Shown one piece after another: positions 1 through 64,000 of a DNA stretch of 64,000 bases. The stretch lies in contig OY969706.1 in assembly GCA_963702095.1 (NCBI GenBank), positions 2,752,001-2,816,000 of the forward strand, read 5' to 3'. Position numbers and translations under genes: made by a program. How positions within the stretch are numbered: the first letter of the stretch is position 1; every line of letters starts with the position of its first letter. The DNA is from Candidatus Bathyarchaeota archaeon. GTDB lineage: Archaea > Thermoproteota > Bathyarchaeia > Bathyarchaeales > Bathycorpusculaceae. Under the pieces are notes generated by a model. It searched no databases. It saw nothing but the letters and a program-made list of their open reading frames with translations, and was not told where the DNA came from.

Positions 1-142
1 CGATAAGTTGCCCTTCAACCTCAAATTGTGCTCTGGTGTCGCCCATTGTAAACTTTACAATCTTTGGCGGCGGAAAGCCTCTTGCATACTCTTTTCTGGT
101 GTAAGCACGGTTTTTTACGTGTCTATAGTTTCTTGCGTGCAT
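1..142 (-). CDS. rpl10e: 50S ribosomal protein L10e/uL16 (5' part, runs off the window)
   Basis: My translation from ATG at 142 gives MHARNYRHVKNRAYTRKEYARGFPPPKIVKFTMGD, the archaeal L10e N-terminus. Not in the ORF track. Confidence 0.9.
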   Translation of the reverse strand, partial: MHARNYRHVKNRAYTRKEYARGFPPPKIVKFTMGDTRAQFEVEGQLI

Positions 143-312
143 GCAACGTCACTTTGGTAAGCATACTGCATGTTCAGCAATATTTAAACGATTTGTAAAT
201 ATTCGAGCATGCGTCCGTGCATTTTTTACTTTCTAACTATTTACTTAAAACCGCAAATACCAGCCCCTGCCACTCATCTGCTTATATAGTTAGTTTACTT
301 TTCTTCTCGCAA

Positions 313-1626
313 ATGCCAACATACCTATTTGTTTCGGGTAAAAACTGGATACTATCGCTAGCGGAGCTCACTGCATACTTCAAGGCAAGAGCAGTGGAGT
401 TCAAGATTGACTACTTCTCAACCGAATTCTTCACCCTAACATTCCCAGAAGAAATCGACGCCAAAACCATCGACGACTTGGGCGGAACCATAAAAATCGC
501 ACAAGTAAAAACAATACTATCCACAGAAAAAATAAAAGAAGCCTTCCTTGAAAAAAACAAGCCATCCCAAAAACAGATATCCCAAACCATCACCACAAGC
601 AACGCATTAGAGGGCATGACAAAGGCAGAAGAAAAACTGCTCTTCGGCATAAGCATCTACACAAGCGACAACGCAATAAAACCGTTAGGCGGCAGAATTC
701 AACGGTTTATCGGCAGCGCCATCAAAGACGAACTGGCAGCACAGGGCAAAAAATCAGGTTTCATGGGCACAGGCGAAGACCGCGGCGAAGCGCAACTCAG
801 CCATGTGGAAGTGCTCAAGAAGAACTTTGTTGAAAACCAGGCTGAAGTGCTCCTATGCGTCGGCAAAACCCAAACATGGGTCGCCAACACAGTAGCCGTC
901 CATAACCCTTTTGAATTTCAAAAAAGAGATGTTTACAAACCCAATCAGCGGGCGATTTTTGGCATGTCCCCTCGGCTAGCGCGCCTAATGGTTAACCTGT
1001 CGGCCTGCACTTCGCAGAAAACTTTGCTGGACGCCTTCTGCGGCGTCGGCACCATCCTCCAAGAAGCCCTCCTTGAGCATGCAGCAGTTGTGGGAGTGGA
1101 CGTTAATCCATGGTGTGTTAAGGCAGCTGAAGAGAATCTTGAGTGGCTATCACAAGAGTATGACATTTCCGGCGCAGAATTCCGGGTTTTGCAGGGCAAC
1201 GTAGAATTGCTAGCCGCAAAAGTCGGAGTAGAAAGCGTCGACTGCGTCGTGTCCGAACCCGACTTGGGTCCAGCGCTCCGCGAGACGCCGACGGGTCCTT
1301 ATGCGCAAAAGATTATTGAAAAGTTGGAGCCACTGTTTTTTGAGTTCATAGAAGAAGCCTACCAAGTGCTCAAGCCAAACGGGCGGCTAGTTGTGGCTAC
1401 CCCATTCATACGTACTCGGTCCCGAGATGCTGTGACAATGTCCATCGACGAGAAACTCCGAGAAGTCGGTTTCAAACGTGTTTACCCCTTCACCGACGAC
1501 ATGTTCAGCCCAGAAGCGCCCGAGCATGGACGCCTCATGGGGGCACCAGCGCTGGTGGAGACGGATGAACGCCACAAAATCGGCAGAGAAATCCACATCC
1601 TCCAAAAGCAGCCGCCATCTCTTTAG
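313..1626 (+). CDS. Trm11/TrmG10-like SAM-dependent (tRNA) methyltransferase
   Basis: Motifs MSPRLARLMVNL, LLDAFCGVGTILQEA and VVSEPDLG. The ATG at 313 lies about 25 nt after TATA-like TTATATAG, so I prefer it over 217. Confidence 0.7.
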   Translation: MPTYLFVSGKNWILSLAELTAYFKARAVEFKIDYFSTEFFTLTFPEEIDAKTIDDLGGTIKIAQVKTILSTEKIKEAFLEKNKPSQKQISQTITTSNALEGMTKAEEKLLFGISIYTSDNAIKPLGGRIQRFIGSAIKDELAAQGKKSGFMGTGEDRGEAQLSHVEVLKKNFVENQAEVLLCVGKTQTWVANTVAVHNPFEFQKRDVYKPNQRAIFGMSPRLARLMVNLSACTSQKTLLDAFCGVGTILQEALLEHAAVVGVDVNPWCVKAAEENLEWLSQEYDISGAEFRVLQGNVELLAAKVGVESVDCVVSEPDLGPALRETPTGPYAQKIIEKLEPLFFEFIEEAYQVLKPNGRLVVATPFIRTRSRDAVTMSIDEKLREVGFKRVYPFTDDMFSPEAPEHGRLMGAPALVETDERHKIGREIHILQKQPPSL

Positions 1627-1677
1627 AAACAATTTATTAAGCCCTAGTAATTTCTTCTAAATCTTGAGGCACCCTAA

Positions 1678-2169
1678 ATGGCAGTTAAAAGCAGCAATAG
1701 ACCCAACTGGGACCGATACTTCCTTAACATGTGTGAAGCCGTGGCTGCACGGGCAACCTGCGACCGAGGCAAATGCGGAGCAGTCATCGTTAAAGACAAA
1801 CGCATCATGACCACAGGCTACGTCGGCGCACCTGCTGGGCTACCGCATTGCGACGAAGTCGGACATGACATGCGCCAAATCACCAACGGCAACGGCGAAG
1901 TCAGCCAACACTGCGTCCGAACCCTCCACGCCGAACAAAACGCCATCCTCCAAGCCGCCAGATTTGGGATACCCCTTGAAGGCTCCACCCTATTTTGCAA
2001 AATGACGCCTTGCCGCACATGCGCCATGATGATCATCAACGCTGGCATCAAACGGGTTGTCTGCGAGAGACGTTACCATGCCGACGCCGACACGATTGAA
2101 ATGTTTAAGCAAGCCGGAATAGAACTCTGCATCTTAAACGGTGAAGTCGTCAAATACGACAAACAATAG
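1678..2169 (+). CDS. dCMP deaminase-family zinc-dependent deaminase
   Basis: RPNWDRYF N-terminus; HAEQNA and PCRTC zinc motifs. Confidence 0.9.
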   Translation: MAVKSSNRPNWDRYFLNMCEAVAARATCDRGKCGAVIVKDKRIMTTGYVGAPAGLPHCDEVGHDMRQITNGNGEVSQHCVRTLHAEQNAILQAARFGIPLEGSTLFCKMTPCRTCAMMIINAGIKRVVCERRYHADADTIEMFKQAGIELCILNGEVVKYDKQ

Positions 2170-2174
2170 TTAAT

Positions 2175-3938
2175 CTAAATTGTTTTACGTCGTCTCTCAT
2201 GGGTAACAGCTACTAACACAGCAACAACTATTCCCACCACAACTGCGGCAACAGCCACCCCGACGATTATCTGCGTTAAACTGATCTGCTGCTGCCCCTG
2301 TGACATTTCAGGCGTCGCTGTTGCGCTCGGCAAATTTGCGGTAAAGACTATTGATATTTGATGGCTACTGAAATGCGCCGTGTACCAAACGTAGTAGTTA
2401 ACAGCGTCTTGGCTGTAATCCTGCGGTTGGACTGGTTGACCATCGCTTAAAACTGTGATAGAGTCGCCGTAGGGGATTGCTGTTTTTGGGATTGTAATGT
2501 TGCTAAACCCTGTGGTTCCACTTGGGCCGGTTAAGGCGAAGGTTAACTGGGTGGTTTGGGCTGATTGGTTTGTGGCTATTTGGGCGTTTGATATCTGTGA
2601 AGCAGTTATGTTTCCAGAGGTTATCAGTTCCAATGCTGTTCCTGTGTCTGTGGTCACTTGTATGGTTGTAGATGGCGGCGATGTAGGTTTGGGGGTCGGC
2701 GCTAGCGTTGGATTAGGAGATGACCCTTGCGTAGGCGCACTTGTAGGGGAGGTTGTTGGAGTTGGAGAAGGGCTCGGTCTAGGGGTGGGTGCAGGCGCGT
2801 CGGGGGAACCGATAAATGCGTAAAGCTTCTCAAATGAAGCGGCGTAGACTATGCCGTTTGCAATGGCAGGCGATGTGCCAACATGCATTCCTGTGTCATA
2901 GCTCCAAATCATCCACCCGTCGTTAGCATCTAAACAATAAGTCTTGTTATCCATCGACCCAATGTAGACTTTGCCGTCGGCAACAGCGGGAGCAGACCCC
3001 ATAATTTCGCCACTGGTGGTATAGATCCAGACCACCTGGCCCGTTCCTGCGTCTAGACAGTATGTTTTGTGGTCATACGAACCAAAGTAAACCTTACCGT
3101 TTGCCAATGCAGCCGCTCCCGAAATTCTGCCGCCAGTACCTCGGCTCCATAGAAAAGACCCTGTAGAGGCATCTAAACAATAAAAGTAGCTGTCGGCTGA
3201 TCCAATGTAGATTTTTCCGTTTGAGATAGTGGGTGAATTATCCACAAAAAGACCAGTTCTAAAACTCCATATCTGTGCACCGTTGCTAGCATTTAATGCA
3301 TAGAAGGTGTAATCATGCGATCCAAAGTAGACGATTCCGTTTGCAACGACAGGGGAGGACCAAACAAAGCTTCCGGTTGTGTAATTCCAAATCAGGTTTC
3401 CGGTGGCTGCGTCCAAGCAGTACATGTTACAATCAGGTGAACCTATGTATACCCTATCGTTGGCAACAGCCGGACATGCCTCTATTATGCCTCCGCCTGT
3501 GGTATAGTTCCATATCAAATCACCGTTGGAAGAATTAAAGCAGTAGACATCAGTCAATAATCCAATGTATAACCTATCATTAAGAATGGTAGGGATAGAA
3601 CCTTCCATACCATTTGATTTATTCGTATTAATTATCCAAACAGGAGCGCCCGTGAAGGCATCAAAGCAGTAAAGCAACCCTGTTATTGACCCAATGAAGA
3701 CACGCCCATTCACCACGACTGGGCTTGAGTAAGCATTATTCGTAGTGTAATTCCACAGGGTAACGTTTGTGTAGGGTGCGTTTGAACTTGAATATCCCGA
3801 ATGAGCCGCATCATGCTGAAGGGTAGGCCAATCATCGTTTACTTCGGTGCCATCCACCCCAAAATCAAAGACAAATAGCGTTGCAGCTGCGACCAGAAAA
3901 ATAAGCGCAGAAACATAAATCGAGTTATACATTTTCAT
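2175..3938 (-). CDS. Membrane-anchored secreted PQQ-like beta-propeller repeat protein
   Basis: Signal peptide, repeated SSPxVANGxVYxGSxDxxxYCLDAxTG..W units, Pro/Thr linker, C-terminal domain, TM helix and basic tail. Confidence 0.85.
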   Translation of the reverse strand: MKMYNSIYVSALIFLVAAATLFVFDFGVDGTEVNDDWPTLQHDAAHSGYSSSNAPYTNVTLWNYTTNNAYSSPVVVNGRVFIGSITGLLYCFDAFTGAPVWIINTNKSNGMEGSIPTILNDRLYIGLLTDVYCFNSSNGDLIWNYTTGGGIIEACPAVANDRVYIGSPDCNMYCLDAATGNLIWNYTTGSFVWSSPVVANGIVYFGSHDYTFYALNASNGAQIWSFRTGLFVDNSPTISNGKIYIGSADSYFYCLDASTGSFLWSRGTGGRISGAAALANGKVYFGSYDHKTYCLDAGTGQVVWIYTTSGEIMGSAPAVADGKVYIGSMDNKTYCLDANDGWMIWSYDTGMHVGTSPAIANGIVYAASFEKLYAFIGSPDAPAPTPRPSPSPTPTTSPTSAPTQGSSPNPTLAPTPKPTSPPSTTIQVTTDTGTALELITSGNITASQISNAQIATNQSAQTTQLTFALTGPSGTTGFSNITIPKTAIPYGDSITVLSDGQPVQPQDYSQDAVNYYVWYTAHFSSHQISIVFTANLPSATATPEMSQGQQQISLTQIIVGVAVAAVVVGIVVAVLVAVTHERRRKTI

Positions 3939-3948
3939 AGTGCTCTAC

Positions 3949-4055
3949 TGCCTTAAGTCATTTTTATTCTATGGGGATAAGCTTTCTTGTCAAGGTTTCT
4001 TGACTTAAGGCAAAGGGAGTTCTTGTGCTCAGCTAAGAAGCTCTCCCCTCTTTGC
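3949..4055. promoter_or_regulatory. Nested inverted repeats upstream of the beta-propeller gene
   Basis: Perfect 12-bp IR TGCCTTAAGTCA (3949-3960) / TGACTTAAGGCA (4001-4012), plus GTCAAG-N4-CTTGAC and GGCAAAGGGAG...CTCCCCTCTTTGCC. Confidence 0.45.
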
Positions 4056-4070
4056 CAGTAGTTCAGGGTT

Positions 4071-4226
4071 CTTTGGTTCTGCTTGTGGTTTGCGCCTCAA
4101 TCAACCTGCAACCCATCTCTGTTGCAGAACGCAAAACACAGCCGTTCACCAAGCCCCTAAGAAGATGATGAGCAAGGGCGGCACTCTCTTCTTCTAATAT
4201 AGAAAAAACAAAAAAGCCCAAATTTG
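4071..4226 (-). repeat. Dispersed intergenic repeat family A, copy 1
   Basis: The reverse complement carries the core TTAGAAGAAGAGAGTG..GCCCTT.CTCATC.TCTTC...GGCTTGGTG...GGTTG.TTGAGG...CCACAAGCAG shared with four other loci. Confidence 0.85.
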
Positions 4227-4280
4227 AGCTACTGTTAAAGGCGCAAACCTTATTTCAAGGAGGCAAGGCTACATCGAAAA

Positions 4281-4610
4281 CTACTTTCCAGCCGGAACAA
4301 CAATCCACTTAACGTTGTCAAAGCCGTATTTGGTTATCAATGGGTCAAGAAAATCAGGCGCCAAGTTGTCGTCGATCTCCGCCATAACCACTGTGTCGCC
4401 GATCCTGTACACGATACCGATTTCTGTTAGGTCTTTTAGGGCGGCGTATTTGCCTCTGATCTCCCAGTACCCTGGCTCGTCTCTGCCAGCCTGCATGATC
4501 CATGAGTACTTGTCTTCGGGGTGTTTGCCCTCGGTGTAGTTGAAGGCGCACACAATGTCTCCGACGGCTTTGGGGTCGTCGGTTGTTTTAACATAAAACC
4601 ACATAGTCAT
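4281..4610 (-). CDS. Hypothetical protein (109 aa)
   Basis: Clean ORF with globular composition and an SD-like GTGGT upstream, downstream of hemK. No family recognised. Confidence 0.75.
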   Translation of the reverse strand: MTMWFYVKTTDDPKAVGDIVCAFNYTEGKHPEDKYSWIMQAGRDEPGYWEIRGKYAALKDLTEIGIVYRIGDTVVMAEIDDNLAPDFLDPLITKYGFDNVKWIVVPAGK

Positions 4611-4645
4611 AAGTTACCACTGAAGAATAAGTGGGCGTTTATGCC

Positions 4646-5281
4646 TTAAAGCATTTCTTTATGTTCTGGGCGTTTGGCTTCTATTAGGGTCAGGGTTTCA
4701 AAGAAAGCCAGCTTCTGTTCTGCGGCAACATGCGCATCGAATCCCTGCTCGGCGAAGCCACGGAGGGTTTCCTGCACGCCGGTTAAGGTGGACTGCATCA
4801 ACAGGACCCTGCCCGCCGGCTTGAGGTAAGCCGGAACCTGCGTGATAAAGCAGTCGACCACCTGCCGCCCATCTGCGCCGCCTGCCCACGAACGCCCAAT
4901 CCAAGACGCCTCCTCACCCGACTCCGAAGGCAAATAAGGCGCGTTAAAGAGAACCACATCAAACCCTACTCCAACCCTAAAAGGAGCAAACAAGTTGCAT
5001 TGAACGAAATCGATTCTATTATTCACACCGTTTAGTTTGGCGTTCTCTTTGGCGCATCGAACAGCATACGGGTTCAAATCAACCGCCACCACTCGACTAG
5101 CCTTGTTCGCTACTAAAACCGCCAAGATGCCGCTGCCAGTGCCCAAATCCAACACTGCCTCGCCAGCCCCTACCTTGAGGTTTTCCGCGAAAAGAAACGA
5201 ATCCTCCGCAGGCTCATACACATCATCGTTCACGTCGAAAACAAAGCCGTCGAAGTGGACACGTTTAGTTGGGGAGGGCAT
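4646..5281 (-). CDS. HemK2/N6AMT1-like protein methyltransferase
   Basis: VYEPAEDSFL, LDLGTGSG and FNAPY motifs. Likely start MPSPTK at 5281, overlapping the rsmA end. Confidence 0.88.
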   Translation of the reverse strand: MPSPTKRVHFDGFVFDVNDDVYEPAEDSFLFAENLKVGAGEAVLDLGTGSGILAVLVANKASRVVAVDLNPYAVRCAKENAKLNGVNNRIDFVQCNLFAPFRVGVGFDVVLFNAPYLPSESGEEASWIGRSWAGGADGRQVVDCFITQVPAYLKPAGRVLLMQSTLTGVQETLRGFAEQGFDAHVAAEQKLAFFETLTLIEAKRPEHKEML

Positions 5282-6083
5282 CTGCGATTGCTCCGAATTC
5301 TTGTGGCGCCAACTCTCGTGGGCGCTTATCATGGAAGGGCATTTGATAAGATATTTTTTCTGCGTCCTGTTTGTTAAGTTTAAAGGTGCTTTTTAGGAAG
5401 GGCGTAAGGGCTTTGGCGAGTTTTTTGTTGCGTTGTGTAAAGAGCCACTTCGTTAGCCGCATGAATTGAGCGGGGTCTTTTACTTCAAAGGGTTTTTTTG
5501 CCCATGGTTTGAGACAGAGGATTATTGAGTCGACTTCAGGCTCCGGATAGAACATATCTTTTGGCACTTCGTCTAGCAGGTGGGCTTCTGCCTGTTGCTG
5601 GGCGACCACGGTTAACCAGCCGTATCCTTCGCTGCCTACCACTGCAACAAGGCGCTGTGCGAATTCTTTCTGTACAATCAACACCGCCCAATCCACCCTG
5701 CGCGTAAGCAGCCACACAACCAAGTCAGAGGACAAATAGTACGGGGGAATCGCGATTGCCTTGTTGAAAGTCGGCAACTCCACCTTAAGCACATCCCCCT
5801 CAATGACAACCACATTTTGGGTATCATTGAATTCTTCACGCAAAACCTCAGCTAGCTGCGGATCCTTCTCCACAGCAACAACACCACGGCATTTGCCTGA
5901 GAGGTAACGTGTTAGCAAGCCGAAACCTGCGCCCGCATCCAAAACTACGTCCGACCCCTGCAGGTCAGCGTAGGTGCAGAGTTTAGGGTAGAGGGCTGGT
6001 TCAACCATGAAGTTTTGGCCTAAAAGCTTGTTTGGGCTTACGTGATGAGCCAGTAGCAACTGCTGGATTTGCCGAAGACTCAT
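5265..6083 (-). CDS. rsmA: 16S rRNA m6,2A dimethyltransferase KsgA/RsmA
   Basis: LGQNFM, DAGAGFGLLT, IPPYYLSS, QKEFAQRL and FYPEPEVDS motifs. Confidence 0.93.
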   Translation of the reverse strand: MSLRQIQQLLLAHHVSPNKLLGQNFMVEPALYPKLCTYADLQGSDVVLDAGAGFGLLTRYLSGKCRGVVAVEKDPQLAEVLREEFNDTQNVVVIEGDVLKVELPTFNKAIAIPPYYLSSDLVVWLLTRRVDWAVLIVQKEFAQRLVAVVGSEGYGWLTVVAQQQAEAHLLDEVPKDMFYPEPEVDSIILCLKPWAKKPFEVKDPAQFMRLTKWLFTQRNKKLAKALTPFLKSTFKLNKQDAEKISYQMPFHDKRPRELAPQEFGAIADALPN

Positions 6084-6093
6084 CGCTTATGCC

Positions 6094-6681
6094 TTACTGA
6101 TTTCGGGTGAACAAGCGGTACTTGCTGTCGCCTTCAAGCTCCTCCATGACGCGTTTGGTTATAAGCTTAACAGGGTTGGGCAGCTCAGTGCGTTTCTGGA
6201 GGTCTTCGAAGCTTTCGAAAGGTTTGCGTTGGCGTTCATTGATGACTTGCCACATGTACTTTTTGCCGATGCCAGGCACCAGTTCGAGAGCGTGCATACG
6301 GGGCGTTATGGCGCGTGCGGTATTGAAAAAGTTAACGAACCATTTCTCGCGGTTCTGCACAATCTTACCGATGACGCTGGGCAACTCGGCTCTGGCTGCG
6401 GCGGTTAATTCTTCGTAGCCAATGCGGCCGATGATGTAGGTGACTTCTGAGCGGCTGTCTTTTCCCACATAGACTTTGTCGCTTGGTTTAAGCATCAAGC
6501 CTTCTTTGACAAGCGCTTCTAAGAGGGTGAAGAATTCTTCGCCTACACATTGAATAAGGGCGCCTGCTCTGTAACCAGCTCGGCCCGTGGGGCGTACGCC
6601 TGGTTTGCCATGTGGCAGAAAGTCTAGTACGTAAGCGTTCTCTTCATACCGTTTTTCCATAATCGCCAACTCTTGAGTCAC
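6094..6681 (-). CDS. DUF655 family RNA-binding protein
   Basis: EENAYVLDFL, GEEFFTLLE and RMHALELVPGIGKK motifs; conserved rpoF-DUF655-ksgA order. Confidence 0.9.
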   Translation of the reverse strand: MTQELAIMEKRYEENAYVLDFLPHGKPGVRPTGRAGYRAGALIQCVGEEFFTLLEALVKEGLMLKPSDKVYVGKDSRSEVTYIIGRIGYEELTAAARAELPSVIGKIVQNREKWFVNFFNTARAITPRMHALELVPGIGKKYMWQVINERQRKPFESFEDLQKRTELPNPVKLITKRVMEELEGDSKYRLFTRNQ

Positions 6682-6727
6682 CTAGTGTATTCTCGCTAAC
6701 TACTTAAAAATACTTTAGCTGTTTCGC

Positions 6728-7066
6728 CTACTTGAGGAGCCTATTCTCGTTTAAAAGGTTGACGATTTGACTAAGTTTTTGGGTTTCGATGATTTTTTTG
6801 CCGCCTGCCAGGAAAACACGCAGTTCATCCACGGTTTCGGGGAGGCAGTTTATGATTTGGACGGCTTCTGCTTCGTCGAGTTCGTATTCTTTAACAAGAG
6901 TTTGCAAGAGCTCTTCAGCCTTTGCGGGGTCGACTTTGCTGAATTTGCTGACGTAGTCGAGGGTGCGGCGTTGGAACTGGTCAAGGTTTTCTTCACCTAT
7001 GGTTTCGAGTACTTTTTTGACTTGTGGTAGTGTTAGGCGGTTTTCGCTTACTTCTCTCTTGCTCAT
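6728..7066 (-). CDS. rpoF: RNA polymerase subunit Rpo4 (RpoF)
   Basis: LDYVSKF..AVQIINCLPETVDELR (HRDC-like); lies between rpl21e and DUF655. Confidence 0.9.
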   Translation of the reverse strand: MSKREVSENRLTLPQVKKVLETIGEENLDQFQRRTLDYVSKFSKVDPAKAEELLQTLVKEYELDEAEAVQIINCLPETVDELRVFLAGGKKIIETQKLSQIVNLLNENRLLK

Positions 7067-7076
7067 ATTGACTCAC

Positions 7077-7373
7077 TTACTGACCCGTGTATGGTTCGAG
7101 ATGTTCAGAGCGGGTAATTATGGTTTTCCTCATTTCACCCTGAGGAACACTGATAACGTAGCCTCTGCCCCGTTTCTCTATGATTTGGCCTATTTTACCG
7201 TGGAAACGTTTGTGAGGCATACTCTTCTGTGTGCTAGAATCCATCTTTATGATTACTTGGTCTCCCGCGTTGTATACGTGGAGTATCTTGCTGATTTTGG
7301 GTTTTCCTCTTGCGCGGGTTGGCTTGCGCAGTAGACTGCGTGTGCCACTGTAGTAGCCTTTTGAACCTCTCAT
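7077..7373 (-). CDS. rpl21e: 50S ribosomal protein L21e
   Basis: SKGY..GTRSLL, MPHKRFHGKIG and EHL motifs. Confidence 0.96.
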   Translation of the reverse strand: MRGSKGYYSGTRSLLRKPTRARGKPKISKILHVYNAGDQVIIKMDSSTQKSMPHKRFHGKIGQIIEKRGRGYVISVPQGEMRKTIITRSEHLEPYTGQ

Positions 7374-7386
7374 CTAATTTTCACCT

Positions 7387-8721
7387 TTATTCCATTATTA
7401 CATTGAGAACGTCAAGCTTAAGCGTCTTCGCTGGGTTATCAAGCAAAGCCGACACGTTGGGTACTGTACGTCCTTCATCTCCAGACACCAATTCTTTCAC
7501 GTAAAGCCCACCCTGACATCTAATATAGAGCAGAGCTTTCTTAAGCGTCACCTTCTTAACTTCAAGCTTATATATGTACCTTTCTCGGACAATGTCAGCG
7601 CGACGATGCACAACGCGTAGAGGCGTCTGCTGCTTAATCAACACGCCCGAAAGCTTCTCCTCTAACATACTCAAGCCCTCGTCCGTTAAGTCTTTCTCGA
7701 ATTCAGCTAAAAGCCGATACTCCTTCTGGGCACCCTCGCCCTTCTTGAGGTGACGCACATCGTCCTTGGAGGCGAAATGCAACACTGAAACCTCAACTTT
7801 GCCCGCTCCGCCAACGTTTACGGCGTCTTCCATCTGCTTTAAGTCGATGGAACGATTTTTTGGCTTAGAAACCTCGACTATGAAAGGTCTGCCTGAGCCA
7901 AGCATGCGAGCATCGATATCTTCTCTTCCTGAGGCATGGAAAAACGATTCTACCCCAGCAGTGGCTTCAAGCAGCGGCTTAGATGTGAAAGCTTCGACTG
8001 ATTGAGGGTAGAGTTTGCCTGTGCCGCCGCATTTTTCGCAGCCTCTGCCTCTGCAGTTGGAGCAGAACCACTCGGACTGGGGAATGTCACGAACGAGTTT
8101 GCGGTATCTTCCAGCGACGAATAAGGGGTTAACTTGAAGCCTCACTTTTTCGAGAAAAGGGTCAATCACGACGACTATATCCTGTTTAAGGTAGTCCGCT
8201 TCTTTGCCTGTGGCTTTGGCGAGGGCTTTGCCGTAGACCCGCCCGAATTCATGGCGGATGCTTTCGCCGTTCTCTATGTTGAAAGCTGCTTTGAACTCGT
8301 CCTCACGTTCCTCAACTGACAGGGGTAACTCGATACCCACCAGAAAAGTCGTGAATTCGTAGCCTTCGAGTGCTTTCTGCGCCTTCTCTGTTAGGCAATC
8401 GACGAGGTCAAATTTGCCTTCACACAGGTAACACTTGACTTGCGCATCCTGTTTAGGTAAGCGTTTCTTTAAGTGCTCGAGCGTTTCTTGGGCAGTAGCT
8501 GAAAAACCGTTAGTTGCCAAAATCTTGAGTTGTTTGATGCCTTCGACGTTTTTTTCTTGGGTCGCTAAAGCGTTGGCTTGCATGGTTAAGCTGACTTTTA
8601 GTGCCAAGCCCCGGACGTTGTTTTCCATGCTGTACCCCAAGAGCGCAAACTGCCGTCCCAAGCAGTGGTCGCAAAGCGGGTATTTACTGAGCAATTCGGC
8701 GGCTTTCTCTAAAACATCCAT
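7387..8721 (-). CDS. pus10: tRNA pseudouridine(54/55) synthase Pus10
   Basis: CDHCLGRQF, GRYRKLVRDIPQ, catalytic GREDIDARMLG and GGLYVKELVSGD. Confidence 0.95.
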   Translation of the reverse strand: MDVLEKAAELLSKYPLCDHCLGRQFALLGYSMENNVRGLALKVSLTMQANALATQEKNVEGIKQLKILATNGFSATAQETLEHLKKRLPKQDAQVKCYLCEGKFDLVDCLTEKAQKALEGYEFTTFLVGIELPLSVEEREDEFKAAFNIENGESIRHEFGRVYGKALAKATGKEADYLKQDIVVVIDPFLEKVRLQVNPLFVAGRYRKLVRDIPQSEWFCSNCRGRGCEKCGGTGKLYPQSVEAFTSKPLLEATAGVESFFHASGREDIDARMLGSGRPFIVEVSKPKNRSIDLKQMEDAVNVGGAGKVEVSVLHFASKDDVRHLKKGEGAQKEYRLLAEFEKDLTDEGLSMLEEKLSGVLIKQQTPLRVVHRRADIVRERYIYKLEVKKVTLKKALLYIRCQGGLYVKELVSGDEGRTVPNVSALLDNPAKTLKLDVLNVIME

Positions 8722-10081
8722 TGAAGTTACCTACTACGAAACCCATCGGGGGCATACCTTTACCGCCGCCCAACCCGAAAGGCAGCTTCTTTTTACGTTT
8801 AAACATCTTTAACATCTTTTTCATCACGAGGTACTGTTTGAGGAGTTCCTTGACTTCTTTCTCGGTGGTACCTGAACCGTGGGCAATGCGTTTTGCACGG
8901 GAACGGTTGAGTATTTTGGGGTTCTCTTTTTCTTGGGGCGTCATGGATTGAATTATAACCTGCCAAGTGTCGAGGCGGCCTTCAGCGCTGTTAAGCATGT
9001 CGTCGGGGATGTTTGAAGATGACATCCCAGGAATCATCTTCATAACTTTGCTAAATGGACCCATGTTTTTGACTGCAGCGAACTGCTCATACATGTCGGT
9101 TAAGGTGAAGTTGCCGCTTAGGATTTCTTTGGCTTTTTTCTGGGGCACTTTGATTTCTGCGTCATGTACCTTCTCGAGCAGCGTCTCCAAATCGCCCATT
9201 CCTAAAAGGCGCCCGACGAAGCGGCTGGGAACAAAGGCTTCGATGTCCTCAACTTTTTCGCCTGTGCCTATGAATTTTATTGGCGCACCTGTGGCTGCGA
9301 CTGCGGAGAGAGCGCCGCCTCCACGACTGGAGCCGTCTAGTTTGGTGACGATGATGGCGCCGATGGGAGTGGCTTCATGGAATGTTTTGGCCTGTGCCAA
9401 CGCCTGCTGCCCGATGGTGCCATCGATAACCATGATGATTTCGTCGGGGTGAACGCCCTTCTCTATGTCCTTCATCTCTTTGATGAGGTCTTTCTCTTCC
9501 TTATGGCGACCAGCTGTGTCGACGATTAATAGGTCGCGGTCCTGGAACTGTTTGAAGCCTTCTTTAGCGACTTTAACAGGGTCTTTGGCTTTAGCGTCGC
9601 CGTAAATTGGAACGTTTATTCTGGTTGATAGCTGCTGGAGTTGGGCGTAGGCGCCTGGACGGTAAGTGTCGGCGGCGATTAACCCTACTTTTATGCCTCG
9701 CTTCTGGAAGTACCGTGCGAGTTTGGCGGCGTGGGTGGTTTTGCCTGAGCCTTGAATGCCAACTAGCATGATGGTTTTCTTTTTGCCCGGCTCAACTTTG
9801 AGGGGGACGGGTTTGTCGCCGACGAAACGTGTTAGTTCTTCGTAGACGACTTTTACGACGTGTTCGCGTCTTGATATTCCAGGTGGCACTTTTTCTTTTA
9901 GGGCGCGTTCTTCGATGTTCTTTGAGATTTGGAGGACAAGCTGGACGTTGACGTCGGATTGCAGCAGTGCACGTTGAATGTCGCGGACCAGTTCTTTCAC
10001 TGCCGCTTCGTCCACTACGCCTGCTTTGAACAGCTTCTTTATGGCGTCGGTTAGTGAAGAACCTAACTTGTCTAGTGCCAT
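8684..10081 (-). CDS. srp54: Signal recognition particle protein SRP54
   Basis: GIQGSGKTT, DTAGRH and TKLDG GTPase motifs; Met-rich M domain with RIAHGSG. Confidence 0.97.
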   Translation of the reverse strand: MALDKLGSSLTDAIKKLFKAGVVDEAAVKELVRDIQRALLQSDVNVQLVLQISKNIEERALKEKVPPGISRREHVVKVVYEELTRFVGDKPVPLKVEPGKKKTIMLVGIQGSGKTTHAAKLARYFQKRGIKVGLIAADTYRPGAYAQLQQLSTRINVPIYGDAKAKDPVKVAKEGFKQFQDRDLLIVDTAGRHKEEKDLIKEMKDIEKGVHPDEIIMVIDGTIGQQALAQAKTFHEATPIGAIIVTKLDGSSRGGGALSAVAATGAPIKFIGTGEKVEDIEAFVPSRFVGRLLGMGDLETLLEKVHDAEIKVPQKKAKEILSGNFTLTDMYEQFAAVKNMGPFSKVMKMIPGMSSSNIPDDMLNSAEGRLDTWQVIIQSMTPQEKENPKILNRSRAKRIAHGSGTTEKEVKELLKQYLVMKKMLKMFKRKKKLPFGLGGGKGMPPMGFVVGNFNGCFRESRRIAQ

Positions 10082-10343
10082 CTGGGTCTCTCGTCCCTAC
10101 AATCTATTGTCGTTTTAGATAAAGATTACACAAGTAAAGTCTACTATACCGCCTAAATTCTCTATATTTCTGTGGTTGCAGCTTTGGGTGAAGCCTCAGT
10201 TTCCCCATTTAAGCATTCTTCACAATTCAGACGGCTCTTCATGCATCATTGGCTTCAGCAGAGAAGGCACCGTGCTAGAACATAAACTTTGACGGAAAAT
10301 CTTAAAACAACCCAGCAATACACATCACCTACAGGTGTAACTA

Positions 10344-10550
10344 TTGGGCGCTGAACGTATAATCCACGCGTCGATTTTCGTGCTCTTACTGGCAGGTTTA
10401 GCCGCTTTGAGCGTTTGGGCAATCGTCACATATGTCGGGTTTGCGGATAACTCGATTTTGGCGGTCGCCAGCTTTCCGCTTTGTTGGGGAATAATCCTCT
10501 TAGCCATGTACCTTAGCTTTGCCAAACTAGGCTGGAAATGGTGGAAATAG
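10344..10550 (+). CDS. Small two-TM membrane protein (68 aa)
   Basis: Two hydrophobic helices; SD-like AGGTG just before the TTG start. Confidence 0.55.
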   Translation: MGAERIIHASIFVLLLAGLAALSVWAIVTYVGFADNSILAVASFPLCWGIILLAMYLSFAKLGWKWWK

Positions 10551-10601
10551 CACAAAAAGGTAAAACTGGCAAATAACCAGTAAAGAAAAGTGATCGTTAG
10601 C

Positions 10602-10994
10602 TTATTTTGCGCGTACGATTTTTACTTTGCCAAGAATCTTCCAGTACTCGATTTCTGTGCCGGGAATCAACTTGGCTTTAATGTCTTCCTCTTCGGGAAA
10701 CGGTGCATCCAGGTACTCATAGGTTTCGAGATCCATAATTTGGACGCCGGTCGGGTTGACTGCGAAAACTTGGCCGGCTCGTTTGTCGATTATTGGGACT
10801 TCTGCGCCTAAATCTACTGGTTTGACGAATTGTCGTTTCTGGTTATCGAAGACGCCGATGGCTACGATTCTGGCTTTAGCGGAACCGTGTTTGCCGGGCT
10901 TGGATTTGGATATGTCTACGATGCGGCAGGGTTCGCCTTCAATCATCATGTAGCCGCCAACACGTAATTCTCCAACATCTACTGGTTTGCTCAT
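10602..10994 (-). CDS. eif5a: Translation factor aIF5A
   Basis: Hypusine motif SKPGKHGSAK. Confidence 0.97.
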   Translation of the reverse strand: MSKPVDVGELRVGGYMMIEGEPCRIVDISKSKPGKHGSAKARIVAIGVFDNQKRQFVKPVDLGAEVPIIDKRAGQVFAVNPTGVQIMDLETYEYLDAPFPEEEDIKAKLIPGTEIEYWKILGKVKIVRAK

Positions 10995-11160
10995 ACACTC
11001 ACCACAGTAAGGGTTCTATTCAATGCAATTCTCAACAACACCCATATATAGATTAAGGTGCCCAAGCAAATATCGAGGACACTTTTCTCTGCTGAGTTAG
11101 AGATATAGGGCTAAGACAACATGCTTTTAGGCCCTTGTAGACATCTATAGAGTTAGCGTT

Positions 11161-11293
11161 TGTTTTTTCTAGTGTTAGATGAAGGCAGAGTGCTCCTTAC
11201 TCATCATCTTCCAGCGGATTTTGCTGCGGCTTGCTTTTTGGGTTTGGGCTTGCAGCGGCGTTGCAGGTTGGTTATGGCTGATTCCACAAGCAG
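11161..11293 (+). repeat. Dispersed intergenic repeat family A, copy 2 (diverged)
   Basis: TTTTTCTAGTGTTAGATGAAG...CCTTACTCATCATCTTCC...TTGCAGGTTGGTT...GATTCCACAAGCAG. Confidence 0.8.
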
Positions 11294-11434
11294 TTAAACA
11301 CTTGAAATGCCATCTTTGATTGTGAGTGAATGTTGTTGAAACAAGTAATCTACAGCAATGGCAAGTATAGAAAGCAAGCTTATCCCTACTGCGAATGTTA
11401 ATATAGATTAAGCTTCACGTCATTTACAGAGCAG

Positions 11435-12280
11435 TTGAACATGTTCAAAACCGTTGGTTTAGTCGCCCGCTATGACCAAAAACAAGCGCTAAAGCTCGCT
11501 GAAGAGTTGGGAGAGTACCTAGCCAAGAGGGGCTTGAAGGTTTACGTAGAAGAGTCCCTAGCCAACAAGATTTCAACCAAAGAAGAGTTTGTTCCGCTCT
11601 CAAAAATGGTCGTTGACTTCATAATCACCATAGGCGGAGACGGCACCATACTGCGAACCGCCATATCCACCCCTAAACCTGAACCGCCTATCTTGACCAT
11701 AAACATGGGAGTACGCGGCTTCTTAACCGAAGTTGAACCACAATTTGCCTGTGAAGCCGTGGAACGCATACTCAAAGGAGACTACCATATTGAGAATTCC
11801 ACCAAGATGGCTGTTTGGGCAGGCAAAGAACCCCTCCCCGACGCCCTCAACGACGTAGTCATCTCAACTGGGGAACCATCCAAGATACTCTACGCAGAAA
11901 TCTGCAAGAACGGCAAGCCAATCCTCAAATGCCAAGCAGACGGCTTAATCATCGGTACACAGACTGGCTCCACTGGTTACTCGCTTTCAGCTGGGGGTCC
12001 AGTGCTTGACCAAGAAGTGGATGCTTTTGTGTTGACGCCGATTTGCTCGCTAACGGTTTTTCATTCGCTGGTTTTTCCCACTGACGCAACCTTAACCTTC
12101 AATGTGCTGCGCCCCGAAAGTATGCTTGTTATGATCGACGGCAACTACCGCAAGTTCATAGACACCGAAGACGCGATGGTTAAAATAACGAAATCCAAAA
12201 ATTGTACCCCTTTTATTCGTTTTGAAACCAGCTTTTACGACCGCCTCCGCAACAGGCTACTGTTCAAGGGAACCGAATGA
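11435..12280 (+). CDS. nadK: NAD(+) kinase
   Basis: GGDGTILR, GFLTE, ALND and GSTGYSLSAGGP motifs. Confidence 0.95.
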   Translation: MNMFKTVGLVARYDQKQALKLAEELGEYLAKRGLKVYVEESLANKISTKEEFVPLSKMVVDFIITIGGDGTILRTAISTPKPEPPILTINMGVRGFLTEVEPQFACEAVERILKGDYHIENSTKMAVWAGKEPLPDALNDVVISTGEPSKILYAEICKNGKPILKCQADGLIIGTQTGSTGYSLSAGGPVLDQEVDAFVLTPICSLTVFHSLVFPTDATLTFNVLRPESMLVMIDGNYRKFIDTEDAMVKITKSKNCTPFIRFETSFYDRLRNRLLFKGTE

Positions 12281-12813
12281 GCAAACCCCAAGAAGTCCCT
12301 CGCCGCATCGTTGTTTTGGATACGTCTGCTTTTTTGGCGGGATTTGATCCCTTCGCTTGTGGTGGAGAGTTAGTTACTGTGCCCAAGGTTGAGGAGGAGA
12401 TTCTGCGTGACTCCATGGTTAAGATGCGGTTTCAAGTTGCCTTGGAAAGCGGCAAAGTAAAGGTAAAAACGCCCATGCAGCAATCTACAGAAGCCGCAGA
12501 GGCCTCCGCTGGCAAAGTCGGCGACTTCTATAAACTCTCAGAGGCAGACGTGCAACTGTTGGCTCTTGCCTTAGAGATGAAGTTGCAGGGGTACAAGCCC
12601 CAAATCGTAACCGACGATTACTGCATCCAAAACGTCGCCTCCCAGTTGGGCATAGAGTTCTGTGCATTAGCCACTTTTGGCATCAAACGCGTCTTAGAAT
12701 GGATTAGGTACTGCCCAGCCTGCCACAAACAGTACCCAGCAACTACCAAACTAAAAGAATGCAAAATCTGCGGAACAGAACTCAAAAGAAAACCCCGCAG
12801 GCAACCAAAGTAG
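12277..12813 (+). CDS. nob1: Nob1 family PIN endonuclease with Zn ribbon
   Basis: VLDTSAF, LSEADVQLLALA, TDDYCIQNVA and CPAC..CKICG. Confidence 0.92.
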   Translation: MSKPQEVPRRIVVLDTSAFLAGFDPFACGGELVTVPKVEEEILRDSMVKMRFQVALESGKVKVKTPMQQSTEAAEASAGKVGDFYKLSEADVQLLALALEMKLQGYKPQIVTDDYCIQNVASQLGIEFCALATFGIKRVLEWIRYCPACHKQYPATTKLKECKICGTELKRKPRRQPK

Positions 12814-12814
12814 C

Positions 12815-14624
12815 CTAAAAAAGCAGCAACAACAGGATAAGCAGCAGCCCCTCAACGCCGAAGATAACAGGAGCAGTCTTTTTTGCTTGCTCAATCGCTT
12901 TATCAACCAAGGTTGTGACGGAGTGCAGGCGTTCTTCGCCGATTACCCTGACCCCTGGAACAGTGAACTGGATGCAGCCGGCTTTTGATGCTTCAAGGTT
13001 CGCCGCTGCCTTCTTTGCCGCCTCCGTGATGTAGTTAAGGAGGACGTCGTGGTCCATGACTTCGCCGACTGGGTAGTATCCACGGCTAGTCCTCACTAAC
13101 GCGCTGACGGCATGGGTGTCGGTGGTGTAGACTTCGCTTTCTACAAAACCCAGCGATGAGAGAGAGGAGAGGATTTTTTCTCTAAGGTGGGGCACCATGT
13201 TGTTTCCGTCAATGATAACGTAGATGTTTTGTTGTTTTTGAACTTCGACGGCGATGGCTGTTATTCCGCCTGTGCCCATGCCCTGCTTCAAAGTGAACTC
13301 ACTGGGGAACACTGTAGCGGCACCCACCAGAAAAGTTGAGAGGGGCAACTGGGTGGCTTTTTGGATGCATTTGGATGCTGCCCGCTTCAACTCCTCCAAG
13401 TGCTCCGCAGTATCATCTATTACGTCGAGGCAGTTGTGGCAGTTAACGACCACCGCATGCTTAAGTCCATATTTTTTGGCTTCCTCGGTTACGATGTGGC
13501 CTACGTTCTTGGGGCAAGTCCTCGGTGGTTTTGGGTGCAAGCGAGAAAGAAAGGAATACTGTGTCGCCGAAGATTTGGCAGTTTGCGATGGCGCAGCCGT
13601 CGGTGGCGCGGGTAAAGGGTGAAGCTAAAGCAGAGGATGCTTCAAATCTTGCGTGGAATAAAACCTCGTTGACTATTCGGTGGTTTGCAGCTTGGGAGGC
13701 TAAGTCTTGTTCATGCCCCAGAATACCCAGCGGCGTGCAAGCGTCGCAACCGTACTCTTTTTCGAAATCCGCTTTTAGCATTGAGGGTAGAAGGCTGCTT
13801 CCGATGTTTTTGAAGGGTCCCGGATGAACTTGGGGCACTATAATTGCCGCTTTAGGTTTGGACGTGTCGAATTTGAGTAAGCTTACGTCTATGTCGGCGT
13901 TTTCACCCATCTCTTCAAGGTACTTCTCCAGCGGCGTGTTCAGGTCGGCTACCCAGTTAAGCAGGAATGCTTTGAATAGGTGCATGGCGGGTAATCCATA
14001 GGTTTTCTGTCCCAATCGATCTATTGAGCGAAGAAAGAGGTAGGTTGCGGCGTAACTGATTATCGGAGCCAATATGATGAAGGGGAGAAACTGGAGCGGG
14101 AGGCTCTCTGTGATTGTTGTCCAAAAAACAAGCAGAACCGATATGGAGAGAATCGGTTGTAGCAGAGCAGAAGTGATTTGCCGCCATGTGGCTCCATCCG
14201 ATGTTGCACTTACCACGAGTGCCCTCAGAGTTATAACGGCTGCAAACCCAAGCAGGGTAAGCTTAACCCACAGCAGCCAACCGAAAAAGTAGCCCAGCCC
14301 CGCTCCTAGAGCCATTAATGCAAGCCAGAGTAGCCAGCAGTAGAAGGACATGCCCGCTGTTCTACGTGGGTTAAAGATGTGGTCGCCTCTGAGAAGCGCT
14401 CTGTTCATGGTTAAATCGGCGATTAAGGTTACGGCAAAAAGGGAGATGCCCAGTATGAGGCTGTTGAGGCTGGGGAAGAGTGCGTATGCGGTGAGGGTGA
14501 CGCCTATTATGCAGGTGGCAGCCATCGAGAGGAGGGCTTTTCTGTAGGAGGGCATGAAGAACAAAGACGAGTAGTGTTTCTTTGCATTGTCCATAGAACT
14601 ATTAAGGGAGCGGTTTGTTTCCAT
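12815..14624 (-). pseudogene. DUF2070 family membrane protein, split by a +1 insertion near 13505 (possible sequencing error)
   Basis: HPGPFKNIGSSLLP is in the upstream ORF; NCHN, DGNNM and TTDTH are in the downstream ORF. Removing one base in GAACGTAGGC restores TTEDLPQE(L/V)GHIV. Confidence 0.8.
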
Positions 14625-14866
14625 TTTTTGTTCTCCACTATGGAATTGGGGAGCCCTACTTAAAATTTAGCTAAGTTGGAGCTTACACTAAATACAATAA
14701 TTTTCATAACGTAAAAAAGACACAGCGCTGTTTTGACATAAACAGAGCAAAGCAACCGAGAGGAAAACACAGTTTTGCCGCTTAGAACCCTGAAGTCAAC
14801 ATGTCAAAGCAGAGATACTGTTTTATCCCATAAACGCTAATCATACTATTCCACAGAGTCTTATCT

Positions 14867-15163
14867 ATGCCAGATCAAGAATTGCCCCCCTCCATCTTCC
14901 ACATGCTGGAAAGAAACGTGGGCAAAAAAATCAGAGCCATTATAGACCCATCCTACGGTTTCGAGGGCACCCTAGCAGCAGTCACACAGCAACCCTCAGG
15001 CATCTGGCTGTCAGAGGCAGAAGCAATCGTTTTACGCTCAACCATGGCGCAGCCCATCCCACAGGTGGCTTCCAGAGAAGAAAGAAGCGAACTCTTTTTG
15101 CACCTAAACTCTGTTCAAAGAATTGAAGTGCTTCACACTTCCCAGCCGCGCAGCAGACAATAA
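14867..15163 (+). CDS. Divergent Sm/LSm-like fold protein
   Basis: Helix-VGKKIRAII..GFEGTL..IWLSEA (Sm1-like) and ELFLHLNSVQRIEV (Sm2-like). Confidence 0.6.
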   Translation: MPDQELPPSIFHMLERNVGKKIRAIIDPSYGFEGTLAAVTQQPSGIWLSEAEAIVLRSTMAQPIPQVASREERSELFLHLNSVQRIEVLHTSQPRSRQ

Positions 15164-15180
15164 AATAAGAAGGAAGATGC

Positions 15181-15351
15181 TTAGAAGAATATTTTAGCCA
15201 TTACCGAAACAACGATCAACGTAACCGATAAAGCCACTAGCAGTTCAGGGCGGATTTTTATGCCTTCAGTTTCTTCTTCGAAGAAACGCAGTAAACCTGC
15301 ACTTCCAGCGGGCATTGGACTAGTATCTTGTTTTCTTTTTCTCATTCCCAT
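15181..15351 (-). CDS. secG: Preprotein translocase subunit Sec61beta/SecG
   Basis: My translation: MGMRKRKQDTSPMPAGSAGLLRFFEEETEGIKIRPELLVALSVTLIVVSVMAKIFF. Below the ORF-track cutoff. Confidence 0.93.
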   Translation of the reverse strand: MGMRKRKQDTSPMPAGSAGLLRFFEEETEGIKIRPELLVALSVTLIVVSVMAKIFF

Positions 15352-15471
15352 GATTATCGCTGTCCGAAAGTGTTGTGATACATGCCTAATACTGGCTTAA
15401 ACTAATTAATCTTATGCCAAAACTTCGCAATTGCCAACTGCAAAAGTAGGCGAAGAAACTACCGCGTCTTT

Positions 15472-15653
15472 TCTCTTTATGTGGGTGTGGCGGTTTGTGG
15501 GGGACCACAAGACTGCATAGGAGGACTGTTGCTTTTCTTGGTTGCAACGTTTTTTGGCGTCTGTTTCGGTGTAGCATATGCGATTTCCTCCACACGCGGT
15601 ACATGGTTCCATGTTGAGTTGGTCACGGTGTGGATGTGGAAGCATGTTGGAAT
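15472..15653 (+). repeat. Dispersed intergenic repeat family B, copy 1
   Basis: CTTTATGTGGGTGTGGCG...TTGCTTTT..GCAACG...CTGTTTCGGTGT.GCA...CCACACGC...TGTGGAAGCATG, shared with 51295-51473 and 59014-59190. Confidence 0.85.
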
Positions 15654-15770
15654 AGCATAAAAAAGATGTATAGTTGCGAGCAAAGCGGGTTCCGTATACA
15701 AAAGCATCAACCAAACACAGTTAAATTCAAACTTTAATACCGCAAACGCCATTTTGCCTTGGTGAAACCA

Positions 15771-16057
15771 ATGCAAATAAGCGAATTCCAAGAAATGATG
15801 AAACGCCTCTATGGCGACCGTGACAAGGCCCGCGGCGTCGACGGGACCTACAACTGGCTACTCGAAGAAGTAGCCGAGTTAGCCAAGAACTACGGGGCTC
15901 CGACCGGGAAGCCACTGAGAAAGAATTCGCCGATGTCATAGCGTGGCTGGCATCACTAGCCAACATAGTTGGCATAGACCTTGAAAAAGCAGCCTTAGCC
16001 AAATACCCCAACAAATGCCCCAAATGCCACCAGTCACCCTGCGCCTGCACATTCTAA
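15771..16057 (+). pseudogene. MazG-like nucleotide pyrophosphohydrolase with a 1-nt deletion near 15883
   Basis: MQISEFQ..WLLEEVAEL continues in another frame as ELRGSDREATEKEFADVIAWLASLANIVGIDLE..KYPNKCPKCHQSPCACTF*. Confidence 0.85.
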
Positions 16058-16323
16058 CCTAGACGCTTCTGTCCCAAACCCGTTTTGAGCCAAACATAAC
16101 GTCTGCTGCCCCTGTGTTCGACTGTTCCTTCGTTTTTTAGTAGTCGCAGATGATACACTACAACGTTGTAGCTTAAGGTGGATTGCTGGGCGATTTTGGA
16201 GGCGCTAAACTCCTGAGTGTCCAGCAATGCCAAGAGTTTGGTTCTAGCTAAAAGTCCGCTGTGTACGTTTCGGGTGTGTTTTAGGTAAGCGTTGGGATGC
16301 CAAGTTTCCTTGATGGATGCCAC
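16054..16323 (-). CDS. Small ArsR-like winged-helix protein
   Basis: RTKLLALL..SASKIAQQSTLSYNVVVYHLRLLKNEGTV pattern. Confidence 0.75.
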   Translation of the reverse strand: MASIKETWHPNAYLKHTRNVHSGLLARTKLLALLDTQEFSASKIAQQSTLSYNVVVYHLRLLKNEGTVEHRGSRRYVWLKTGLGQKRLG

Positions 16324-16361
16324 CAGTAGAGAAGAGGGGTTTATCCTTGAAAAGCTTATGT

Positions 16362-19300
16362 CTATTTGAAGTCGAAAAGGGTCGCCTGTTTGGGCTTCTT
16401 GTTATCAAACATCAAAATTAACTCTTCTTTGATGAGGTCCATGCGTTGAGTGTAGTAGTTGGGCAAACCATATTTGTCGACGAGTTGCTGTGCCGCCACC
16501 AGATACTTCTCTATGCCACCACGATAGACCGTTAAAGTAAGCTGCCCTCCGCAGAAGGGGCATTTGCCAACCAGCGGTAGTCGTCGGAATTTTTTGTTAC
16601 AGGACTTACATCTGAAACCCTGCGTTGAGAAAGCGCGCATGTTACCTGCGATGTCACGCATGAAATGGGTGTTTAGCACCTTTAAGGCTACGCGTCTGGC
16701 ATCTACGGCGTCTATTTTTTCGCCCAATCCCAATTGCATGTTGAGTTTGTCTATCATTGATTTGAATTCTTTGTAGCTGCTGTTGGCGTTGCCTAGGTTG
16801 ATGTTGGTGCATGGCGTGGTAAACTGGAAGCCTTCGAATTGCCCATCTGTGCCCAACCTGTGGCTGATGACATCCATGAATGCGCTGACGGCTCGGGCTT
16901 CGCCCTTTACTTGGGTCTGCTTGTAGAATTCGATGGGGTAGGTGATGCTGACGTCGAAGTCGTGGGCTTGCCTCTGCACCTCTTTTGTGTTGCAGAAGGG
17001 GATGAGCAGAATTGGAGCGTCCATGATGCCGCCGATTTGCGCAGGCAGAAAAATCCTTGAGAAGTTAAGCAGAGTATCTAACCCTAGCATGATGGCGTCT
17101 TCGTCGCCGTCGCAGTCCCGACGCTTAGCAGAGTGCCAAACAGGATGCGCATAGATTACGTTGCGGTCGGTGTAGCCGACGACTCTGCCCAGGATGCAGG
17201 CGCATGTGTGAGGTGCTAATCCAAAGATTAGGTGACCAACGAGGTCTTCGGCTTTTTTGACGTTGTAGTAAGGTGGCTGTTTGTAGAGGCGGACTAAAAG
17301 GTCGTCGATGAAAGAGGCGATTTTGATGAAATATTCGCCTGCCGTCCAGGGGATGACGACGTCTTGTATTTTTAGTTCACACACTTGGTTGGGGTCTGTT
17401 AGGGGCAAGCCGTGGGTGTCAGCTAAGTAGCCCATCTGATGCATCTTTTCAATTGAAACCCCGATTTCTGCAGGCGTGATATGGGTGAGGGGCGCGTTGG
17501 TGGCGTCAAAACGAATTGTGCCATCTTTGTAAACCGACAAGCCATGCTTCGCACGCAGAATCCCTTTCTCGACGATTTCAGGCGTCTTGTCGAGGTTTGT
17601 TAAGCCTTTGACGCCGCGTAGCATCTTAGGCGCTTGATAGCCAAGATTAGTGCTGGCGGATTCTACGAGTTCTTTAAAGTTGACGGGCTGGCGCTGGTAT
17701 TGAATGGCGTCGGCTTTGCATGTGCCGCAATAGTTTTCTTTGAGGGTTCTGCCGCATCGGGGACAGAACTTTTCTAGGATGGTTTCGCATCCGCAGGTGT
17801 CGCAGCGGATTTTTCTGGTGTAGGTTTTGCAGTTGGGGCATTTGCGTTTAACCATGTCGACGAAGACAGCGTTTTTCTTGGCTGCTTCCATCAGGTCGCG
17901 GTGGCTACCGCCGGCTAAGCTGACGGGAAAAAGAACATGGACGTTTGGTTTCATTTCTCGGTGTTTAGCTTTCTCGGGTCTGCCCATGCGTCCACCGACG
18001 TAGGTTGGGGCTTTGTCTTTGATTTGCACACCACAGAGCAGGCTCAGCAACACCAGAACCGAAGCCGCCTCCAAGGACTCAGAAAATCTGGATGTGCCGT
18101 AACCCAACGTAAAAGCTAACGCCGCGGCATCCTCGTCTGTCATCACGACTTTGCCGTCGATTACTCGGAAGGGCGCAAAAATCTTACGCAGAAACTTGAC
18201 TGCGCCATCATCGGTGGGTCCTGTGATTTTAGTGGCAAAGCCACCGTCACATTGGACCTCACAGCAGGCTAGCCATTTCCTTAAACATTCAACTTCTTCT
18301 ACAGTGGTTGACCCTGCCCAAAAGAGGGTGCAGTTTGGCGCCAACGGGAGACCTAAGGTTTGGCTCAGCATGGCTGCCTCTTTTGTGGTGGGCTTGTTTT
18401 CGAAGGGGTCGGCAATGAAGCCCTCGAGCCTCTCGGCGGATATTTTGGTGACTTGTGAAGCTTGCTGGGTGTTGGTGCCATATTTTTCTCTGATGACGTT
18501 TTGGAGGTCCTTAGACCACCACTCCTCCACGTACCCCGAGGGCGGCAGCGCCTTGTTGCTATAGAGGAAATCGCCGAAGTCGATTAGCATGTCGCCTAAG
18601 AAGAGGATTTTTTCGACCTTGCCCTTTACAGTAGATTCATAGTTCTCCAGCGACACCCGAACCACTGAACCATCTTTGAGTAAAACCACAGGTTTCTCGA
18701 TGCTGTCCACGGGCAATGTGACGCCACCTTTGCCTGGCAGTTCAAGGCGCATCTGGGTGCCTGCGGCTAGGAACTTCTCTACAACCAGCATGGTGGCGGG
18801 GTGGATGCCAACGGCTGAGAGCCCCGTGTTGCGTGATCTGCCATAACGGAGTCGGAAGCCGCCGCGGGTTGAGGGAAAAGCAAAGATGGGGCGACCCGCG
18901 ATGACGTCGTCCATGAAGCCGCCTGATTTTTTCTCAGACTTTTTCTTGAAGGTCTTTAGCCAATCCCACTCGTGAAAGCCTATCTTGTCCACGATGACGT
19001 AAACCTTCTGTGCACGGCCCACGATACCGTCGTTGACGACGCGGAGGGCTCCGCCGCGCACTCGGTTGGTTTCTACCCGCTGCAGGTTTCGGTAAGAGGA
19101 AACCTCTACTGGGTCTGATTCGGTGCCGGTGCATTCGACTGGAATCAAATTCAGTGCTTTGCGGAGTTCTTCGTCGGGAATGTGATATTGGAAGCGTCCA
19201 ACTGAGCGTTCATACAGCCTGAGTTCTTCTACAAAACGTGAAACCTCTTCCTCAGTCGGCTTGTAAACGTCTAAACCCAGTTCCCGACGCACATAGTCTC

Positions 19301-19799
19301 CCACGACCAATGTTAGGGCTTGGTCTGTGCCTCCTGCCGAGCGGATGGGGCCAGCAAAGTAGATTCCAAGGTAGCGGGTCTGGTCGGCGTTCTTTTTTAC
19401 TTTAACTTGGGCTATGCCCTGTATTGGCGCGGCGGTTAAGCCTTCAGTGAAAATCGCCAGCGCAGTTCGAATCGCCTGCTCAGCTAGCTTCTCTTCGGTG
19501 CTTTCTTCGGGGGTTTGGACGAATTTGCCCTGGGCGATTTCCTGTGCGACTTTGAAGGCGATTTCTTCACGGGGCATTTTGGCGCTAAGCTCTCGGATGC
19601 TCAGTGCGACGCCTTTTGGTCCAACCAAGCCCTCTACCAAGTCGGCGATGTCATGTGCAATAATGCATTCGGTTTTCAAGGCGGGGTCTAAACCCATGGA
19701 TCTGGCGTTGTCGCTTATGGCGTAGAGCCGTTTAAGCTCCTCCTCCATCGTTTCAACGTAGTTTCGGTATCCCTTGCTTATACCCATCTTAATGTTCAA
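16362..19799 (-). CDS. polC: DNA polymerase D large subunit DP2
   Basis: AGPIRSAGGT, RLRYGRSRNTG, catalytic KRRDCDGDED and Zn ribbons. No intein seen. Confidence 0.98.
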   Translation of the reverse strand: MNIKMGISKGYRNYVETMEEELKRLYAISDNARSMGLDPALKTECIIAHDIADLVEGLVGPKGVALSIRELSAKMPREEIAFKVAQEIAQGKFVQTPEESTEEKLAEQAIRTALAIFTEGLTAAPIQGIAQVKVKKNADQTRYLGIYFAGPIRSAGGTDQALTLVVGDYVRRELGLDVYKPTEEEVSRFVEELRLYERSVGRFQYHIPDEELRKALNLIPVECTGTESDPVEVSSYRNLQRVETNRVRGGALRVVNDGIVGRAQKVYVIVDKIGFHEWDWLKTFKKKSEKKSGGFMDDVIAGRPIFAFPSTRGGFRLRYGRSRNTGLSAVGIHPATMLVVEKFLAAGTQMRLELPGKGGVTLPVDSIEKPVVLLKDGSVVRVSLENYESTVKGKVEKILFLGDMLIDFGDFLYSNKALPPSGYVEEWWSKDLQNVIREKYGTNTQQASQVTKISAERLEGFIADPFENKPTTKEAAMLSQTLGLPLAPNCTLFWAGSTTVEEVECLRKWLACCEVQCDGGFATKITGPTDDGAVKFLRKIFAPFRVIDGKVVMTDEDAAALAFTLGYGTSRFSESLEAASVLVLLSLLCGVQIKDKAPTYVGGRMGRPEKAKHREMKPNVHVLFPVSLAGGSHRDLMEAAKKNAVFVDMVKRKCPNCKTYTRKIRCDTCGCETILEKFCPRCGRTLKENYCGTCKADAIQYQRQPVNFKELVESASTNLGYQAPKMLRGVKGLTNLDKTPEIVEKGILRAKHGLSVYKDGTIRFDATNAPLTHITPAEIGVSIEKMHQMGYLADTHGLPLTDPNQVCELKIQDVVIPWTAGEYFIKIASFIDDLLVRLYKQPPYYNVKKAEDLVGHLIFGLAPHTCACILGRVVGYTDRNVIYAHPVWHSAKRRDCDGDEDAIMLGLDTLLNFSRIFLPAQIGGIMDAPILLIPFCNTKEVQRQAHDFDVSITYPIEFYKQTQVKGEARAVSAFMDVISHRLGTDGQFEGFQFTTPCTNINLGNANSSYKEFKSMIDKLNMQLGLGEKIDAVDARRVALKVLNTHFMRDIAGNMRAFSTQGFRCKSCNKKFRRLPLVGKCPFCGGQLTLTVYRGGIEKYLVAAQQLVDKYGLPNYYTQRMDLIKEELILMFDNKKPKQATLFDFK

Positions 19800-19880
19800 A
19801 GCGCCAATTCACATGCAGAGTATACGTTAATGGGTATTTTGGGCTTTCTAAAAAACAGAGAAAAAGTGCATGAAAGAAAG

Positions 19881-20636
19881 CTATGCTCTTGGATGTTTGA
19901 TGGCTTGGATTATCTGTGATATGCGTTCGTTGGCTTCGCTGGTTTCTGTGAGGTTACCTGTGACGATTATGTCTGCGCCTGCGTTGGCTGCGGCTAGCGC
20001 GGCTTCTTTGGTTCGGATGCCTCCGCCGACGATGAGGGGAACATCGATTGTCCTTCGCACTTCACGGATTAACTCGGGAGGCACCGGAGTTACTACACCT
20101 GAGCCGCCTTCAAGGTAGATGAAGCGCATGCCCAAGTATTGACCTGCCAGTGCGTGGTCGGCTGCAAGCGTGGGTTTGCTGTAGGGCACGGGGAGGGCTT
20201 TGCCGACTCTGCCTGCGGTGCCGCCGTCGCCTACGATTACGTAGCCCATGGGGATTGGTTCAACATGGAATTTTTTGATGTAGGGTGCGCCTAGGATTTG
20301 GGCGCCCATCAAAAAGTAGGGGTCGGTTGAGTTGAGCATGGACATAAACCAGATGGCGTCGGCGTAGCGGCTTATGCCGCTGACGTTGCCCGGAAAAAGA
20401 ATAGTCGGCGTGTCAACCGCGTCTTTTATGGCTTTAACAACATCGTCGAGTTGCTTTTGTGACGCAACAGTTGAGCCCCCGATCATGATGGCGGCTGTTC
20501 CGCTGTTCTTGGAGCTCTTAGCAACTCTCGCGGCGGCTTTGGGCGTTACCTTTTCTGGGTCGATGAGGGTCATGTGGATTGTGCCGTCAGCTTTTATTTT
20601 GTCTAGCAAGTACCGTTCAATGGACCCAACCATCAA
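19881..20636 (-). CDS. Geranylgeranylglyceryl phosphate synthase
   Basis: TLIDPEK, IGGST, LFPGN, YLEGGSG and VGGGIR motifs. Confidence 0.95.
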   Translation of the reverse strand: MMVGSIERYLLDKIKADGTIHMTLIDPEKVTPKAAARVAKSSKNSGTAAIMIGGSTVASQKQLDDVVKAIKDAVDTPTILFPGNVSGISRYADAIWFMSMLNSTDPYFLMGAQILGAPYIKKFHVEPIPMGYVIVGDGGTAGRVGKALPVPYSKPTLAADHALAGQYLGMRFIYLEGGSGVVTPVPPELIREVRRTIDVPLIVGGGIRTKEAALAAANAGADIIVTGNLTETSEANERISQIIQAIKHPRA

Positions 20637-20649
20637 GCAATCCTTCGGG

Positions 20650-20919
20650 TTACTCTTCTTTTGCCTTAGTTATTGGTGTACGCTTTATGTTAGCGTAAAC
20701 CCTATCGGTTAACATGCAGTAAACGTCAACTTCGCCCTGAGCAGACTTGACGGTGAATTCTTCTTTGAGCCCACAGCTGCTGCATTGAGCAACTGCTCTG
20801 CCGCCTTCTTCGCGGTAGATTTCTACTCGGACGGTTTCTTTTCCGCATCTAGGGCAAGAGAAGAACTTGGGTAGTCTTTTCTTTGGAATGTGAACAACTT
20901 TTTTCCTTCTTCGCCCCAT
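20650..20919 (-). CDS. elf1: Transcription elongation factor Elf1
   Basis: MGRRRKK..LPKFFSCPRCG..CSSCG..VDVY Zn ribbon. Confidence 0.9.
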   Translation of the reverse strand: MGRRRKKVVHIPKKRLPKFFSCPRCGKETVRVEIYREEGGRAVAQCSSCGLKEEFTVKSAQGEVDVYCMLTDRVYANIKRTPITKAKEE

Positions 20920-21019
20920 ACAAAGTTCCTTCTACATGATTTGGTAGTGTTCATTAATATTTATCCTTGTCCTTAAATACTTGCCTACTAACCATTGCTA
21001 TGAAGCTGCGTGATAAGCC

Positions 21020-21862
21020 TTGAAGTTAACGCCTTCTGCACTGGAAATAGATTTCTCAGAAGCCCAAACCCGCATAGTCCGATTCATAAAAGAATATCTC
21101 GCCAACGCAGGCGCCAAAGGCGTCGTTTTGGGCTTATCTGGTGGAGTAGACAGCGCAACCGTAGCGGCGCTTTGTAGCCAAGCCGTAGGAGGAGAAAACG
21201 TCCTCGCCCTCTTGCTGCCCGAGAAAGAGACGTTCAAACAAAAGGACATCGACGACGCCAACGCCGTAGCAGAGCTGTTCCATCTCCAAACACAGTTCTG
21301 TGACATGACAGAGGTCCTCGACGCCTTCTACTTGGGCATACCAATCTTCAAAGCAGCCGACCGCATCTGCAAAGGAAACATCAAAGCCAGAACCCGAATG
21401 ATCTATCTCTACTACTACGCAAACAACCAAAACCGAATCGTCGCCGGCACCTCAGACAAATCCGAAACCATGATGGGTTACTTCACCAAGTGGGGCGACG
21501 CAGCAGCCGACATCTCACCCATAATCGACCTCTACAAAACCCAAGTGCGCAAACTAGCCATGCACCTTGGAATCCCCCAAGAACTCGCCATGAAACCCTC
21601 CACACCTGCCCTGTGGCCAAACCAGCTAGCTGAGTCTGAGTTGGAGATCAAATATGAAACCCTCGACCTGATTCTCTATGGGTTGGAACGGTTTATGAGG
21701 CCAGTGGAAATCAGCGAGCAGTTAGGCATCGAAGCCGCCGTCGTGGAGAGGGTGCAGAACCGCTGGTTAGCAACTGAGCATAAGCGGAGGCTGCCTCTTG
21801 CGCCTAAACTTGGCTTTAGAACTGCAACAACCGATTTTAGGCTCCCAAGACACACTTACTGA
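21020..21862 (+). CDS. nadE: NAD+ synthetase (single-domain)
   Basis: GLSGGVDS, GNIKARTRM, GYFTKWGD and LYKTQV motifs. Confidence 0.95.
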   Translation: MKLTPSALEIDFSEAQTRIVRFIKEYLANAGAKGVVLGLSGGVDSATVAALCSQAVGGENVLALLLPEKETFKQKDIDDANAVAELFHLQTQFCDMTEVLDAFYLGIPIFKAADRICKGNIKARTRMIYLYYYANNQNRIVAGTSDKSETMMGYFTKWGDAAADISPIIDLYKTQVRKLAMHLGIPQELAMKPSTPALWPNQLAESELEIKYETLDLILYGLERFMRPVEISEQLGIEAAVVERVQNRWLATEHKRRLPLAPKLGFRTATTDFRLPRHTY

Positions 21863-21873
21863 AAGGGATCACA

Positions 21874-22707
21874 GTGAAGGATAAGGTTAAGCTTGCACTT
21901 TGCCAAATAAGCAGCAGACGAGAAAACAAGGAGGCTAACCTCCAAAAAATCGAGGAGTTAACCGCCAAAGCTAAAGGGGAGGGAGCGGAATTGGCGATTT
22001 TCCCAGAGATGTCACTGACAGGCTATGTTCTCCATGACCAAGTGTACGGTTGTGCCGAGACCGTGCCTGGACCATCAACCCAGAAAGTGGTTGAGATTGC
22101 CCAGAAAAACGGTATGCACATCATTTTTGGGATGCCTGAGCTTAGCGAAAAAACCCAAGCCACCATCTACAACACCGCCGTCATGGTGGGTCCCAAAGGC
22201 TACATCGGTAAATACCGCAAAATGTACCTTCCCACGCACAGCGTGTTTGAGGAGAAGCGTTATTTCCGTCCTGGATACGAGCCAGGGGCGTTCCAAACCG
22301 ACATCGGTAACATCGGGTTAACTATCTGCTATGATGTTTTCTTTCCAGAAGTGTTTAGGCTTTGCCGATTGAAGGGTGCGCAACTCATGGTTTGTATTTC
22401 TGCTTCCCCAGCGGTGCGTCGAAGCTACTTTGAGTTGCTAACTGCCGCGCGTGCATTGGAGAACACGGCATATTTAGCCTACGTTAACCTCGCAGGCGTG
22501 CAGGATGGCTTGCAATTTTGGGGCGGAAGCCGCCTCGTCAGCCCCACAGGCGACGTTTTAGCTAAAGCAAAGTATGATTTGGAGGATTTTGTGGTCGCCG
22601 AGGTCGATTTGGCTGATTTGCGTACCGCCGAAACCTTTGTTCCGACGATAAGGGATCTTCGCCCAGAGCTTTATGATAAGCTTAAGCGGTATTCCGAGCA
22701 AATTTAA
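21874..22707 (+). CDS. Carbon-nitrogen hydrolase (nitrilase superfamily)
   Basis: E-K-C triad in FPEM, YRKMYL and ICYD. Confidence 0.92.
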   Translation: MKDKVKLALCQISSRRENKEANLQKIEELTAKAKGEGAELAIFPEMSLTGYVLHDQVYGCAETVPGPSTQKVVEIAQKNGMHIIFGMPELSEKTQATIYNTAVMVGPKGYIGKYRKMYLPTHSVFEEKRYFRPGYEPGAFQTDIGNIGLTICYDVFFPEVFRLCRLKGAQLMVCISASPAVRRSYFELLTAARALENTAYLAYVNLAGVQDGLQFWGGSRLVSPTGDVLAKAKYDLEDFVVAEVDLADLRTAETFVPTIRDLRPELYDKLKRYSEQI

Positions 22708-22740
22708 GCAGGTCACATATAAGCGAAATGCTCGGGAGAA

Positions 22741-22840
22741 CACATCACAGATGCATCACAAAGCTGTGATATCAAGTGATTTCGGGCTAAATCACAGCTT
22801 TTTGGTGATGTCACGGTGATTTTTTGGTTAAATCACGTTG
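22741..22840. repeat. GTGAT/ATCAC motif cluster 1 (putative iterated protein-binding sites)
   Basis: Eight GTGAT/ATCAC in about 95 bp (22744, 22755, 22766, 22776, 22791, 22805, 22816, 22832), including the near-palindrome GTGATGTCAC. Confidence 0.75.
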
Positions 22841-23186
22841 AGATTAGCAGGAGGATAATGTATTTTGGTGTTAGATTTGGGCTGAAAAAGTGTGTGTTAT
22901 TTCGCTGGGAATGTAAAAAAATGGGCGGGAGAGGGTTTGAGGTGTTTGCAGAAGTGCGTTTTTTGTGTAAAGTTGAGGCATGTGGATGGTTGAAATTACC
23001 GAGGAATTTAGCCTTTTTCATGTTAAATGGTCTAAAACTATCCTTAAATCGTCGGGCAAGGTATTAATCGGCATATTTTTGTGAATTAGGGCAAATTTAG
23101 CCGTTTTTTTTATCGATATAGCGGGTTTTGTGGGGGTGAAAGGATAAAAACAGGGGTTAGTATACAAAACTGTATCCATTTGGACT

Positions 23187-23684
23187 ATGGAGGAAAACAG
23201 TGGTTTGAAGCTAAAAGACGGGGTAACAGCATGGTTAAATGGGGCACTAAATGACCCCATCGTACAAATACTGGCTAAAAACAGCCAATTAACAAAAACA
23301 CAGCTAGAAACGCTACTCATTGACGTTTTATCTGAAAATATATCGGGGAAACAGCTAAAATACGACGATAAAGCCGCATTAAGGCTAACAAAGGCTAAAA
23401 TAAGTCGCGGTAGCTTTAATAGGACTTTAAAACAGTCCCGCGAAAACGTCATTAAGTCCATCTACACAGTGCTACTTTTAGGGTATTTGGGAGTTTTTGA
23501 GACAACAACTCTCGACCCGTACCTCGAAATAGCCAATAAACTGCACGAGTACGTCGATGCACACCAGGACGTTCCTATCAAGGAAGAGGAACTAAAAGAC
23601 CATCGAAAAGTCATAGAAATCATCAGAAATGAGCTTGAAACGAGCCTAAAACGGCTTTCTAGCCCATCAGAAGCCCCCCTGTGA
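23187..23684 (+). CDS. Uncharacterised HTH-like protein (165 aa)
   Basis: SQLTKTQLETLL...KISRGSFNRTLKQSRENV resembles a helix-turn-helix followed by a helical bundle. Confidence 0.7.
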   Translation: MEENSGLKLKDGVTAWLNGALNDPIVQILAKNSQLTKTQLETLLIDVLSENISGKQLKYDDKAALRLTKAKISRGSFNRTLKQSRENVIKSIYTVLLLGYLGVFETTTLDPYLEIANKLHEYVDAHQDVPIKEEELKDHRKVIEIIRNELETSLKRLSSPSEAPL

Positions 23685-24000
23685 TGTCACAAATCACAGG
23701 TTTATCCATCTTTTTATGTATAAATTGAAGGAAAAAATAACCGTTCCTACAGGGCTATATTCAAGGGCTAATTTCCTAAACAGGCTCAAATTTCAATCTT
23801 TTCAACCTATGGATAGGCCATTAAGAGAGCCAACTATAAAGTTGTGATCTGTGATGTCATTCTTGCATGTGATCAGGTCACCGATAACCTTAAATTTCCA
23901 TGGGAATTAGTGTGATGTGTGATGCAACCGTTAAAATCACGGGGAATCACGGTTGAGTCACACATAAATCACGGGGGAAGAAATCACGGTTGACCTCACA
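23681..24000. repeat. GTGAT/ATCAC motif cluster 2
   Basis: Eleven GTGAT/ATCAC (23681, 23693, 23844, 23851, 23869, 23912, 23919, 23936, 23946, 23968, 23983), a second GTGATGTCAC, and a tandem AAATCACGGGG..AATCACGGTTGA unit. Confidence 0.75.
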
Positions 24001-24009
24001 CCATTAATA

Positions 24010-24777
24010 TTGGCTGTTTTAGTAGCTGTTACAGCGGTAGCTGCCTATGAATACTACAAGCATATTCGAATGGCACACAAAGAATACGAGAAAGCCAAAG
24101 ATTTTCTAGAAGATATCGTGTTGAGTTTTGATCGAGAACTTAAACGTGAATCAAACAAGTTTGACACTATGGTATCAAAGGTAGAGGGAAGCCACAACAC
24201 AGCTGATGTCAGCTACAGAAAAGCTGAGCGATTAGAACTCAAAATCGAGCCAATGGAGGAGCAGCTTGGCGCCCTCACTCAATCATACCAGGCGATGTCA
24301 CAGACAGTCACAGAGGAACTAACAGAAAACACGCAAAACAACACAAGAGTCCTCTCAGGGCTCCAAGGCTTAGAAGCAAAACTCAAAGACATCGACGTGG
24401 CGCAGGAAACTCTCAAGAACAAAATCTCAGGCCTTGAAGAGCAAATCCAGAAGATAGCCACTGCCCCGCCGCCTCAACCAGAATTCAGAACAGAAGTTGT
24501 GTTGCCGCCTATACCCATCAAACGGGACAAAGCCCTAGCCGCCCTCACAGAAACCGAAATCCAAGTGCTTGAAATGCTCTCAAAAGAGGGCTCTAAGACT
24601 GCACCTGAAATAAAAGAGAGAGTACACCTAAGCCGGGAGCACACTGCACGGTTGATGAAGAAGCTCTATGAAAATGGGTATCTCGAGAGGGAGGCAGGCA
24701 AAATTCCCTTCCGCTACAGCATAAAGAAGGAAATGGAAGCACTGCTACAGAAAGTAGAGAATCCACCAGCAACATAG
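24010..24777 (+). CDS. Predicted membrane-anchored coiled-coil protein with C-terminal MarR-like winged helix
   Basis: Hydrophobic N-terminus, about 130 aa heptad-rich region, Pro-rich linker, then LTETEIQVLEML..TAPEIKERVHLSREHTARLMKKLYENGYLER. Confidence 0.8.
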   Translation: MAVLVAVTAVAAYEYYKHIRMAHKEYEKAKDFLEDIVLSFDRELKRESNKFDTMVSKVEGSHNTADVSYRKAERLELKIEPMEEQLGALTQSYQAMSQTVTEELTENTQNNTRVLSGLQGLEAKLKDIDVAQETLKNKISGLEEQIQKIATAPPPQPEFRTEVVLPPIPIKRDKALAALTETEIQVLEMLSKEGSKTAPEIKERVHLSREHTARLMKKLYENGYLEREAGKIPFRYSIKKEMEALLQKVENPPAT

Positions 24778-24822
24778 CGTGAACTAGGTAGGCGTGGTTT
24801 CCCACGTTAAAGGTACCCCTTC

Positions 24823-24970
24823 TACTTGTAAAATCAGCCTCAACCAGCCTACAGCCCGTTTCCGTTACAGAACACAAAACACAGCCGCCCACCAAGCCCA
24901 TAGGAAGAAGATGAGTAAGGGCAACACTCTCTTCTTCTAACACTAGAAAAACAAAAAAGCCCAAATTTTG
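24823..24970 (-). repeat. Dispersed intergenic repeat family A, copy 3
   Basis: Its reverse complement is identical to copy 4 over about 83 nt. Confidence 0.9.
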
Positions 24971-25005
24971 ATCTACACGGGGGAGGGAGGCAGTAAAAGA
25001 AAAGC

Positions 25006-25977
25006 TTAGACAACCAAGTCCGCCATGTCGACGCTGCGCTCATAGATCTGCCTAAGAAAAGACACTGCCGCCAAGAATTCAGGCATCAAATCCACCGAGG
25101 ACTCCTTAGCTGCCGACTCAATCTTTGTAGAGGTATCAAGAATTTTTGTCCTTAGATTCCGCACGTTTTCTGCTAGCGAGATGTCTTTGGATAGGAATGA
25201 TTTGAAGGCTTGATCGTTGGCTTCACAGCAGGCAGATTGCAACTCGGTTAGGAGCTTGCGGATTTCCTCGGAGAGTTTAGCATCGTTTAGTTCCAGCGTG
25301 TTCTGAGCCAGTTGCACACATGCGTCGCCTATGCCTTCGATCAGACTTGCGGCTAAACGGTAGTCAAGGCATTCGATAGGTGTTATGGACAGTTTTTCGC
25401 TTAGCCTTGGATTCTGGATGATGGTTCGAAGTATCCTGACAAGTAAAAAGTAGAATTTGTTGTTTTCAACGTCGCGTTCGATTACGTTTTTAGCTAAGTC
25501 GGTGTCGACGGTGATGAATGAGTTGGCGGCGTCGCGTATCATGCGGGCTGCGCTTGCGTTGTTGCGCTGCAAGATTTTACTTGGGGAAGTAAAGGGCTGC
25601 TGCATCATGCATTGCAGAGACATCATGGAGGTGGTTTCTTCAACAATCATCAAGCCGGCCAATGAGTTAGCTGTGGATTTAACTAGGTTGCGAACGTTGG
25701 AGTCGATGCGGTCTTTGGCTTCTACCCTTATGATGTCGTATCCGAGCAGGTAGCGACCGATGATTTCGCGGCTCAAGTAGGGACCGATGCTTAGAACGGC
25801 GACTTTAGGCTGTACTTCATTGTCGAATTGGGGGTCGATAAAGAGTTTTCCGTCGCTTGTAACTTCTAAATTAACCTGGGTGCCTTTCTGGAGCCCATGC
25901 CCTTTAGCCCAGTCACGTGGCAAGCATACAAAGAAGGTGCCTGTTGGCGTCTGCTGGATTTTTCGTAGTTCACTCAT
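25006..25977 (-). CDS. AbrB-PhoU phosphate uptake regulator family protein
   Basis: RKIQQTPTGTFFVCLPRDWA AbrB domain, YLLGYDII, and two PhoU-like helical repeats (IEGIGD, IYERSVDMADL). Confidence 0.88.
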   Translation of the reverse strand: MSELRKIQQTPTGTFFVCLPRDWAKGHGLQKGTQVNLEVTSDGKLFIDPQFDNEVQPKVAVLSIGPYLSREIIGRYLLGYDIIRVEAKDRIDSNVRNLVKSTANSLAGLMIVEETTSMMSLQCMMQQPFTSPSKILQRNNASAARMIRDAANSFITVDTDLAKNVIERDVENNKFYFLLVRILRTIIQNPRLSEKLSITPIECLDYRLAASLIEGIGDACVQLAQNTLELNDAKLSEEIRKLLTELQSACCEANDQAFKSFLSKDISLAENVRNLRTKILDTSTKIESAAKESSVDLMPEFLAAVSFLRQIYERSVDMADLVV

Positions 25978-26201
25978 TGAATTGCCACCGAGATATGATT
26001 CATCTAAACATTTCAGGGCTTATATAAATTACTTCCAAACGGTTTTGTTTTAATGGCAGATAATACAATCAAGCCGCAACCGTAAAGAAAAAACATCACC
26101 GCACTTGCAAGCGCAAATGAAAAACAGTAAATAACTCAAAAGCAATAATGGCTAAACATCAAGCCAGCACCAACCATGGATAAAAGAGGGGTGGAAACGC
26201 G

Positions 26202-27800
26202 ATGGGTGAAGAGGAACAACTGCAAAGAGCAATCGAAGCAACAATCGCTGCAGGTTACCAGTTAAACAGCGAAGCCTTCGAGTTCCTCATCCAAAACTCT
26301 CAAACCAACGACCCCATGGCAGTAATGAATTTGGTGCTAGAGCGGATGGCTAATCTGGCGGATAAGCCGATGTTTATCGAGCGCAGTTTCTTAGAAACAG
26401 TGGTTCAGCAAGCAGCTATGGCTGTTGCAGAAGTTGTTTATGAGCAGCCTCCCGCGCAGGCGCCCACAGTTCAGCTGTACCCAAGCTACCCCGAGCCAAC
26501 GGCGAAGCCACAGATCAACGCTGCAGATTCGTTCTATCCCTATGCCAAAGACATCGCCTCTGACCTCAAAATCCTCGACGACTCCACCGGCAATCTAACC
26601 TCCAACGGCACCCTCAACGAATATATGGGGCTTTTTCAGGACCGATTTAAACGGGTCGAGAAAATATTGCGCCAAAGAATGGATGTTAAAGCAGCCACCC
26701 CTATAGTGGAAGCCCTCAAATCGCAGCCTAAAACCAAACTAAAAATCATCTGCATGCTAACTGAGAAGCGGGACTCCAAGAACAATATGATCCTCTCTGT
26801 GGAAGACCTTCATGGAAGCGCAACCGTGCTTATCCCTCAGAAGGCACCTGAAGAAGTAAAAAGGAAAGCGCTCATGCTATTGCCGGATACAGTGTTCTGT
26901 GCAGCCGTCATTAAAACCCGAACCAACCTCTTGATGGCAGAAGACATTATTCTTCCAGAAGTAGGCAAAAAAATACCCCAGCGGGCGCAGGAGCCAGTGT
27001 ACGCTGTACTTACCTCAGACACACATATTGGCAGCACAAAATTTACCAAAGAAGCCTTCCGCCGCTTTATCCTTTGGCTCCGAGGCAAATACGGCACGCC
27101 TGAGATGCGGGAAATTGCGGGCCGAGTCAAATACCTGCTTATCGCAGGCGATATAGTTGACGGCATCGGAATTTACCCCGGGCAACAGAACGAAATCACC
27201 ATACGCGATATCCACAAACAATACAATTTTGCCATTAAGTATCTCGAGAAAATTCCCAGTTATATCGAAATCGTGCTCTCGCCCGGCAACCATGACGCCG
27301 CACGCAAATCACTGCCTCAGCCAGCCATACCCGAAGGCTACCTGTCGGCAATCAAAGACAAACCCAATATCCACAGCGTCGGCAGCCCCTGCCTACTCAG
27401 CATCCATGGGGTAGAAGTCCTCATGTACCATGGCCGCAGCTTAGACGACATTATCTCCGTCATCCCAGGCATGGATCATGAGCACCCCGATAAATCAATG
27501 CGGCTTCTCTTGCAGAGCCGGCACTTGGCACCGGTATATGGTGGAAAAACAATGCTTTCCCCAGAGAACCGGGATTACCTAGTCATCGACAGAGTTCCCG
27601 ACATATTCCATGCGGGACACGTACACGTCAACGGCTTGTGCAACTATCGTGGTGTGTTGGTTGTTAATTCGGGCGGTTGGCAGGAACAGACGGATTACAT
27701 GGAAAAGTTGGGGTTGGTCCCCACTCCCGGAAAGGTGCCGGTTGTGAACCTACAAACTATGGAGACCACGATTTTAGATTTTATTAATCCGTTATTCTGA
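26202..27800 (+). CDS. polB: DNA polymerase D small subunit DP1 (proofreading exonuclease)
   Basis: SDTHIGS, AGDIVDGIGIYPGQ, PGNHD, YHGRS and GHVH phosphoesterase motifs. Confidence 0.97.
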   Translation: MGEEEQLQRAIEATIAAGYQLNSEAFEFLIQNSQTNDPMAVMNLVLERMANLADKPMFIERSFLETVVQQAAMAVAEVVYEQPPAQAPTVQLYPSYPEPTAKPQINAADSFYPYAKDIASDLKILDDSTGNLTSNGTLNEYMGLFQDRFKRVEKILRQRMDVKAATPIVEALKSQPKTKLKIICMLTEKRDSKNNMILSVEDLHGSATVLIPQKAPEEVKRKALMLLPDTVFCAAVIKTRTNLLMAEDIILPEVGKKIPQRAQEPVYAVLTSDTHIGSTKFTKEAFRRFILWLRGKYGTPEMREIAGRVKYLLIAGDIVDGIGIYPGQQNEITIRDIHKQYNFAIKYLEKIPSYIEIVLSPGNHDAARKSLPQPAIPEGYLSAIKDKPNIHSVGSPCLLSIHGVEVLMYHGRSLDDIISVIPGMDHEHPDKSMRLLLQSRHLAPVYGGKTMLSPENRDYLVIDRVPDIFHAGHVHVNGLCNYRGVLVVNSGGWQEQTDYMEKLGLVPTPGKVPVVNLQTMETTILDFINPLF

Positions 27801-29024
27801 GTTTTTACGGGTGTTTTTTGGCTCGTACTGGAGTAGTGGGCTAAAGCGGACGTCGCCGCCAAAGACATCGCGAATTAAGCCTCGGCTGATTTCTAAACGT
27901 ATCTTCTTGGTTCTGCCGTACCTGCCCATGCTCACGACTTTGGCGTTGACCAAACCCATCGAATCCAACTCGTTAACCAAGGTGCCCAGTCGCCGCTGAG
28001 TTAGCAATCCAGCGCCCATTTCACCGCATAACTCATTGTAGACATCGTAGATTTCGCCTGTACTCGCGCTTGGCTTATTGAGGTGGTAGACGCTTAGCAG
28101 TACCAATTTTGAGTGCAGGGTTAAGTTTTTGAGGGCTTCTACGACACGGTTGTGCTCGATGTGTTTTTCAGCTTGTCGCACATGTTCCTCTGTGATGGTT
28201 TTTGCTCCTTGCCGCTCCGCAACTTCGCCTGCAACACGCAACAGGTCCAGGGCACGTCTGGCGTCCCCGTGTTCGGCGGCTGCAAGCGCAGAGGAAATGC
28301 TAAGAGCTGAATCAGAGAGAACGCCGTCTTGGAACGCCAGTTTGGAGCGTTCAAGCAATATGTTACGGAGTTCTTCTGCGTCGTAGGGTCTAAACACGAG
28401 TTCTTCTTCGCTAAGTGAACTAAAGACTCTGGGGTCGAGGAATTCTTTGAGGCGTAAGTCGTTGGATATGCCGATGATGGAGACTTTGCTTTTGTGGAGG
28501 GTTTCGTTGATGCGGGTGAGTTCGTACATGAAGGCGTCGCCTTTGTCCTTGATTAGGGCGTCGACTTCGTCTAGGACGATGATAAAAATTATTCTTGACT
28601 GGTCTAGCCCTGATCGGAAGCGGTCAAAAACTTCACCTACCGACAACCCAGTAAAGGGTATGGATAAGCCTACGCTTTGGCTTAAACTGGCAAAGACACG
28701 GTACTCCGAGCCAGTCATTCGGCAGTTGATATAGCAGAATTTGACTTGGGCACCGTACTCTTTAGCCTTTGATTCCAAGTGGCTCAAAACATATTTTGCG
28801 ACCGCGGTTTTTCCTGTGCCGGTTTTGCCGTAGATGAAAATGTTGGAGCATCGGGCGTCTCTTAGAACAGGCGCTACAGTTGAGCCTAAAAGACGAATCT
28901 GGTCTTCTCTATGTGGAAGCTTCTCTGGAATATAGTCATGTCGAAGAACCTCTCGGTCTTTGAACAGTTTTATACCGTGAACGAAGTTGTCGAATACGTC
29001 GTCGAGTACACTTGAATTTCCCAT
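27792..29024 (-). CDS. cdc6: Orc1/Cdc6 replication initiator
   Basis: LPHREDQI, Walker A GKTGTGKT, LDEVD, GDARRALDLL and C-terminal GRYGRT wHTH. Start MGNSS at 29024. Confidence 0.97.
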   Translation of the reverse strand: MGNSSVLDDVFDNFVHGIKLFKDREVLRHDYIPEKLPHREDQIRLLGSTVAPVLRDARCSNIFIYGKTGTGKTAVAKYVLSHLESKAKEYGAQVKFCYINCRMTGSEYRVFASLSQSVGLSIPFTGLSVGEVFDRFRSGLDQSRIIFIIVLDEVDALIKDKGDAFMYELTRINETLHKSKVSIIGISNDLRLKEFLDPRVFSSLSEEELVFRPYDAEELRNILLERSKLAFQDGVLSDSALSISSALAAAEHGDARRALDLLRVAGEVAERQGAKTITEEHVRQAEKHIEHNRVVEALKNLTLHSKLVLLSVYHLNKPSASTGEIYDVYNELCGEMGAGLLTQRRLGTLVNELDSMGLVNAKVVSMGRYGRTKKIRLEISRGLIRDVFGGDVRFSPLLQYEPKNTRKNSE

Positions 29025-29170
29025 TTGCCCACCCTCGCCTTTCAGAGGTACAACCGTTATTTCGTGTGGAACAGATAAAGGATACAGTACAAAAAACTGG
29101 TTCAAGAACACAATATTCCTAAAAAAGCTGAGGAAAAAGCTGTAGCAGCTAAGTAAACATAGTAGAGCAC

Positions 29171-29628
29171 ACACCCCAAGGTTTCGACTGGAAAAAAAGT
29201 CACTAAATTATAAATTCATATTAATAATATATAATAAAATATACTCTGAGTGATAAATAGGCTTTTTATATATTAATTATTATCATCAAAGAAATTAGAC
29301 ATTTCTTCTGCAAATATTTTTTCAGCCTCTCTAGACTTCTTTTCTGCCAAAAAATCGTCGACTGGAAACATAGGGGTGTCTCTTCATCGATAAATCCATG
29401 GAAATCAATATAAAATCACTGCTTAACCGCTATCTTGGCTTATGGCCAAACTAACTTTAACTTGAACAATTTTGTCACCAAAGTTATCGGTAACTTCACA
29501 TTCACAAAACTGTGAACACATGTGAAATAGCATTAAATCTGCCGCTTTATCTAAGCGGTTTTTCGCTGAATTACCCTAATTCTGTTCTACTACAGAGAAT
29601 AAGGCACCCCTTGACTTCTACTGGAAAA
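29171..29628. other. Replication origin (oriC): ORB elements and AT-rich DNA-unwinding element
   Basis: ORB-like boxes on the minus strand at 29171-29194 (TTCCAGTCGAAACCTTGGGGT), plus strand at 29357-29379 (GTCGACTGGAAACATAGGGGTG) and minus strand at 29605-29628 (TTCCAGTAGAAGTCAAGGGGTG). The first two flank a very AT-rich stretch at 29200-29340. Directly upstream of cdc6. Confidence 0.88.
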
Positions 29629-29801
29629 TCCAAACTAAGCCATACAGACTGGGCTTTTACGGTGTCGTTTCCTTGTGAAGCTGGTTATTCCATAAACAAT
29701 CCAGAAAAAAACTATTTAGCTATTATACGCCTAAATTAGCCTTTTTTTATTGCCATGTTTCACCATCACAGTTATAAGTTGTGAAGTGTAAAGATTGTGA
29801 A
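29495..29801. repeat. TGTGAA/TTCAC motif cluster upstream of the 142-aa wHTH gene
   Basis: Motifs at 29495, 29501, 29511, 29521, 29674, 29759, 29780 and 29796. Two more lie just downstream of the gene (30273, 30292). Confidence 0.6.
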
Positions 29802-29820
29802 CAACCTATAGGTGCACTGA

Positions 29821-30249
29821 TTGCCGGCTCGTAAAATACGCGTAGAGCTCTTCGATAGCGATGGGAATCGATACACTATCGCTTTTGAGGGTCAAGTGAC
29901 CCGTGACAAAGCTCTGCGACTGCTTGACCTCGTCGAATTGCTAGGCGGTGCGCCAAGCGAAGGCCCAACAGTTAACAGCGGTCCAGCAATGCCTAACCGT
30001 GCACTGTCCCGTTTTGAGAAGGTGCAGTTGGTTATTCAGAAAAATTTTCCGTTAATCTGGTTTTCATCGAAGGAGGTCCAATCAGTCTATGAGCAGGAAC
30101 TCAAAGAACCCGTCAGTTTGAGTACAATCTCAACCTATCTCTCACGTATGGCCGGCAAAGGCTTGCTGCTTAGGACCGGTAGTTCAAACAGCCTCAAGTA
30201 CAAGACAGCGCCAAACATTCCACAGGCAATAAAGCAACACATAAAGTAA
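29821..30249 (+). CDS. oriC-adjacent uncharacterised winged-helix protein (142 aa)
   Basis: Small N-terminal beta-beta-alpha domain, linker, then WFSSKEVQSVYE..VSLSTISTYLSRM..KGLLLRTG wHTH. SD-like GGTG before TTG. Confidence 0.8.
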   Translation: MPARKIRVELFDSDGNRYTIAFEGQVTRDKALRLLDLVELLGGAPSEGPTVNSGPAMPNRALSRFEKVQLVIQKNFPLIWFSSKEVQSVYEQELKEPVSLSTISTYLSRMAGKGLLLRTGSSNSLKYKTAPNIPQAIKQHIK

Positions 30250-30310
30250 CTTTATAACTGCTTCCCAAGCGATTCACAGAAAAGCTGGTATTGTGAACTG
30301 TAGCATTTTC

Positions 30311-30460
30311 GTTTTCTTTTTTTCTAGTGTTAGAAGAAGAGAGTGTTGCCCTTACTCATCTTCTTCCTATGGGCTTGGTGGGCGGCTGTGTTTTGTGTTC
30401 TACACTAGAAAGGGGTTGCTGGCTGGTTGAGGAGCAAACCACAAGCAGAACCAAAAAACC
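30311..30460 (+). repeat. Dispersed intergenic repeat family A, copy 4
   Basis: TTTTTCTAGTGTTAGAAGAAGAGAGTGTTGCCCTTACTCATCTTCTTCC...GGCTGGTTGAGG..CAAACCACAAGCAGAACC. Confidence 0.9.
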
Positions 30461-30531
30461 TCTCAATTATTATACCGACAGGTTACTAAAGGGTTAAATC
30501 TGCTGTCACGCATTCAAATCGGGGAACGCAT

Positions 30532-31155
30532 ATGTCCACCATAACCGACAAAATCGCAAACGCACTCTACCAATCAGGCTGCCTCCACTTCGGCAGCTTC
30601 AGAATAAAATCCGGAGCCACCAGCCCCTACTACATCGACTTAGCCCGCGTCCTCTCCGCGCCCCAGCAACTCGACGTCATAGCTGAGGTCGCCGCGGAAA
30701 AAATAAAGCAAATCGACGCTTCCGAACACATCGACAAACTTGCCTCTATCGAACTCAAAGGCGCCTTAATCGTGCCCAGCATCGCCGTCAAACTCAACAT
30801 GCCCTGTGTAATTGTGCGCAAGGAATCGAAAGCCTACGGTGTCACGGGCAGAACCGCGGGGGCAGACGTCGCTAAAGGCGACAACATATTGTTCTTCGAC
30901 GATGTGGTCAGCGAGGGGCTTTCAAAAATCGAAGGCGTCAAACCCCTCTTGGAATTGGGCGCCAATGTCAAGCATATGCTGGTGGTGGTTAACCGCGAGC
31001 ACGGCGGCAAAGAGAACCTTGAAAAACTCGGCTACCAAGTTCACGCCCTGGCAAAAATCACTGATATAGTGGCTTCGCTGTCTGTGAACGGGCACATTTC
31101 AAAAGAAGAGGCTGACAGCGTTTTAGAGTACGTGAAGCATTTTAGGGCGCAGTAA
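30532..31155 (+). CDS. pyrE: Orotate phosphoribosyltransferase
   Basis: FGSFRIKSGATSPYYIDL, VRKESKAYG and FDDVVSEG motifs. Confidence 0.93.
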   Translation: MSTITDKIANALYQSGCLHFGSFRIKSGATSPYYIDLARVLSAPQQLDVIAEVAAEKIKQIDASEHIDKLASIELKGALIVPSIAVKLNMPCVIVRKESKAYGVTGRTAGADVAKGDNILFFDDVVSEGLSKIEGVKPLLELGANVKHMLVVVNREHGGKENLEKLGYQVHALAKITDIVASLSVNGHISKEEADSVLEYVKHFRAQ

Positions 31156-31368
31156 GGTAGAACTGGATAATTCGGTCGGCGACGGCAGTGGAGTAACCGC
31201 TATTTGTCAACGACTGTTTTAAAAGCTTTAACTCGTCTGCTTCCATAGTAACCGCTAATTCCTATGTATTAAACAAAATATAAAGTTAACCAGAATCATC
31301 CGCAGAGCAACTGACCCCTACGTTTATTGGCTGCCACCTCAAACAGTATACCAAAAAGAGTGCCCAAA

Positions 31369-32376
31369 ATGCCCGCCCAAAACCCCATCGTCGAAGCAAT
31401 GCTAAACCCCCAAACCTACCCTGAACCAACAAGCAAAGTCGAACTCATCCAAACCCACATCTCCTATGTCTTTCTAACCGAAAAATACGCCTACAAGATT
31501 AAGAAACCCGTAAACTTTGGCTTCCTAGACTTCTCCACACTCGAGCAGCGCCATGACTACTGCGAAAAGGAACTCCAGCTAAACAAGCGGCTGTGCCCAG
31601 AAATTTACCTTGAAGTCGTCCCCATCAACAAATCTGCAATCCTCAAAATCAACGGCGACGGAGAAACGGTTGAGTATGCCTTGAAAATGAAGCGGCTTCC
31701 ACAGGACCGCATCATGACTCAACTGCTCCAAAAGGGCAAAATCGACAAAAAAGTCATCGACGAACTCGCCAAGATAGTCGCCAAATTCCACGGCGAAGCT
31801 GCGACCAACGCTGAAATCAACGAGTTCGGTTCCCTCAAGATTGTTAAGACTAACTGGGACGAAAACTTTGCTCAAACCACAAAGTACATTGGGCAAACAA
31901 CATCCAAAGAAGACTTCGACTTTATCAAAGCTAAAATCGATTGGTTCATCGCCAAAAACAACGTGCTCTTTCAAAGCCGAATCGACGGCAAACGCATCCG
32001 TGACTGCCACGGCGACCTCCACTCAGGCAACATCTTTGTCACGGATAAAATATGCATTTTCGACGCCATCGAATTCAACGACCGCTTCCGATACAGCGAC
32101 GTCGTCTCAGACGTAGCTTTTCTGGCGATGGATTTGGATTACCAAAAAAGTAGCGACCTCGCCGACTACTTCATAGCGCAGTACATTGCCTACTCCAAAG
32201 ATACCCAGCTAGAGCAGCTTTTGCCCTTCTACAAGTGCTACCGCGCCTACGTCCGCGGAAAAGTGGTTAGCTTCCGCCTCGACGACCCCCATATCGCCTT
32301 CAAGGAAAAAGAGGCAGCGATCAATGAGGCATCGGCGTACTTCCGGCTAGCCGCAGAATACGCAAAAAACCTCTAA
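31369..32376 (+). CDS. Aminoglycoside-phosphotransferase-like kinase (COG2187 type)
   Basis: IQTHISYVFL..YKIKKPV.FGFLDFSTL, DCHGDLH, FDAIEFN and DVAFLAMDL motifs. Confidence 0.88.
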   Translation: MPAQNPIVEAMLNPQTYPEPTSKVELIQTHISYVFLTEKYAYKIKKPVNFGFLDFSTLEQRHDYCEKELQLNKRLCPEIYLEVVPINKSAILKINGDGETVEYALKMKRLPQDRIMTQLLQKGKIDKKVIDELAKIVAKFHGEAATNAEINEFGSLKIVKTNWDENFAQTTKYIGQTTSKEDFDFIKAKIDWFIAKNNVLFQSRIDGKRIRDCHGDLHSGNIFVTDKICIFDAIEFNDRFRYSDVVSDVAFLAMDLDYQKSSDLADYFIAQYIAYSKDTQLEQLLPFYKCYRAYVRGKVVSFRLDDPHIAFKEKEAAINEASAYFRLAAEYAKNL

Positions 32377-32384
32377 GCCAAAAC

Positions 32385-33251
32385 TCATTTGAATTGTTCG
32401 GCAACCCAACTGGGAATGTCAAGTGTTCCCATCACCACTGGTTTCTGGTGGCAGTCGCTGCCGCCCGTTGCCAACAAACCGTTTTCTTTGGAGAACGTGC
32501 GGTAGTGGCTGGTGGTTTCTGGGGTGTGCCTTGTATGCCAGCATTCGAGTCCGTCGATGTATAGCAGCATCGTCTCTTTGATTATGGCTGTTTGCTCCGC
32601 CAAATCTTTCGTGTATGCTGCAAGTGAGGTTCCGTGGGGGTCGTTGCCATGCGCCAGCACCAATTTGCCGCCCGCGTCCCTGACAAGATTGGAGGCTTCT
32701 TCAAGGTAGAGCGGGTACTTGGGCACATCACATTTGACGAGGTACCGGTCGAAGGCTTCCTGTCGGCCAGCCACAATTCCTTTCTTGACAAGGTAGTCGG
32801 CGATGTGAGGTCTGCCCAAAGTGCCATCAACGGATTCCTCGATTTTGTGGAAGTCCTCCGCAGTTAAGGGGGCGATGTTTTCTTTTGCAAATTCGGTGTT
32901 GAGGTTGTCGAGGATTTTGGCTGCGCGTTCCTGTCGGTACTGTGCCATCATGGCAAGCTTGTCCTTTAAAGCTGTGTTGTTTTGGTCGAACTGGTAGCCT
33001 AAGAAATCCAGCGAAACAGCTCTGCCTTCCTTGTATTTTGGGTTGGAGAAAGCGACGTTTAACTCTACGCCGGTGATGTAGCGTATGCCTGCTTTTTTTG
33101 CTTCGGCGATGGCTTGGGTTTGGCAGCTGATGTTGTCATGGTCACTTATCGCCATAAACTCGATGCCACGCGCTTTGGCTTCACCGATGATTTCTGGGAC
33201 GGTGAATTTGCCGTCGGAGGCAGCGGAGTGAATATGCATGTCAATATTCAT
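32385..33251 (-). CDS. PHP-domain metallophosphoesterase (TrpH/YciV-like)
   Basis: DMHIHSAASDG, SDHD, GVE, GRPHIA and GGSDCH motifs. Confidence 0.9.
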   Translation of the reverse strand: MNIDMHIHSAASDGKFTVPEIIGEAKARGIEFMAISDHDNISCQTQAIAEAKKAGIRYITGVELNVAFSNPKYKEGRAVSLDFLGYQFDQNNTALKDKLAMMAQYRQERAAKILDNLNTEFAKENIAPLTAEDFHKIEESVDGTLGRPHIADYLVKKGIVAGRQEAFDRYLVKCDVPKYPLYLEEASNLVRDAGGKLVLAHGNDPHGTSLAAYTKDLAEQTAIIKETMLLYIDGLECWHTRHTPETTSHYRTFSKENGLLATGGSDCHQKPVVMGTLDIPSWVAEQFK

Positions 33252-33261
33252 GAGGTAGGGT

Positions 33262-33876
33262 TTACCTCTTTTCTTCTGCGATTATGAACCATTTTTCTTT
33301 TTCGTTGTGGCAGGTGTCAACGGTTAGGTGGGTGATTTTGAGGTTGGGATACTTTTTCTTTAGGGCGTCGATGTCTACGGGTTCGAACTTGCTTTTGTTG
33401 GCTAAGTAAGCCTCAGGTGTGAGGGCGTTGGACTCGTATTTTTCTTTAGTCCGCTTGCTTATCCTATTTAATGATACGTCCTGTGGGCAACTGGTTTGCA
33501 GGATGACAAAGGTCATGTTGTTTTTTTCTGCGACCTCAGCTGCCCGTTCACGCAGGTCTTGGGTGACAAAAGTCGCGTCTAATATCATGCCGCCTTCCTT
33601 GTCTTTGGCTGCCAACTCGTCTGCACGTCGGAACACTTCATCATAGACGGATAATCGCTTGTTCATGTTGCCTGCGACTTTGGCGTCGAAAATATCCTCG
33701 TTTTTGAGCACTTCTCGGCGGATTAAGTCGCTGCGTAAAATGGGGTACCCCTTGATCTTGGCTATTTCCTCTGAGGTTTCGGTTTTGTAGCTGGCAGGTA
33801 ACCCACAGGTAATCAGTAAGGTTCTGGGTTCAAGGTTTGCTTTGATAAAAGAGGTAAAAGGTTCCTTCATCATCAT
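33262..33876 (-). CDS. AAA_33/COG0645-type P-loop kinase
   Basis: CGLPASYKTE P-loop variant, RSDLIRRE and ILDATF motifs. Confidence 0.8.
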   Translation of the reverse strand: MMMKEPFTSFIKANLEPRTLLITCGLPASYKTETSEEIAKIKGYPILRSDLIRREVLKNEDIFDAKVAGNMNKRLSVYDEVFRRADELAAKDKEGGMILDATFVTQDLRERAAEVAEKNNMTFVILQTSCPQDVSLNRISKRTKEKYESNALTPEAYLANKSKFEPVDIDALKKKYPNLKITHLTVDTCHNEKEKWFIIAEEKR

Positions 33877-34021
33877 ACACCCTAATACAGTTAGCTTAGG
33901 TTGGGGTGTACTTTAACTTTTTCCAGCTCAAGCGGGCCCTCGCCATACCTTGCACCTTATGAAACGTAGGTAAATTCTAAATAAGGAGGACAGCCACACT
34001 TTCGTAAAAGAAGGAACCCTC

Positions 34022-35278
34022 ATGGAAGAATTCCAAGTTAAAGACAGAAGCTTAGCACCTCAAGGATACTTACAGATTGAATGGGCAGCAAAACATATGC
34101 CCGTCCTAAACACAATAAAAGAACGTTTTGAAAAAGAAAAACCGCTCAAAGACCAAACCCTCGCCGCATGCCTCCACGTAACCAAGGAAACAGCGGTTCT
34201 CATCAAAGTTCTCATCGCCGGAGGCGCCAACGTCGCATTATGCGGTTCCAACCCGCTCTCAACCCAAGACGACGTAGCCGCAGCCTTAGCCGACAGCGGA
34301 GTGCACGTTTTTGCTTGGAGAGGCCAGAACACCGAAGACTACTACAAATGCATCGAGAAAGTCCTCGAATTCAAACCCACCATAACCATGGACGACGGCG
34401 CGGACGTCGTGGGCATGATTCATAGCAAACGCCAAGACCTCATCCCACTCATCAAAGGCGGAACCGAAGAAACCACCACCGGCGTAGTCCGCCTAAAAGC
34501 CATGGAAGTAGATGGGAGCCTCAAATACCCCATCGTAGCCGTCAACGAAGCCCTAACCAAGTACCTGTTTGACAACCGTTATGGCACGGGACAAAGCACC
34601 ATCGATGGTATCCTGCGTGCAACCTCCGTTTTGCTTGCTGGCAAGAACTTCGTCGTTGGAGGGTATGGCTGGTGCAGTCGAGGCATCGCCATGCGCGCAC
34701 AGGGTTTAGGCGCAAACGTCATAGTCACCGAAGTCCAACCTACCCGTGCACTTGAAGCCGTCATGAACGGGCTACGCGTTATGCCTATGTCTGAAGCAGC
34801 AGCAATAGGCGACATATTCGCCACTGCAACAGGCGATATCCATGTTATCCGTAAAGAGCATATGGAGAAAATGAAGGACGGAGCAATAATGTGCAACAGC
34901 GGCCACTTCAACGTGGAAATAAACGTGCCACAGTTGGAGTCGATGTCGATTTCTCATCGCACGATGCGTGCCAACATGGAGGAGTACACGCTAAAAGACG
35001 GCAGGCGCCTCTATTTGCTCGCTGAAGGCAGACTGGTGAATTTAGCCGCGGCTGAAGGTCACCCCTCAGAAGTCATGGACATGTCGTTTGCTAATCAGGC
35101 ACTGTGCGCTGAATACATCGCCAAATCCGATAAATTGCAAACCAAAGTTTACGTTGTGCCAAAAGACATAGACGAAAAAATAGCTGAGCTCAAGCTGCAG
35201 AGTATGGGCATCAAGATCGACGAGTTGACAGATGAACAGAAAAAGTACCTTTCCACATGGGAAATGGGCACAACCTGA
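34022..35278 (+). CDS. ahcY: Adenosylhomocysteinase
   Basis: [23 protein letters not shown] and GRLVNL..AEGHP motifs. Confidence 0.98.
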
Positions 35279-35356
35279 TAGTGACTAGCTCGTAAAACAT
35301 AACAAACTTTAAATTGATTAAGCGAATACATGGCTACTAAAGTGGTGAATCACTAA

Positions 35357-35728
35357 ATGGTTAGCAAAGATCAAGGAATAGGTGGAGCAATACTCGTCGT
35401 TTGCGTAGTCGTCGCTATCGGCTACATAGTTGCACTTTTCGGTTACCCATGGCTACAGGATAATGTCTCGTGGCTTAACGTTGGCTCTGCAGCTGATGTC
35501 AGATTCTGGCTCATCGCTATACCTGTGTTCGTAGCATTCGTTGCTATACTCTTCATCGGCGCATGGATTGGCTGGACAATGGCAACAACACCCCCGCCAA
35601 AACCAATCGAAGAAATCACAACAGAGATCGAAGACAAGAAACCTGAACCTGCCCCAGAACCAGTTGCCCCAGCAGCCCCTGAACCGGTAGCCACCGAAGA
35701 TAAACCAGTTGCTAAGAAAAAGAAATAA
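35357..35728 (+). CDS. Conserved archaeal two-TM membrane protein with Pro/Glu-rich tail
   Basis: MVSKDQGIG..., WIGWTMATTPPPKPIEEI. Confidence 0.75.
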   Translation: MVSKDQGIGGAILVVCVVVAIGYIVALFGYPWLQDNVSWLNVGSAADVRFWLIAIPVFVAFVAILFIGAWIGWTMATTPPPKPIEEITTEIEDKKPEPAPEPVAPAAPEPVATEDKPVAKKKK

Positions 35729-35734
35729 GCAAAC

Positions 35735-35770
35735 TTATTTTTCTTTTATTCATTTTTCTTTTTTAGTTTA
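35735..35770 (+). terminator. Oligo-T archaeal terminator
   Basis: TTATTTTTCTTTTATTCATTTTTCTTTTTT immediately after the stop at 35728. Confidence 0.55.
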
Positions 35771-35822
35771 TTCTCACACAGCCACGGTGACGCCGTTAGT
35801 CTGCCGTTGAAGCGCTTGAGTG

Positions 35823-36182
35823 TTATTGTTCATGCATCTTCTTTAACATGCACTCAACTATGCTTTTACACACTAAACATTCATCTGGTATCTGCTCCTT
35901 ATTTGCCCGCTCACTAAGATAGCCAAGATGATGCCCGCAACCTGCTTCCACCCCGCTCTTTGATGGACCGCTACTTCCTTCCTTTGCCTTCTTAGTCTGG
36001 ACTGGTTTTGGCTCTTTTTTCTCTTGCTCTACATCTTTAATCTTTGTTAAGCAGTAAGGGCAGGCAAAGTAGGGTTCGGTTGGATTCTGCTGCAGATTAA
36101 GCGTTTTTAGCGGTGTGGTGAATGTTTTTTTGCATGAAGAATTCGGACATGTGAACGTTTTAGATTCTACCATGGGTCCCAC
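35823..36182 (-). CDS. Small double zinc-finger protein
   Basis: CPNSSC..CPYC, and C-terminal CGHHLGYL..IPDECLVC..VECM. Confidence 0.75.
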   Translation of the reverse strand: MGPMVESKTFTCPNSSCKKTFTTPLKTLNLQQNPTEPYFACPYCLTKIKDVEQEKKEPKPVQTKKAKEGSSGPSKSGVEAGCGHHLGYLSERANKEQIPDECLVCKSIVECMLKKMHEQ

Positions 36183-36249
36183 GGATGTAATTCAGAGTAA
36201 CTGCTAATAGGTGTCTTGGCTTAAAGAGTTGATGAATCCAAAATAAGTA

Positions 36250-37452
36250 TTAGGTTTCTTCTTCATTGCATGTCCGGGTTGGGGAAGCAAGCTTTTTGAG
36301 TGCATCCGCACCTTCGGCGTATCCGCTGGCAACTAACACGTCGCCGACTTGAATCCTAGAATCAGGCCATGGCCGCAAACAGGTGTCGTCACGTTTGATA
36401 ACTAGAACCCACATACCTGTATCGTCGTGCACACGTGCTTCTTTTAGGGTCTTGCCTACCAGCGACGAATCAGAAGTCACACAGGCCTGTGTAACAGTCT
36501 CCTCTGCCTCTTTAATTGTCAACTGTAGAATCGGATGCGGCTCCACCCCCCGCAGGACAACCTCCGCCATGTCTGCGGCGGCATCCGCGATTTTTTCAGT
36601 GGCTACTCCGAGGCGGATTAAACCCAGAAAGCCAGGGGCTTCTTCCTTCTTAAAATCGCTGGTTAACGCTAGCAATTCAAAGTTTGTATGCAACTGGTCC
36701 ATGCGTTCCTCTAGCCGCATAACTTCCGCAGCTAACTCTTTACTGTTAAGCATCAAAGCCGAGTAGGCGAGATCCATCATCAATTCAGAGGTGTCTTTTA
36801 ACTCAACGAATCTTGAGACTATTTCCTCGAATTTAGCACGTTTATCAGTGTCAAGGGTGGTCAGTGAGCCCTCGGCTAGGTCTTTGAATTCTTCGATACC
36901 TGAGGGTGCCCCGCGTGTGATTAGGGTGTCTCCTTCAAAGACTATTTCGTCCTCTTTTGGGTTTAGTATCCAATCGTGATTTCGGCGGATTGCAATTATG
37001 TCTACTCCCATTTCGGTAGCAAGGTGGAGTTCGCCGATTTTTTTCTTGACCAAGGTGGAGTTAGGTTTAACGGTGACTTTTATTAGGCGCTCTTCAACTT
37101 TCTCAAAAATTCTACCTACTATAGGGTGGATGCCTATGTTGTTGATTACGATGGCGGCTATGTCGGCCGCTGCATCTGAGATTTTATCCGCTGATGCCGC
37201 AACGGTTGAAACTCCGATAAGTTGCTCTGCGTCCTTGGGGTCTCTGACAGCAACCATAATTTCCATGTCAAGGAGATATGCTAAATTGTCAACTCTATCC
37301 TCTAGTGCCAGCACATCCTCAGCTAGGTCTTTGTCGTTGTATAATGCTGCCGAGTACGCTAAATCGATCATTAACTCGGAGAGGTTTTTCATTTCTAAGA
37401 GGAGTTCTCTTACGGAGATGGGTTTGTACTCTATTTTCTCGTATTTATGCAA
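36250..37452 (-). CDS. Duplicated PhoU + TrkA-C (RCK_C) domain protein
   Basis: Two repeats of KxxSELMxDLAYSA...ADAAADxA, each followed by a TrkA-C domain (GVDIIAIRR / GMWVLVIKR). Confidence 0.88.
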   Translation of the reverse strand: MHKYEKIEYKPISVRELLLEMKNLSELMIDLAYSAALYNDKDLAEDVLALEDRVDNLAYLLDMEIMVAVRDPKDAEQLIGVSTVAASADKISDAAADIAAIVINNIGIHPIVGRIFEKVEERLIKVTVKPNSTLVKKKIGELHLATEMGVDIIAIRRNHDWILNPKEDEIVFEGDTLITRGAPSGIEEFKDLAEGSLTTLDTDKRAKFEEIVSRFVELKDTSELMMDLAYSALMLNSKELAAEVMRLEERMDQLHTNFELLALTSDFKKEEAPGFLGLIRLGVATEKIADAAADMAEVVLRGVEPHPILQLTIKEAEETVTQACVTSDSSLVGKTLKEARVHDDTGMWVLVIKRDDTCLRPWPDSRIQVGDVLVASGYAEGADALKKLASPTRTCNEEET

Positions 37453-37508
37453 TGTTAAAGGAGCGCTCCAAAAATAGTATTCCCTATTCTAGCATATTTC
37501 ATTTATGC

Positions 37509-38672
37509 TCAATGAAAGAGTAAGAGCAAAGTTACAAACAACGCCATGGTTGTGAGGGCATCAGCAACACAGCTTCCCACTGGTATGACGAAATTGTCCG
37601 GGTCTAAGCCACGTTTAAACGTTAGAATGGCTTGGCTAAAAGAAAAGACCGCTATGGCGGAGAACGCAATAACGTTTGAAATTACGAGAATAACCATTAG
37701 AGTTGTTAATCCGTTAAGTGTGAACAAGCCGTTTATGGCAAGTGACAACACTCCCACCACAACAAACAAAACCAAAGTGCTTGCCCAGGCGCTTAAGATG
37801 TTTTTGGCATGCTGCTTTATGGAGCTAAAGTTGGGCGTAAGTATTCCCAGTGCAAGCTTAACGGTGGCAGCTGACCCGACAACTAAGCCTGCGTCGCCTA
37901 TAGTGTCAATCATAGGTGGGTAGATAGTGTAGATTTCTCGGTTGCCCCCCGCTAAGTCACTTATGCCTTTGAACAGTGTTCCGGTTATGTTTACGGTGAA
38001 AGCGATAAGAAGCATAGTGGGAAGGGATTCTCTTAGGATTCGGTGGAACTCTTTTTCTTTGATGTTTTGGGGTAAAATGAACAAGACCAAGACGACATTG
38101 ATTAACCCAAAGAGTATAATCGCCCATTGCCAACCAGTGGAGAAATAGATTCTTAGCACAGCGATGTAGAGGAAAGTTATTAAGATGTTGGCTAGGGTGG
38201 AGACCGCGGGGTAAACGATGGTGTCGGGGTCTAAGCTGCGTTTGAAAGAGAAAAATGTAAACCAAACAGTCATTAGGGCAACTAAAAGCCCCAGAGAAAG
38301 CGTCGCCACCATAACCGTGAGGATAGCCGCAAAATCGGAAATTGCTATACCCCAAAACAGGGTTCCGAAGAGCATGGCGATGACACTAATTGTTGCGCTC
38401 GTGCCTAATGTTAAAACAATCATGGCTCCGATGAGTTTGTAGAAGGGTTTGGTGTTGCCTAAGAATCTGGGGTAGATTGTGCCCAGATGCAGGGCAGTGC
38501 TTAGGCGACCTGTAAGTAACCCAGTGATGACGCCTTTAACGCTTAACACGGCGGGGTAGAGCGCTATAGCCCAAGGTGTAAGATGGAAAAGCCCCAGTTG
38601 CAGGGCAATCATGAAACCCGCGATTAAGCTGCCAATGTCAAAGATGCATGCTAGCGAAGTCTCTTTAAACAT
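37509..38672 (-). CDS. MgtE-type divalent cation transporter (duplicated membrane domain)
   Basis: RLSTALHLG, SLDPDTIVYP and GLDPDNFVIP motifs; multiple TM helices. Confidence 0.88.
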   Translation of the reverse strand: MFKETSLACIFDIGSLIAGFMIALQLGLFHLTPWAIALYPAVLSVKGVITGLLTGRLSTALHLGTIYPRFLGNTKPFYKLIGAMIVLTLGTSATISVIAMLFGTLFWGIAISDFAAILTVMVATLSLGLLVALMTVWFTFFSFKRSLDPDTIVYPAVSTLANILITFLYIAVLRIYFSTGWQWAIILFGLINVVLVLFILPQNIKEKEFHRILRESLPTMLLIAFTVNITGTLFKGISDLAGGNREIYTIYPPMIDTIGDAGLVVGSAATVKLALGILTPNFSSIKQHAKNILSAWASTLVLFVVVGVLSLAINGLFTLNGLTTLMVILVISNVIAFSAIAVFSFSQAILTFKRGLDPDNFVIPVGSCVADALTTMALFVTLLLLFH

Positions 38673-38911
38673 CCCAAAGAAACTTTGAGAGATGCCAGCA
38701 TGTGCTATGCCCGAGTCCCCCTAAAATAGGGTTTCCTTGCGTTACAGACAAAAGGCGCAGTTGCGGCGTATTGGTATCTTTGGATGGTTGCCGCTATACC
38801 TGCCATTGACTTATCAGTTGTGTGGACTTCCATCATAGTTTACGCCCTGCCGTGTTTGGCGGTCCACAGTCAATTCACACAAGCGCCGATTTAGTGGCCT
38901 GCCATGCCTGT

Positions 38912-41036
38912 TTAACTGCCAGCTGAAGTTTTTGGAAGAGAGCTTTGGCTTAAATAGTTTTTCGGTTGATAAACACACCATGGGTCTTCACCTAAGTAAT
39001 CTCTCTTCTGGTCTCCTGGAACGTGGAGGTCGCCGCAGTAATCGATGAAGTCACTTGAGAGTCCATAAGCCCGGGCTCGGCAACCGCCGCATATCTGTTT
39101 GTATTCGCATGCGCCGCATTTGCCTTTGAGGCAGTCGAGGTTGCGGAGGTTCTTGAAGACTGGTGAGTTAAACCAGATGTCTTTGAAGCTTTGTTCGCGA
39201 ACGTTGCCCAGTTTGATTGGCAGGTAGGGGCAGGGTGTTACGTCGCCGTTGGGGTAGATGCGGCAGTAGTGTAAGCCTGCAATGCAGCCTCTTATCCACT
39301 GCCTCATATCCAAACCCATGCCTTTAGCTATACGCATGAACTGTGGTGCACATGAGGGGCGTACATTCAACCTGTGGCGATGTACCTTACTGAAGGTGCT
39401 GGTTATCATGTCTTCGTATTTTTGCGGCGAAATGTCTGTTAGTTTTTTGCCACGGCCTGTGGGGACCAAGAAAAAGAGATGAAAGTTTTCTACGCCGATG
39501 GATTCTGCCAGCGTCATGATATCGTCAATTTGATCGTAGTTTTCATGGGTTAGGGTTGTGTTGACCTGGACAAGAACATTGTTTTTACGTAGGGCTTTGC
39601 AGGCGTTGACTGCTTTTTCCCATGCGCCCTCGACTCCTCGGAATTCATCGTGCTGGGCTGGAATGTTTGAATCTAAACTGATGGAAACGGTGGCTATGCC
39701 TGATTTTTTGAGTTTTCTCAGCCACAGAGTCATCGATCAAGTAGCCGTTGCTTCCCAATCCCATCTTTAAGCCTTTAGCTGAACCATATTCGATGAGCTC
39801 AAAAATATCTGGACGCAGAAGCGGTTCACCGCCGCTAAGAACCAGTAGTGGTCTGCTGACCTCATAGATCTGGTCCATGAGATGTTTGCCTTCTTTGGTG
39901 GTAAGTTCGTTGATGAGTTTAGTGTCGGTGGCATTGATGTAGCAGTGGCTGCATTTCATGTTGCATTCGCGGGTAACGTTCCACGACATGATTAGGGGGA
40001 CAAACCGCTGGGTTTGGTCTGCTTGGGGTGAATAAGCCATTTTTAGGTAGTACTCGCATATGCCCTCGTTTGCCATAAGTTTAGGCTGCCACAGCGTAAA
40101 CGGGAAAGGCAAAACCGTGTCAAGCATAGCTTTGGCATGGGCAAAACAGAAGTGCTTACAGAACAAGGTGGAAACCGCGGGGTCAATGCCATATTTTTCT
40201 TGTGCAACCTTGTGGCTGCCATAGATGGGGCAGTTGAGGAACTCCATTTTGCCGTCGAGTTTTTCTCCGCTCATGTTCATGTTGATATAGTGGTCGCTTA
40301 GCATCACGGACTGCAGTTTTTCCCGGCGCATGCCAACTTTTAGGGTTACGTCAAGGGCGATGTCGACGGTTTCCTGCCCGAAAGTGTCCTGCACCTGCTC
40401 CATCGCCGCCTCCACTTTAGCATATCCAAAAGATTTGACGAGTTCAGTTAAGACGAGTAAGCCTTTGATGGTTTCATATTCTTGGATGAGCCTCATGAGT
40501 ATGACTTGTTCTGCCCACTCCCCGAACAACTCCTCCAGCGCCGGACCTGCTTTGGCATCTCCACGGGTCAGTTGTGTCTCAACTTGCCTCTGTTTTTGTT
40601 TTAGCTTATTGAAGAGACTGATTTTTTCTTGACTGTCCAGGTACTTGATTGCGCTGATTTTTTTTGCGTCAAAGTTGAGAACCATGAATTCCTTGAGGAG
40701 CTCTTGTGCGTCGCAGTAGAATTCACAGTAGATTCTGCTCAATGGTGTGGATATGTTGGGTAACTCTACTTTCAGTTCGTCGAGAAGAACCTTGGTTTCC
40801 GACTCCATCTTTGTAACCATAGCCATATGGTAGAGCAGTGAACCCGCCATGCCTGGGTCAGCCTGTTTTCCACTGGATACTCCCGTGAAAATTTGGTTGA
40901 CTAATTTTAGGGCTAAGTCAACATCTTCTTTTTCGATGGCGCATAAAGCTTGGTCTAGTTTGGCTTTGCGTTCGATTAAGAGTTGAGCCCATTTATGGCA
41001 GTGTCTAACATCAAAGTTTGTCATGCCCTTCCACAC
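38912..41036 (-). CDS. Radical SAM/SPASM protein (NirJ/Ahb-like) fused to a long N-terminal domain; +1 frameshift near 39715
   Basis: CNMKCSHC and GGEPLLRPD upstream; SPASM motifs CIAG..GDVTPC and CGACEYKQICGGCRARA downstream. Deleting one A in GAGAAAACTC joins IDDSVAEKLKKSG. Confidence 0.82.
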
Positions 41037-41185
41037 CCATAACGCAATAAGAGTCTTCTATGTAAGTAAAAAAAGCTAACGGTACTCAAACAGCCATACC
41101 GTACTGCATCCATATGAGAAGCAAGAATTAGATAAACTAATTAAGCTCCAAATGAAACATAGCCACTTAAGATGGGTGAACCGTT

Positions 41186-41490
41186 TGAATTTAGACGCTA
41201 ATCTACTTAACCTAATTTTTGCTTTAGCTGGCTTCCTCGTAATGATGGGTATACTCGGCGGCATAGGCATCAACAAACCCCGCGGAATGAGCGTGAAAAT
41301 GTGGTGCACTGGCTACTTGGGCGTAGCAGTCGGCTTCGACATTTTAGCCCTCATTGGATTGATTGGCGGTTACACTTGGCTGACTTATCTGCTGGTCGGT
41401 CTCTCTGCAGGCGCCGCAACAGGTTTAGGCCTCCACGTTATGCATCATATCAATGAGGAAAATGAACATCCCACGATGATGGGACTTTAG
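41186..41490 (+). CDS. Small three-TM membrane protein with His-rich C-terminus
   Basis: Hydrophobic helices, ending HVMHHINEENEH. The start is uncertain (41152 or a TTG near 41186). Confidence 0.65.
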
Positions 41491-41506
41491 TTTTTTCCTA
41501 ATTTTT

Positions 41507-42787
41507 TTATTTTTCGACTAACTCGTTGAGTAGCATCATGTAATCTCTGAGTTGACAAAGAATCAAAAAGTTCTCCCTCACATACTCCCTGCCGCTGGCA
41601 CCCATTTTAGCCGCCATGTCCCTGTTTTTCAGAAGATTTATCGTCCGCTCAGCCGCCTGCTCCACCGTATCCACCAAATAACCGTTTTCACCATCGATAA
41701 TCTGCAAGGGGATCCCTCCGACTCTCCGCCCCACCACCGGCACCCCTTTCCAGAGCGCCTCTGCCACGGTTAAACCGAAACCTTCGCGGATTGACATTTG
41801 AAGCACCGCTTGAGATGCACGTTGGAAAGCGTTGACTTCGTGTTCTTTGACGCCTTTTAGGTCGGTGAGGAAATGGATATCTGGGTCTTCGCCTGCGTGT
41901 CGAGCGGTTTTTTCCAGATAAATCCAGCCTTCCGGGTCGTCAGTCGCCATTCCCGCGATTAGCAGTAGCTGTACGTTGGGGAGCTGTTTTTTTACTATTC
42001 TGTAGACGTCTATGCAGCCGGAGGGGTCTTTCCATGGGTCAAAGCGGCCGACTTGGGTGATTATGGGTTGATCGGGTTTTATGTCGAAGCGGTTGAGAAC
42101 TTCTATGACTTCTGAGTCGGTTAAGTCACGGTTTTTTTCGCTTAGAGGATTGATTGAGGGGGGGCGGATTGCGAGGGTTGGGACGTTTAGGCTGGGAACA
42201 ACGTACTGTTTTGCAGTGAAGATTGCGGCGTCATAGCGGCTTATGAAGGGTTCTAGGAACCCCCAAACTGAAAGGTTAGGCGTCGATAAATCCACGTGGC
42301 ACCGCCAAACCCACTTGTTGTTTTTGTTAGGGTAAAACTGGATTAGGGCGGCGGGTTGAGCATCATGCACCATCACGAAGTCAGTGTCTATGATTGAGAG
42401 TTCACTGTTCATCTTATTGTACTCAAGGTAGGTGTGTTCATCCTCTTTAGTCAGGGTCATATTCATGCCCTGCAAGCCATTGTGGATTTTTTTTGTGACT
42501 GTAAAAAAGTCTACCCCGCCTTTGATTACTTCCCAATGCACATCCATCCCGGCATCCCGCATCAGAGGCACTAAACTGTGCAGGATTTCTGCAACTCCCC
42601 CGCCGAAAGCTGTCGAGTTAACGTGAGAGATTGATTTACCCTTTAATTTGTCGCCGAGTGCACGCACACATTGTATTTGGTCCTCTTTAACGATGCCCTC
42701 GTAATCTTTAAGCTCAATTTTCCTTGACAATTCAACTCTTAACATGCAAAAAACCCCAAAAGCCGTTATCACAGAAGTTAGGGACAA
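41507..42787 (-). CDS. treT: TreT-like trehalose glycosyltransferring synthase (GT4)
   Basis: HVNSTAFGGGVAEIL, HDAQP, WRCHVDLS, RFDPWK and EGFGLTVAEALWK motifs. Confidence 0.85.
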   Translation of the reverse strand: MSLTSVITAFGVFCMLRVELSRKIELKDYEGIVKEDQIQCVRALGDKLKGKSISHVNSTAFGGGVAEILHSLVPLMRDAGMDVHWEVIKGGVDFFTVTKKIHNGLQGMNMTLTKEDEHTYLEYNKMNSELSIIDTDFVMVHDAQPAALIQFYPNKNNKWVWRCHVDLSTPNLSVWGFLEPFISRYDAAIFTAKQYVVPSLNVPTLAIRPPSINPLSEKNRDLTDSEVIEVLNRFDIKPDQPIITQVGRFDPWKDPSGCIDVYRIVKKQLPNVQLLLIAGMATDDPEGWIYLEKTARHAGEDPDIHFLTDLKGVKEHEVNAFQRASQAVLQMSIREGFGLTVAEALWKGVPVVGRRVGGIPLQIIDGENGYLVDTVEQAAERTINLLKNRDMAAKMGASGREYVRENFLILCQLRDYMMLLNELVEK

Positions 42788-42913
42788 AATATTATTTAGT
42801 TCGCCTCTAATAATAAGTTGTTGGAGTTTTAACCGTTAAACGTTAAGGCAACCTTTGGGTTGCGGCGATGCTGTTTTCTGTTTGGTTAAAGCCCCGTTTT
42901 GAGGTTATGCCGT

Positions 42914-44752
42914 TTGCATGTGGGCGCTGATTATCAAGATGGTACGTGCCGTTTCTCAGTGTGGGCTCCAAACAGCAGTCGCCTCACACTTAACCTCACA
43001 GGGGACAATCAGCATCTGCCGATGGATAAAGCTGGAGGCGGCTACTGGACCTACACTGTCGAAGGCTTAGAACCCGGTACCACCTACAAGTATGCCTTAG
43101 ACGGCAAAGAGCCTAAGCCCGACCCCGCCTCGCATTATCAGCCAGACGGCGTTTTTGGACCCTCCGAGGTCATTGACCACGACGAGTATCGTTGGGCAGA
43201 CCGTGACTGGCGAGGCTTGGAACTCAAAGACCTGCTTTTCTATGAAGTACATGTTGGAACCTTCACAGACGAAGGCACACTCAAAGCCATCACACCACGC
43301 ATAAAGGAACTGCTGGCGTTTGGCATAAATGCAGTTGAACTTATGCCTGTCACCCAGTTTTCGGGTTCGCGGAACTGGGGGTATGACGGCGTGTTCCCCT
43401 TTGCATTACAGAACACTTATGGTCGACCAGACGACCTCAAAGCTTTGGTTGACGAGTGCCACCGTTTGGGCGTTGGTTTATTTTTGGATTTTGTCTACAA
43501 TCATCTTGGACCCGAAGGTAACTGCCTAAACGTGTACGGTCCTTACTTTCCAAGCACAAGCATAGGCTCCTGGGGCGCCAACGTAAACCTTGACGGACCC
43601 CAAAACGACGGCGTCCGAAACTACTTCTTAGAAAACACCCTCCACTGGCTCAACCACTACCACATCGACGGCATAAGGCTCGACGCCGTCTTCTCCATGC
43701 ATGACAGCAGCCCAAACCATTTCTTCCAAGGATTAAACATTAAAATGCGTTCATTCAGCGAAAGCAGCGGCAGAAAAGTACATCTAATAGCGGAAAGCGG
43801 CTACAACATCCCAAAGATGCTTACTCCCATCGAGAAGGGCGGATACGGCTTTGACGGGCAGTGGCTTGAGGATTTCCAGCATTCAGTCTTTGCACTCATA
43901 ACAGGTGAGCGAGAAGGCTACTACCACAACTACGGCAGCATAAATGACCTAGCCGAAGCCTTCACAGAAGGATATGTCTACGTGGGCGACGAGCATGAGT
44001 ACAGTCGAAGGCTCCTTGAAGAGTCATATCGTTGGATACCGACTGGCAAACTGGTAGTTTTCAGCCAGAATCATGACCAGATTGGTAATCGTCTCAACGG
44101 CGACCGATTAACTGTGATATCGGGCTTTGAAGCTGGGAAACTGGCGGCAGGCATTGTAATGTTGTCGTCGTATGTGCCTTTGCTGTTCATGGGCGAAGAC
44201 TACGGGGAAACAGCTCCCTTTCTTTTCTTCGCTGATTATCAAAGCAAAGAACTCAACGACGCCGTGCGAGTGGGGAGAAAAAAAGAGTTCGAAAACTTCC
44301 ATTGGAGCGGCGAAGTCCCTGACCCGCAGAGCCCCGAGACATTTTTGAAGTCGAAGCTTAACTGGCAACAACGCTACAGTGGACGGGGCCAACAAATCGC
44401 TGCTTACTACCATGCCCTGATTGAGCTTAGAAAACAGCATCCCCTCTTTCAAGCGGACACCGACCGCAGGATTAAGCATATCACTACACAGGGAAACATT
44501 CTTTTTATCCATAAACAACTCGAAGCCTCAGAAGCCATAGTAATCGCGAACTTTTCCAAGGACCCCGCAGGTTACACTTTCCCCTTCGAAGACGGCAATT
44601 ACCTGAAAGTACTTGATTCAGCAGACAAGGCTTGGGCAGGTCCTGGTTCCACACTTCCCGCTTCAGCTGTCAGAGGTGACAGTCACCAAATAGGCGGCTT
44701 CAATTTAGCAGTGTTCTTCAAAGAGCCCAGCGGGGGAAAAAGGGTTGGCTGA
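42914..44752 (+). CDS. treZ: Malto-oligosyltrehalose trehalohydrolase
   Basis: FSVWAP, PDPASHYQPDGV, NWGYDGV, RLDAV, QNHDQIGNR and PLLFMGE motifs. Confidence 0.93.
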   Translation: MHVGADYQDGTCRFSVWAPNSSRLTLNLTGDNQHLPMDKAGGGYWTYTVEGLEPGTTYKYALDGKEPKPDPASHYQPDGVFGPSEVIDHDEYRWADRDWRGLELKDLLFYEVHVGTFTDEGTLKAITPRIKELLAFGINAVELMPVTQFSGSRNWGYDGVFPFALQNTYGRPDDLKALVDECHRLGVGLFLDFVYNHLGPEGNCLNVYGPYFPSTSIGSWGANVNLDGPQNDGVRNYFLENTLHWLNHYHIDGIRLDAVFSMHDSSPNHFFQGLNIKMRSFSESSGRKVHLIAESGYNIPKMLTPIEKGGYGFDGQWLEDFQHSVFALITGEREGYYHNYGSINDLAEAFTEGYVYVGDEHEYSRRLLEESYRWIPTGKLVVFSQNHDQIGNRLNGDRLTVISGFEAGKLAAGIVMLSSYVPLLFMGEDYGETAPFLFFADYQSKELNDAVRVGRKKEFENFHWSGEVPDPQSPETFLKSKLNWQQRYSGRGQQIAAYYHALIELRKQHPLFQADTDRRIKHITTQGNILFIHKQLEASEAIVIANFSKDPAGYTFPFEDGNYLKVLDSADKAWAGPGSTLPASAVRGDSHQIGGFNLAVFFKEPSGGKRVG

Positions 44753-47177
44753 ACACTACATCTGTATCCACGGCCACTTTTATCAGCCGCCTCGAGAGAA
44801 TCCTTGGCTTGAAGAAGTTGAATTCCAAGATTCTGCTCAGCCCTACCATGACTGGAACGAGCGGGTAACCGCCGAATGCTACGCGCCAAACGCTGTTTCA
44901 CGAGTTATGGATTCCCAGTGGCGCATCATCGGTTTAATCAACAATTACTCCCGCATCAACTTCAACTTTGGACCCACCTTGATGTATTGGCTTGATAGGC
45001 ATAAACCGGAAGTTTACCAATCGATTCTTAACGCTGACAAGGAAAGTATGCAGAACTTTTCAGGGCACGGCTCTGCCATCGCACAGGTGTACAATCACAT
45101 GATTTTGCCCTTGGCTAACCGCAGAGACAAAGAAACACAGGTGAAATGGGCTATACGGGATTTCGAGGTGAGGTTTGGACGTTTACCCGAGGGCATGTGG
45201 CTGCCTGAAACAGCGGTCGATACAGAATCGCTTGAGGTTCTAGCGGAGAACAACATTAAATTCACAATTCTCTCGCCTGTTCAAGCCTCAAAAATTCGTA
45301 AGATCGGCGAGGAGGTATGGGTTGATGTCTCAAACAGTAAAATTGACCCAAGACGCGCCTACCAGTGCAATTTGCCCTCAGGAAGAAAAATCAGCCTGTT
45401 CTTTTTTGATAAGAAAACCGCCAGCGACATCGCCTTCGGTAACCTCCTTGAGAACGGTGAAGCATTCGCTAAACGTTTAGTCGATGCCCTAAACGGCGAC
45501 GGTACAGAACCGCAGCTTGAAAGTGTAGCAAGCGACGGTGAACTCTACGGTCACCATCACCCTCACGGCGACATGACGCTGGCTTACTGCATTTACTACA
45601 TAGCTTCAGATGGCGCCCCTAACCTGGCGAATTATTCTGAGTTTCTGGAGCGGTATCCTCCCGTAGACGAGGTGCAGATTGTAGAGAACACTTCTTGGAG
45701 TTGCATGCACGGTGTGGAACGTTGGAGAAGCGATTGTGGCGATAACATGGGGCATGTAGGCTGGAATCAGAAGTGGCGTAAACCCCTGCGTGAAGCCATG
45801 GATTGGCTGCGGGATACATTGGCTCCGCGTTTTGAGTTGGAAGCCGCTCAGTACCTCAAAGACCCGTGGGGTGCACGCAACGATTACATAGGGGTGATTT
45901 TAGATCGTTCTCGCAGTAACATCGAGGCTTTTCTAGCTGAACATGCGAAAAAACAGTTGGTTGAAGATGAAAAACGCCGCGTTATTAAGATGCTTGAGAT
46001 GCAACGCCACGCCATGCTAATGTACACTAGTTGCGGATGGTTTTTCGATGAAATCTCAGGCATTGAAGCGGTACAGGTTATGATGTATGCGGCACGGGTC
46101 ATGCAGTTGGCCGACGACGTCTTTGACTTAGACCTCGAAGACCAGTACATCCATATTTTAGAGCAGGCGCCAAGCAACATAGCAGAATTCCAGAACGGCG
46201 CAAAAATCTACAACATATTCGTTAAACCAGCAATCGTGGACTTCACAAGAATAAGCGCCCAAGCAACGATAAGGGAGCTTTTTGCCGAAGACATAAAGTC
46301 CGCTCCTATTACTCCCTCAATGCCCAACTGCTCCTACACAACAACATTGGACAGTGTTGAGAAACGGGATGACGGCAAGTTTAGGCTCATCATTAACCGC
46401 TGCACCGTATTCTCTTCTACTACTCTTGATGATCAAACATTTAGTTGCGCAGCAATTTGGTTGGGTGATCACAATGTCACCTGCGGAGCAGCCCATGACA
46501 TGCAGAAACGCACTTTTAACTTGATGCGGGAAAAACTAGTCACAAGCTTCGAAAACGGTCAGATAAACGAGATAATTGTCGCGCTATCAAAGTATTTTGG
46601 GCATAACTATTCGCTAAAAGACCTCTTCAAAGACGACCAACACTACATCCTCGAATTCATAATTGCTGACGGCTTAAGAAAAGCCAAGGAACTCTACGAA
46701 ATCATATACCGTGAAAGCTCAACCATGCTACGTTTCATGAAACAGAACAATATTCCCCCACCTAAGCCCCTGCAGTCCGCAGCGGAAACAGTGCTTAACA
46801 TGCAGATGGCTGAGTCGCTTTTAGCTAAACCCACTGACCTTGAGAAACTCCGCAAAGTTATAGATGACTCCAAAAGCCTCTCAGTATCACTTGACTACAA
46901 ACTACTGCCTTTTTTGGCTAGCGAAAAAATAACCTCTGAATTCGTTAGGCTCGCTGAGGAACCTGAAAACCTTGAAACCATAAACACAATAACCGTGTTA
47001 ATCCGCATGGTTAGAGAATTACATTTTGAACTTGACCTCTGGCAATCCCAAAATATAGCATTCAAAATCGCTCAGAACCAATATCAAGTGTTCAAGCTGA
47101 GAAAAGACGAGTTTTCAGCAGCATGGATTGCAGCCTTTTGGGAGTTGTGCAATTTAATTGGGATACGGTTGGCTTAA
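44745..47177 (+). CDS. GH57 family protein with DUF3536 domain
   Basis: HGHFYQPPRENPW, GMWLPETA, DGELYGHH, SWSCMHGVERW and MYTSCGWFFD motifs. Confidence 0.92.
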   Translation: MAEHYICIHGHFYQPPRENPWLEEVEFQDSAQPYHDWNERVTAECYAPNAVSRVMDSQWRIIGLINNYSRINFNFGPTLMYWLDRHKPEVYQSILNADKESMQNFSGHGSAIAQVYNHMILPLANRRDKETQVKWAIRDFEVRFGRLPEGMWLPETAVDTESLEVLAENNIKFTILSPVQASKIRKIGEEVWVDVSNSKIDPRRAYQCNLPSGRKISLFFFDKKTASDIAFGNLLENGEAFAKRLVDALNGDGTEPQLESVASDGELYGHHHPHGDMTLAYCIYYIASDGAPNLANYSEFLERYPPVDEVQIVENTSWSCMHGVERWRSDCGDNMGHVGWNQKWRKPLREAMDWLRDTLAPRFELEAAQYLKDPWGARNDYIGVILDRSRSNIEAFLAEHAKKQLVEDEKRRVIKMLEMQRHAMLMYTSCGWFFDEISGIEAVQVMMYAARVMQLADDVFDLDLEDQYIHILEQAPSNIAEFQNGAKIYNIFVKPAIVDFTRISAQATIRELFAEDIKSAPITPSMPNCSYTTTLDSVEKRDDGKFRLIINRCTVFSSTTLDDQTFSCAAIWLGDHNVTCGAAHDMQKRTFNLMREKLVTSFENGQINEIIVALSKYFGHNYSLKDLFKDDQHYILEFIIADGLRKAKELYEIIYRESSTMLRFMKQNNIPPPKPLQSAAETVLNMQMAESLLAKPTDLEKLRKVIDDSKSLSVSLDYKLLPFLASEKITSEFVRLAEEPENLETINTITVLIRMVRELHFELDLWQSQNIAFKIAQNQYQVFKLRKDEFSAAWIAAFWELCNLIGIRLA

Positions 47178-47180
47178 TCT

Positions 47181-49721
47181 TTGAAGGCGCCCATAGCAAC
47201 CTACCGTGTACAGCTGAACAAAAACTTCACTTTTAGCGACATTAGAGCCGTTTTGCCCTACCTAAAAGCACTCGGCGTTTCCCACATATATGCTTCTTCT
47301 ATTTTCCAAGCCAAAAAAGGAAGCCTACACGGCTATGACGTAGTAGACCCAACTGTTATCAACGAAGAGTTAGGCGGCAGGGAAGGCTTTGAAGAGCTCG
47401 CCAAAGAAGTTCACCGCTTGGGTTTGGGGTGGCTCCAAGACATCGTGCCCAACCACGCCTCCTATTCCTTGGAAAACAGGTGCATCTACGATGTACTTGA
47501 GAACGGGGCTGGCTCTCGTTACGGAGGCTTTTTTGATGTAGACTGGAACCAACCCTCCAAAAAACTGCATGGTAAACTGCTGGTGCCCTTTCTCACCGAG
47601 CCAATCCAACGCAGCATAAGCGAAGGCAAACTAGTGCTGGTCTACACCGGTGGATTCAAAATAAAATATAACGGTCTCGAGTTTCCCCTAAGCACGGAAA
47701 CCGAACAGCAACTTCAAAGCATAGGCGAATCCGTAGCCATTCAAGAATACAACAGCAACCCCGCACTACTCAAACAACTCCTCTCTAAACAACACTATCG
47801 CTTATCCTACTGGAAAACAGCCCTAAAACACATCAACTACCGCCGCTTCTTCGACATACTCGACTTAATCGGCGTCCGCATGGAAAACCCGGTTGCTTTC
47901 GAGGAGTTCCACAGCTTAATTTTTAGTTTGGCGCAGACGGGCGTGTTTTCTGGGTTAAGAGTTGACCACATCGACGGTCTCTATGACCCCGCGGTGTACC
48001 TGCAGCAGCTTCGCAAACATTGCCCAGACATGTACTTGCTGGTAGAAAAAATATTGACAGGCGACGAAGAGCTTGCCTCTTGGCCAGTCGAGGGTACCAC
48101 GGGATACGAGTTTCTCGACCGCCTCAACAAGCTTTTCGTTTTGGGCTCGTCTGAACCAGAATTCGATGCTCTCTACCGCGATTTCACGGGCAACACCCAA
48201 TCCTTTGAAAAGCAGCTCTACGAAGCCAAAAAAGCTGTCCTAGAAACCGCCTTTCTTGGGGACGTAAGAAACCTTGCATGGCTCTTTAGCGTTACCCTGC
48301 AGAAAACTGGTTACACAGGCAGATTTGACCGAGATGGTTTGGTGTCGGCTGTGGTTGAATTGATGGCTAACTTTCCAGTTTATCGGTCCTACATCGATGG
48401 GCAGCAGAGAAGCAGCATCAGCTTCAGGGTAGCCCTTGAACTAGCCGAAATGTACAATCCCAATTCAACAGATGAACTCACCGCCATAGCTTACTTGCTA
48501 AAAAAAGCCCAAACCTCCCCCCCAGCGCTCCATGCATTGATGCGTTTCCAGCAGTTCACAGGAGCCGTCATGGCAAAAGGCTTCGAAGACACCGCGCTCT
48601 ACCGCTACCTAAGACTGCTGTCGCTCAACGAGGTCGGCTCAAACCCTACCCAATTCGGCATAACCAAACAGCGCTTCTACGAGTTCAACTTGCAACGACA
48701 GCAAAAGTGGCCCCTTACACTCAACGCCTCCAGCACGCATGACACAAAACGGGGCGAAGACGTCCATGCAAGGCTAAACGTGTTAAGCGAATTGCCAGCT
48801 GAATTCCGCTCTTTCCTCGAGCAAATAAGGAATGTTGCTCCACAAAAGAAGCAGATTGGCAGTGTGTTTGCTCCTGATGGCAATGAGGAGTTCTGCCTCT
48901 ACCAAACCCTCTTAGGCGCCTATCCCTGGAGCCAAACCGAGCAAGAGGCGTTTTTGGAACGCGTAAAACTGTACATGCTCAAGGCGTTGCGGGAAGCCAA
49001 AGTCCACACTAACTGGATAACCCCAAACCTGCCCTATGAAGAAGCAGTCGCCACTTTTACAACTAACCTCCTCGATAGTCAAACTTTCAAGGAAGCTTTC
49101 TTGCCTTTCCAGAAAAAAATCGCCTACTACGGCGCGTACAACAGCCTCTCCCAAACCCTACTCAAAATCACCTGCCCCGGCGTCCCCGACTTCTACCAGG
49201 GCAGCGAACTCTGGAACCTAAGCCTCGTGGACCCCGACAACCGCGGCATCGTCGATTATGAGTTGGGGCAGAGGTTGCTGCTGGAAATTCGGCAGCTACA
49301 GATCTCGCATTCGCCGGAACTTCTCTGTGATATTAGCAGTGGAAAACTCAAGCTCTACTTAATCATTAAGGCTCTTAGGTTCCGGGGCAAGTATAAGCTG
49401 CTGTTTGAAGAAGGAATGTTTCTTCCGCTGGATGTTAAGGGCATGTATGCGGAGAATGTGGTTGCTTTCTGCAGAAAAACACAGGTTAACTACGCCCTTG
49501 TTGTCGTGCCCCGTTTCTTGACCGGACTGCTTAAGCCTGAAGCTGTCTGGAGCAGCATCAATTGGGGGGACACCTACATCTCCCTGCCGTCCGATGCACC
49601 CACAAAGTGGACCGAAACCTTCACCGGCAAAACGGTACAAACTAATACTGGTCAGCTGTTTCTGCATGAGGTCTTGGATGTTTTCCCTGTGGCGTTACTC
49701 AGAGGTGAAGCCATTGGATAG
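47181..49721 (+). CDS. treY: Malto-oligosyltrehalose synthase
   Basis: PIATYRVQ, HGYDV, DIVPNH, NYRRFFD, RVDHIDGL, STHDTKR and GVPDFYQG motifs. Confidence 0.95.
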   Translation: MKAPIATYRVQLNKNFTFSDIRAVLPYLKALGVSHIYASSIFQAKKGSLHGYDVVDPTVINEELGGREGFEELAKEVHRLGLGWLQDIVPNHASYSLENRCIYDVLENGAGSRYGGFFDVDWNQPSKKLHGKLLVPFLTEPIQRSISEGKLVLVYTGGFKIKYNGLEFPLSTETEQQLQSIGESVAIQEYNSNPALLKQLLSKQHYRLSYWKTALKHINYRRFFDILDLIGVRMENPVAFEEFHSLIFSLAQTGVFSGLRVDHIDGLYDPAVYLQQLRKHCPDMYLLVEKILTGDEELASWPVEGTTGYEFLDRLNKLFVLGSSEPEFDALYRDFTGNTQSFEKQLYEAKKAVLETAFLGDVRNLAWLFSVTLQKTGYTGRFDRDGLVSAVVELMANFPVYRSYIDGQQRSSISFRVALELAEMYNPNSTDELTAIAYLLKKAQTSPPALHALMRFQQFTGAVMAKGFEDTALYRYLRLLSLNEVGSNPTQFGITKQRFYEFNLQRQQKWPLTLNASSTHDTKRGEDVHARLNVLSELPAEFRSFLEQIRNVAPQKKQIGSVFAPDGNEEFCLYQTLLGAYPWSQTEQEAFLERVKLYMLKALREAKVHTNWITPNLPYEEAVATFTTNLLDSQTFKEAFLPFQKKIAYYGAYNSLSQTLLKITCPGVPDFYQGSELWNLSLVDPDNRGIVDYELGQRLLLEIRQLQISHSPELLCDISSGKLKLYLIIKALRFRGKYKLLFEEGMFLPLDVKGMYAENVVAFCRKTQVNYALVVVPRFLTGLLKPEAVWSSINWGDTYISLPSDAPTKWTETFTGKTVQTNTGQLFLHEVLDVFPVALLRGEAIG

Positions 49722-51207
49722 CCCCCAGCGAGCCAGCGGCATCCTATTGCACGTTACTTCTTTGCCTTCAACCTCTAGCATAGGCGACTTGGGACCCCAA
49801 AGCTACCAGTTTGTGGATTTGCTCGATAGCATAAATCAGCATTACTGGAGTATTTTGCCGCTTGGGCGAACGCGCTTAGAAGACGGTAACTCTCCTTACC
49901 AGACCAGCTCCGCTTACGCAGGCAATCCGCTCCTAATCAGCCAAGAGAAACTGGTTGAGGATGGTTTGCTGCCTAAAACATCAGCCAAAACCGTCGAGGC
50001 GACCAAGAGCAAAGTAAACTTTAAAGAAGTATACGAGAGCAAAAAGGCAGTTTTAAAAGACGCTTACCAGCATTTCAAAGCATCCGGCGTCCAAAAATCA
50101 GAGTTCGAAGCTTTCTGCATCCAAAACAGAGGCTGGCTAGAAGACTACGCTCTCTATACCACCCTACGACAGAGGGCACAGGTGCCTTGGTACTTGTGGC
50201 TTGCATCCCTGCGTGACCGCGACCCAAAAGCGTTGGCGCAGAAACAGCAGCAACTAACCTCAGAGATTGAGTTTGAAAAGTATGTGCAATACCTCTTCTT
50301 TATCCAATGGCGAAGCCTCAAAGACCACTGCAAAGAAAAGGAAATCAGCATCGTCGGGGACATGTCCTTCTATGTGGCTTATGACAGCGCCGATGTTTGG
50401 GTTCACCCTGAACTGTTCAGCCTAACAAAAACTGGCAGACCCATCTACATAGGCGGCGTCCCACCTGACTATTTTAGCGCTACTGGACAGCTTTGGGGCA
50501 ACCCCGTCTACAACTGGCCCAAACACCAAGAAACAGGGTTCGCTTGGTGGATGGACCGTATGGGGCACAATCTGCGGCTGTTTGACACCTTGCGTCTGGA
50601 CCATTTTAGGGGTTTTGTGGCTTACTGGCAAGTATCGGCCAGAGCCGTGGATGCAGTCAATGGGCGCTGGGTGAATGCGCCCTCAGCGGCTTTTTTTGGC
50701 AAACTAAAAACTGCTTTTCCGTCACTGCCGTTTATAGCTGAAGACCTCGGCTACATTGACGAGCCAGTTCGGCAAGCAATCCAGAAGCTGGGGGTGCCGG
50801 GGATGAGGGTGCTCCTGTTTGGTCTAGACGGTTCAAAGAACAACCCGCATACCCCAACCAATTATGTGGAAAACGCAGTGGTCTACACTGCAACCCACGA
50901 CACCAACACTGTTCAGGGCTGGTTTACTATAGAGGCATCCCCTGAGGAAAAAGCGAACCTGTTCGGCTTATTGGGCAGAAAAGTGCCTGAAAAAGACCTT
51001 AGCTTCGAAGCAGTTAAGCTTGTGGAGGCTTCCGTTCCAGATTTATGCATCGTTCCCTTGCAGGATGTGTTGGGGTTGGGTGCAGAGGCGCGGATGAACT
51101 GCCCTAGCCGGGCGTTTGGGAACTGGGAGTGGCGGGTAACTGAAGCACAATTGGCAAGTGACAGGCTGCTGCAGCATGGCGAAGTCACTGCTGAATCAGA
51201 CAGATAG
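49714..51207 (+). CDS. malQ: 4-alpha-glucanotransferase (amylomaltase)
   Basis: RASGILLHVTSLP, GVPPDYFSATGQLWGNP, RLDHFRG, AEDLG and THDTNT motifs. TTG start after SD GAGGTG. Confidence 0.95.
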   Translation: MDSPQRASGILLHVTSLPSTSSIGDLGPQSYQFVDLLDSINQHYWSILPLGRTRLEDGNSPYQTSSAYAGNPLLISQEKLVEDGLLPKTSAKTVEATKSKVNFKEVYESKKAVLKDAYQHFKASGVQKSEFEAFCIQNRGWLEDYALYTTLRQRAQVPWYLWLASLRDRDPKALAQKQQQLTSEIEFEKYVQYLFFIQWRSLKDHCKEKEISIVGDMSFYVAYDSADVWVHPELFSLTKTGRPIYIGGVPPDYFSATGQLWGNPVYNWPKHQETGFAWWMDRMGHNLRLFDTLRLDHFRGFVAYWQVSARAVDAVNGRWVNAPSAAFFGKLKTAFPSLPFIAEDLGYIDEPVRQAIQKLGVPGMRVLLFGLDGSKNNPHTPTNYVENAVVYTATHDTNTVQGWFTIEASPEEKANLFGLLGRKVPEKDLSFEAVKLVEASVPDLCIVPLQDVLGLGAEARMNCPSRAFGNWEWRVTEAQLASDRLLQHGEVTAESDR

Positions 51208-51294
51208 GTGTTTTATATTGCTGCCAGTAGCACGGCGAAGAACCCATAGTTGTAGGGGCAGTAGGTCATTTTGGAGTTAGCAGGGTATGAGTAC

Positions 51295-51473
51295 ATTCAA
51301 CATGCTTCCACACCCACATCCCGATTGTTTCTGCATGGAGTCATGTTGGGCGTGTGGTGGAAAACGCCTTTGCCACACCGAAACAGGCAGTGAAAAACGT
51401 TGAAAAAATGAAAAGCAACCGCCCCAAACCACCTTCTTGTGGTGCCCTGCAAAACGCCACACTCACATAAAGA
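51295..51473 (-). repeat. Dispersed intergenic repeat family B, copy 2
   Basis: The reverse complement aligns without gaps to 15472-15653 and 59014-59190. Confidence 0.85.
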
Positions 51474-51521
51474 ACCTGAGAATAGAGTCGCTCCACTACA
51501 TCCCTAAAGTCTTTAAACTCT

Positions 51522-52297
51522 TCATATGATTTGTAGCGTCAACTCTATTAGGCTCACCGTAACCGCCATCGTGACTGCTCCGTAGAGGTTTCTTGTTTTC
51601 CAGGTTACTTACAGTTGGCTTGAAAAAGTCATTATACTGCAGAGTTGCCATACCCACCAGTTTGCCCCAACAAAACTTTGATGGGCAAACACAGCGAGTA
51701 CTGCTAGGAGCACCGTGTTCTCTTTTCCCAGGTACCGATAGAAAAGTAACCCAACGAAGAACAGGGTTTGCAGCGTCACCGACACTACGCTGACCAACAC
51801 AACCCACAGAGCCAACCCGCCCGTGGTGTATTTTGTAACCCATTGTTCATGGAAAAAGAAGTTGGTTAACAGAAAATTGTGGATGCAAATACCGTTCCCA
51901 GAACAGTATAGCGGATGGTTCTCTTTTTATCGCCGACTTTTAGCCCCAAATCCAGCGTAGCTCGGCTTTGCCTGTTTAACAGGGCAATTGCCAGCAACGG
52001 AACCACAGCATAGGCGAGTACGTTTGTGAGGAGATAGTTCAAGGTTAAGCTGTTGTCGAACAGTGGCTGCTCTGGAAGGGCTATGGGGAAGATGAATTGG
52101 ATGAGTCTGCCATGGAGGGTTAAGAAGACAAAACTCAACAGAAAAGCCGGTAGTGCCCACTCGTAGAGGCGGGTTTTTCTATGCGCCGCCTTGAGGACTG
52201 TTGCGATTAGCACTGCGGCTACTGCGATTAGGAGGGTTGTGATGTTTAATCCGAAGAGGCCATAGTAGGTTGGGTGGGCGCTTATTGGTAAGCTCAT
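51522..52297 (-). pseudogene. Disrupted multi-TM membrane protein, CPBP/Abi-like
   Basis: The frame shifts in a T-run near 51875 and has an in-frame TAA at 51609. Read-through gives ...WKTRNLYGAVTMAV..II*, which resembles the last CPBP motif. Confidence 0.55.
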
Positions 52298-52465
52298 AGT
52301 GGTCGCATAGGGTTCTGTGCTGGTAAAGATATGTTTTGAGGTACAGTCGTTTACTAGTACAGTTATTTAAGGTTATTTTCGCAAAAAAGCCCTAAAATAG
52401 CCTCATTTGATTAGATGGATAGGCTTAAGAATGGTTGCTCGCATGTTTCCTCGGAGATGCCTTCA

Positions 52466-53026
52466 ATGAAAGTTTTAGCTATAAGTGGAAGCCCCCGCCC
52501 AAACGGCAACACCGACCTACTCCTGACTGAAGCCCTACAAGCAGCCAAATCAGCTGGCGCCCAAACCCAACTCGTAAGGCTATCTGATTATCATCTTGAA
52601 CCCTGCCAAGGCTGCATGACCTGCGCATCAACGGGCAAATGCATCCAAAAAGACGACGGAGAAGCCCTCTACAAACTGCTAACCGAAGCAGACGGCATCA
52701 TTTTAGGAAGCCCATCCTATTTCCAAGGCGTCACTGGACCCATGAAAAACTTCATAGACCGCATGGGTTTTCTGGGTTTACAGCGCAAAAAAGTAGATTT
52801 TAACGGTAAAGTCAGTGGAGTAGTAGCGGTGGCTCGTCGATCAGGCGTTTCTAGCACCTGCAATCAAATGTTGACGTTCTTCACAGCGTTGGGTGTGGCG
52901 ATTCCAAGCGCGGGTAGAGTCTACGCCATTGCACGGGACAAAGGTGACGTCTTAAACGATAAGGAAGGCGTGGATTCTGCGCGGTCTCTGGGGAAATCGA
53001 TTGTTAATGCTTTGGGCAAGCCTTAG
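52466..53026 (+). CDS. Iron-sulfur flavoprotein / NADPH-dependent FMN reductase
   Basis: MKVLAISGSPRPNGNT, CQGCMTC..C..KDD, GSPSYF and KNFIDR motifs. Confidence 0.9.
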   Translation: MKVLAISGSPRPNGNTDLLLTEALQAAKSAGAQTQLVRLSDYHLEPCQGCMTCASTGKCIQKDDGEALYKLLTEADGIILGSPSYFQGVTGPMKNFIDRMGFLGLQRKKVDFNGKVSGVVAVARRSGVSSTCNQMLTFFTALGVAIPSAGRVYAIARDKGDVLNDKEGVDSARSLGKSIVNALGKP

Positions 53027-53591
53027 CTGTTTTTTGGGCTGCTTTGAGGCATTTTTCGAAGCCACCCAAATAAGTAAACAACTGATCTGCAGGCGCCTCT
53101 TCAACTACCAAAAACTGGCTGTTGGCGTTGATGCAGCCGTCAATCATGAGGTTATCTGTTAAGCCGACCTCTTCAATGAACATGCTCTGGGCATCCCAGA
53201 GTTTGCCATCTCTACGCACTACTTTGCCGCCCAACGCCCCGATGGTGCGCTCCGTAAACGGCACAGTGACGTTGGTGTATGCATAAACCCGTTTCCCTAA
53301 AGCATGTGCAAACCCCATTTCATAAGCGGTGCCGACGTCGGCGCTTGGACCCCTAAACGGCGTAATGTTGGCAATGACGATATCACAGCTTTTGATTAAG
53401 TCCTCATTTACGCCGCTTATACAAAGCCCGCGCTCACTTGGCGATTTGCTTTCCACCTCAACCTCTACATCTATGGGAAAAACGCCTTCAAAACCGTATT
53501 TTTTGCAAAGTTGCTTTTTTGCTTCGCCGATTTCTTTGGCGTTGACTAGGAACACTTCTGGACCTGCAAGGTAGACACGGAGTGGTGGCAC
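53004..53591 (-). CDS. Nucleoside 2-deoxyribosyltransferase family protein
   Basis: VYLAGPEVF, DVGTAYEMGFA and NLMID motifs. GTG start after SD GGAGGT. Confidence 0.88.
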   Translation of the reverse strand: MPPLRVYLAGPEVFLVNAKEIGEAKKQLCKKYGFEGVFPIDVEVEVESKSPSERGLCISGVNEDLIKSCDIVIANITPFRGPSADVGTAYEMGFAHALGKRVYAYTNVTVPFTERTIGALGGKVVRRDGKLWDAQSMFIEEVGLTDNLMIDGCINANSQFLVVEEAPADQLFTYLGGFEKCLKAAQKTAKACPKH

Positions 53592-53834
53592 TGAGGAACC
53601 TCCAAGGTACAGTAGTAATGCTGCTCTTATAAGCAGCGCAAGTTGAGTCGCCCCCTTAACGCGTGTTGTTAGCAGCTGATTTATCATCGCCAACCTGCAG
53701 CGTGACCTCTGGATTGTCGCAATCTTAAAATCTCTCCAGAAGACTGGTGATATTGCCGGTTTTCGAGTCTTTTTTGAAAAAGCCCAAGTTTTGCTGGAGT
53801 TCACTCAGGGCTTGTTATAAGGGTCGATTAAGAA

Positions 53835-54902
53835 ATGCCAAATCCGAAGAATAACAGAGAAAAAAGCGAACCACAACTGCGTGATGGCGCCAGATTTCTA
53901 TGCGCCGCCCAAGCCCTCCTAAAATCGAGGCTCTGGACACATAGACCCTTCTTTTTGGCTCACGCAATCACCTACGCCTGTAATTCCCGATGCAAAACCT
54001 GCACTTACTGGAGAATGTCTAGCAGAAAAAACGAAGATATGTCCACAGAGGATGTCTTTGGGCTCCTCGATGAAGCCTACGATTGTGGCATGAGAGGTTA
54101 CTACCTTTTCGGCGGAGAACCCACGGTTCGAGAAGACATTGGGGAAGTGGTGGCGTATGCTAAGCGGAAGGGGTTTTTGACTACTATGAACACCAATGGC
54201 TCTATGTTGGTGGCAAAGGCGGAGTCCCTGTGCAATGTGGATTTCATGTTTGTTTCCCTAGATTACTTTACCCCTTATCATGATTTTATCAGGGGAAGAG
54301 CGGGCTCTTTTAGAGAGGTCATGGAGGGCATCAAGAGAATACGGCAAGTGGGGAACACCAAGGTGGTTTTGGTGACAACCATCAGCTCCATGAATTTCGA
54401 TGCCATAGAGCCCATGGCACAGTTCGCCTCTGATTTACATGCCGGTATCTCTTACAATGCTGTAGAGCCCACCGTGCAGTCAAGTTTTGAGCAGGGCAGA
54501 ACCGACTCCCCAGTCAGCGACTACGGGTTAACACATAGGCAACTTCAAGTCTTCTACAACACGCTGCTAAAACTCAAGAGGGAGGGCTATCCGCTGATGG
54601 AAACAGAACATGTGCTAAAACACTTTGTTGAAGGACGACGCTGGATTTGCAATTTTCCCCAGATGTTTGTTTACGTGTCGGCTGACAAGAAAATCTTTAG
54701 CTGCACCTACGACCACACCTACGACCTAAAAAGCGGCTCCTTTAACGAGTACTTTTCCAGCAGCCTCTTTAGAGACCATGTTGAGAGCGCAAAGAAATGC
54801 AATGTCTGCGTGAGAACCTGCGTGAGGGGCTACGCCTACACTTATGATCTCAATCCTCTTCATCTTGTCAACCTTGTGGGCGACGCAAGAATAGTCCTGT
54901 GA
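53835..54902 (+). CDS. Radical SAM protein with C-terminal Cys cluster
   Basis: CNSRCKTC, FGGEPTVR, NTNG and C-terminal CNVCVRTC. Confidence 0.88.
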   Translation: MPNPKNNREKSEPQLRDGARFLCAAQALLKSRLWTHRPFFLAHAITYACNSRCKTCTYWRMSSRKNEDMSTEDVFGLLDEAYDCGMRGYYLFGGEPTVREDIGEVVAYAKRKGFLTTMNTNGSMLVAKAESLCNVDFMFVSLDYFTPYHDFIRGRAGSFREVMEGIKRIRQVGNTKVVLVTTISSMNFDAIEPMAQFASDLHAGISYNAVEPTVQSSFEQGRTDSPVSDYGLTHRQLQVFYNTLLKLKREGYPLMETEHVLKHFVEGRRWICNFPQMFVYVSADKKIFSCTYDHTYDLKSGSFNEYFSSSLFRDHVESAKKCNVCVRTCVRGYAYTYDLNPLHLVNLVGDARIVL

Positions 54903-54920
54903 CAAGTACCCTTTGAGGGA

Positions 54921-55394
54921 TTATGTGAAGCTTGCATTGTAGAGCGTCGCGTTAAACGGCACGTCGAATAGCACCAGATTGGCTGACCCAACAATGGTGA
55001 CTGTTACGGTTCCGCCTCCAGTGATGAGGCCATAGACGACTGAGGGCAGCCCCGTCGGGTTAAAATCGACTGGAACGGTGATTAGGCTTTGGCTATTGCC
55101 GCCAATCGTCAGGGAACCAAAAGAGCCCATCCCAGAAGCAACATCGTTTATGTAGACAGTAAAGGTGCCATCGGGAACATAGATCGGCAGCAGCCCCGAG
55201 TTGCCTATGGCGATTCCGAAGTTGGTTTGCACCGACGTTAAACCTATGCTGCTTAAACTGACGCTTTTAAGCTCGAAGGTCAGCTTGTGGTAGGCATCGT
55301 AATAGTAAACCGCTAACCCCGCAACTACCACTACAACTATTAGGATGATTGCTGCAGCAACAATTTTTCTTGCAACCACATGCTCCGCCACCAA
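54921..55394 (-). CDS. LEA_2/WHy-like membrane-anchored protein
   Basis: N-terminal TM followed by beta-sandwich pattern IGNSGLLPI..FTVYIND..TIGGNSQ..VPV. Confidence 0.65.
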   Translation of the reverse strand: MVAEHVVARKIVAAAIILIVVVVVAGLAVYYYDAYHKLTFELKSVSLSSIGLTSVQTNFGIAIGNSGLLPIYVPDGTFTVYINDVASGMGSFGSLTIGGNSQSLITVPVDFNPTGLPSVVYGLITGGGTVTVTIVGSANLVLFDVPFNATLYNASFT

Positions 55395-55560
55395 ACTATG
55401 CTTGAAGAAGCCATAAAAAGAATTGTTTCTGCTTCAACACAGCCACACCGCCGCTGGTTAATGGCGATGCTTTGCTTGTGAACGATTACAGCCCAGCAGT
55501 ACCACTGCAGCCATGGCTTCTTTTTTTACAAAAAGTGGGCTGAGCGCCGATGATATCTAA

Positions 55561-58287
55561 TCAACTTTTGGAGCGGCGTCTTCTGCGTATGAAAACTTTG
55601 GTTACCTCGTCAAGCAGAATAAAGCCTAAAGCGAATCCGAAGCCAATCGACCATTGCTCACTGCTCAGTGGTGTCGTGTTGGCAATTTCTCTTAGTAAGC
55701 CGGCGCCTAGAAAAAGGAAAAGCAAAGCCACCCCATAGAGCGCCAGTTGCCGCCAGCCCGGTAGGAGGTCTTTGGAGAATATGGTTTCTGTTTCGCTTCT
55801 CGAAGTCACTCCGAGGGCTACGCTTAGCAACGCGAAGATAGCGTACCCCATCGTTATAGCCTGGTTCGAAGCTACTCCACTGTAGTAGGCTTCGATGAAC
55901 AAAGTGGCAGCCGCGATAATTACGCCCAAGAAGACTATGCGCAGCCACTGGTACCGTGACAGCACCGGCTGAGCGAGCGGACGAGGTTTACGCTTCATTA
56001 ACCCCGGCGAAGGGTCGTCGAACCCCAAAGCGATGGCGATGGGAACTTGAATTAGGAAGTTTATCCAAAGAACAGTCAGCGGACTGAAAGGTGTGCCGCC
56101 CAAGATTGAGAAGAACGCAGCACCCAAAAAAGTAGCGATAAAAGCCACCAACGTGCCCATCTGGAAACGGATGTACTTTACCAAGTTGTCGTAGATGCCC
56201 CGTCCATATTCTACTGCGCCAACGATGGTGGCAAAGTTGTCGTCGGTGAGAATCATTACTGCCGCATCCTTAGACACCTCGGTGCCGGTGATTCCCATAG
56301 CGACCCCAATGTCGGCTTTTTTGAGGGCTGGGGCATCGTTGACCCCGTCTCCTGTCATGGCTACGATGTTGCTTTTCTTCTGCAGCAGAGACACCAGCCG
56401 CAATTTGTCCTCGGGGGCTACACGTGCGATAACTCCGATTTCGCCCAATTCCCTGTCGACTTCTTCATCCTTCATGGCGGCGAACTGGGTGCCAGTTAAT
56501 GCTTTGCCCTCGATTCCGAGCTCGTGACCTATGACTTCTGCTGTGGTGGCATAGTCGCCGGTGATCATGCGTACTTGGATACCGGCGTCGTGGCATTTGG
56601 CGATGGAGTCTTTAGCTTCACGCCGTGGAGGATCAACCATGCCGACTATAGCAAGTAATGTTAAGTCGTTTATTTCATCAAGGAGTTTGCTGTGTTGATC
56701 AAAGGTTTGGGGGTCAAAATCTTTGCGGGTTACTACAATTACGCGTTCGCCAGCTTTTGCCATCCGCTCGTTTTCCACGTTAGCCACTGGACGGTTTTCT
56801 TGGGTTATTGGTAGGACTTTGCCGCCGGGCGTCCAATATGAGTTGCTGCGGGAGATCAACACGTCCGGCGCCCCCTTGACGAAGGCACGCACAACTGGTT
56901 TGCCCTCAACGTTGGTCGTGTTGTGGAAGGTTGCCATGAACTTGTATTCTGAATCAAAGGGCACCTCTGCTATCCGCGGGTAATTCTTCCTCGCATCCTC
57001 GACGCTTATGCCGCCTTTCTCAGCCAGCACTATCAGGGCACCTTCGGTGGGGTCACCGATCACAGTGTCCTCTTTGAGAGTAGCGTCGGCGCACAGCGCC
57101 ATGGGCAACAGTATCTCGTCTAAGTCAATTTTGGCGCCGCCGTCATGCAGTAGCTGCCCCTGAGTGCTGTAGCCTTCGCCTGTCACCCGATAGTGATTTC
57201 TGCCCGGTACAGAAAATTCCCGTACAGTCATCTTGTTTAACGTAAGTGTCCCGGTTTTATCTGAGCAGATGGCAGAAACCGACCCTAAAGTCTCAACTGA
57301 AGGCAGACGCTTCACGATGGCGTTGTGGCTGGCTAAGACACGGGTGCCCTCAGAATACAATGTAGTCACCACAACAGGCATGCCGGTGGGGATAGCCGCG
57401 ATTGCCAAAGCTACCCCTGCAATGAAGAGTGTTTCAAACGCCTGCCCCTGACTTAACCCAAAAATAACCATCAAAACAAAGGTGATGCCTGCTATTCCAG
57501 CGATGATAAGTGTGAGCCTGTCTAACTGTTTCTGCAGTGGTGTCTTTTCAGACTTAGTTTTATTGATTAAGTCCGCGATATGCCCCATTTCAGTGCCCAT
57601 GCCCGTCGTGGTCACCATCATTTCTCCCCTGCCGCGAGTGACCGCTGTGTTCATGTAAGCCATGCAGTGTCGATCACCTAAGGGCGCATTGGGCTCAGTG
57701 ATGACTTCAGTATTTTTCGGAGACGCAACACTTTCCCCAGTCAAAGCCGCCTCCTCAACCTCGAGTGAGGCAGCAACAAAGAGGTGCCCATCCGCTGGCA
57801 CTCGGTCCCCCGCTTCAACAAGCACGACGTCGCCTGGCACTATTTGCTCGGCGTCAATCTCGGTTTTCTGCCCATCCCGGCGCACGTGGGCAACGTTCTT
57901 AATCATTTTTTCCAAAGATGCCACGCTAGCTTGGGCTTTTGCTTCCTGCTTTAGTCCCAGCAATGCGTTGGAGACTGTTAGTCCAAGCAGAACCAGTGTG
58001 GTGCCCAGTTGGGCGGTGAACACAAGGCTGATTATTGCAGCCGCGACTAGAATGATCTGCATGAAATCGCGGTATTGACGCAGAAAAGCATGGAAGCCTG
58101 ATTCTTTCTTTTTGCCCGAGAAGATGTTTGGTCCGTATTTCTGTAGGCGCGTCTCTGCTTCAGTTGCGCTTAACCCTTTCTTTGGGTTTACATCTAATTT
58201 GTTTGCTGTTTGCTCGACGCTCAACTTGTGCCAAGTTTCCTGCTCCGCCGGCTGACTGTGAGGCATTGATTTGGGTTTCTTTGGCAT
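55561..58287 (-). CDS. P-type cation-transporting ATPase (type II-like)
   Basis: LTGES, DKTGTLT, KGAPD, MITGD and TGDGVNDAPAL motifs. Confidence 0.95.
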   Translation of the reverse strand: MPKKPKSMPHSQPAEQETWHKLSVEQTANKLDVNPKKGLSATEAETRLQKYGPNIFSGKKKESGFHAFLRQYRDFMQIILVAAAIISLVFTAQLGTTLVLLGLTVSNALLGLKQEAKAQASVASLEKMIKNVAHVRRDGQKTEIDAEQIVPGDVVLVEAGDRVPADGHLFVAASLEVEEAALTGESVASPKNTEVITEPNAPLGDRHCMAYMNTAVTRGRGEMMVTTTGMGTEMGHIADLINKTKSEKTPLQKQLDRLTLIIAGIAGITFVLMVIFGLSQGQAFETLFIAGVALAIAAIPTGMPVVVTTLYSEGTRVLASHNAIVKRLPSVETLGSVSAICSDKTGTLTLNKMTVREFSVPGRNHYRVTGEGYSTQGQLLHDGGAKIDLDEILLPMALCADATLKEDTVIGDPTEGALIVLAEKGGISVEDARKNYPRIAEVPFDSEYKFMATFHNTTNVEGKPVVRAFVKGAPDVLISRSNSYWTPGGKVLPITQENRPVANVENERMAKAGERVIVVTRKDFDPQTFDQHSKLLDEINDLTLLAIVGMVDPPRREAKDSIAKCHDAGIQVRMITGDYATTAEVIGHELGIEGKALTGTQFAAMKDEEVDRELGEIGVIARVAPEDKLRLVSLLQKKSNIVAMTGDGVNDAPALKKADIGVAMGITGTEVSKDAAVMILTDDNFATIVGAVEYGRGIYDNLVKYIRFQMGTLVAFIATFLGAAFFSILGGTPFSPLTVLWINFLIQVPIAIALGFDDPSPGLMKRKPRPLAQPVLSRYQWLRIVFLGVIIAAATLFIEAYYSGVASNQAITMGYAIFALLSVALGVTSRSETETIFSKDLLPGWRQLALYGVALLFLFLGAGLLREIANTTPLSSEQWSIGFGFALGFILLDEVTKVFIRRRRRSKS

Positions 58288-58799
58288 TAAAAAACCTCAA
58301 AATAAGCTCTAAACTTTGGGTTGATATGTAAAAACCGCTTTTCCTATGTTAACCTAGAGAAACGAGTATACTAAAGGGTTTCTCTGGGGCAGCTTGGTGC
58401 CGGAGAGAGGGATATTCCGATTAAATTTGTGTTTAATGGTCAAGTGTATAGGTGTTCACAACTATTATGAACAAATCTTAACTAACCTTATATTAAACCA
58501 AACGAACGTATGTATAGAACGATAGGGAGCTAAACAAAATGAAAATAGAAATATCCCGAAGCCTTGAACAGGTGAAGAAAAAAGGACCCCGGATGGCGGC
58601 AGCATTTGAAGAAGCTGAAAAGTCGGTGATGCTGGTTGCCTTAAAAGCAATCTCTTCATGCACCCAATTTGCATTTGACAGGTTTTCACAAAACAGCAAA
58701 GCCATGAATAATGGCGCCAATTAAAACTCATCTTTTTCTAACCCCAAATGACTTCTTGTAGTAAATTGACTGTGACTGTAACTTCGCGCCAAAGTAGAA

Positions 58800-58923
58800 T
58801 GGCGCCGGGGAAGGGATTCGAACCCCTGCGAGCCGAAGCCCACCAGCTATCTTGCCACTGTTGATCTGGCTGCCCATTTTTAAGATCTCGAGGCTGGCGC
58901 GATAACCACTCCGCCACCCCGGC
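58800..58923 (-). tRNA. tRNA-Ser(CGA) with a 38-nt intron (58849-58886) and encoded CCA
   Basis: GCCGGGG/CCCCGGC acceptor stem, CCAGC/GCTGG anticodon stem with CT-CGA-G, long variable arm GGGCTTCGGCTC, and GTTCGAATC T-loop. Confidence 0.93.
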
Positions 58924-59013
58924 ACCGCAGACTATCTTCGCGTTTCCCTCTAAAAGAGTTTTCAGTCAAAGCAGACAGTTTGGCGGAAGGATCAGTTTTG
59001 GATTAAGCTTCTA

Positions 59014-59190
59014 TCTCTTTATGTGGGTGTGGCGGTTTGCAGGGTGCCAGACGATTGTTTTAGAATACGTTTGCTTTTTGATTTTGCAACGATTATCGGC
59101 TCCTGTTTCGGTGTGGCATATGGGTTTTTCTCCACACGCCCTGAATAGTTATATGTTGAAGCCGCTTCGATGTGTATGTGAAAGCATGAA
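59014..59190 (+). repeat. Dispersed intergenic repeat family B, copy 3
   Basis: CTCTTTATGTGGGTGTGGCGGTTTG...CCTGTTTCGGTGTGGCA...CCACACGCC...AAGCATG. Confidence 0.85.
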
Positions 59191-59371
59191 TCATTTCTTT
59201 TTTTAGCGAGGGCCAGTGAATAGCATAATGCAGTCGGGCACTAGCATGGTCCATACAGCGGGGTTAGTCATCGCTCACTTTCAACCAACCCAAACCAAAC
59301 GTCCTGTACGCAATTTTGAGGCTCAAAAGCAGAACAAAAAGGCTATTCCAGTAACCAATTGAACTGGCAAG

Positions 59372-60166
59372 TTAAGCGCCACCTATATAATCAATCGAAA
59401 ACTCAGCACCCCCACTTACACCCGAGACATTCACAAGTTGAATCGACTGATTATTCTGAACCTCAGGCTCCATGTAGACGCGGTTGTCTGAGAAATCAGC
59501 GATTCCCCCCGTCCTCCCCGATATGGTAGTTTGGCAACCCAAGAAAGTCACGCTTCCAAAATTTGCCAACTCTGCAAGTGCACCGTTAACTTGTGGTCTC
59601 TCAACAATCCACTCTACACTCAGCTTCTGAGCGTTGTACTGGAAGTTTTGCTTGAAGCTTTGACCCGTATTTTGGTCTTCTATGGAAATAGACCAGGTGT
59701 TCGTAGCTGAGTCAGCAAGGTTTATGGAGGCTTGCATCTGGTCACCTGGAGATACCTGCATCGAATTTATTTTTATTTGGTTGTCTGGAAGCATCTCGTA
59801 CCACGCATAATAATTCGCTGCTCCATCTGCGTAGTCCTGCTCCGTGCCGACTTGAATGAGGCTGCTATCAAACATACCGCCTATCCCAACCCACGCCGCT
59901 GAATAAGCGTTTGCTCCAATGTCTTTTACCTTGGGCACAGTCCAAGAAGCACTTACAGCAGTAACAGCTGCCTGTGGAAAGAACAAGTTGGAGGCAGCAA
60001 TATACCCAGCCCAGTTCCCCGCAACAGAAACAATCGGCACCGGCAGAGGTCTTTGCAAAAAACCCGTATTATTGAAGAATACTATAAAAACTAAAAAACC
60101 TGCAATAACCAAAAAAACAATCCCTACAACTGTCGCTCCTACACTTCGATGGCGGTGTCTAGACAC
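59372..60166 (-). CDS. Membrane-anchored glutamic peptidase, family G1 (eqolisin-like)
   Basis: NWAGY, SWTVP, WVGIGG, LIQVGT, AWYEM and EWIVERP motifs; N-terminal TM. Confidence 0.88.
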   Translation of the reverse strand: MSRHRHRSVGATVVGIVFLVIAGFLVFIVFFNNTGFLQRPLPVPIVSVAGNWAGYIAASNLFFPQAAVTAVSASWTVPKVKDIGANAYSAAWVGIGGMFDSSLIQVGTEQDYADGAANYYAWYEMLPDNQIKINSMQVSPGDQMQASINLADSATNTWSISIEDQNTGQSFKQNFQYNAQKLSVEWIVERPQVNGALAELANFGSVTFLGCQTTISGRTGGIADFSDNRVYMEPEVQNNQSIQLVNVSGVSGGAEFSIDYIGGA

Positions 60167-60297
60167 TTAGAAAACCCCATGAACCTTAGGGGCTCTTTTG
60201 ATTTAAAGATGTGTGGGAGTAACCAAACAGTCCCGAACACACCAAACCGACCCGAAATTCGCAGCGCATTGGGCGAACATTTTATCAACCCGTATGC

Positions 60298-60801
60298 ATG
60301 GCATCACAAAACATCGGAAGAGAGAAAAAATTGATCAGTAAAATAACCGAGCAACTTTTCCTAAGCCAAGTCATCGGCGTCTTGGGTGCCGACCTCAGTG
60401 GCTCAAACGGCAGCCTCAAAAACTTGGAGAACTTGGGCATAACCCATGTCGTAAGCGTTTGCCCCGAACCCGACTTAATCGAAAAAGAAACCAGCCTCTT
60501 CGCCGCATCCAACAACGACTTTAGCTTCCACAGCATACCCGCCCCAACAAGCCAAGCGGAGCCAAACATGGACCCATGGATAGCAGGTCTTAACACAGCC
60601 ATAGAGGAAGTCACAGCCATCTTAGCTAGGAACGCAGAGGCAAAAATCCTTGTCCACTGCATAGAAGGCGTCGACAGAAGCCCCTACATAGTCGCCACAA
60701 TAATCGCACAGCAAAATAACATCCTGCTAAACCAAGCCTACCAACAGGTAAAAGCCGCAAGACCAATCATAAAAGAACACTACGAATGGCAAAACGCCTA
60801 A
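60298..60801 (+). CDS. Dual-specificity protein phosphatase family
   Basis: GITHVVSV, catalytic VHCIEGVDRS (CX5R) and AYQQVKAARP. Confidence 0.88.
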   Translation: MASQNIGREKKLISKITEQLFLSQVIGVLGADLSGSNGSLKNLENLGITHVVSVCPEPDLIEKETSLFAASNNDFSFHSIPAPTSQAEPNMDPWIAGLNTAIEEVTAILARNAEAKILVHCIEGVDRSPYIVATIIAQQNNILLNQAYQQVKAARPIIKEHYEWQNA

Positions 60802-60810
60802 CACGACAGC

Positions 60811-60945
60811 TTTTGTTTTTTTAATATTAAGAAGAAGAGAAGATGCCCCTTACTCATCATCTACCCGCGGGCTTGGCAGGCAACTGTTTTTTTGCGTCAG
60901 CGTTTGAGATGCATTGCAGGCTGGTTGAGGCGATTCCACAAGCAG
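60811..60945 (+). repeat. Dispersed intergenic repeat family A, copy 5
   Basis: TTTTTT..TTAAGAAGAAGAGA..CCCTTACTCATCATCT..GGGCTTGG..TTGCAGGCTGGTTGAGGCGATTCCACAAGCAG. Confidence 0.82.
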
Positions 60946-61014
60946 ATAGCGGGTTAGGCGTATTCACACCAAAAAATATAACTACTGTGACATTAAATGT
61001 AATCCCGGTAACAT

Positions 61015-61215
61015 ATGACTCAATGTTTAGCTAAAACAAGAAAAGTCGGCGGCTCAATTGTAGTGACTTTGCCCAAAGAAATCGTTGAAAGCAAGAAAAT
61101 CAAAGAAGGCGAAATCATCGAAATCACCGTAAAAAAAGTCCGCAAAGAAGGCTTCGGAATCCTAAAAGGCGTAGGACCATTCACTGCCGAAGACGAGCTG
61201 ACAACTCATGACTAA
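61015..61215 (+). CDS. vapB: AbrB/MazE-type antitoxin (VapB)
   Basis: RKVGGSIVVTLPKEI..IKEGE; overlaps the PIN gene start. Confidence 0.88.
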   Translation: MTQCLAKTRKVGGSIVVTLPKEIVESKKIKEGEIIEITVKKVRKEGFGILKGVGPFTAEDELTTHD

Positions 61216-61591
61216 ACACGTCATCGACGCCTACGCATGGATAGAATACCTAGACGGCAGTGCCAAAGGCAAAAAGGTAGCGGCAATCCTCGAGGAAAAC
61301 GACGAAATATACACCTGCGCCATAACACTGGGCGAAGTAGTGAGCAAAGTTGCACGCATTGGCAAAGACGCAAAAATAGCCTACGACATCCTGCTAAGCA
61401 ACTCTCAAATAATCACAGCAGACGAAGAACTATCCCTACAAGCAGGGCTCGTCCATTGTGAGATGCGAAAAACACAAAAAGACATCGGATTAGCAGACGC
61501 CTACATCCTAGCCGTCGCACGAAAACTCAAATCAAAAATTCTCACAGGCGACCCCCATTTCCAAGGGCTAAAAGAAGCAATAATGCTGTAA
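61208..61591 (+). CDS. vapC: PIN-domain toxin VapC
   Basis: VIDAYAWIEY, TLGEV, LADAYILA and LTGDPHF motifs. Confidence 0.92.
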   Translation: MTKHVIDAYAWIEYLDGSAKGKKVAAILEENDEIYTCAITLGEVVSKVARIGKDAKIAYDILLSNSQIITADEELSLQAGLVHCEMRKTQKDIGLADAYILAVARKLKSKILTGDPHFQGLKEAIML

Positions 61592-62563
61592 CTGCATTAA
61601 TGCATTGACCAAAGCTCCCCACAACACCCAACCAAACATCAATACTGCCAACGGCTAAACGCCTAAACAGATCAGAACCACCGCTTGATTCTCTAACTCT
61701 AAGTAGTAGTGAAAAACCCCTATACACAACAACAACCAGCAGATCAAGAAGAACAATGCATTGCAACTTCAGCGCCTGGGGACGACTGCAGGCTGGTTGT
61801 GCAGTCACCGCAAGCAACGCCGTTAAGCCACGTTGGCGAGGTCACATGCGATTTTTTCTCTACTCCCCTCTATTTATAGGCTCCACAAACGCAGAGTAAA
61901 CCGCTTTTTAGATAGGCGACCACTGAAAAACCATAAAAGTGGTTGTGCGGTTGCAAGGTTTTATGTGGTGGTCGTCAACAGTTGTTTTGGCGTTAGCGTA
62001 AGGTTTACGTTGCAGACCTGTGAGGGGCAAATCCGCAAACAGCAACCCACCCATCAGACACCACACCAAACAACCCAACAAAAACAACATAGCTCTAAAC
62101 CACGCTTACCGAACAGTAAAAACCACACACCCAACAAAACACAAACACTACAAATGGCTAAACGCCTTATGTGTCCTTTCTTTCTTTGACCTACCTATAC
62201 CTCAGAGAGAGGTCCCCTCCCCTCTACTGGTCCTGAAACGAGTTTCTAATGGGCACCAAATATACCGGCTGTTACCTTTCCCTCTATAGGTTCCAGCATA
62301 GAACCACTAATAGGTCCCAAATAGGTCGCCTAAACCCCTATTGGAAAACAGCAGATTATCCTAATAGGCAATGCAATATCCTAAATACTATTTTCAGGTC
62401 GCTAATTTTTAATCACCCTATCTGAGGCATTAATGCAATTCATAGACCAATAATCAATTACCATTATTCATTATCTGAATAAAATATTGAAAAATTGAAT
62501 ATAACTCGTATGTTTATGGCTTTTCATCACATTTAAATTACGGCCAAATCACTAATCTGTAAT

Positions 62564-62704
62564 ATGACCCAGTTGCCGCTCCTAACGACCAATCCGCCTG
62601 TGATTACAGAAGTCCTTTCGGAGGAAGGCTTCAAGGCTTACTTGGTTGGGTTTAACTTTAAGAATTATCGTTGGGATGATTTTATAGAGCCAAAATTTGA
62701 TTGA
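62564..62704 (+). CDS. Candidate small protein (46 aa)
   Basis: MTQLPLLTTNPPVITEVLSEEGFKAYLVGFNFKNYRWDDFIEPKFD*. TATA-like TTTAAATT lies about 25 nt upstream of the ATG (leaderless geometry). Confidence 0.45.
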   Translation: MTQLPLLTTNPPVITEVLSEEGFKAYLVGFNFKNYRWDDFIEPKFD

Positions 62705-62885
62705 CAGAGCAGAACTAATTCCTTACGAGCGGTCAAAGGTTCTTAAGAATCTTTAGATACTTTACCCTTGTAGTATTAGCATTAACTAACGCCAAGAGCC
62801 AGACGAAGTGCGTTTTTTAGCTTATTTGTCATAAAGTATAAGAATAAGGGTGTTTCCTTATTGGGAAGCTGGTAGTGAATTTACC

Positions 62886-63161
62886 GTGAATGTTCCTAAA
62901 GAAGTCAATACGTACTGTCCTAAATGTAAACATCACACTGTTCATACTGTTAGCCTCTACAAGGCTGGTAAACGCCGTGCATTGGCTGCAGGTGAACGCG
63001 CCCACGCACGTGAAAAAGAAGGTTACGGCGGACAAAAATATCCGTTGCAACGCGAGTTTGCTAAAACCACAAAGAAGCAGACCCTGCGCTTAAAATGCAA
63101 GACCTGCAACTATATGTATCACAAAGACGGTATCCGCCTAAGAAAACTAGCAATAGTGTAG
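62886..63161 (+). CDS. rpl44e: 50S ribosomal protein L44e
   Basis: PKEVNTYCPKCKHHT..GYGGQ..KTTKK..C..C. Confidence 0.96.
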   Translation: MNVPKEVNTYCPKCKHHTVHTVSLYKAGKRRALAAGERAHAREKEGYGGQKYPLQREFAKTTKKQTLRLKCKTCNYMYHKDGIRLRKLAIV

Positions 63162-63181
63162 AATTAATTGGAGAAATAAAA

Positions 63182-63379
63182 ATGTCTGATTGGAACAAAC
63201 TTATCCCCAAGCCACGCAGCGTTTTTCTGCGGGTCAAATGCGCCAAATGCGGCAATGAACAACTCATTTTCAGCAACGCAGTCAACGTCATAACCTGCAA
63301 CGTATGCGGCACAACCTTAGCTGAACCCAGCGGTGGCAGAGCCAAAATCAACGGCGAAGTTCTCTCCGTGCTTGAGTAG
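63182..63379 (+). CDS. rps27e: 30S ribosomal protein S27e
   Basis: PRSVFLRVKCAKCGNEQ..CNVCG..EPSGG. Confidence 0.96.
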   Translation: MSDWNKLIPKPRSVFLRVKCAKCGNEQLIFSNAVNVITCNVCGTTLAEPSGGRAKINGEVLSVLE

Positions 63380-63391
63380 GAGAGCAACCGC

Positions 63392-64000
63392 ATGGCTGAG
63401 CGTAAGCCGCAGTGGCCTGAAGTCGGCGACCTCGTCATCGCCACCATAGAAACCGTCACTGACTACGGCGCCTACGCCAGACTCGACGAATATGACAAAC
63501 GCGGGTTACTCCATGTTTCCGAAATTTCTTCTTCATGGATAAGAAACATACGTGACTTCATCCGTGAAAACCAAAAAGTTACCCTCAAAGTTCTCAGAGT
63601 TGACCATGAAAAAGGCCACATAGACCTCTCCTTGCGCCGGGTCACCAAACGCGAACGCATAGAAAAGGTGATGTCTTGGAAGAAGGAACGCAAAGCCGAA
63701 GCCCTCGTCCGCGGCGTAGCAGAGAAAGTCGGTTTAACCAGCGATGAGGTTTACCAGGAAGCAGGCGCTGCCATAGAGGAGAAATATGACCTCTACGAGG
63801 CGTTTGAGAAAGCCGCCATCGAAGGCCCCGAAGCACTCACCGATTTAGGCGTCCCAGAAAACCTTGCCAAAGCATTCAGTGAAGTCGCCGAGGAACGCAT
63901 CCACGTAAAAATGGTCAAGGTCCGCGGAGTCCTAGAAATCCGAGTGGTTAAACCCAACGGCGTAAAGGTCATAAAAGAAGCTTTTTACAAAGCCGAGAAG
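63392..64000 (+). CDS. eif2a: Translation initiation factor aIF2 alpha (runs off the window)
   Basis: My translation: MAERKPQWPEVGDLVIATIETVTDYGAYARLDEYDKRGLLHVSEISSSWIRNIRDF (S1 domain), following rpl44e-rps27e. Confidence 0.95.
   Translation, partial: MAERKPQWPEVGDLVIATIETVTDYGAYARLDEYDKRGLLHVSEISSSWIRNIRDFIRENQKVTLKVLRVDHEKGHIDLSLRRVTKRERIEKVMSWKKERKAEALVRGVAEKVGLTSDEVYQEAGAAIEEKYDLYEAFEKAAIEGPEALTDLGVPENLAKAFSEVAEERIHVKMVKVRGVLEIRVVKPNGVKVIKEAFYKAEK

Follow-up and report, generated by a model that had tools for sequence, protein, structure and literature searches.

The window (the whole 64,000-nucleotide stretch of DNA analysed) belongs to a Bathyarchaeia genome of 2.94 Mb (2,937,366 bp) and carries a block in the order P1-P2-P3-oriC-Orc1/Cdc6-PolD small subunit; the full orientation of the conserved block is P1→ P2→ ←P3 – oriC – orc1/cdc6→ ←polD-DP1. 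The Orc1/Cdc6 initiator was identified by domain search at 27792-29174 on the minus strand, its true start lying probably about 45 codons inside the listed open reading frame; a second Orc1/Cdc6 gene is present in the genome. The plus-strand gene at 26202-27800, called polB in the first-pass annotation, turned out to encode the PolD small subunit DP1, as judged from its DNA_pol_E_B and Metallophos domains and from synteny. Domain search and synteny also placed in the conserved block a minus-strand gene (25006-25977) for a PhoU-domain protein with an AbrB/MazE-like N-terminus.

The oriC core (29172-29628) adjoins cdc6 and was recognised by three ORB-like boxes and an AT-rich stretch: ORB1 at 29172-29195, the putative unwinding stretch at about 29200-29290, the inverted box ORB2 at about 29355-29380 and ORB3 at 29605-29628. 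Boxes and AT-rich stretch were kept in all 17 order-level loci that reach cdc6. The cumulative GC-skew maximum, at position 26,444 of the window, marks a switch in strand bias, not firing. For Nitrosopumilus maritimus, a single mapped origin is cited in the accessible text of PMC4010727. The present genome has an inversion of 5.4 kb that includes oriC and is bounded by two copies of a dispersed repeat, a 139-nt copy at 24820-24958 (left boundary) and an inverted copy at 30312-30450 (right boundary), which belong to a genome-wide family of 87 copies; the distance from the site arrays described below to oriC was 1.5-2 kb ancestrally and is 5.2 kb here after the inversion.

The three proteins and the conservation of the block

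P1 (165 aa; 23187-23684, plus strand) is an all-helical protein of an unnamed family whose sequence found no match in Pfam, NCBIfam or the PDB; a possible helix-turn-helix was discerned by eye around residues 60-95. It is the most conserved of the three, with 36 invariant columns across 20 orthologues, and was present as a single copy in 126 of 151 Bathyarchaeia genomes.

P2 (255 aa; 24010-24777, plus strand) displays the transmembrane, coiled-coil and winged-helix (wHTH) organisation originally proposed for it: a hydrophobic N-terminus predicted to be an anchor, a long helical middle with a coiled coil of about 130 aa, a Pro-rich linker and a C-terminal wHTH of MarR/TrmB/Lrs14 type (aa 179-238). 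The wHTH scored 33.4 bits against PF01047 (MarR; cut-off 24.6) and 31.1 bits against PF01978 (TrmB; cut-off 25.6). The best NCBIfam model was Lrs14 (NF040939), at 29 bits far under its equivalog cut-off of 90, and membership of that family was ruled out. The recognition helix (SREHTARLMKKLY) was invariant across 20 orthologues and nearly identical in ammonia oxidisers. Most P2 orthologues have a predicted hydrophobic N-terminal segment, followed in Bathyarchaeia by YY(K/R)RIR, and in ammonia oxidisers the N-terminal 19-aa hydrophobicity maximum was 2.15-3.19 (10/10). The start codon is uncertain, the frame staying open for another 14 codons upstream; counted from the listed TTG start, the hydrophobic N-terminus of the G000 protein comprises only about 16 residues (15-aa hydrophobicity 1.65). 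The segment was absent in four of 20 phylum-level relatives (L156, L157, L164 and L165), and L156 still has GTGAT sites upstream, indicating that the anchor is not essential to the pairing of P2 with its arrays.

In P3 (142 aa; 29821-30249, plus strand) an N-terminal β-hairpin and helix are connected through a disordered linker to a wHTH at the C-terminus. The wHTH expected from the first inspection was recovered both as a weak match of BlaI/MecI type (PF03965, 19 bits vs. a cut-off of 22.6) and in the predicted model (pLDDT 71), whose best PDB folds were RosR, the Fur DNA-binding domain and MecI. The assignment of P3 as a BlaI/MecI/CopY repressor was rejected, the family cut-offs being unmet (12.5 bits against TIGR02698, cut-off 122), and the likeness is that of a generic wHTH. 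P3 is, in many relatives, the first gene of an operon that also encodes a HerA-like ATPase.

The suspected linkage of the three genes to cdc6 and oriC held widely. The P1-P2-P3-oriC-Cdc6-DP1 block was found in all 20 order-level relatives fetched and in most class-level loci, with Cdc6 or DP1 no more than 9 kb from P1 in 19 of 20 of the latter. In ammonia oxidisers (Nitrososphaeria) the three genes appeared in the same order in 10 of 10 loci examined, and Cdc6 adjoined them in the eight that do not finish at a contig end; linkage of the trio in this group is newly shown in the present analysis. The P1/P2/P3 block is therefore conserved over at least two classes, and its position beside oriC is kept in both though the flanking genes change. 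P1 and P2 overlap as an operon in some lineages, with both of their motifs upstream. P2 was missing in eight of 20 class-level loci and P3 in six, the losses being independent: the P2-less loci retained P1 (8/8) and mostly P3 (7/8). The P2 losses, in loci from six sampled families, indicate that whatever part P2 may play in handling the chromosome can be dispensed with there. No published description of an origin-flanking P1/P2/P3 module was found in the literature.

The absence of a ParA/SegA ATPase from the window was borne out by searches with PF13614 and PF01656, which gave no match above cut-off there; a single CbiA match, below threshold, fell at 9458-9751. Several ParA-type ATPase genes lie elsewhere in the genome, outside the window. 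Genes neighbouring the trio encode no domain of a partner NTPase (ParM, TubZ, ParA or SegA).

Private DNA motifs of the three genes

The P1 promoter region (23142-23177, plus strand) combines an A/T-rich TATA-like box assigned by eye (23142-23151) with an 18-bp palindromic putative operator (GTATACAAAACTGTATCC, 23160-23177) located 10 bp before the P1 ATG. This palindrome (TATACA-N4-TGTAT) is unique in the genome even allowing three mismatches, and its ATACA-N4-TGTAT core was kept upstream of P1 in order-level, class-level and ammonia-oxidiser loci.

A second motif, GTGAY/RTCAC, occurs 24 times within 22700-24020, in three clusters. Cluster A (22712-22836) contains 10 sites in mixed orientation, mostly at steps of 10-16 bp; it lies just after a CN-hydrolase gene, about 350-470 bp upstream of P1, and is shared across the genus and with some genera outside it. 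Cluster B (23681-23697) places three sites on the P1 stop codon, as a palindrome plus a third site (GTGAT-GTCAC-N2-ATCAC), a composite with one occurrence in the genome that is kept class-wide wherever P2 is present. Cluster C (23844-23987) has 11 sites and reaches the P2 start: a GTGAT-N2-GTGAT pair and two further sites stand upstream of a TATA-like box (23888-23897), which by eye was taken as the P2 promoter, and a second pair about 25 bp past the box is followed by five RTCAC at steps of 10-15 bp. Sites straddling a TATA-like box would be accounted for by ordinary autorepression alone, which counts against the docking reading given below.

Genome-wide, the GTGAT background is 1.33 per kb, and among all 200-bp windows of the 2,937,366 bp only these two GTGAT clusters, with eight and nine copies, reached at least six, the next-best window holding five; paired or palindromic GTGAT sites elsewhere were isolated copies. 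The GTGAT/ATCAC clusters (at 22.7 and 23.7-24.0 kb) were kept site for site in relatives, and every one of the 20 order-level relatives had 4-13 GTGAT in the P1-P2 spacer, arranged in the same way about the TATA-like box. Ammonia-oxidiser P2 loci have GTGAT arrays as well. Spacing statistics on 397 sites from 21 loci gave peaks at 5 bp, mostly in opposite orientation (42/48), and at 7 bp (60/63) and 10-11 bp (71/83), mostly in the same orientation. The 12 class-level loci with P2 all showed 6-16 GTGAY in the 700 bp after P1, in contrast with 0, 0, 1, 1, 1, 1, 3 and 9 in the eight loci without it; the outlier with nine remaining sites is G089, a P2-less genome that is 86% complete. A P2 profile search of the eight P2-less genomes gave nothing credible anywhere. 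This indicated that the occurrence of the GTGAY arrays is tied to P2 and to neither P1 nor P3.

The third motif, TGTGAA/TTCACA, appears in seven copies within 350 bp (29495-29801), as compared with four for the next-best count anywhere in the genome. ORB2 and ORB3 enclose four of these copies (29495-29526); a fifth is at 29674, and the other two, 16 bp apart, come directly past the TATA-like box of P3 (29771-29778). Like the GTGAT clusters, these TGTGAA sites recur site for site in relatives.

The first-pass annotation had placed dense clusters of one short core, GTGAT or GTGAA, beside each of the three genes. Clusters near all three are indeed present, and the densities of GTGAT and TGTGAA peak here genome-wide; the GTGAT half of the proposed core stands, whereas the looser 5-mer GTGAA was not enriched here relative to the genome and is replaced by the dense TGTGAA. 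Two further parts of that proposal were abandoned: a single system with a shared motif, given that each gene has a private motif and that P2 and P3 were lost independently, and arrays around oriC, since the GTGAT arrays surround P1 and P2 and the origin intergenic region contains only 0-4 GTGAT in relatives.

Readings of the arrays

Private motifs and independent gene losses, taken together, indicate that the trio is composed of three separately wired binders and is not one obligate machine. The putative pairings of motif with protein were made by position for P1 and P3, and by position plus phyletic co-occurrence for P2. The reading that we prefer, at a probability of roughly one half, is that the locus is an ancient origin-flanking block in which the GTGAY arrays would be the docking platform of a membrane-bound P2, pinning the DNA. 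P2 would be bitopic, with a short outside N-terminus, one transmembrane helix and a cytoplasmic part formed by the coiled coil, the Pro-rich linker and the wHTH; its multimers would fill the approximately 24 short sites (consensus YGTGAYnT) at steps of 5, 7 and 10-11 bp. The three clusters bracket the P1 gene and straddle the TATA box of P2 itself, and on this proposal P2 would therefore repress itself and probably P1 too. As P2 would be fixed in the membrane, binding of the arrays would pin this stretch of DNA to it. P1 may bind DNA separately and regulate itself through a single private palindrome, and P3 may be a third binder, with TGTGAA sites both at the P3 promoter and interspersed with the ORB boxes. 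Binding of P2 to the arrays, its location in the membrane and the repression are what we infer from sequence patterns, as is a part played in positioning the origin, in segregation or in controlling replication; that the arrays sit outside the spacer with the ORB boxes counts against this reading. That P2 is a membrane protein tethering origin-proximal DNA appears plausible.

A possible but less probable alternative is plain regulation, with P2 as a membrane-bound autorepressor that a membrane signal might release or inactivate, the arrays as nothing more than operators of P1 and P2, and the closeness to oriC as inherited gene order that plays no part in organising the chromosome. Sites that flank or overlap the TATA-like box and occupy the leader as far as the start codon agree with it, as do the private operator of each of the three genes, the anchor-less P2 relatives (among them L156 with its upstream sites), the repeated loss of P2 and the overlapping P1-P2 operon of some lineages with both motifs upstream. 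However, the sole dense target in 2.9 Mb would be the regulator's own locus, leaving no evident output; three clusters with some 24 sites in 1.3 kb go far beyond the needs of a promoter; P2 has essentially no extracellular part for sensing; and the position next to oriC was kept across two classes despite changing flanking genes.

It seems improbable that the arrays are bound instead by P1, by P1 together with P2, or by an Orc1/Cdc6 paralogue, forming an extended origin or a secondary zone of initiator loading. Clusters A and B flank P1, P1 is the best conserved of the trio and is co-oriented and sometimes overlapping with P2, and the second Orc1/Cdc6 gene could supply a paralogue; but seven of the eight P2-less loci, all with P1, have 0-3 sites, six of those seven carry Cdc6, P1 has a different, palindromic site of its own, and the ORB boxes are unrelated in sequence to GTGAY. 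We consider it most improbable that a mobile island, a defence island or an integrated iteron plasmid landed beside the origin. The lower G+C content over 23-24 kb of the window (0.40), the iteron-like arrays and the dispersed repeats flanking part of the region might point that way, but the phyletic pattern contradicts it, single-copy genes being conserved vertically across Bathyarchaeia (126 of 151 genomes) and into the ammonia oxidisers. The ten open reading frames scanned (21.0-31.2 kb) lack integrase or replication-protein domains, and the flanking repeat is an 87-copy genome-wide family, not an element end.

Known systems and meaning of the locus

RacA of Firmicutes has ram sites. For RicO/RocS, the available text of bioRxiv 10.64898/2026.03.06.710092 describes a MerR-like HTH at the N-terminus and an amphipathic helix at the C-terminus, and for RicO a set of nine 18-bp sites scattered across some 700 kb. 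As far as that text goes, these Firmicutes anchors link the origin to membrane or pole through a sequence-specific DNA-binding domain, a coiled coil and an attaching end, act on origin-proximal sites and do so without ParA. P2 would work in this way; it has a wHTH and a coiled coil, and the hydrophobic segment predicted in most orthologues at the end opposite the wHTH is a candidate attaching end. In contrast with RicO/RocS as described there, P2 has an unrelated sequence and the reversed domain order (N-terminal transmembrane helix, C-terminal MarR/Lrs14 wHTH), and its roughly 24 sites are short and packed in 1.3 kb on its own locus, whereas those of RicO are spread; P2 is archaeal and the RicO/RocS/RacA proteins are bacterial. 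Membership of P2 in their family was rejected, with no MerR match and a C-terminal wHTH of MarR/TrmB type, and so were scattered sites of RicO type, dense GTGAY being confined to 1.3 kb with only isolated copies elsewhere in the genome.

In plasmid centromere arrays such as ParR/parC (R1) and TubR/tubC, iterated short sites flank the promoter of the binder gene and are cooperatively bound, so that a single array acts in autorepression as well as structurally; TubR is a winged-helix protein. The P2 arrays resemble them in their iterated sites around the gene's own promoter (cluster C, the promoter being assigned by eye). Unlike these systems, P2 has no partner motor (ParM, TubZ or ParA) encoded beside it, a predicted membrane anchor stands in its place, and the locus is chromosomal and conserved across classes. 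SegAB (Sulfolobus) and ParABS have a site-specific binder with sites next to its own gene on the chromosome; P2 is likewise a candidate chromosomal binder with adjoining sites, but with no SegA/ParA ATPase beside it or in the window, and none of the sequence searches run found it to be a relative of ParB or SegB. With the MarR/TrmB/Lrs14 regulators P2 shares the wHTH; it differs in the fusion to a coiled coil and a predicted transmembrane helix, and in short, arrayed sites as opposed to their single dyad.

For the TGTGAA sites between ORB2 and ORB3, the best parallel among the systems compared is UBP, which the available text of PMC12141716 describes as a non-initiator recognising the short ucm element between ORB boxes of Sulfolobus oriC1, a 111-aa β-rich saddle with hundreds of sites and a gene not at the origin. 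P3, by comparison with that description, is a wHTH protein encoded beside the origin, with a TGTGAA cluster only there. The saddle fold reported for UBP was found neither in P3 (β-hairpin plus helix, then wHTH) nor in the all-helical P1.

A bolder and rather doubtful extension of the preferred reading would make the block an origin-attachment apparatus predating the split of Bathyarchaeia and Nitrososphaeria, with P2 as an integral-membrane, ParA-independent tether, P3 tuning Orc1/Cdc6 and P1 as a third factor of the circuit. If this were true, the P2 tether would correspond physically to the attachment site of the classical replicon model and would give origin positioning or segregation independent of ParA, and P3 would tune the action of Orc1/Cdc6 from sites interleaved with the ORB boxes. 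Should self-regulation be all that takes place, three deeply conserved, self-dedicated regulators beside the origin would still need explaining. Ammonia oxidisers are in culture, and thus the idea is directly testable there. The locus offers three unnamed families of proteins whose DNA motifs are unique and readily mutated, all fixed beside the origin, and constitutes a candidate set for origin positioning or segregation in archaea without SegAB or ParABS; it also bears on what acts at archaeal origins besides Orc1/Cdc6.

Gene order and anatomy of the origin region

The host genome is a single contig of 2.94 Mb, in which the window occupies bases 2,752,001-2,816,000. Genes located within 21-31 kb of the window began with an NAD synthase and a CN-hydrolase, after which came P1 (23187-23684; 165 aa), the first of the three unnamed DNA-binding genes beside oriC, which belonged to no family, and P2 (24010-24777; 255 aa), in which the N-terminus is hydrophobic, the middle is long and helical, with weak matches to SMC/Rad50 coiled coils, and a MarR/TrmB wHTH occupies residues 179-238. 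A minus-strand PhoU/AbrB-like gene separated P2 from a gene called PolB in the first-pass annotation, which is instead the PolD small subunit DP1. This was followed by Orc1/Cdc6 (27792-29174, minus strand), an AT-rich spacer of 650 bp, P3 (29821-30249; 142 aa), with a weak BlaI/MecI-type wHTH, and, as the last gene of the interval, a phosphoribosyltransferase.

The spacer contained three ORB-like boxes (ORB1-ORB3, origin recognition boxes; 29172-29628), two of them inverted about an AT-rich stretch, and genome-wide the cumulative GC skew peaked at position 26,444 of the window. By its anatomy, this region is an archaeal oriC. After detrending, the two extremes of this skew (genome 2,778,444, corresponding to window 26,444, and genome 838,001) coincided with the two Orc1/Cdc6 genes, the second of which was located at genome 835,602-836,705, 1.3 kb off the skew minimum; the arcs between both extremes were unequal (~1.94 vs. 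1.00 Mb). The 460-aa Orc1/Cdc6 ORF beside the spacer, as listed, is probably ~45 codons too long, since in most relatives the match began no earlier than residue 43-50 and was preceded by stop codons or a different frame. An Rfam scan of 20-33 kb gave nothing relevant, and no tRNA genes were found in the window.

The alignment with the closest relative changed orientation between positions 22000-24956 of the window and positions 26201-30367. The inverted segment (24957-30312; 5.4 kb), comprising PhoU, PolD-DP1, cdc6, oriC and P3, was bounded by inverted copies of a dispersed repeat of ~139 nt (24820-24958 and 30312-30450), and the host copies at both junctions matched the single partial copy of the relative. 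As 20 of 20 relatives presented the uninverted order, the segment was either inverted in this host, by recombination between the repeats, or misassembled; no contigs bridging the junctions appeared in three wetland-metagenome contig sets, which held relatives only, in short pieces. The effect of the inversion is to increase the distance from the GTGAY arrays to the ORBs from ~1.5-2 kb to 5.2 kb. Further copies of the repeat were located at 4094-4215 and 60811-60946, and the genome contained 87 copies at E ≤ 1e-10, 64 of them at least 100 nt long (72-91% identity for these longer copies). The repeat did not match Rfam and resembles families of the MITE or REP type; a locus-specific element was ruled out by its genome-wide distribution.

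Conservation of the three genes in relatives

A total of 60 loci were compared, from relatives at order, class and phylum level. P1, P2 and P3 were each single-copy; of 16 genera sampled from the order, 13 had P1, 12 had P2 and 13 had P3. All 20 order-level loci (10 from the same genus and 10 from other genera) displayed, as far as each contig extended, the order NADsyn-CNhyd-P1-P2-(0 to 2.6 kb)-P3 (opposite strand)-oriC-Cdc6-DP1-PhoU. An optional insert before P3, on the strand of P3, encoded an unknown protein of ~335 aa and a HerA-like (DUF87) ATPase; in many relatives these two genes followed P3 in the same orientation (for instance at 5479-8014 of locus L013 and 4799-7331 of L022). The insert was absent from the host locus, and a search for the HerA-like protein in the host genome did not find it.

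Profile matches to P1 occurred in 126 of 151 Bathyarchaeia genomes (97 of the 107 of high quality). Among 20 distant loci at class level, Cdc6 or DP1 was found at ≤9 kb from P1 in 19, P2 in 12 and P3 in 14. At phylum level the P2 profile matched 114 of 201 genomes, including all 28 of one family, which we consider ammonia oxidisers since archaeal AmoA was present in the three members tested (3/3). P1, P2 and P3 followed the same order in 10/10 ammonia-oxidiser loci, Cdc6 being next in all eight that did not finish at a contig end and DP1 being seen in seven. The linkage of the trio to cdc6/oriC, which the first-pass annotation proposed to check in relatives, was maintained in all order-level and ammonia-oxidiser loci and in most class-level ones.

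Motif arrays and the proteins associated with them

Twenty-four GTGAY/RTCAC sites were present in 22700-24020, grouped as three clusters (22712-22836; 23681-23697, on the P1 stop codon; and 23844-23987, up to the P2 start). The genome-wide rate of GTGAT was 1.33 per kb, and only two 200-bp windows in the whole genome, at 22744 and 23844, contained six or more copies (8 and 9, respectively), the next densest reaching 5, so that the motif clusters reported near oriC are real and unique in the genome. Paired or palindromic GTGAT sites elsewhere were isolated. Two such GTGATGTCAC palindromes (genome 573,117 and 2,907,470) had ~40 bp of similar flanking sequence in common, which suggests a further small family of repeats with no relation to the arrays.

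Throughout the order the P1-P2 spacer was laid out in the same way. The P1 stop codon carried a palindrome together with a third GTGAY site; a GTGAT-N2-GTGAT pair preceded a TATA-like box, another GTGAT pair followed this box at ~25 bp, and a run of RTCAC in ~11-bp steps extended to the P2 start. Spacing between sites (397 GTGAY sites in 21 loci) peaked at 5, 7, and 10-11 bp, neighbouring sites being mostly opposed at 5 bp (42/48) and mostly co-oriented at 7 bp (60/63) and 10-11 bp (71/83).

At class level, the 700 bp after P1 contained 6-16 GTGAY sites in the 12 loci having P2, as against 0, 0, 1, 1, 1, 1, 3, and 9 in the eight loci without it, where P1 was kept in 8/8 and P3 in 7/8; a profile search of those eight genomes (six families) found no P2 anywhere. 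This indicated that the arrays track P2. The exception was the P2-less genome G089 (86% complete), in which the GTGAY sites precede an XRE-type gene. The recognition helix of P2 did not vary in 20 orthologues and was almost the same in ammonia oxidisers, where GTGAT sites were again present between P1 and P2.

P1 had a private site: flanked by a TATA-like box and the ATG, an 18-bp palindrome (23160-23177) occurred once in the genome even allowing three mismatches; its core, ATACA-N4-TGTAT, was kept upstream of P1 at all three taxonomic tiers. For TGTGAA/TTCACA (29495-29801), seven copies per 350 bp were counted at 29495 vs. a maximum of four elsewhere in the genome; the looser 5-mer GTGAA showed no enrichment. 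In all order-level loci reaching cdc6, TGTGAA was placed just past the TATA-like box of P3 and between ORB2 and ORB3, and it was absent from the two class-level origins lacking P3. These placements point to P3 as the candidate partner of TGTGAA, an assignment weaker than that of P2, because the P3 of ammonia oxidisers has the same recognition helix and yet its spacer is rich in GTTAAC instead. In their cdc6-P3 spacers (loci L146-L155) this motif reached 2-6 copies per ~450-650 bp vs. 0-0.08 per kb elsewhere in each locus; the copies were interleaved with ORB-like boxes, making it an origin-private motif unlike the TGTGAA of Bathyarchaeia. Another motif, AATTTAGCCnTTTT (A(A/T)TTAGCCnTTTT), had three of its six genome-wide copies here, at 23006 and 23095, upstream of P1, and at 29734, upstream of P3.

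P1 is an all-helical protein of an unnamed family (318 clusters at 50% identity), and sequence searches of Pfam, NCBIfam, PDB and the ESM Atlas, which also took in ten distant relatives (~130 aa), provided no named family. The sole lead was a 0.79 ESM Atlas match to a Hadarchaeota cluster with Sigma70_r4 in 14% of its members. The P1 AlphaFold2 model (20-row alignment; pLDDT 53.7) was too poor for a fold search, and a predicted complex between P1 and a dimer of P2 (residues 22-255) scored 0.00, uninformative in either direction. P3 was modelled (pLDDT 71) as a generic wHTH with a beta-hairpin plus helix and a disordered linker; the best fold matches were RosR, Fur, and MecI, none at E ≤ 0.001.

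The N-terminal segment of P2 was clearly hydrophobic in most Bathyarchaeia as well as in 10/10 ammonia oxidisers (19-aa hydrophobicity maximum 2.15-3.19). From its listed TTG start the host P2 has only ~16 hydrophobic residues; its true start is uncertain, since the frame stays open for 14 further codons upstream. Four of 20 phylum-level relatives (L156, L157, L164, and L165, from other Thermoproteota) lacked a hydrophobic segment and retained the coiled coil and wHTH. Loci L158-L160 presented the anchor and wHTH with almost no coiled coil, and there P1 overlaps P2 as an operon.

Proposed role of P2

No published description of the trio or the arrays was found in the literature, supplementary files lying outside the search. 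The closest functional parallels come from Firmicutes, in the RicO/RocS/RacA anchors, and from plasmid centromeres doubling as operators; by membership tests P2 belongs to neither group. In the most likely account, P2 would act on the arrays both as a repressor of itself and as a membrane holder of origin-flanking DNA. Self-regulation only is a well supported alternative, given that the sites straddle the promoter, that anchor-less variants of P2 exist and that P2 has been lost repeatedly; however, it leaves a regulator with itself as sole target. The single system of three proteins initially proposed was not supported in that form, since each gene has a motif of its own and losses of the three are independent. 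As self-repressor and membrane holder, P2 would fill its arrays as a coiled-coil multimer and, when bound, would repress its own promoter and probably that of P1 as well; P2 being fixed in the membrane, the DNA flanking the origin would be held there.

Follow-up and report, generated by a model that had tools for sequence, protein, structure and literature searches.

How are archaeal chromosomes positioned and separated, and why should a gene for a membrane-anchored DNA-binding protein lie beside a replication origin? According to the available text of a 2024 review, the way in which SegAB drive segregation is not understood, nor is it clear that they are essential (PMC7617429). In Sulfolobus, replication has been proposed to involve a membrane tether, with no candidate named in the part of the paper available (PMC3384333). 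The window analysed here, a stretch of 64,000 nucleotides, covers positions 2,752,001-2,816,000 of a single 2.94 Mb contig that belongs to Bathyarchaeia by the names of its homologues. The gene order is DP2, GGGP synthase, Elf1, NadE, nitrilase, an orphan gene of 165 aa, the membrane winged-helix (wHTH) gene, phoU, DP1, cdc6, oriC and an orphan wHTH gene of 142 aa, where DP2, GGGP synthase, NadE and nitrilase were named from translations. The origin and the ends of an inverted block are located as follows.

27792-29024, minus strand: orc1/cdc6 initiator gene (Pfam Cdc6_lid and Cdc6_C)
29171-29628: oriC, with three ORB-like boxes and an AT-rich unwinding region, recognised by sequence patterns
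24838-24958: dispersed repeat copy at the left end of the inverted phoU-DP1-cdc6-oriC-142-aa block, 91% identical, inverted, to 30312-30432
30312-30432: second dispersed repeat copy of the same pair, at the right end of the inversion

The ORB-like boxes (29171-29192, 29358-29378 and 29605-29628) lie on either side of the AT-rich stretch, upstream of cdc6. The cumulative GC skew peaks and the gene-strand bias switches near 2.75-2.85 Mb, in line with an active origin. The preliminary description placed the membrane wHTH gene about 4 kb from oriC; the measured distance from its stop codon to the ORB boxes is 4.4 kb, but this distance is derived rather than ancestral because of a local inversion. 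Judging from the assembly, the block from phoU to the 142-aa gene is inverted here between the two repeat copies, whereas the sister locus L002 (90% identical) has the uninverted order and one repeat copy. In relatives with neither the inversion nor a nurA-herA insert, oriC is about 1.4 kb from the start codon of the gene. The repeat is about 130 bp long, MITE- or REP-like, and has more than 100 BLASTN matches in the genome; more copies are found in the window near 4094-4232, 11159-11241 and 60811-60946. A second cdc6 paralogue, 31% identical, is located at G000:C1:835530-836717 near the opposite GC-skew switch, and two single intergenic GTGA-type sites (G000:C1 833492 and 833830) about 2 kb from it may be due to chance.

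What kind of protein does the gene encode? Its parts are listed below.

23986-24777, plus strand: gene for a 263-aa protein with a membrane helix, a coiled coil and a winged helix, with a probable ACG start by same-genus start-codon comparison
23995-24048, plus strand: membrane helix, residues 4-21, a predicted N-out/C-in signal anchor by hydropathy and charge bias
24073-24456, plus strand: predicted coiled-coil stalk, residues 30-157, by 3.5 periodicity and a single helix in the model
24457-24525, plus strand: Pro-rich disordered hinge, residues 158-180, by pLDDT
24526-24759, plus strand: winged helix, residues 181-258, with recognition helix R217-E-H-x-x-R222, by Pfam, AlphaFold2 and Foldseek

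The reading frame is open upstream to 23971, and translation probably starts at ACG 23986 rather than at TTG 24010. ACG is found at the start position in 25 of 30 same-genus loci, the other five having TTG, GTG or ATG, and a purine-rich ribosome site precedes it by about 8 nt (23973-23977 here). Of 432 Thr codons in the body of the gene only 66 are ACG, and the ACG start is kept even where the overlapping DNA motif is lost. A start at TTG 24010 would remove 8 residues, and the database gene call P0001 (235 aa) omits the whole membrane anchor. A soluble start at ATG 24070 was rejected as the general form, the Met at this position being present in just 4 of 30 same-genus loci.

The hydrophobic N-terminus followed by basic residues in the preliminary description is present, once the start codon is corrected to ACG: T/M-V-D precedes a 17-residue hydrophobic stretch (mean Kyte-Doolittle 2.5), which is followed by YEYYKHIR. 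Sec signal peptides carry a positive n-region. In all 27 membrane-bearing rows of alignment A4 there are no K or R residues before the helix and 2-5 after it, and the net charge before the helix is zero or less. From hydropathy and charge the helix is predicted to be an N-out/C-in anchor, and a cleaved signal peptide is ruled out by the charge pattern. Only 1-10 residues precede the helix in the 27 rows, which agrees with the earlier observation that there is no extracellular or ligand-sensing domain. The roughly 130 residues of heptad-like sequence were also borne out: hydrophobicity in residues 30-157 peaks at a period of 3.5 with a power of 13.3, a value reached by none of 1000 permutations, AlphaFold2 models residues 5-157 as a single helix, and stalk insertions of 14 and 21 residues in relatives are whole heptads. 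The Pro-rich hinge is where it was expected, with pLDDT below 50 at residues 157-178. The C-terminal MarR-like domain matches Pfam MarR (PF01047) at 33.4 bits against a cut-off of 24.6 and TrmB at 31.1 against 25.6; in AlphaFold2 it has a mean pLDDT of 82 (pTM 0.31) and is flanked by short helices only. Foldseek searches with this head returned only generic MarR, ArsR and AspA wHTH matches of 13-25% identity. R217, E218, R222, K225, R235 and Y244 are invariant in 43 rows with a mean column identity of 20%. A sequence search of solved structures gave generic coiled coils only, and protein atlas matches were the family's own hypothetical clusters.

The family is found well beyond this genome. 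A 43-row profile matched 171 of 301 Thermoproteota genomes at E 1e-8, with a single match in all but one, and 54 of 61 relatives have family matches; at E 0.001 a profile search of the whole library returned 1591 proteins, unnamed. Seven families without PolD (70 genomes) gave only the matches in G131 and G205, which are probably spurious, and the profile search found no gene in the PolD-bearing families f14, f25, f40 and f42. The gene is therefore dispensable. About 20 kb was fetched round 80 matches, picked for diversity and not at random, and one locus (L087), which matched the coiled coil only and had no recognition helix, was excluded from all counts, leaving 79 loci. The membrane helix is encoded in 50 of these. 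The membrane anchoring in the preliminary description thus holds for the helix-bearing proteins, whose N-termini are unlike signal peptides, but not for the 29 loci in which the helix is missing, and which keep the head and the origin position. Helix-less forms of f23 and f29 start with a short hydrophobic-basic leader. A search seeded with helix-less forms returned Methanomethylicia, Culexarchaeum and Nezhaarchaeales records first, followed by Bathyarchaeia and Nitrososphaeria; bacterial titles were found on 2 of the 71 records, and these two (L229 and L230), which encode the family, are probably misbinned archaeal contigs. The orthologue from Nitrosopumilus maritimus is ABX13693.1. Database names are MarR family regulator or hypothetical, and literature searches, with subscription papers and the supplements of PMC10269533 outside their reach, found no paper describing the family.

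The next question is which DNA such a protein would bind. Three groups of GTGAY/RTCAC sites are located near the gene.

23844-23999: main GTGAY/RTCAC array, the densest cluster in the genome, 12 sites per 200 bp
23681-23697: small group of GTGAY sites, including a GTGA-N2-TCAC palindrome, where the upstream gene ends, from sequence
22713-22836: satellite GTGAY array about 1.2 kb upstream, the second densest cluster, 10 sites per 200 bp

Genome-wide, GTGA/TCAC clusters reach 12 sites per 200 bp (at 23843) and 10 (at 22712), the next having 7, and no GTGAY array was found elsewhere in this 2.94 Mb genome. The main array covers a putative TATA box (23886-23894; the promoter is inferred from sequence), the leader, the ribosome site and the start codon. 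In the 300 bp before the gene the mean number of sites is 11.1 in 20 Bathyarchaeia loci (1.9 expected), 11.6 in 12 f19 loci (2.1 expected), 6.6 in 20 helix-less loci (1.8 expected), 4.4 in 7 f26/f31 loci (2.1 expected) and 1.6 in 9 f23/f29 loci (2.2 expected). Upstream regions of other genes have no site excess. A triple-repeat pattern had five of five matches at the locus in G052, none of four in G227 and no match in G067. The sites are commonly spaced as the GTGA-N2-TCAC palindrome (39), as direct repeats of 7 bp (53) or as repeats of 10-11 bp. In relatives with an aminotransferase gene the satellite array is inside that gene (nine of nine loci), and the sites there exceed what protein sequence and codon use account for (p at most 0.01 in all nine). 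In f19 all 12 loci have sites within the part of the gene that encodes its wHTH, by the codon-choice test, for which L085 gave no valid result in its own coding region, and no control gene of 37 reached p 0.05. GTGAY sites thus appear to be written into coding sequence through codon choice. An RNA hairpin in the leader has some support from folding (z -1.99; 6 of 200 shuffles as stable) but is not favoured, because the arrays have periods of 7 and 10-11 bp and also occur inside genes.

The arrays can be assigned to a protein by elimination. Of the 79 gene-bearing loci, 53 have at least nine sites per 300 bp (43 of the 50 helix-bearing and 10 of the 29 helix-less ones), while all 14 loci without the gene, from four families, have only 4-8 sites per 300 bp, as compared with 2-9 in random windows. 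The gene-less loci include a clean deletion between the two neighbours, and one of them (L150) has a weak family match at E 3e-4. The f14 loci have lost the gene together with both arrays but keep both neighbours. The arrays are kept without the 165-aa gene in f24, where that gene is absent from all 23 genomes, and without the 142-aa gene in f13; L104, with neither neighbour, has 11 sites. The f23 loci have no arrays, and six of the seven have another residue in place of R217; in f29 R217 is kept and the arrays are weak. The genomes are kin and therefore these counts are not independent. Since the arrays track this gene and not either neighbour, the winged helix of the membrane protein is the likely GTGAY binder.

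The two neighbours have motifs of their own.

23187-23684, plus strand: upstream co-oriented orphan gene, 165 aa, possibly sigma-4-like HTH, with no Pfam or NCBIfam match, in 154 of 301 genomes
23160-23177: palindrome of the ATACA-N4-TGTA type, private to the 165-aa gene, whose 6-mers recur in 17 of 19 upstream regions
29821-30249, plus strand: origin-side orphan winged-helix gene, 142 aa, a tail-to-tail neighbour in most relatives, in 201 of 301 genomes
29415-29800: sites of a different motif, the GTGAA type, upstream of the 142-aa gene, retained after loss of the membrane-protein gene

GTGA is followed by A in 83% of 120 sites at the 142-aa gene; at the membrane-protein promoter, T or C follows in 78% of 203. 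With GTGAA sites among the ORBs, the 142-aa protein is a candidate origin-binding protein in its own right. Since each orphan gene comes with a distinct motif, the three genes need not be one machine. A fold search with the 165-aa model gave no clear match (Z about 6), and a sequence search of solved structures gave nothing for either neighbour. A complex prediction with two copies of the membrane protein and two 165-aa proteins (score 0.00, mark 0.32) speaks neither for nor against binding. The 165-aa frame abuts or overlaps the membrane wHTH gene in f26/f31 and L106. In many Bathyarchaeia a nurA-herA-like pair, named from translations, is located between the membrane wHTH and 142-aa genes (L049:7079-9614; L034:10346-12932, where herA is split); it is absent here. 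An HTH-CBS gene is found directly upstream at L086:8653-9306, L088:10330-10968, L107:9122-9736, L121:7969-8586 and L141:6451-7104, and a similar gene remains in f25 after loss of the membrane wHTH gene; it could make the origin cluster responsive to energy charge. In L086, L091, L093, L103 and L104 the helix-less form has a gene for a DUF2070 membrane protein no more than about 5 kb away; in L095 and L127 it does not. The product of this DUF2070 gene is a possible membrane partner of the helix-less form. The window ORF 13461-14624 resembles this gene by eye, is only 387 aa long and may be frameshifted.

Is the origin linkage of the gene anything more than the persistence of an old gene cluster? 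The usual order in relatives is the 165-aa gene, the membrane wHTH gene, then the tail-to-tail 142-aa gene, oriC, cdc6 and DP1. A weight matrix was adopted because a strict ORB pattern matched nothing in five genomes, and it has a match within the fetched stretch in 68 of 79 loci. The matrix was trained on 61 sites from cdc6-bearing loci and so only cdc6-free loci, some of which end at contig ends, are an independent test; these have 39 ORB matches in 121,735 bp near the gene and 11 in 393,327 bp further off. In L086 and L095 ORBs adjoin the gene though the cdc6 orthologues are 190 and 116 kb away, respectively. By these matches, the linkage appears to follow the ORBs rather than cdc6. The gene adjoins ORBs even after rearrangements that removed cdc6, the polymerase genes or both neighbours, and in f39 and f50 gene, arrays and ORBs are together where neither orphan neighbour was found. 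The linkage of homologues to origins therefore holds for most loci but not for all: seven untruncated loci (five of f26/f31, L100 and L102) have no ORB within about 10 kb, and in three f26/f31 genomes checked the gene is 12-33 kb from cdc6. These rearrangements bear on the suggestion that the protein is an ordinary MarR/TrmB-type regulator, as the database name has it, carried in an old cluster in which the GGGP synthase and Elf1 genes are also conserved, and that its proximity to the origin is functionless. This is very improbable, as the gene stays by the ORBs after such losses and the protein has neither the size nor the layout of MarR.

A membrane protein with its own DNA arrays beside the origin suggests an origin-proximal anchor between DNA and membrane, similar to RacA and RicO, that also represses its own gene, and we put the chances of this reading at about even. 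The stalks would pair in parallel, and the flexibly held heads would bind GTGAY half-sites of mixed spacing and orientation. Binding of two or three arrays about 1-7 kb from oriC would keep the DNA near the membrane and may loop it, and coverage of its own promoter together with a weak ACG start would hold the copy number low. Helix-less forms may be brought to the membrane by the short leader or by a partner, in the way that DivIVA brings RacA there. Binding of arrays 1-7 kb from oriC by a membrane-inserted protein would hold the bound DNA at the membrane, whatever purpose this served. The likely output is position, either placing and separating sister origins or gating access to oriC, with no motor of its own; it is the simplest output because there are no sites elsewhere and gene, arrays and ORBs persist together without both neighbours. 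Several observations count against the anchor. The helix is missing in 29 of 79 loci, several lineages have lost the gene and stalk length varies; the main array is in an operator position and both neighbours have private operators too; and the sites, unlike ram and ricS sites, do not extend over hundreds of kb, with no site excess 10-300 kb from oriC and no dispersed ram- or ricS-like sites found. The preliminary description proposed a rigid tether rather than a one-component regulator. The lack of a dispersed regulon favours its second half, but the array at the gene's own promoter is operator-like and "rigid" is unsupported because of the disordered hinge and a recognition helix placed anywhere from residue 91 to 229 across homologues, so that the stalk is not a ruler of constant length.

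Some looping repressors have operators inside genes, LacI O2 being an example. It is possible, though on balance rather unlikely, that the protein is a transcription regulator bound to the membrane, which represses both its own promoter and the operon gene upstream of it and uses the other arrays as auxiliary operators for looping. It would sense something in the membrane or be freed by proteolysis of the hinge, replication would time its expression and tethering would be a side effect. In favour of this, the main array does extend over the promoter, the leader and the start codon, each of the three orphan genes has a motif of its own, soluble forms are encoded in 29 of 79 loci, several lineages have an HTH-CBS regulator gene immediately upstream, and the protein fits the definition of a transmembrane transcription regulator as given in the available text of PMC10269533. 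However, only 1-10 residues precede the helix, leaving no outside sensor, and there is no sign of a dispersed regulon, intergenic palindromes outside the locus (4 of 25) being like control patterns (4 of 33 and 4 of 31). With no array elsewhere in the genome a pure regulator would regulate almost nothing but itself, and in f39 and f50 the arrays remain by the ORBs although neither neighbour was found. A role in replication timing, in which the protein keeps the newly replicated origin region sequestered at the membrane, or blocks both transcription and Orc1 loading round oriC, and does not serve segregation, would suit a gene that follows the ORBs and not cdc6, is found only within PolD-bearing families and sits in a DP2-DP1-cdc6 cluster. 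It is improbable, as the GTGAY arrays are outside oriC and the sites among the ORBs are of the GTGAA type that tracks the 142-aa gene.

What is described here, from comparison of genomes, is a deeply conserved, undescribed, origin-linked membrane protein with its own predicted DNA arrays, and a candidate origin-to-membrane anchor whose arrays vanish where the gene is lost. A broader reading of the anchor, which we offer tentatively, is that it belongs to an ancestral, motor-less centromere-and-anchor system of PolD-bearing Thermoproteota, in which the membrane wHTH protein binds a compact centromere by oriC, fixes origins to the membrane and serves segregation in Bathyarchaeia and ammonia-oxidising archaea. 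If so, it would be the first origin-membrane tether described in archaea. It would not explain the Sulfolobus tether, since the family was not found in PolD-less families. No ParA is present in the cluster, none of 100 neighbours scanned is a Walker-type ATPase of this kind, and the nearest PF13614 match in G000 is about 104 kb away; full-length ParA/MinD-like matches are found elsewhere in G000, a strong one in G084 and partial ones only in G227, and a full-length ParA match was lacking in the one complete genome of Nitrosopumilaceae type that was tested. A long SMC-like match is present in 4 of 5 genomes tested. Even as a regulator, this would be an ACG-started membrane protein, predicted to be DNA-bound by oriC across much of the phylum and undescribed in the papers searched. 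The finding provides a protein and a motif, together with a key residue (R217), natural deletions and, from the cultured species Nitrosopumilus maritimus, an orthologue.

How does the family compare with known systems? MarR proper is soluble and about 140 aa long, with the dimer and the ligand pocket built from its terminal helices. The winged-helix core is shared, but a protein of 263 aa with a membrane helix and a 128-residue stalk does not have this layout. The omega protein of plasmid pSM19035 is a ribbon-helix-helix protein that works with a ParA and has no membrane helix. Its parS sites are arrays of ATCAC-containing heptads that lie over promoters in mixed orientation and double as operator and centromere. 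These heptads are similar to the GTGAY arrays in lying over promoters, while omega differs in its fold, its use of a ParA and its lack of a membrane helix. Transmembrane transcription regulators, as far as the available text of PMC10269533 describes them, also combine one transmembrane helix with an HTH domain. The present family differs from them in having a long coiled coil, no outside or non-DNA-binding sensor (none of 27 rows has a sensor domain outside the membrane), no target promoters found away from its own locus and a strict origin linkage. In the accessible part of PMC5120986, AspA-ParB-ParA of pNOB8 and SegAB of the Sulfolobales likewise have a centromere binder of the winged-helix type, whose gene is preceded by its sites; however, AspA is soluble, this cluster has no ParA/SegA ATPase or ParB, and this family was not found in PolD-less families. 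AspA (4rs8) is among the generic fold matches, with a TM of 0.70 by target and 20% identity. The repeated sites upstream of the candidate binder's gene are thus present, and a Walker-type ATPase beside the binder is not. UBP of Sulfolobus origins, with its ucm motif, is likewise a non-initiator protein tied to an archaeal origin motif, but by the available account (PMC12141716) it is a soluble beta-sheet protein with more than 300 sites and binds inside the unwinding region. RacA of Bacillus subtilis, in the text available (PMC4914108), has a small HTH head, a variable disordered linker and a coiled coil, clusters of sites near the origin and a role in anchoring origin DNA to the envelope. It differs in its N-terminal head, the lack of a membrane helix (it binds DivIVA), its 25 regions over about 600 kb and its restriction to sporulation, and no RacA structure was among the listed fold matches. 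RicO of Staphylococcus aureus, from what is available of the preprint (bioRxiv 10.64898/2026.03.06.710092), holds origins at the membrane with a DNA-binding domain, a coiled coil and a direct membrane anchor in one chain; its domain order is the reverse, its helix is amphipathic rather than transmembrane, and it has nine single sites over about 700 kb as compared with dense arrays within 7 kb here. Sites spread over hundreds of kb round oriC are a feature of RacA and RicO that was not found in this family, but their plan of a head, a flexible linker, a coiled coil and a membrane attachment is present in reversed order. Neither DNA-binding domain was among the matches listed by the sequence and fold searches of solved structures. 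The resemblance is thus one of plan.
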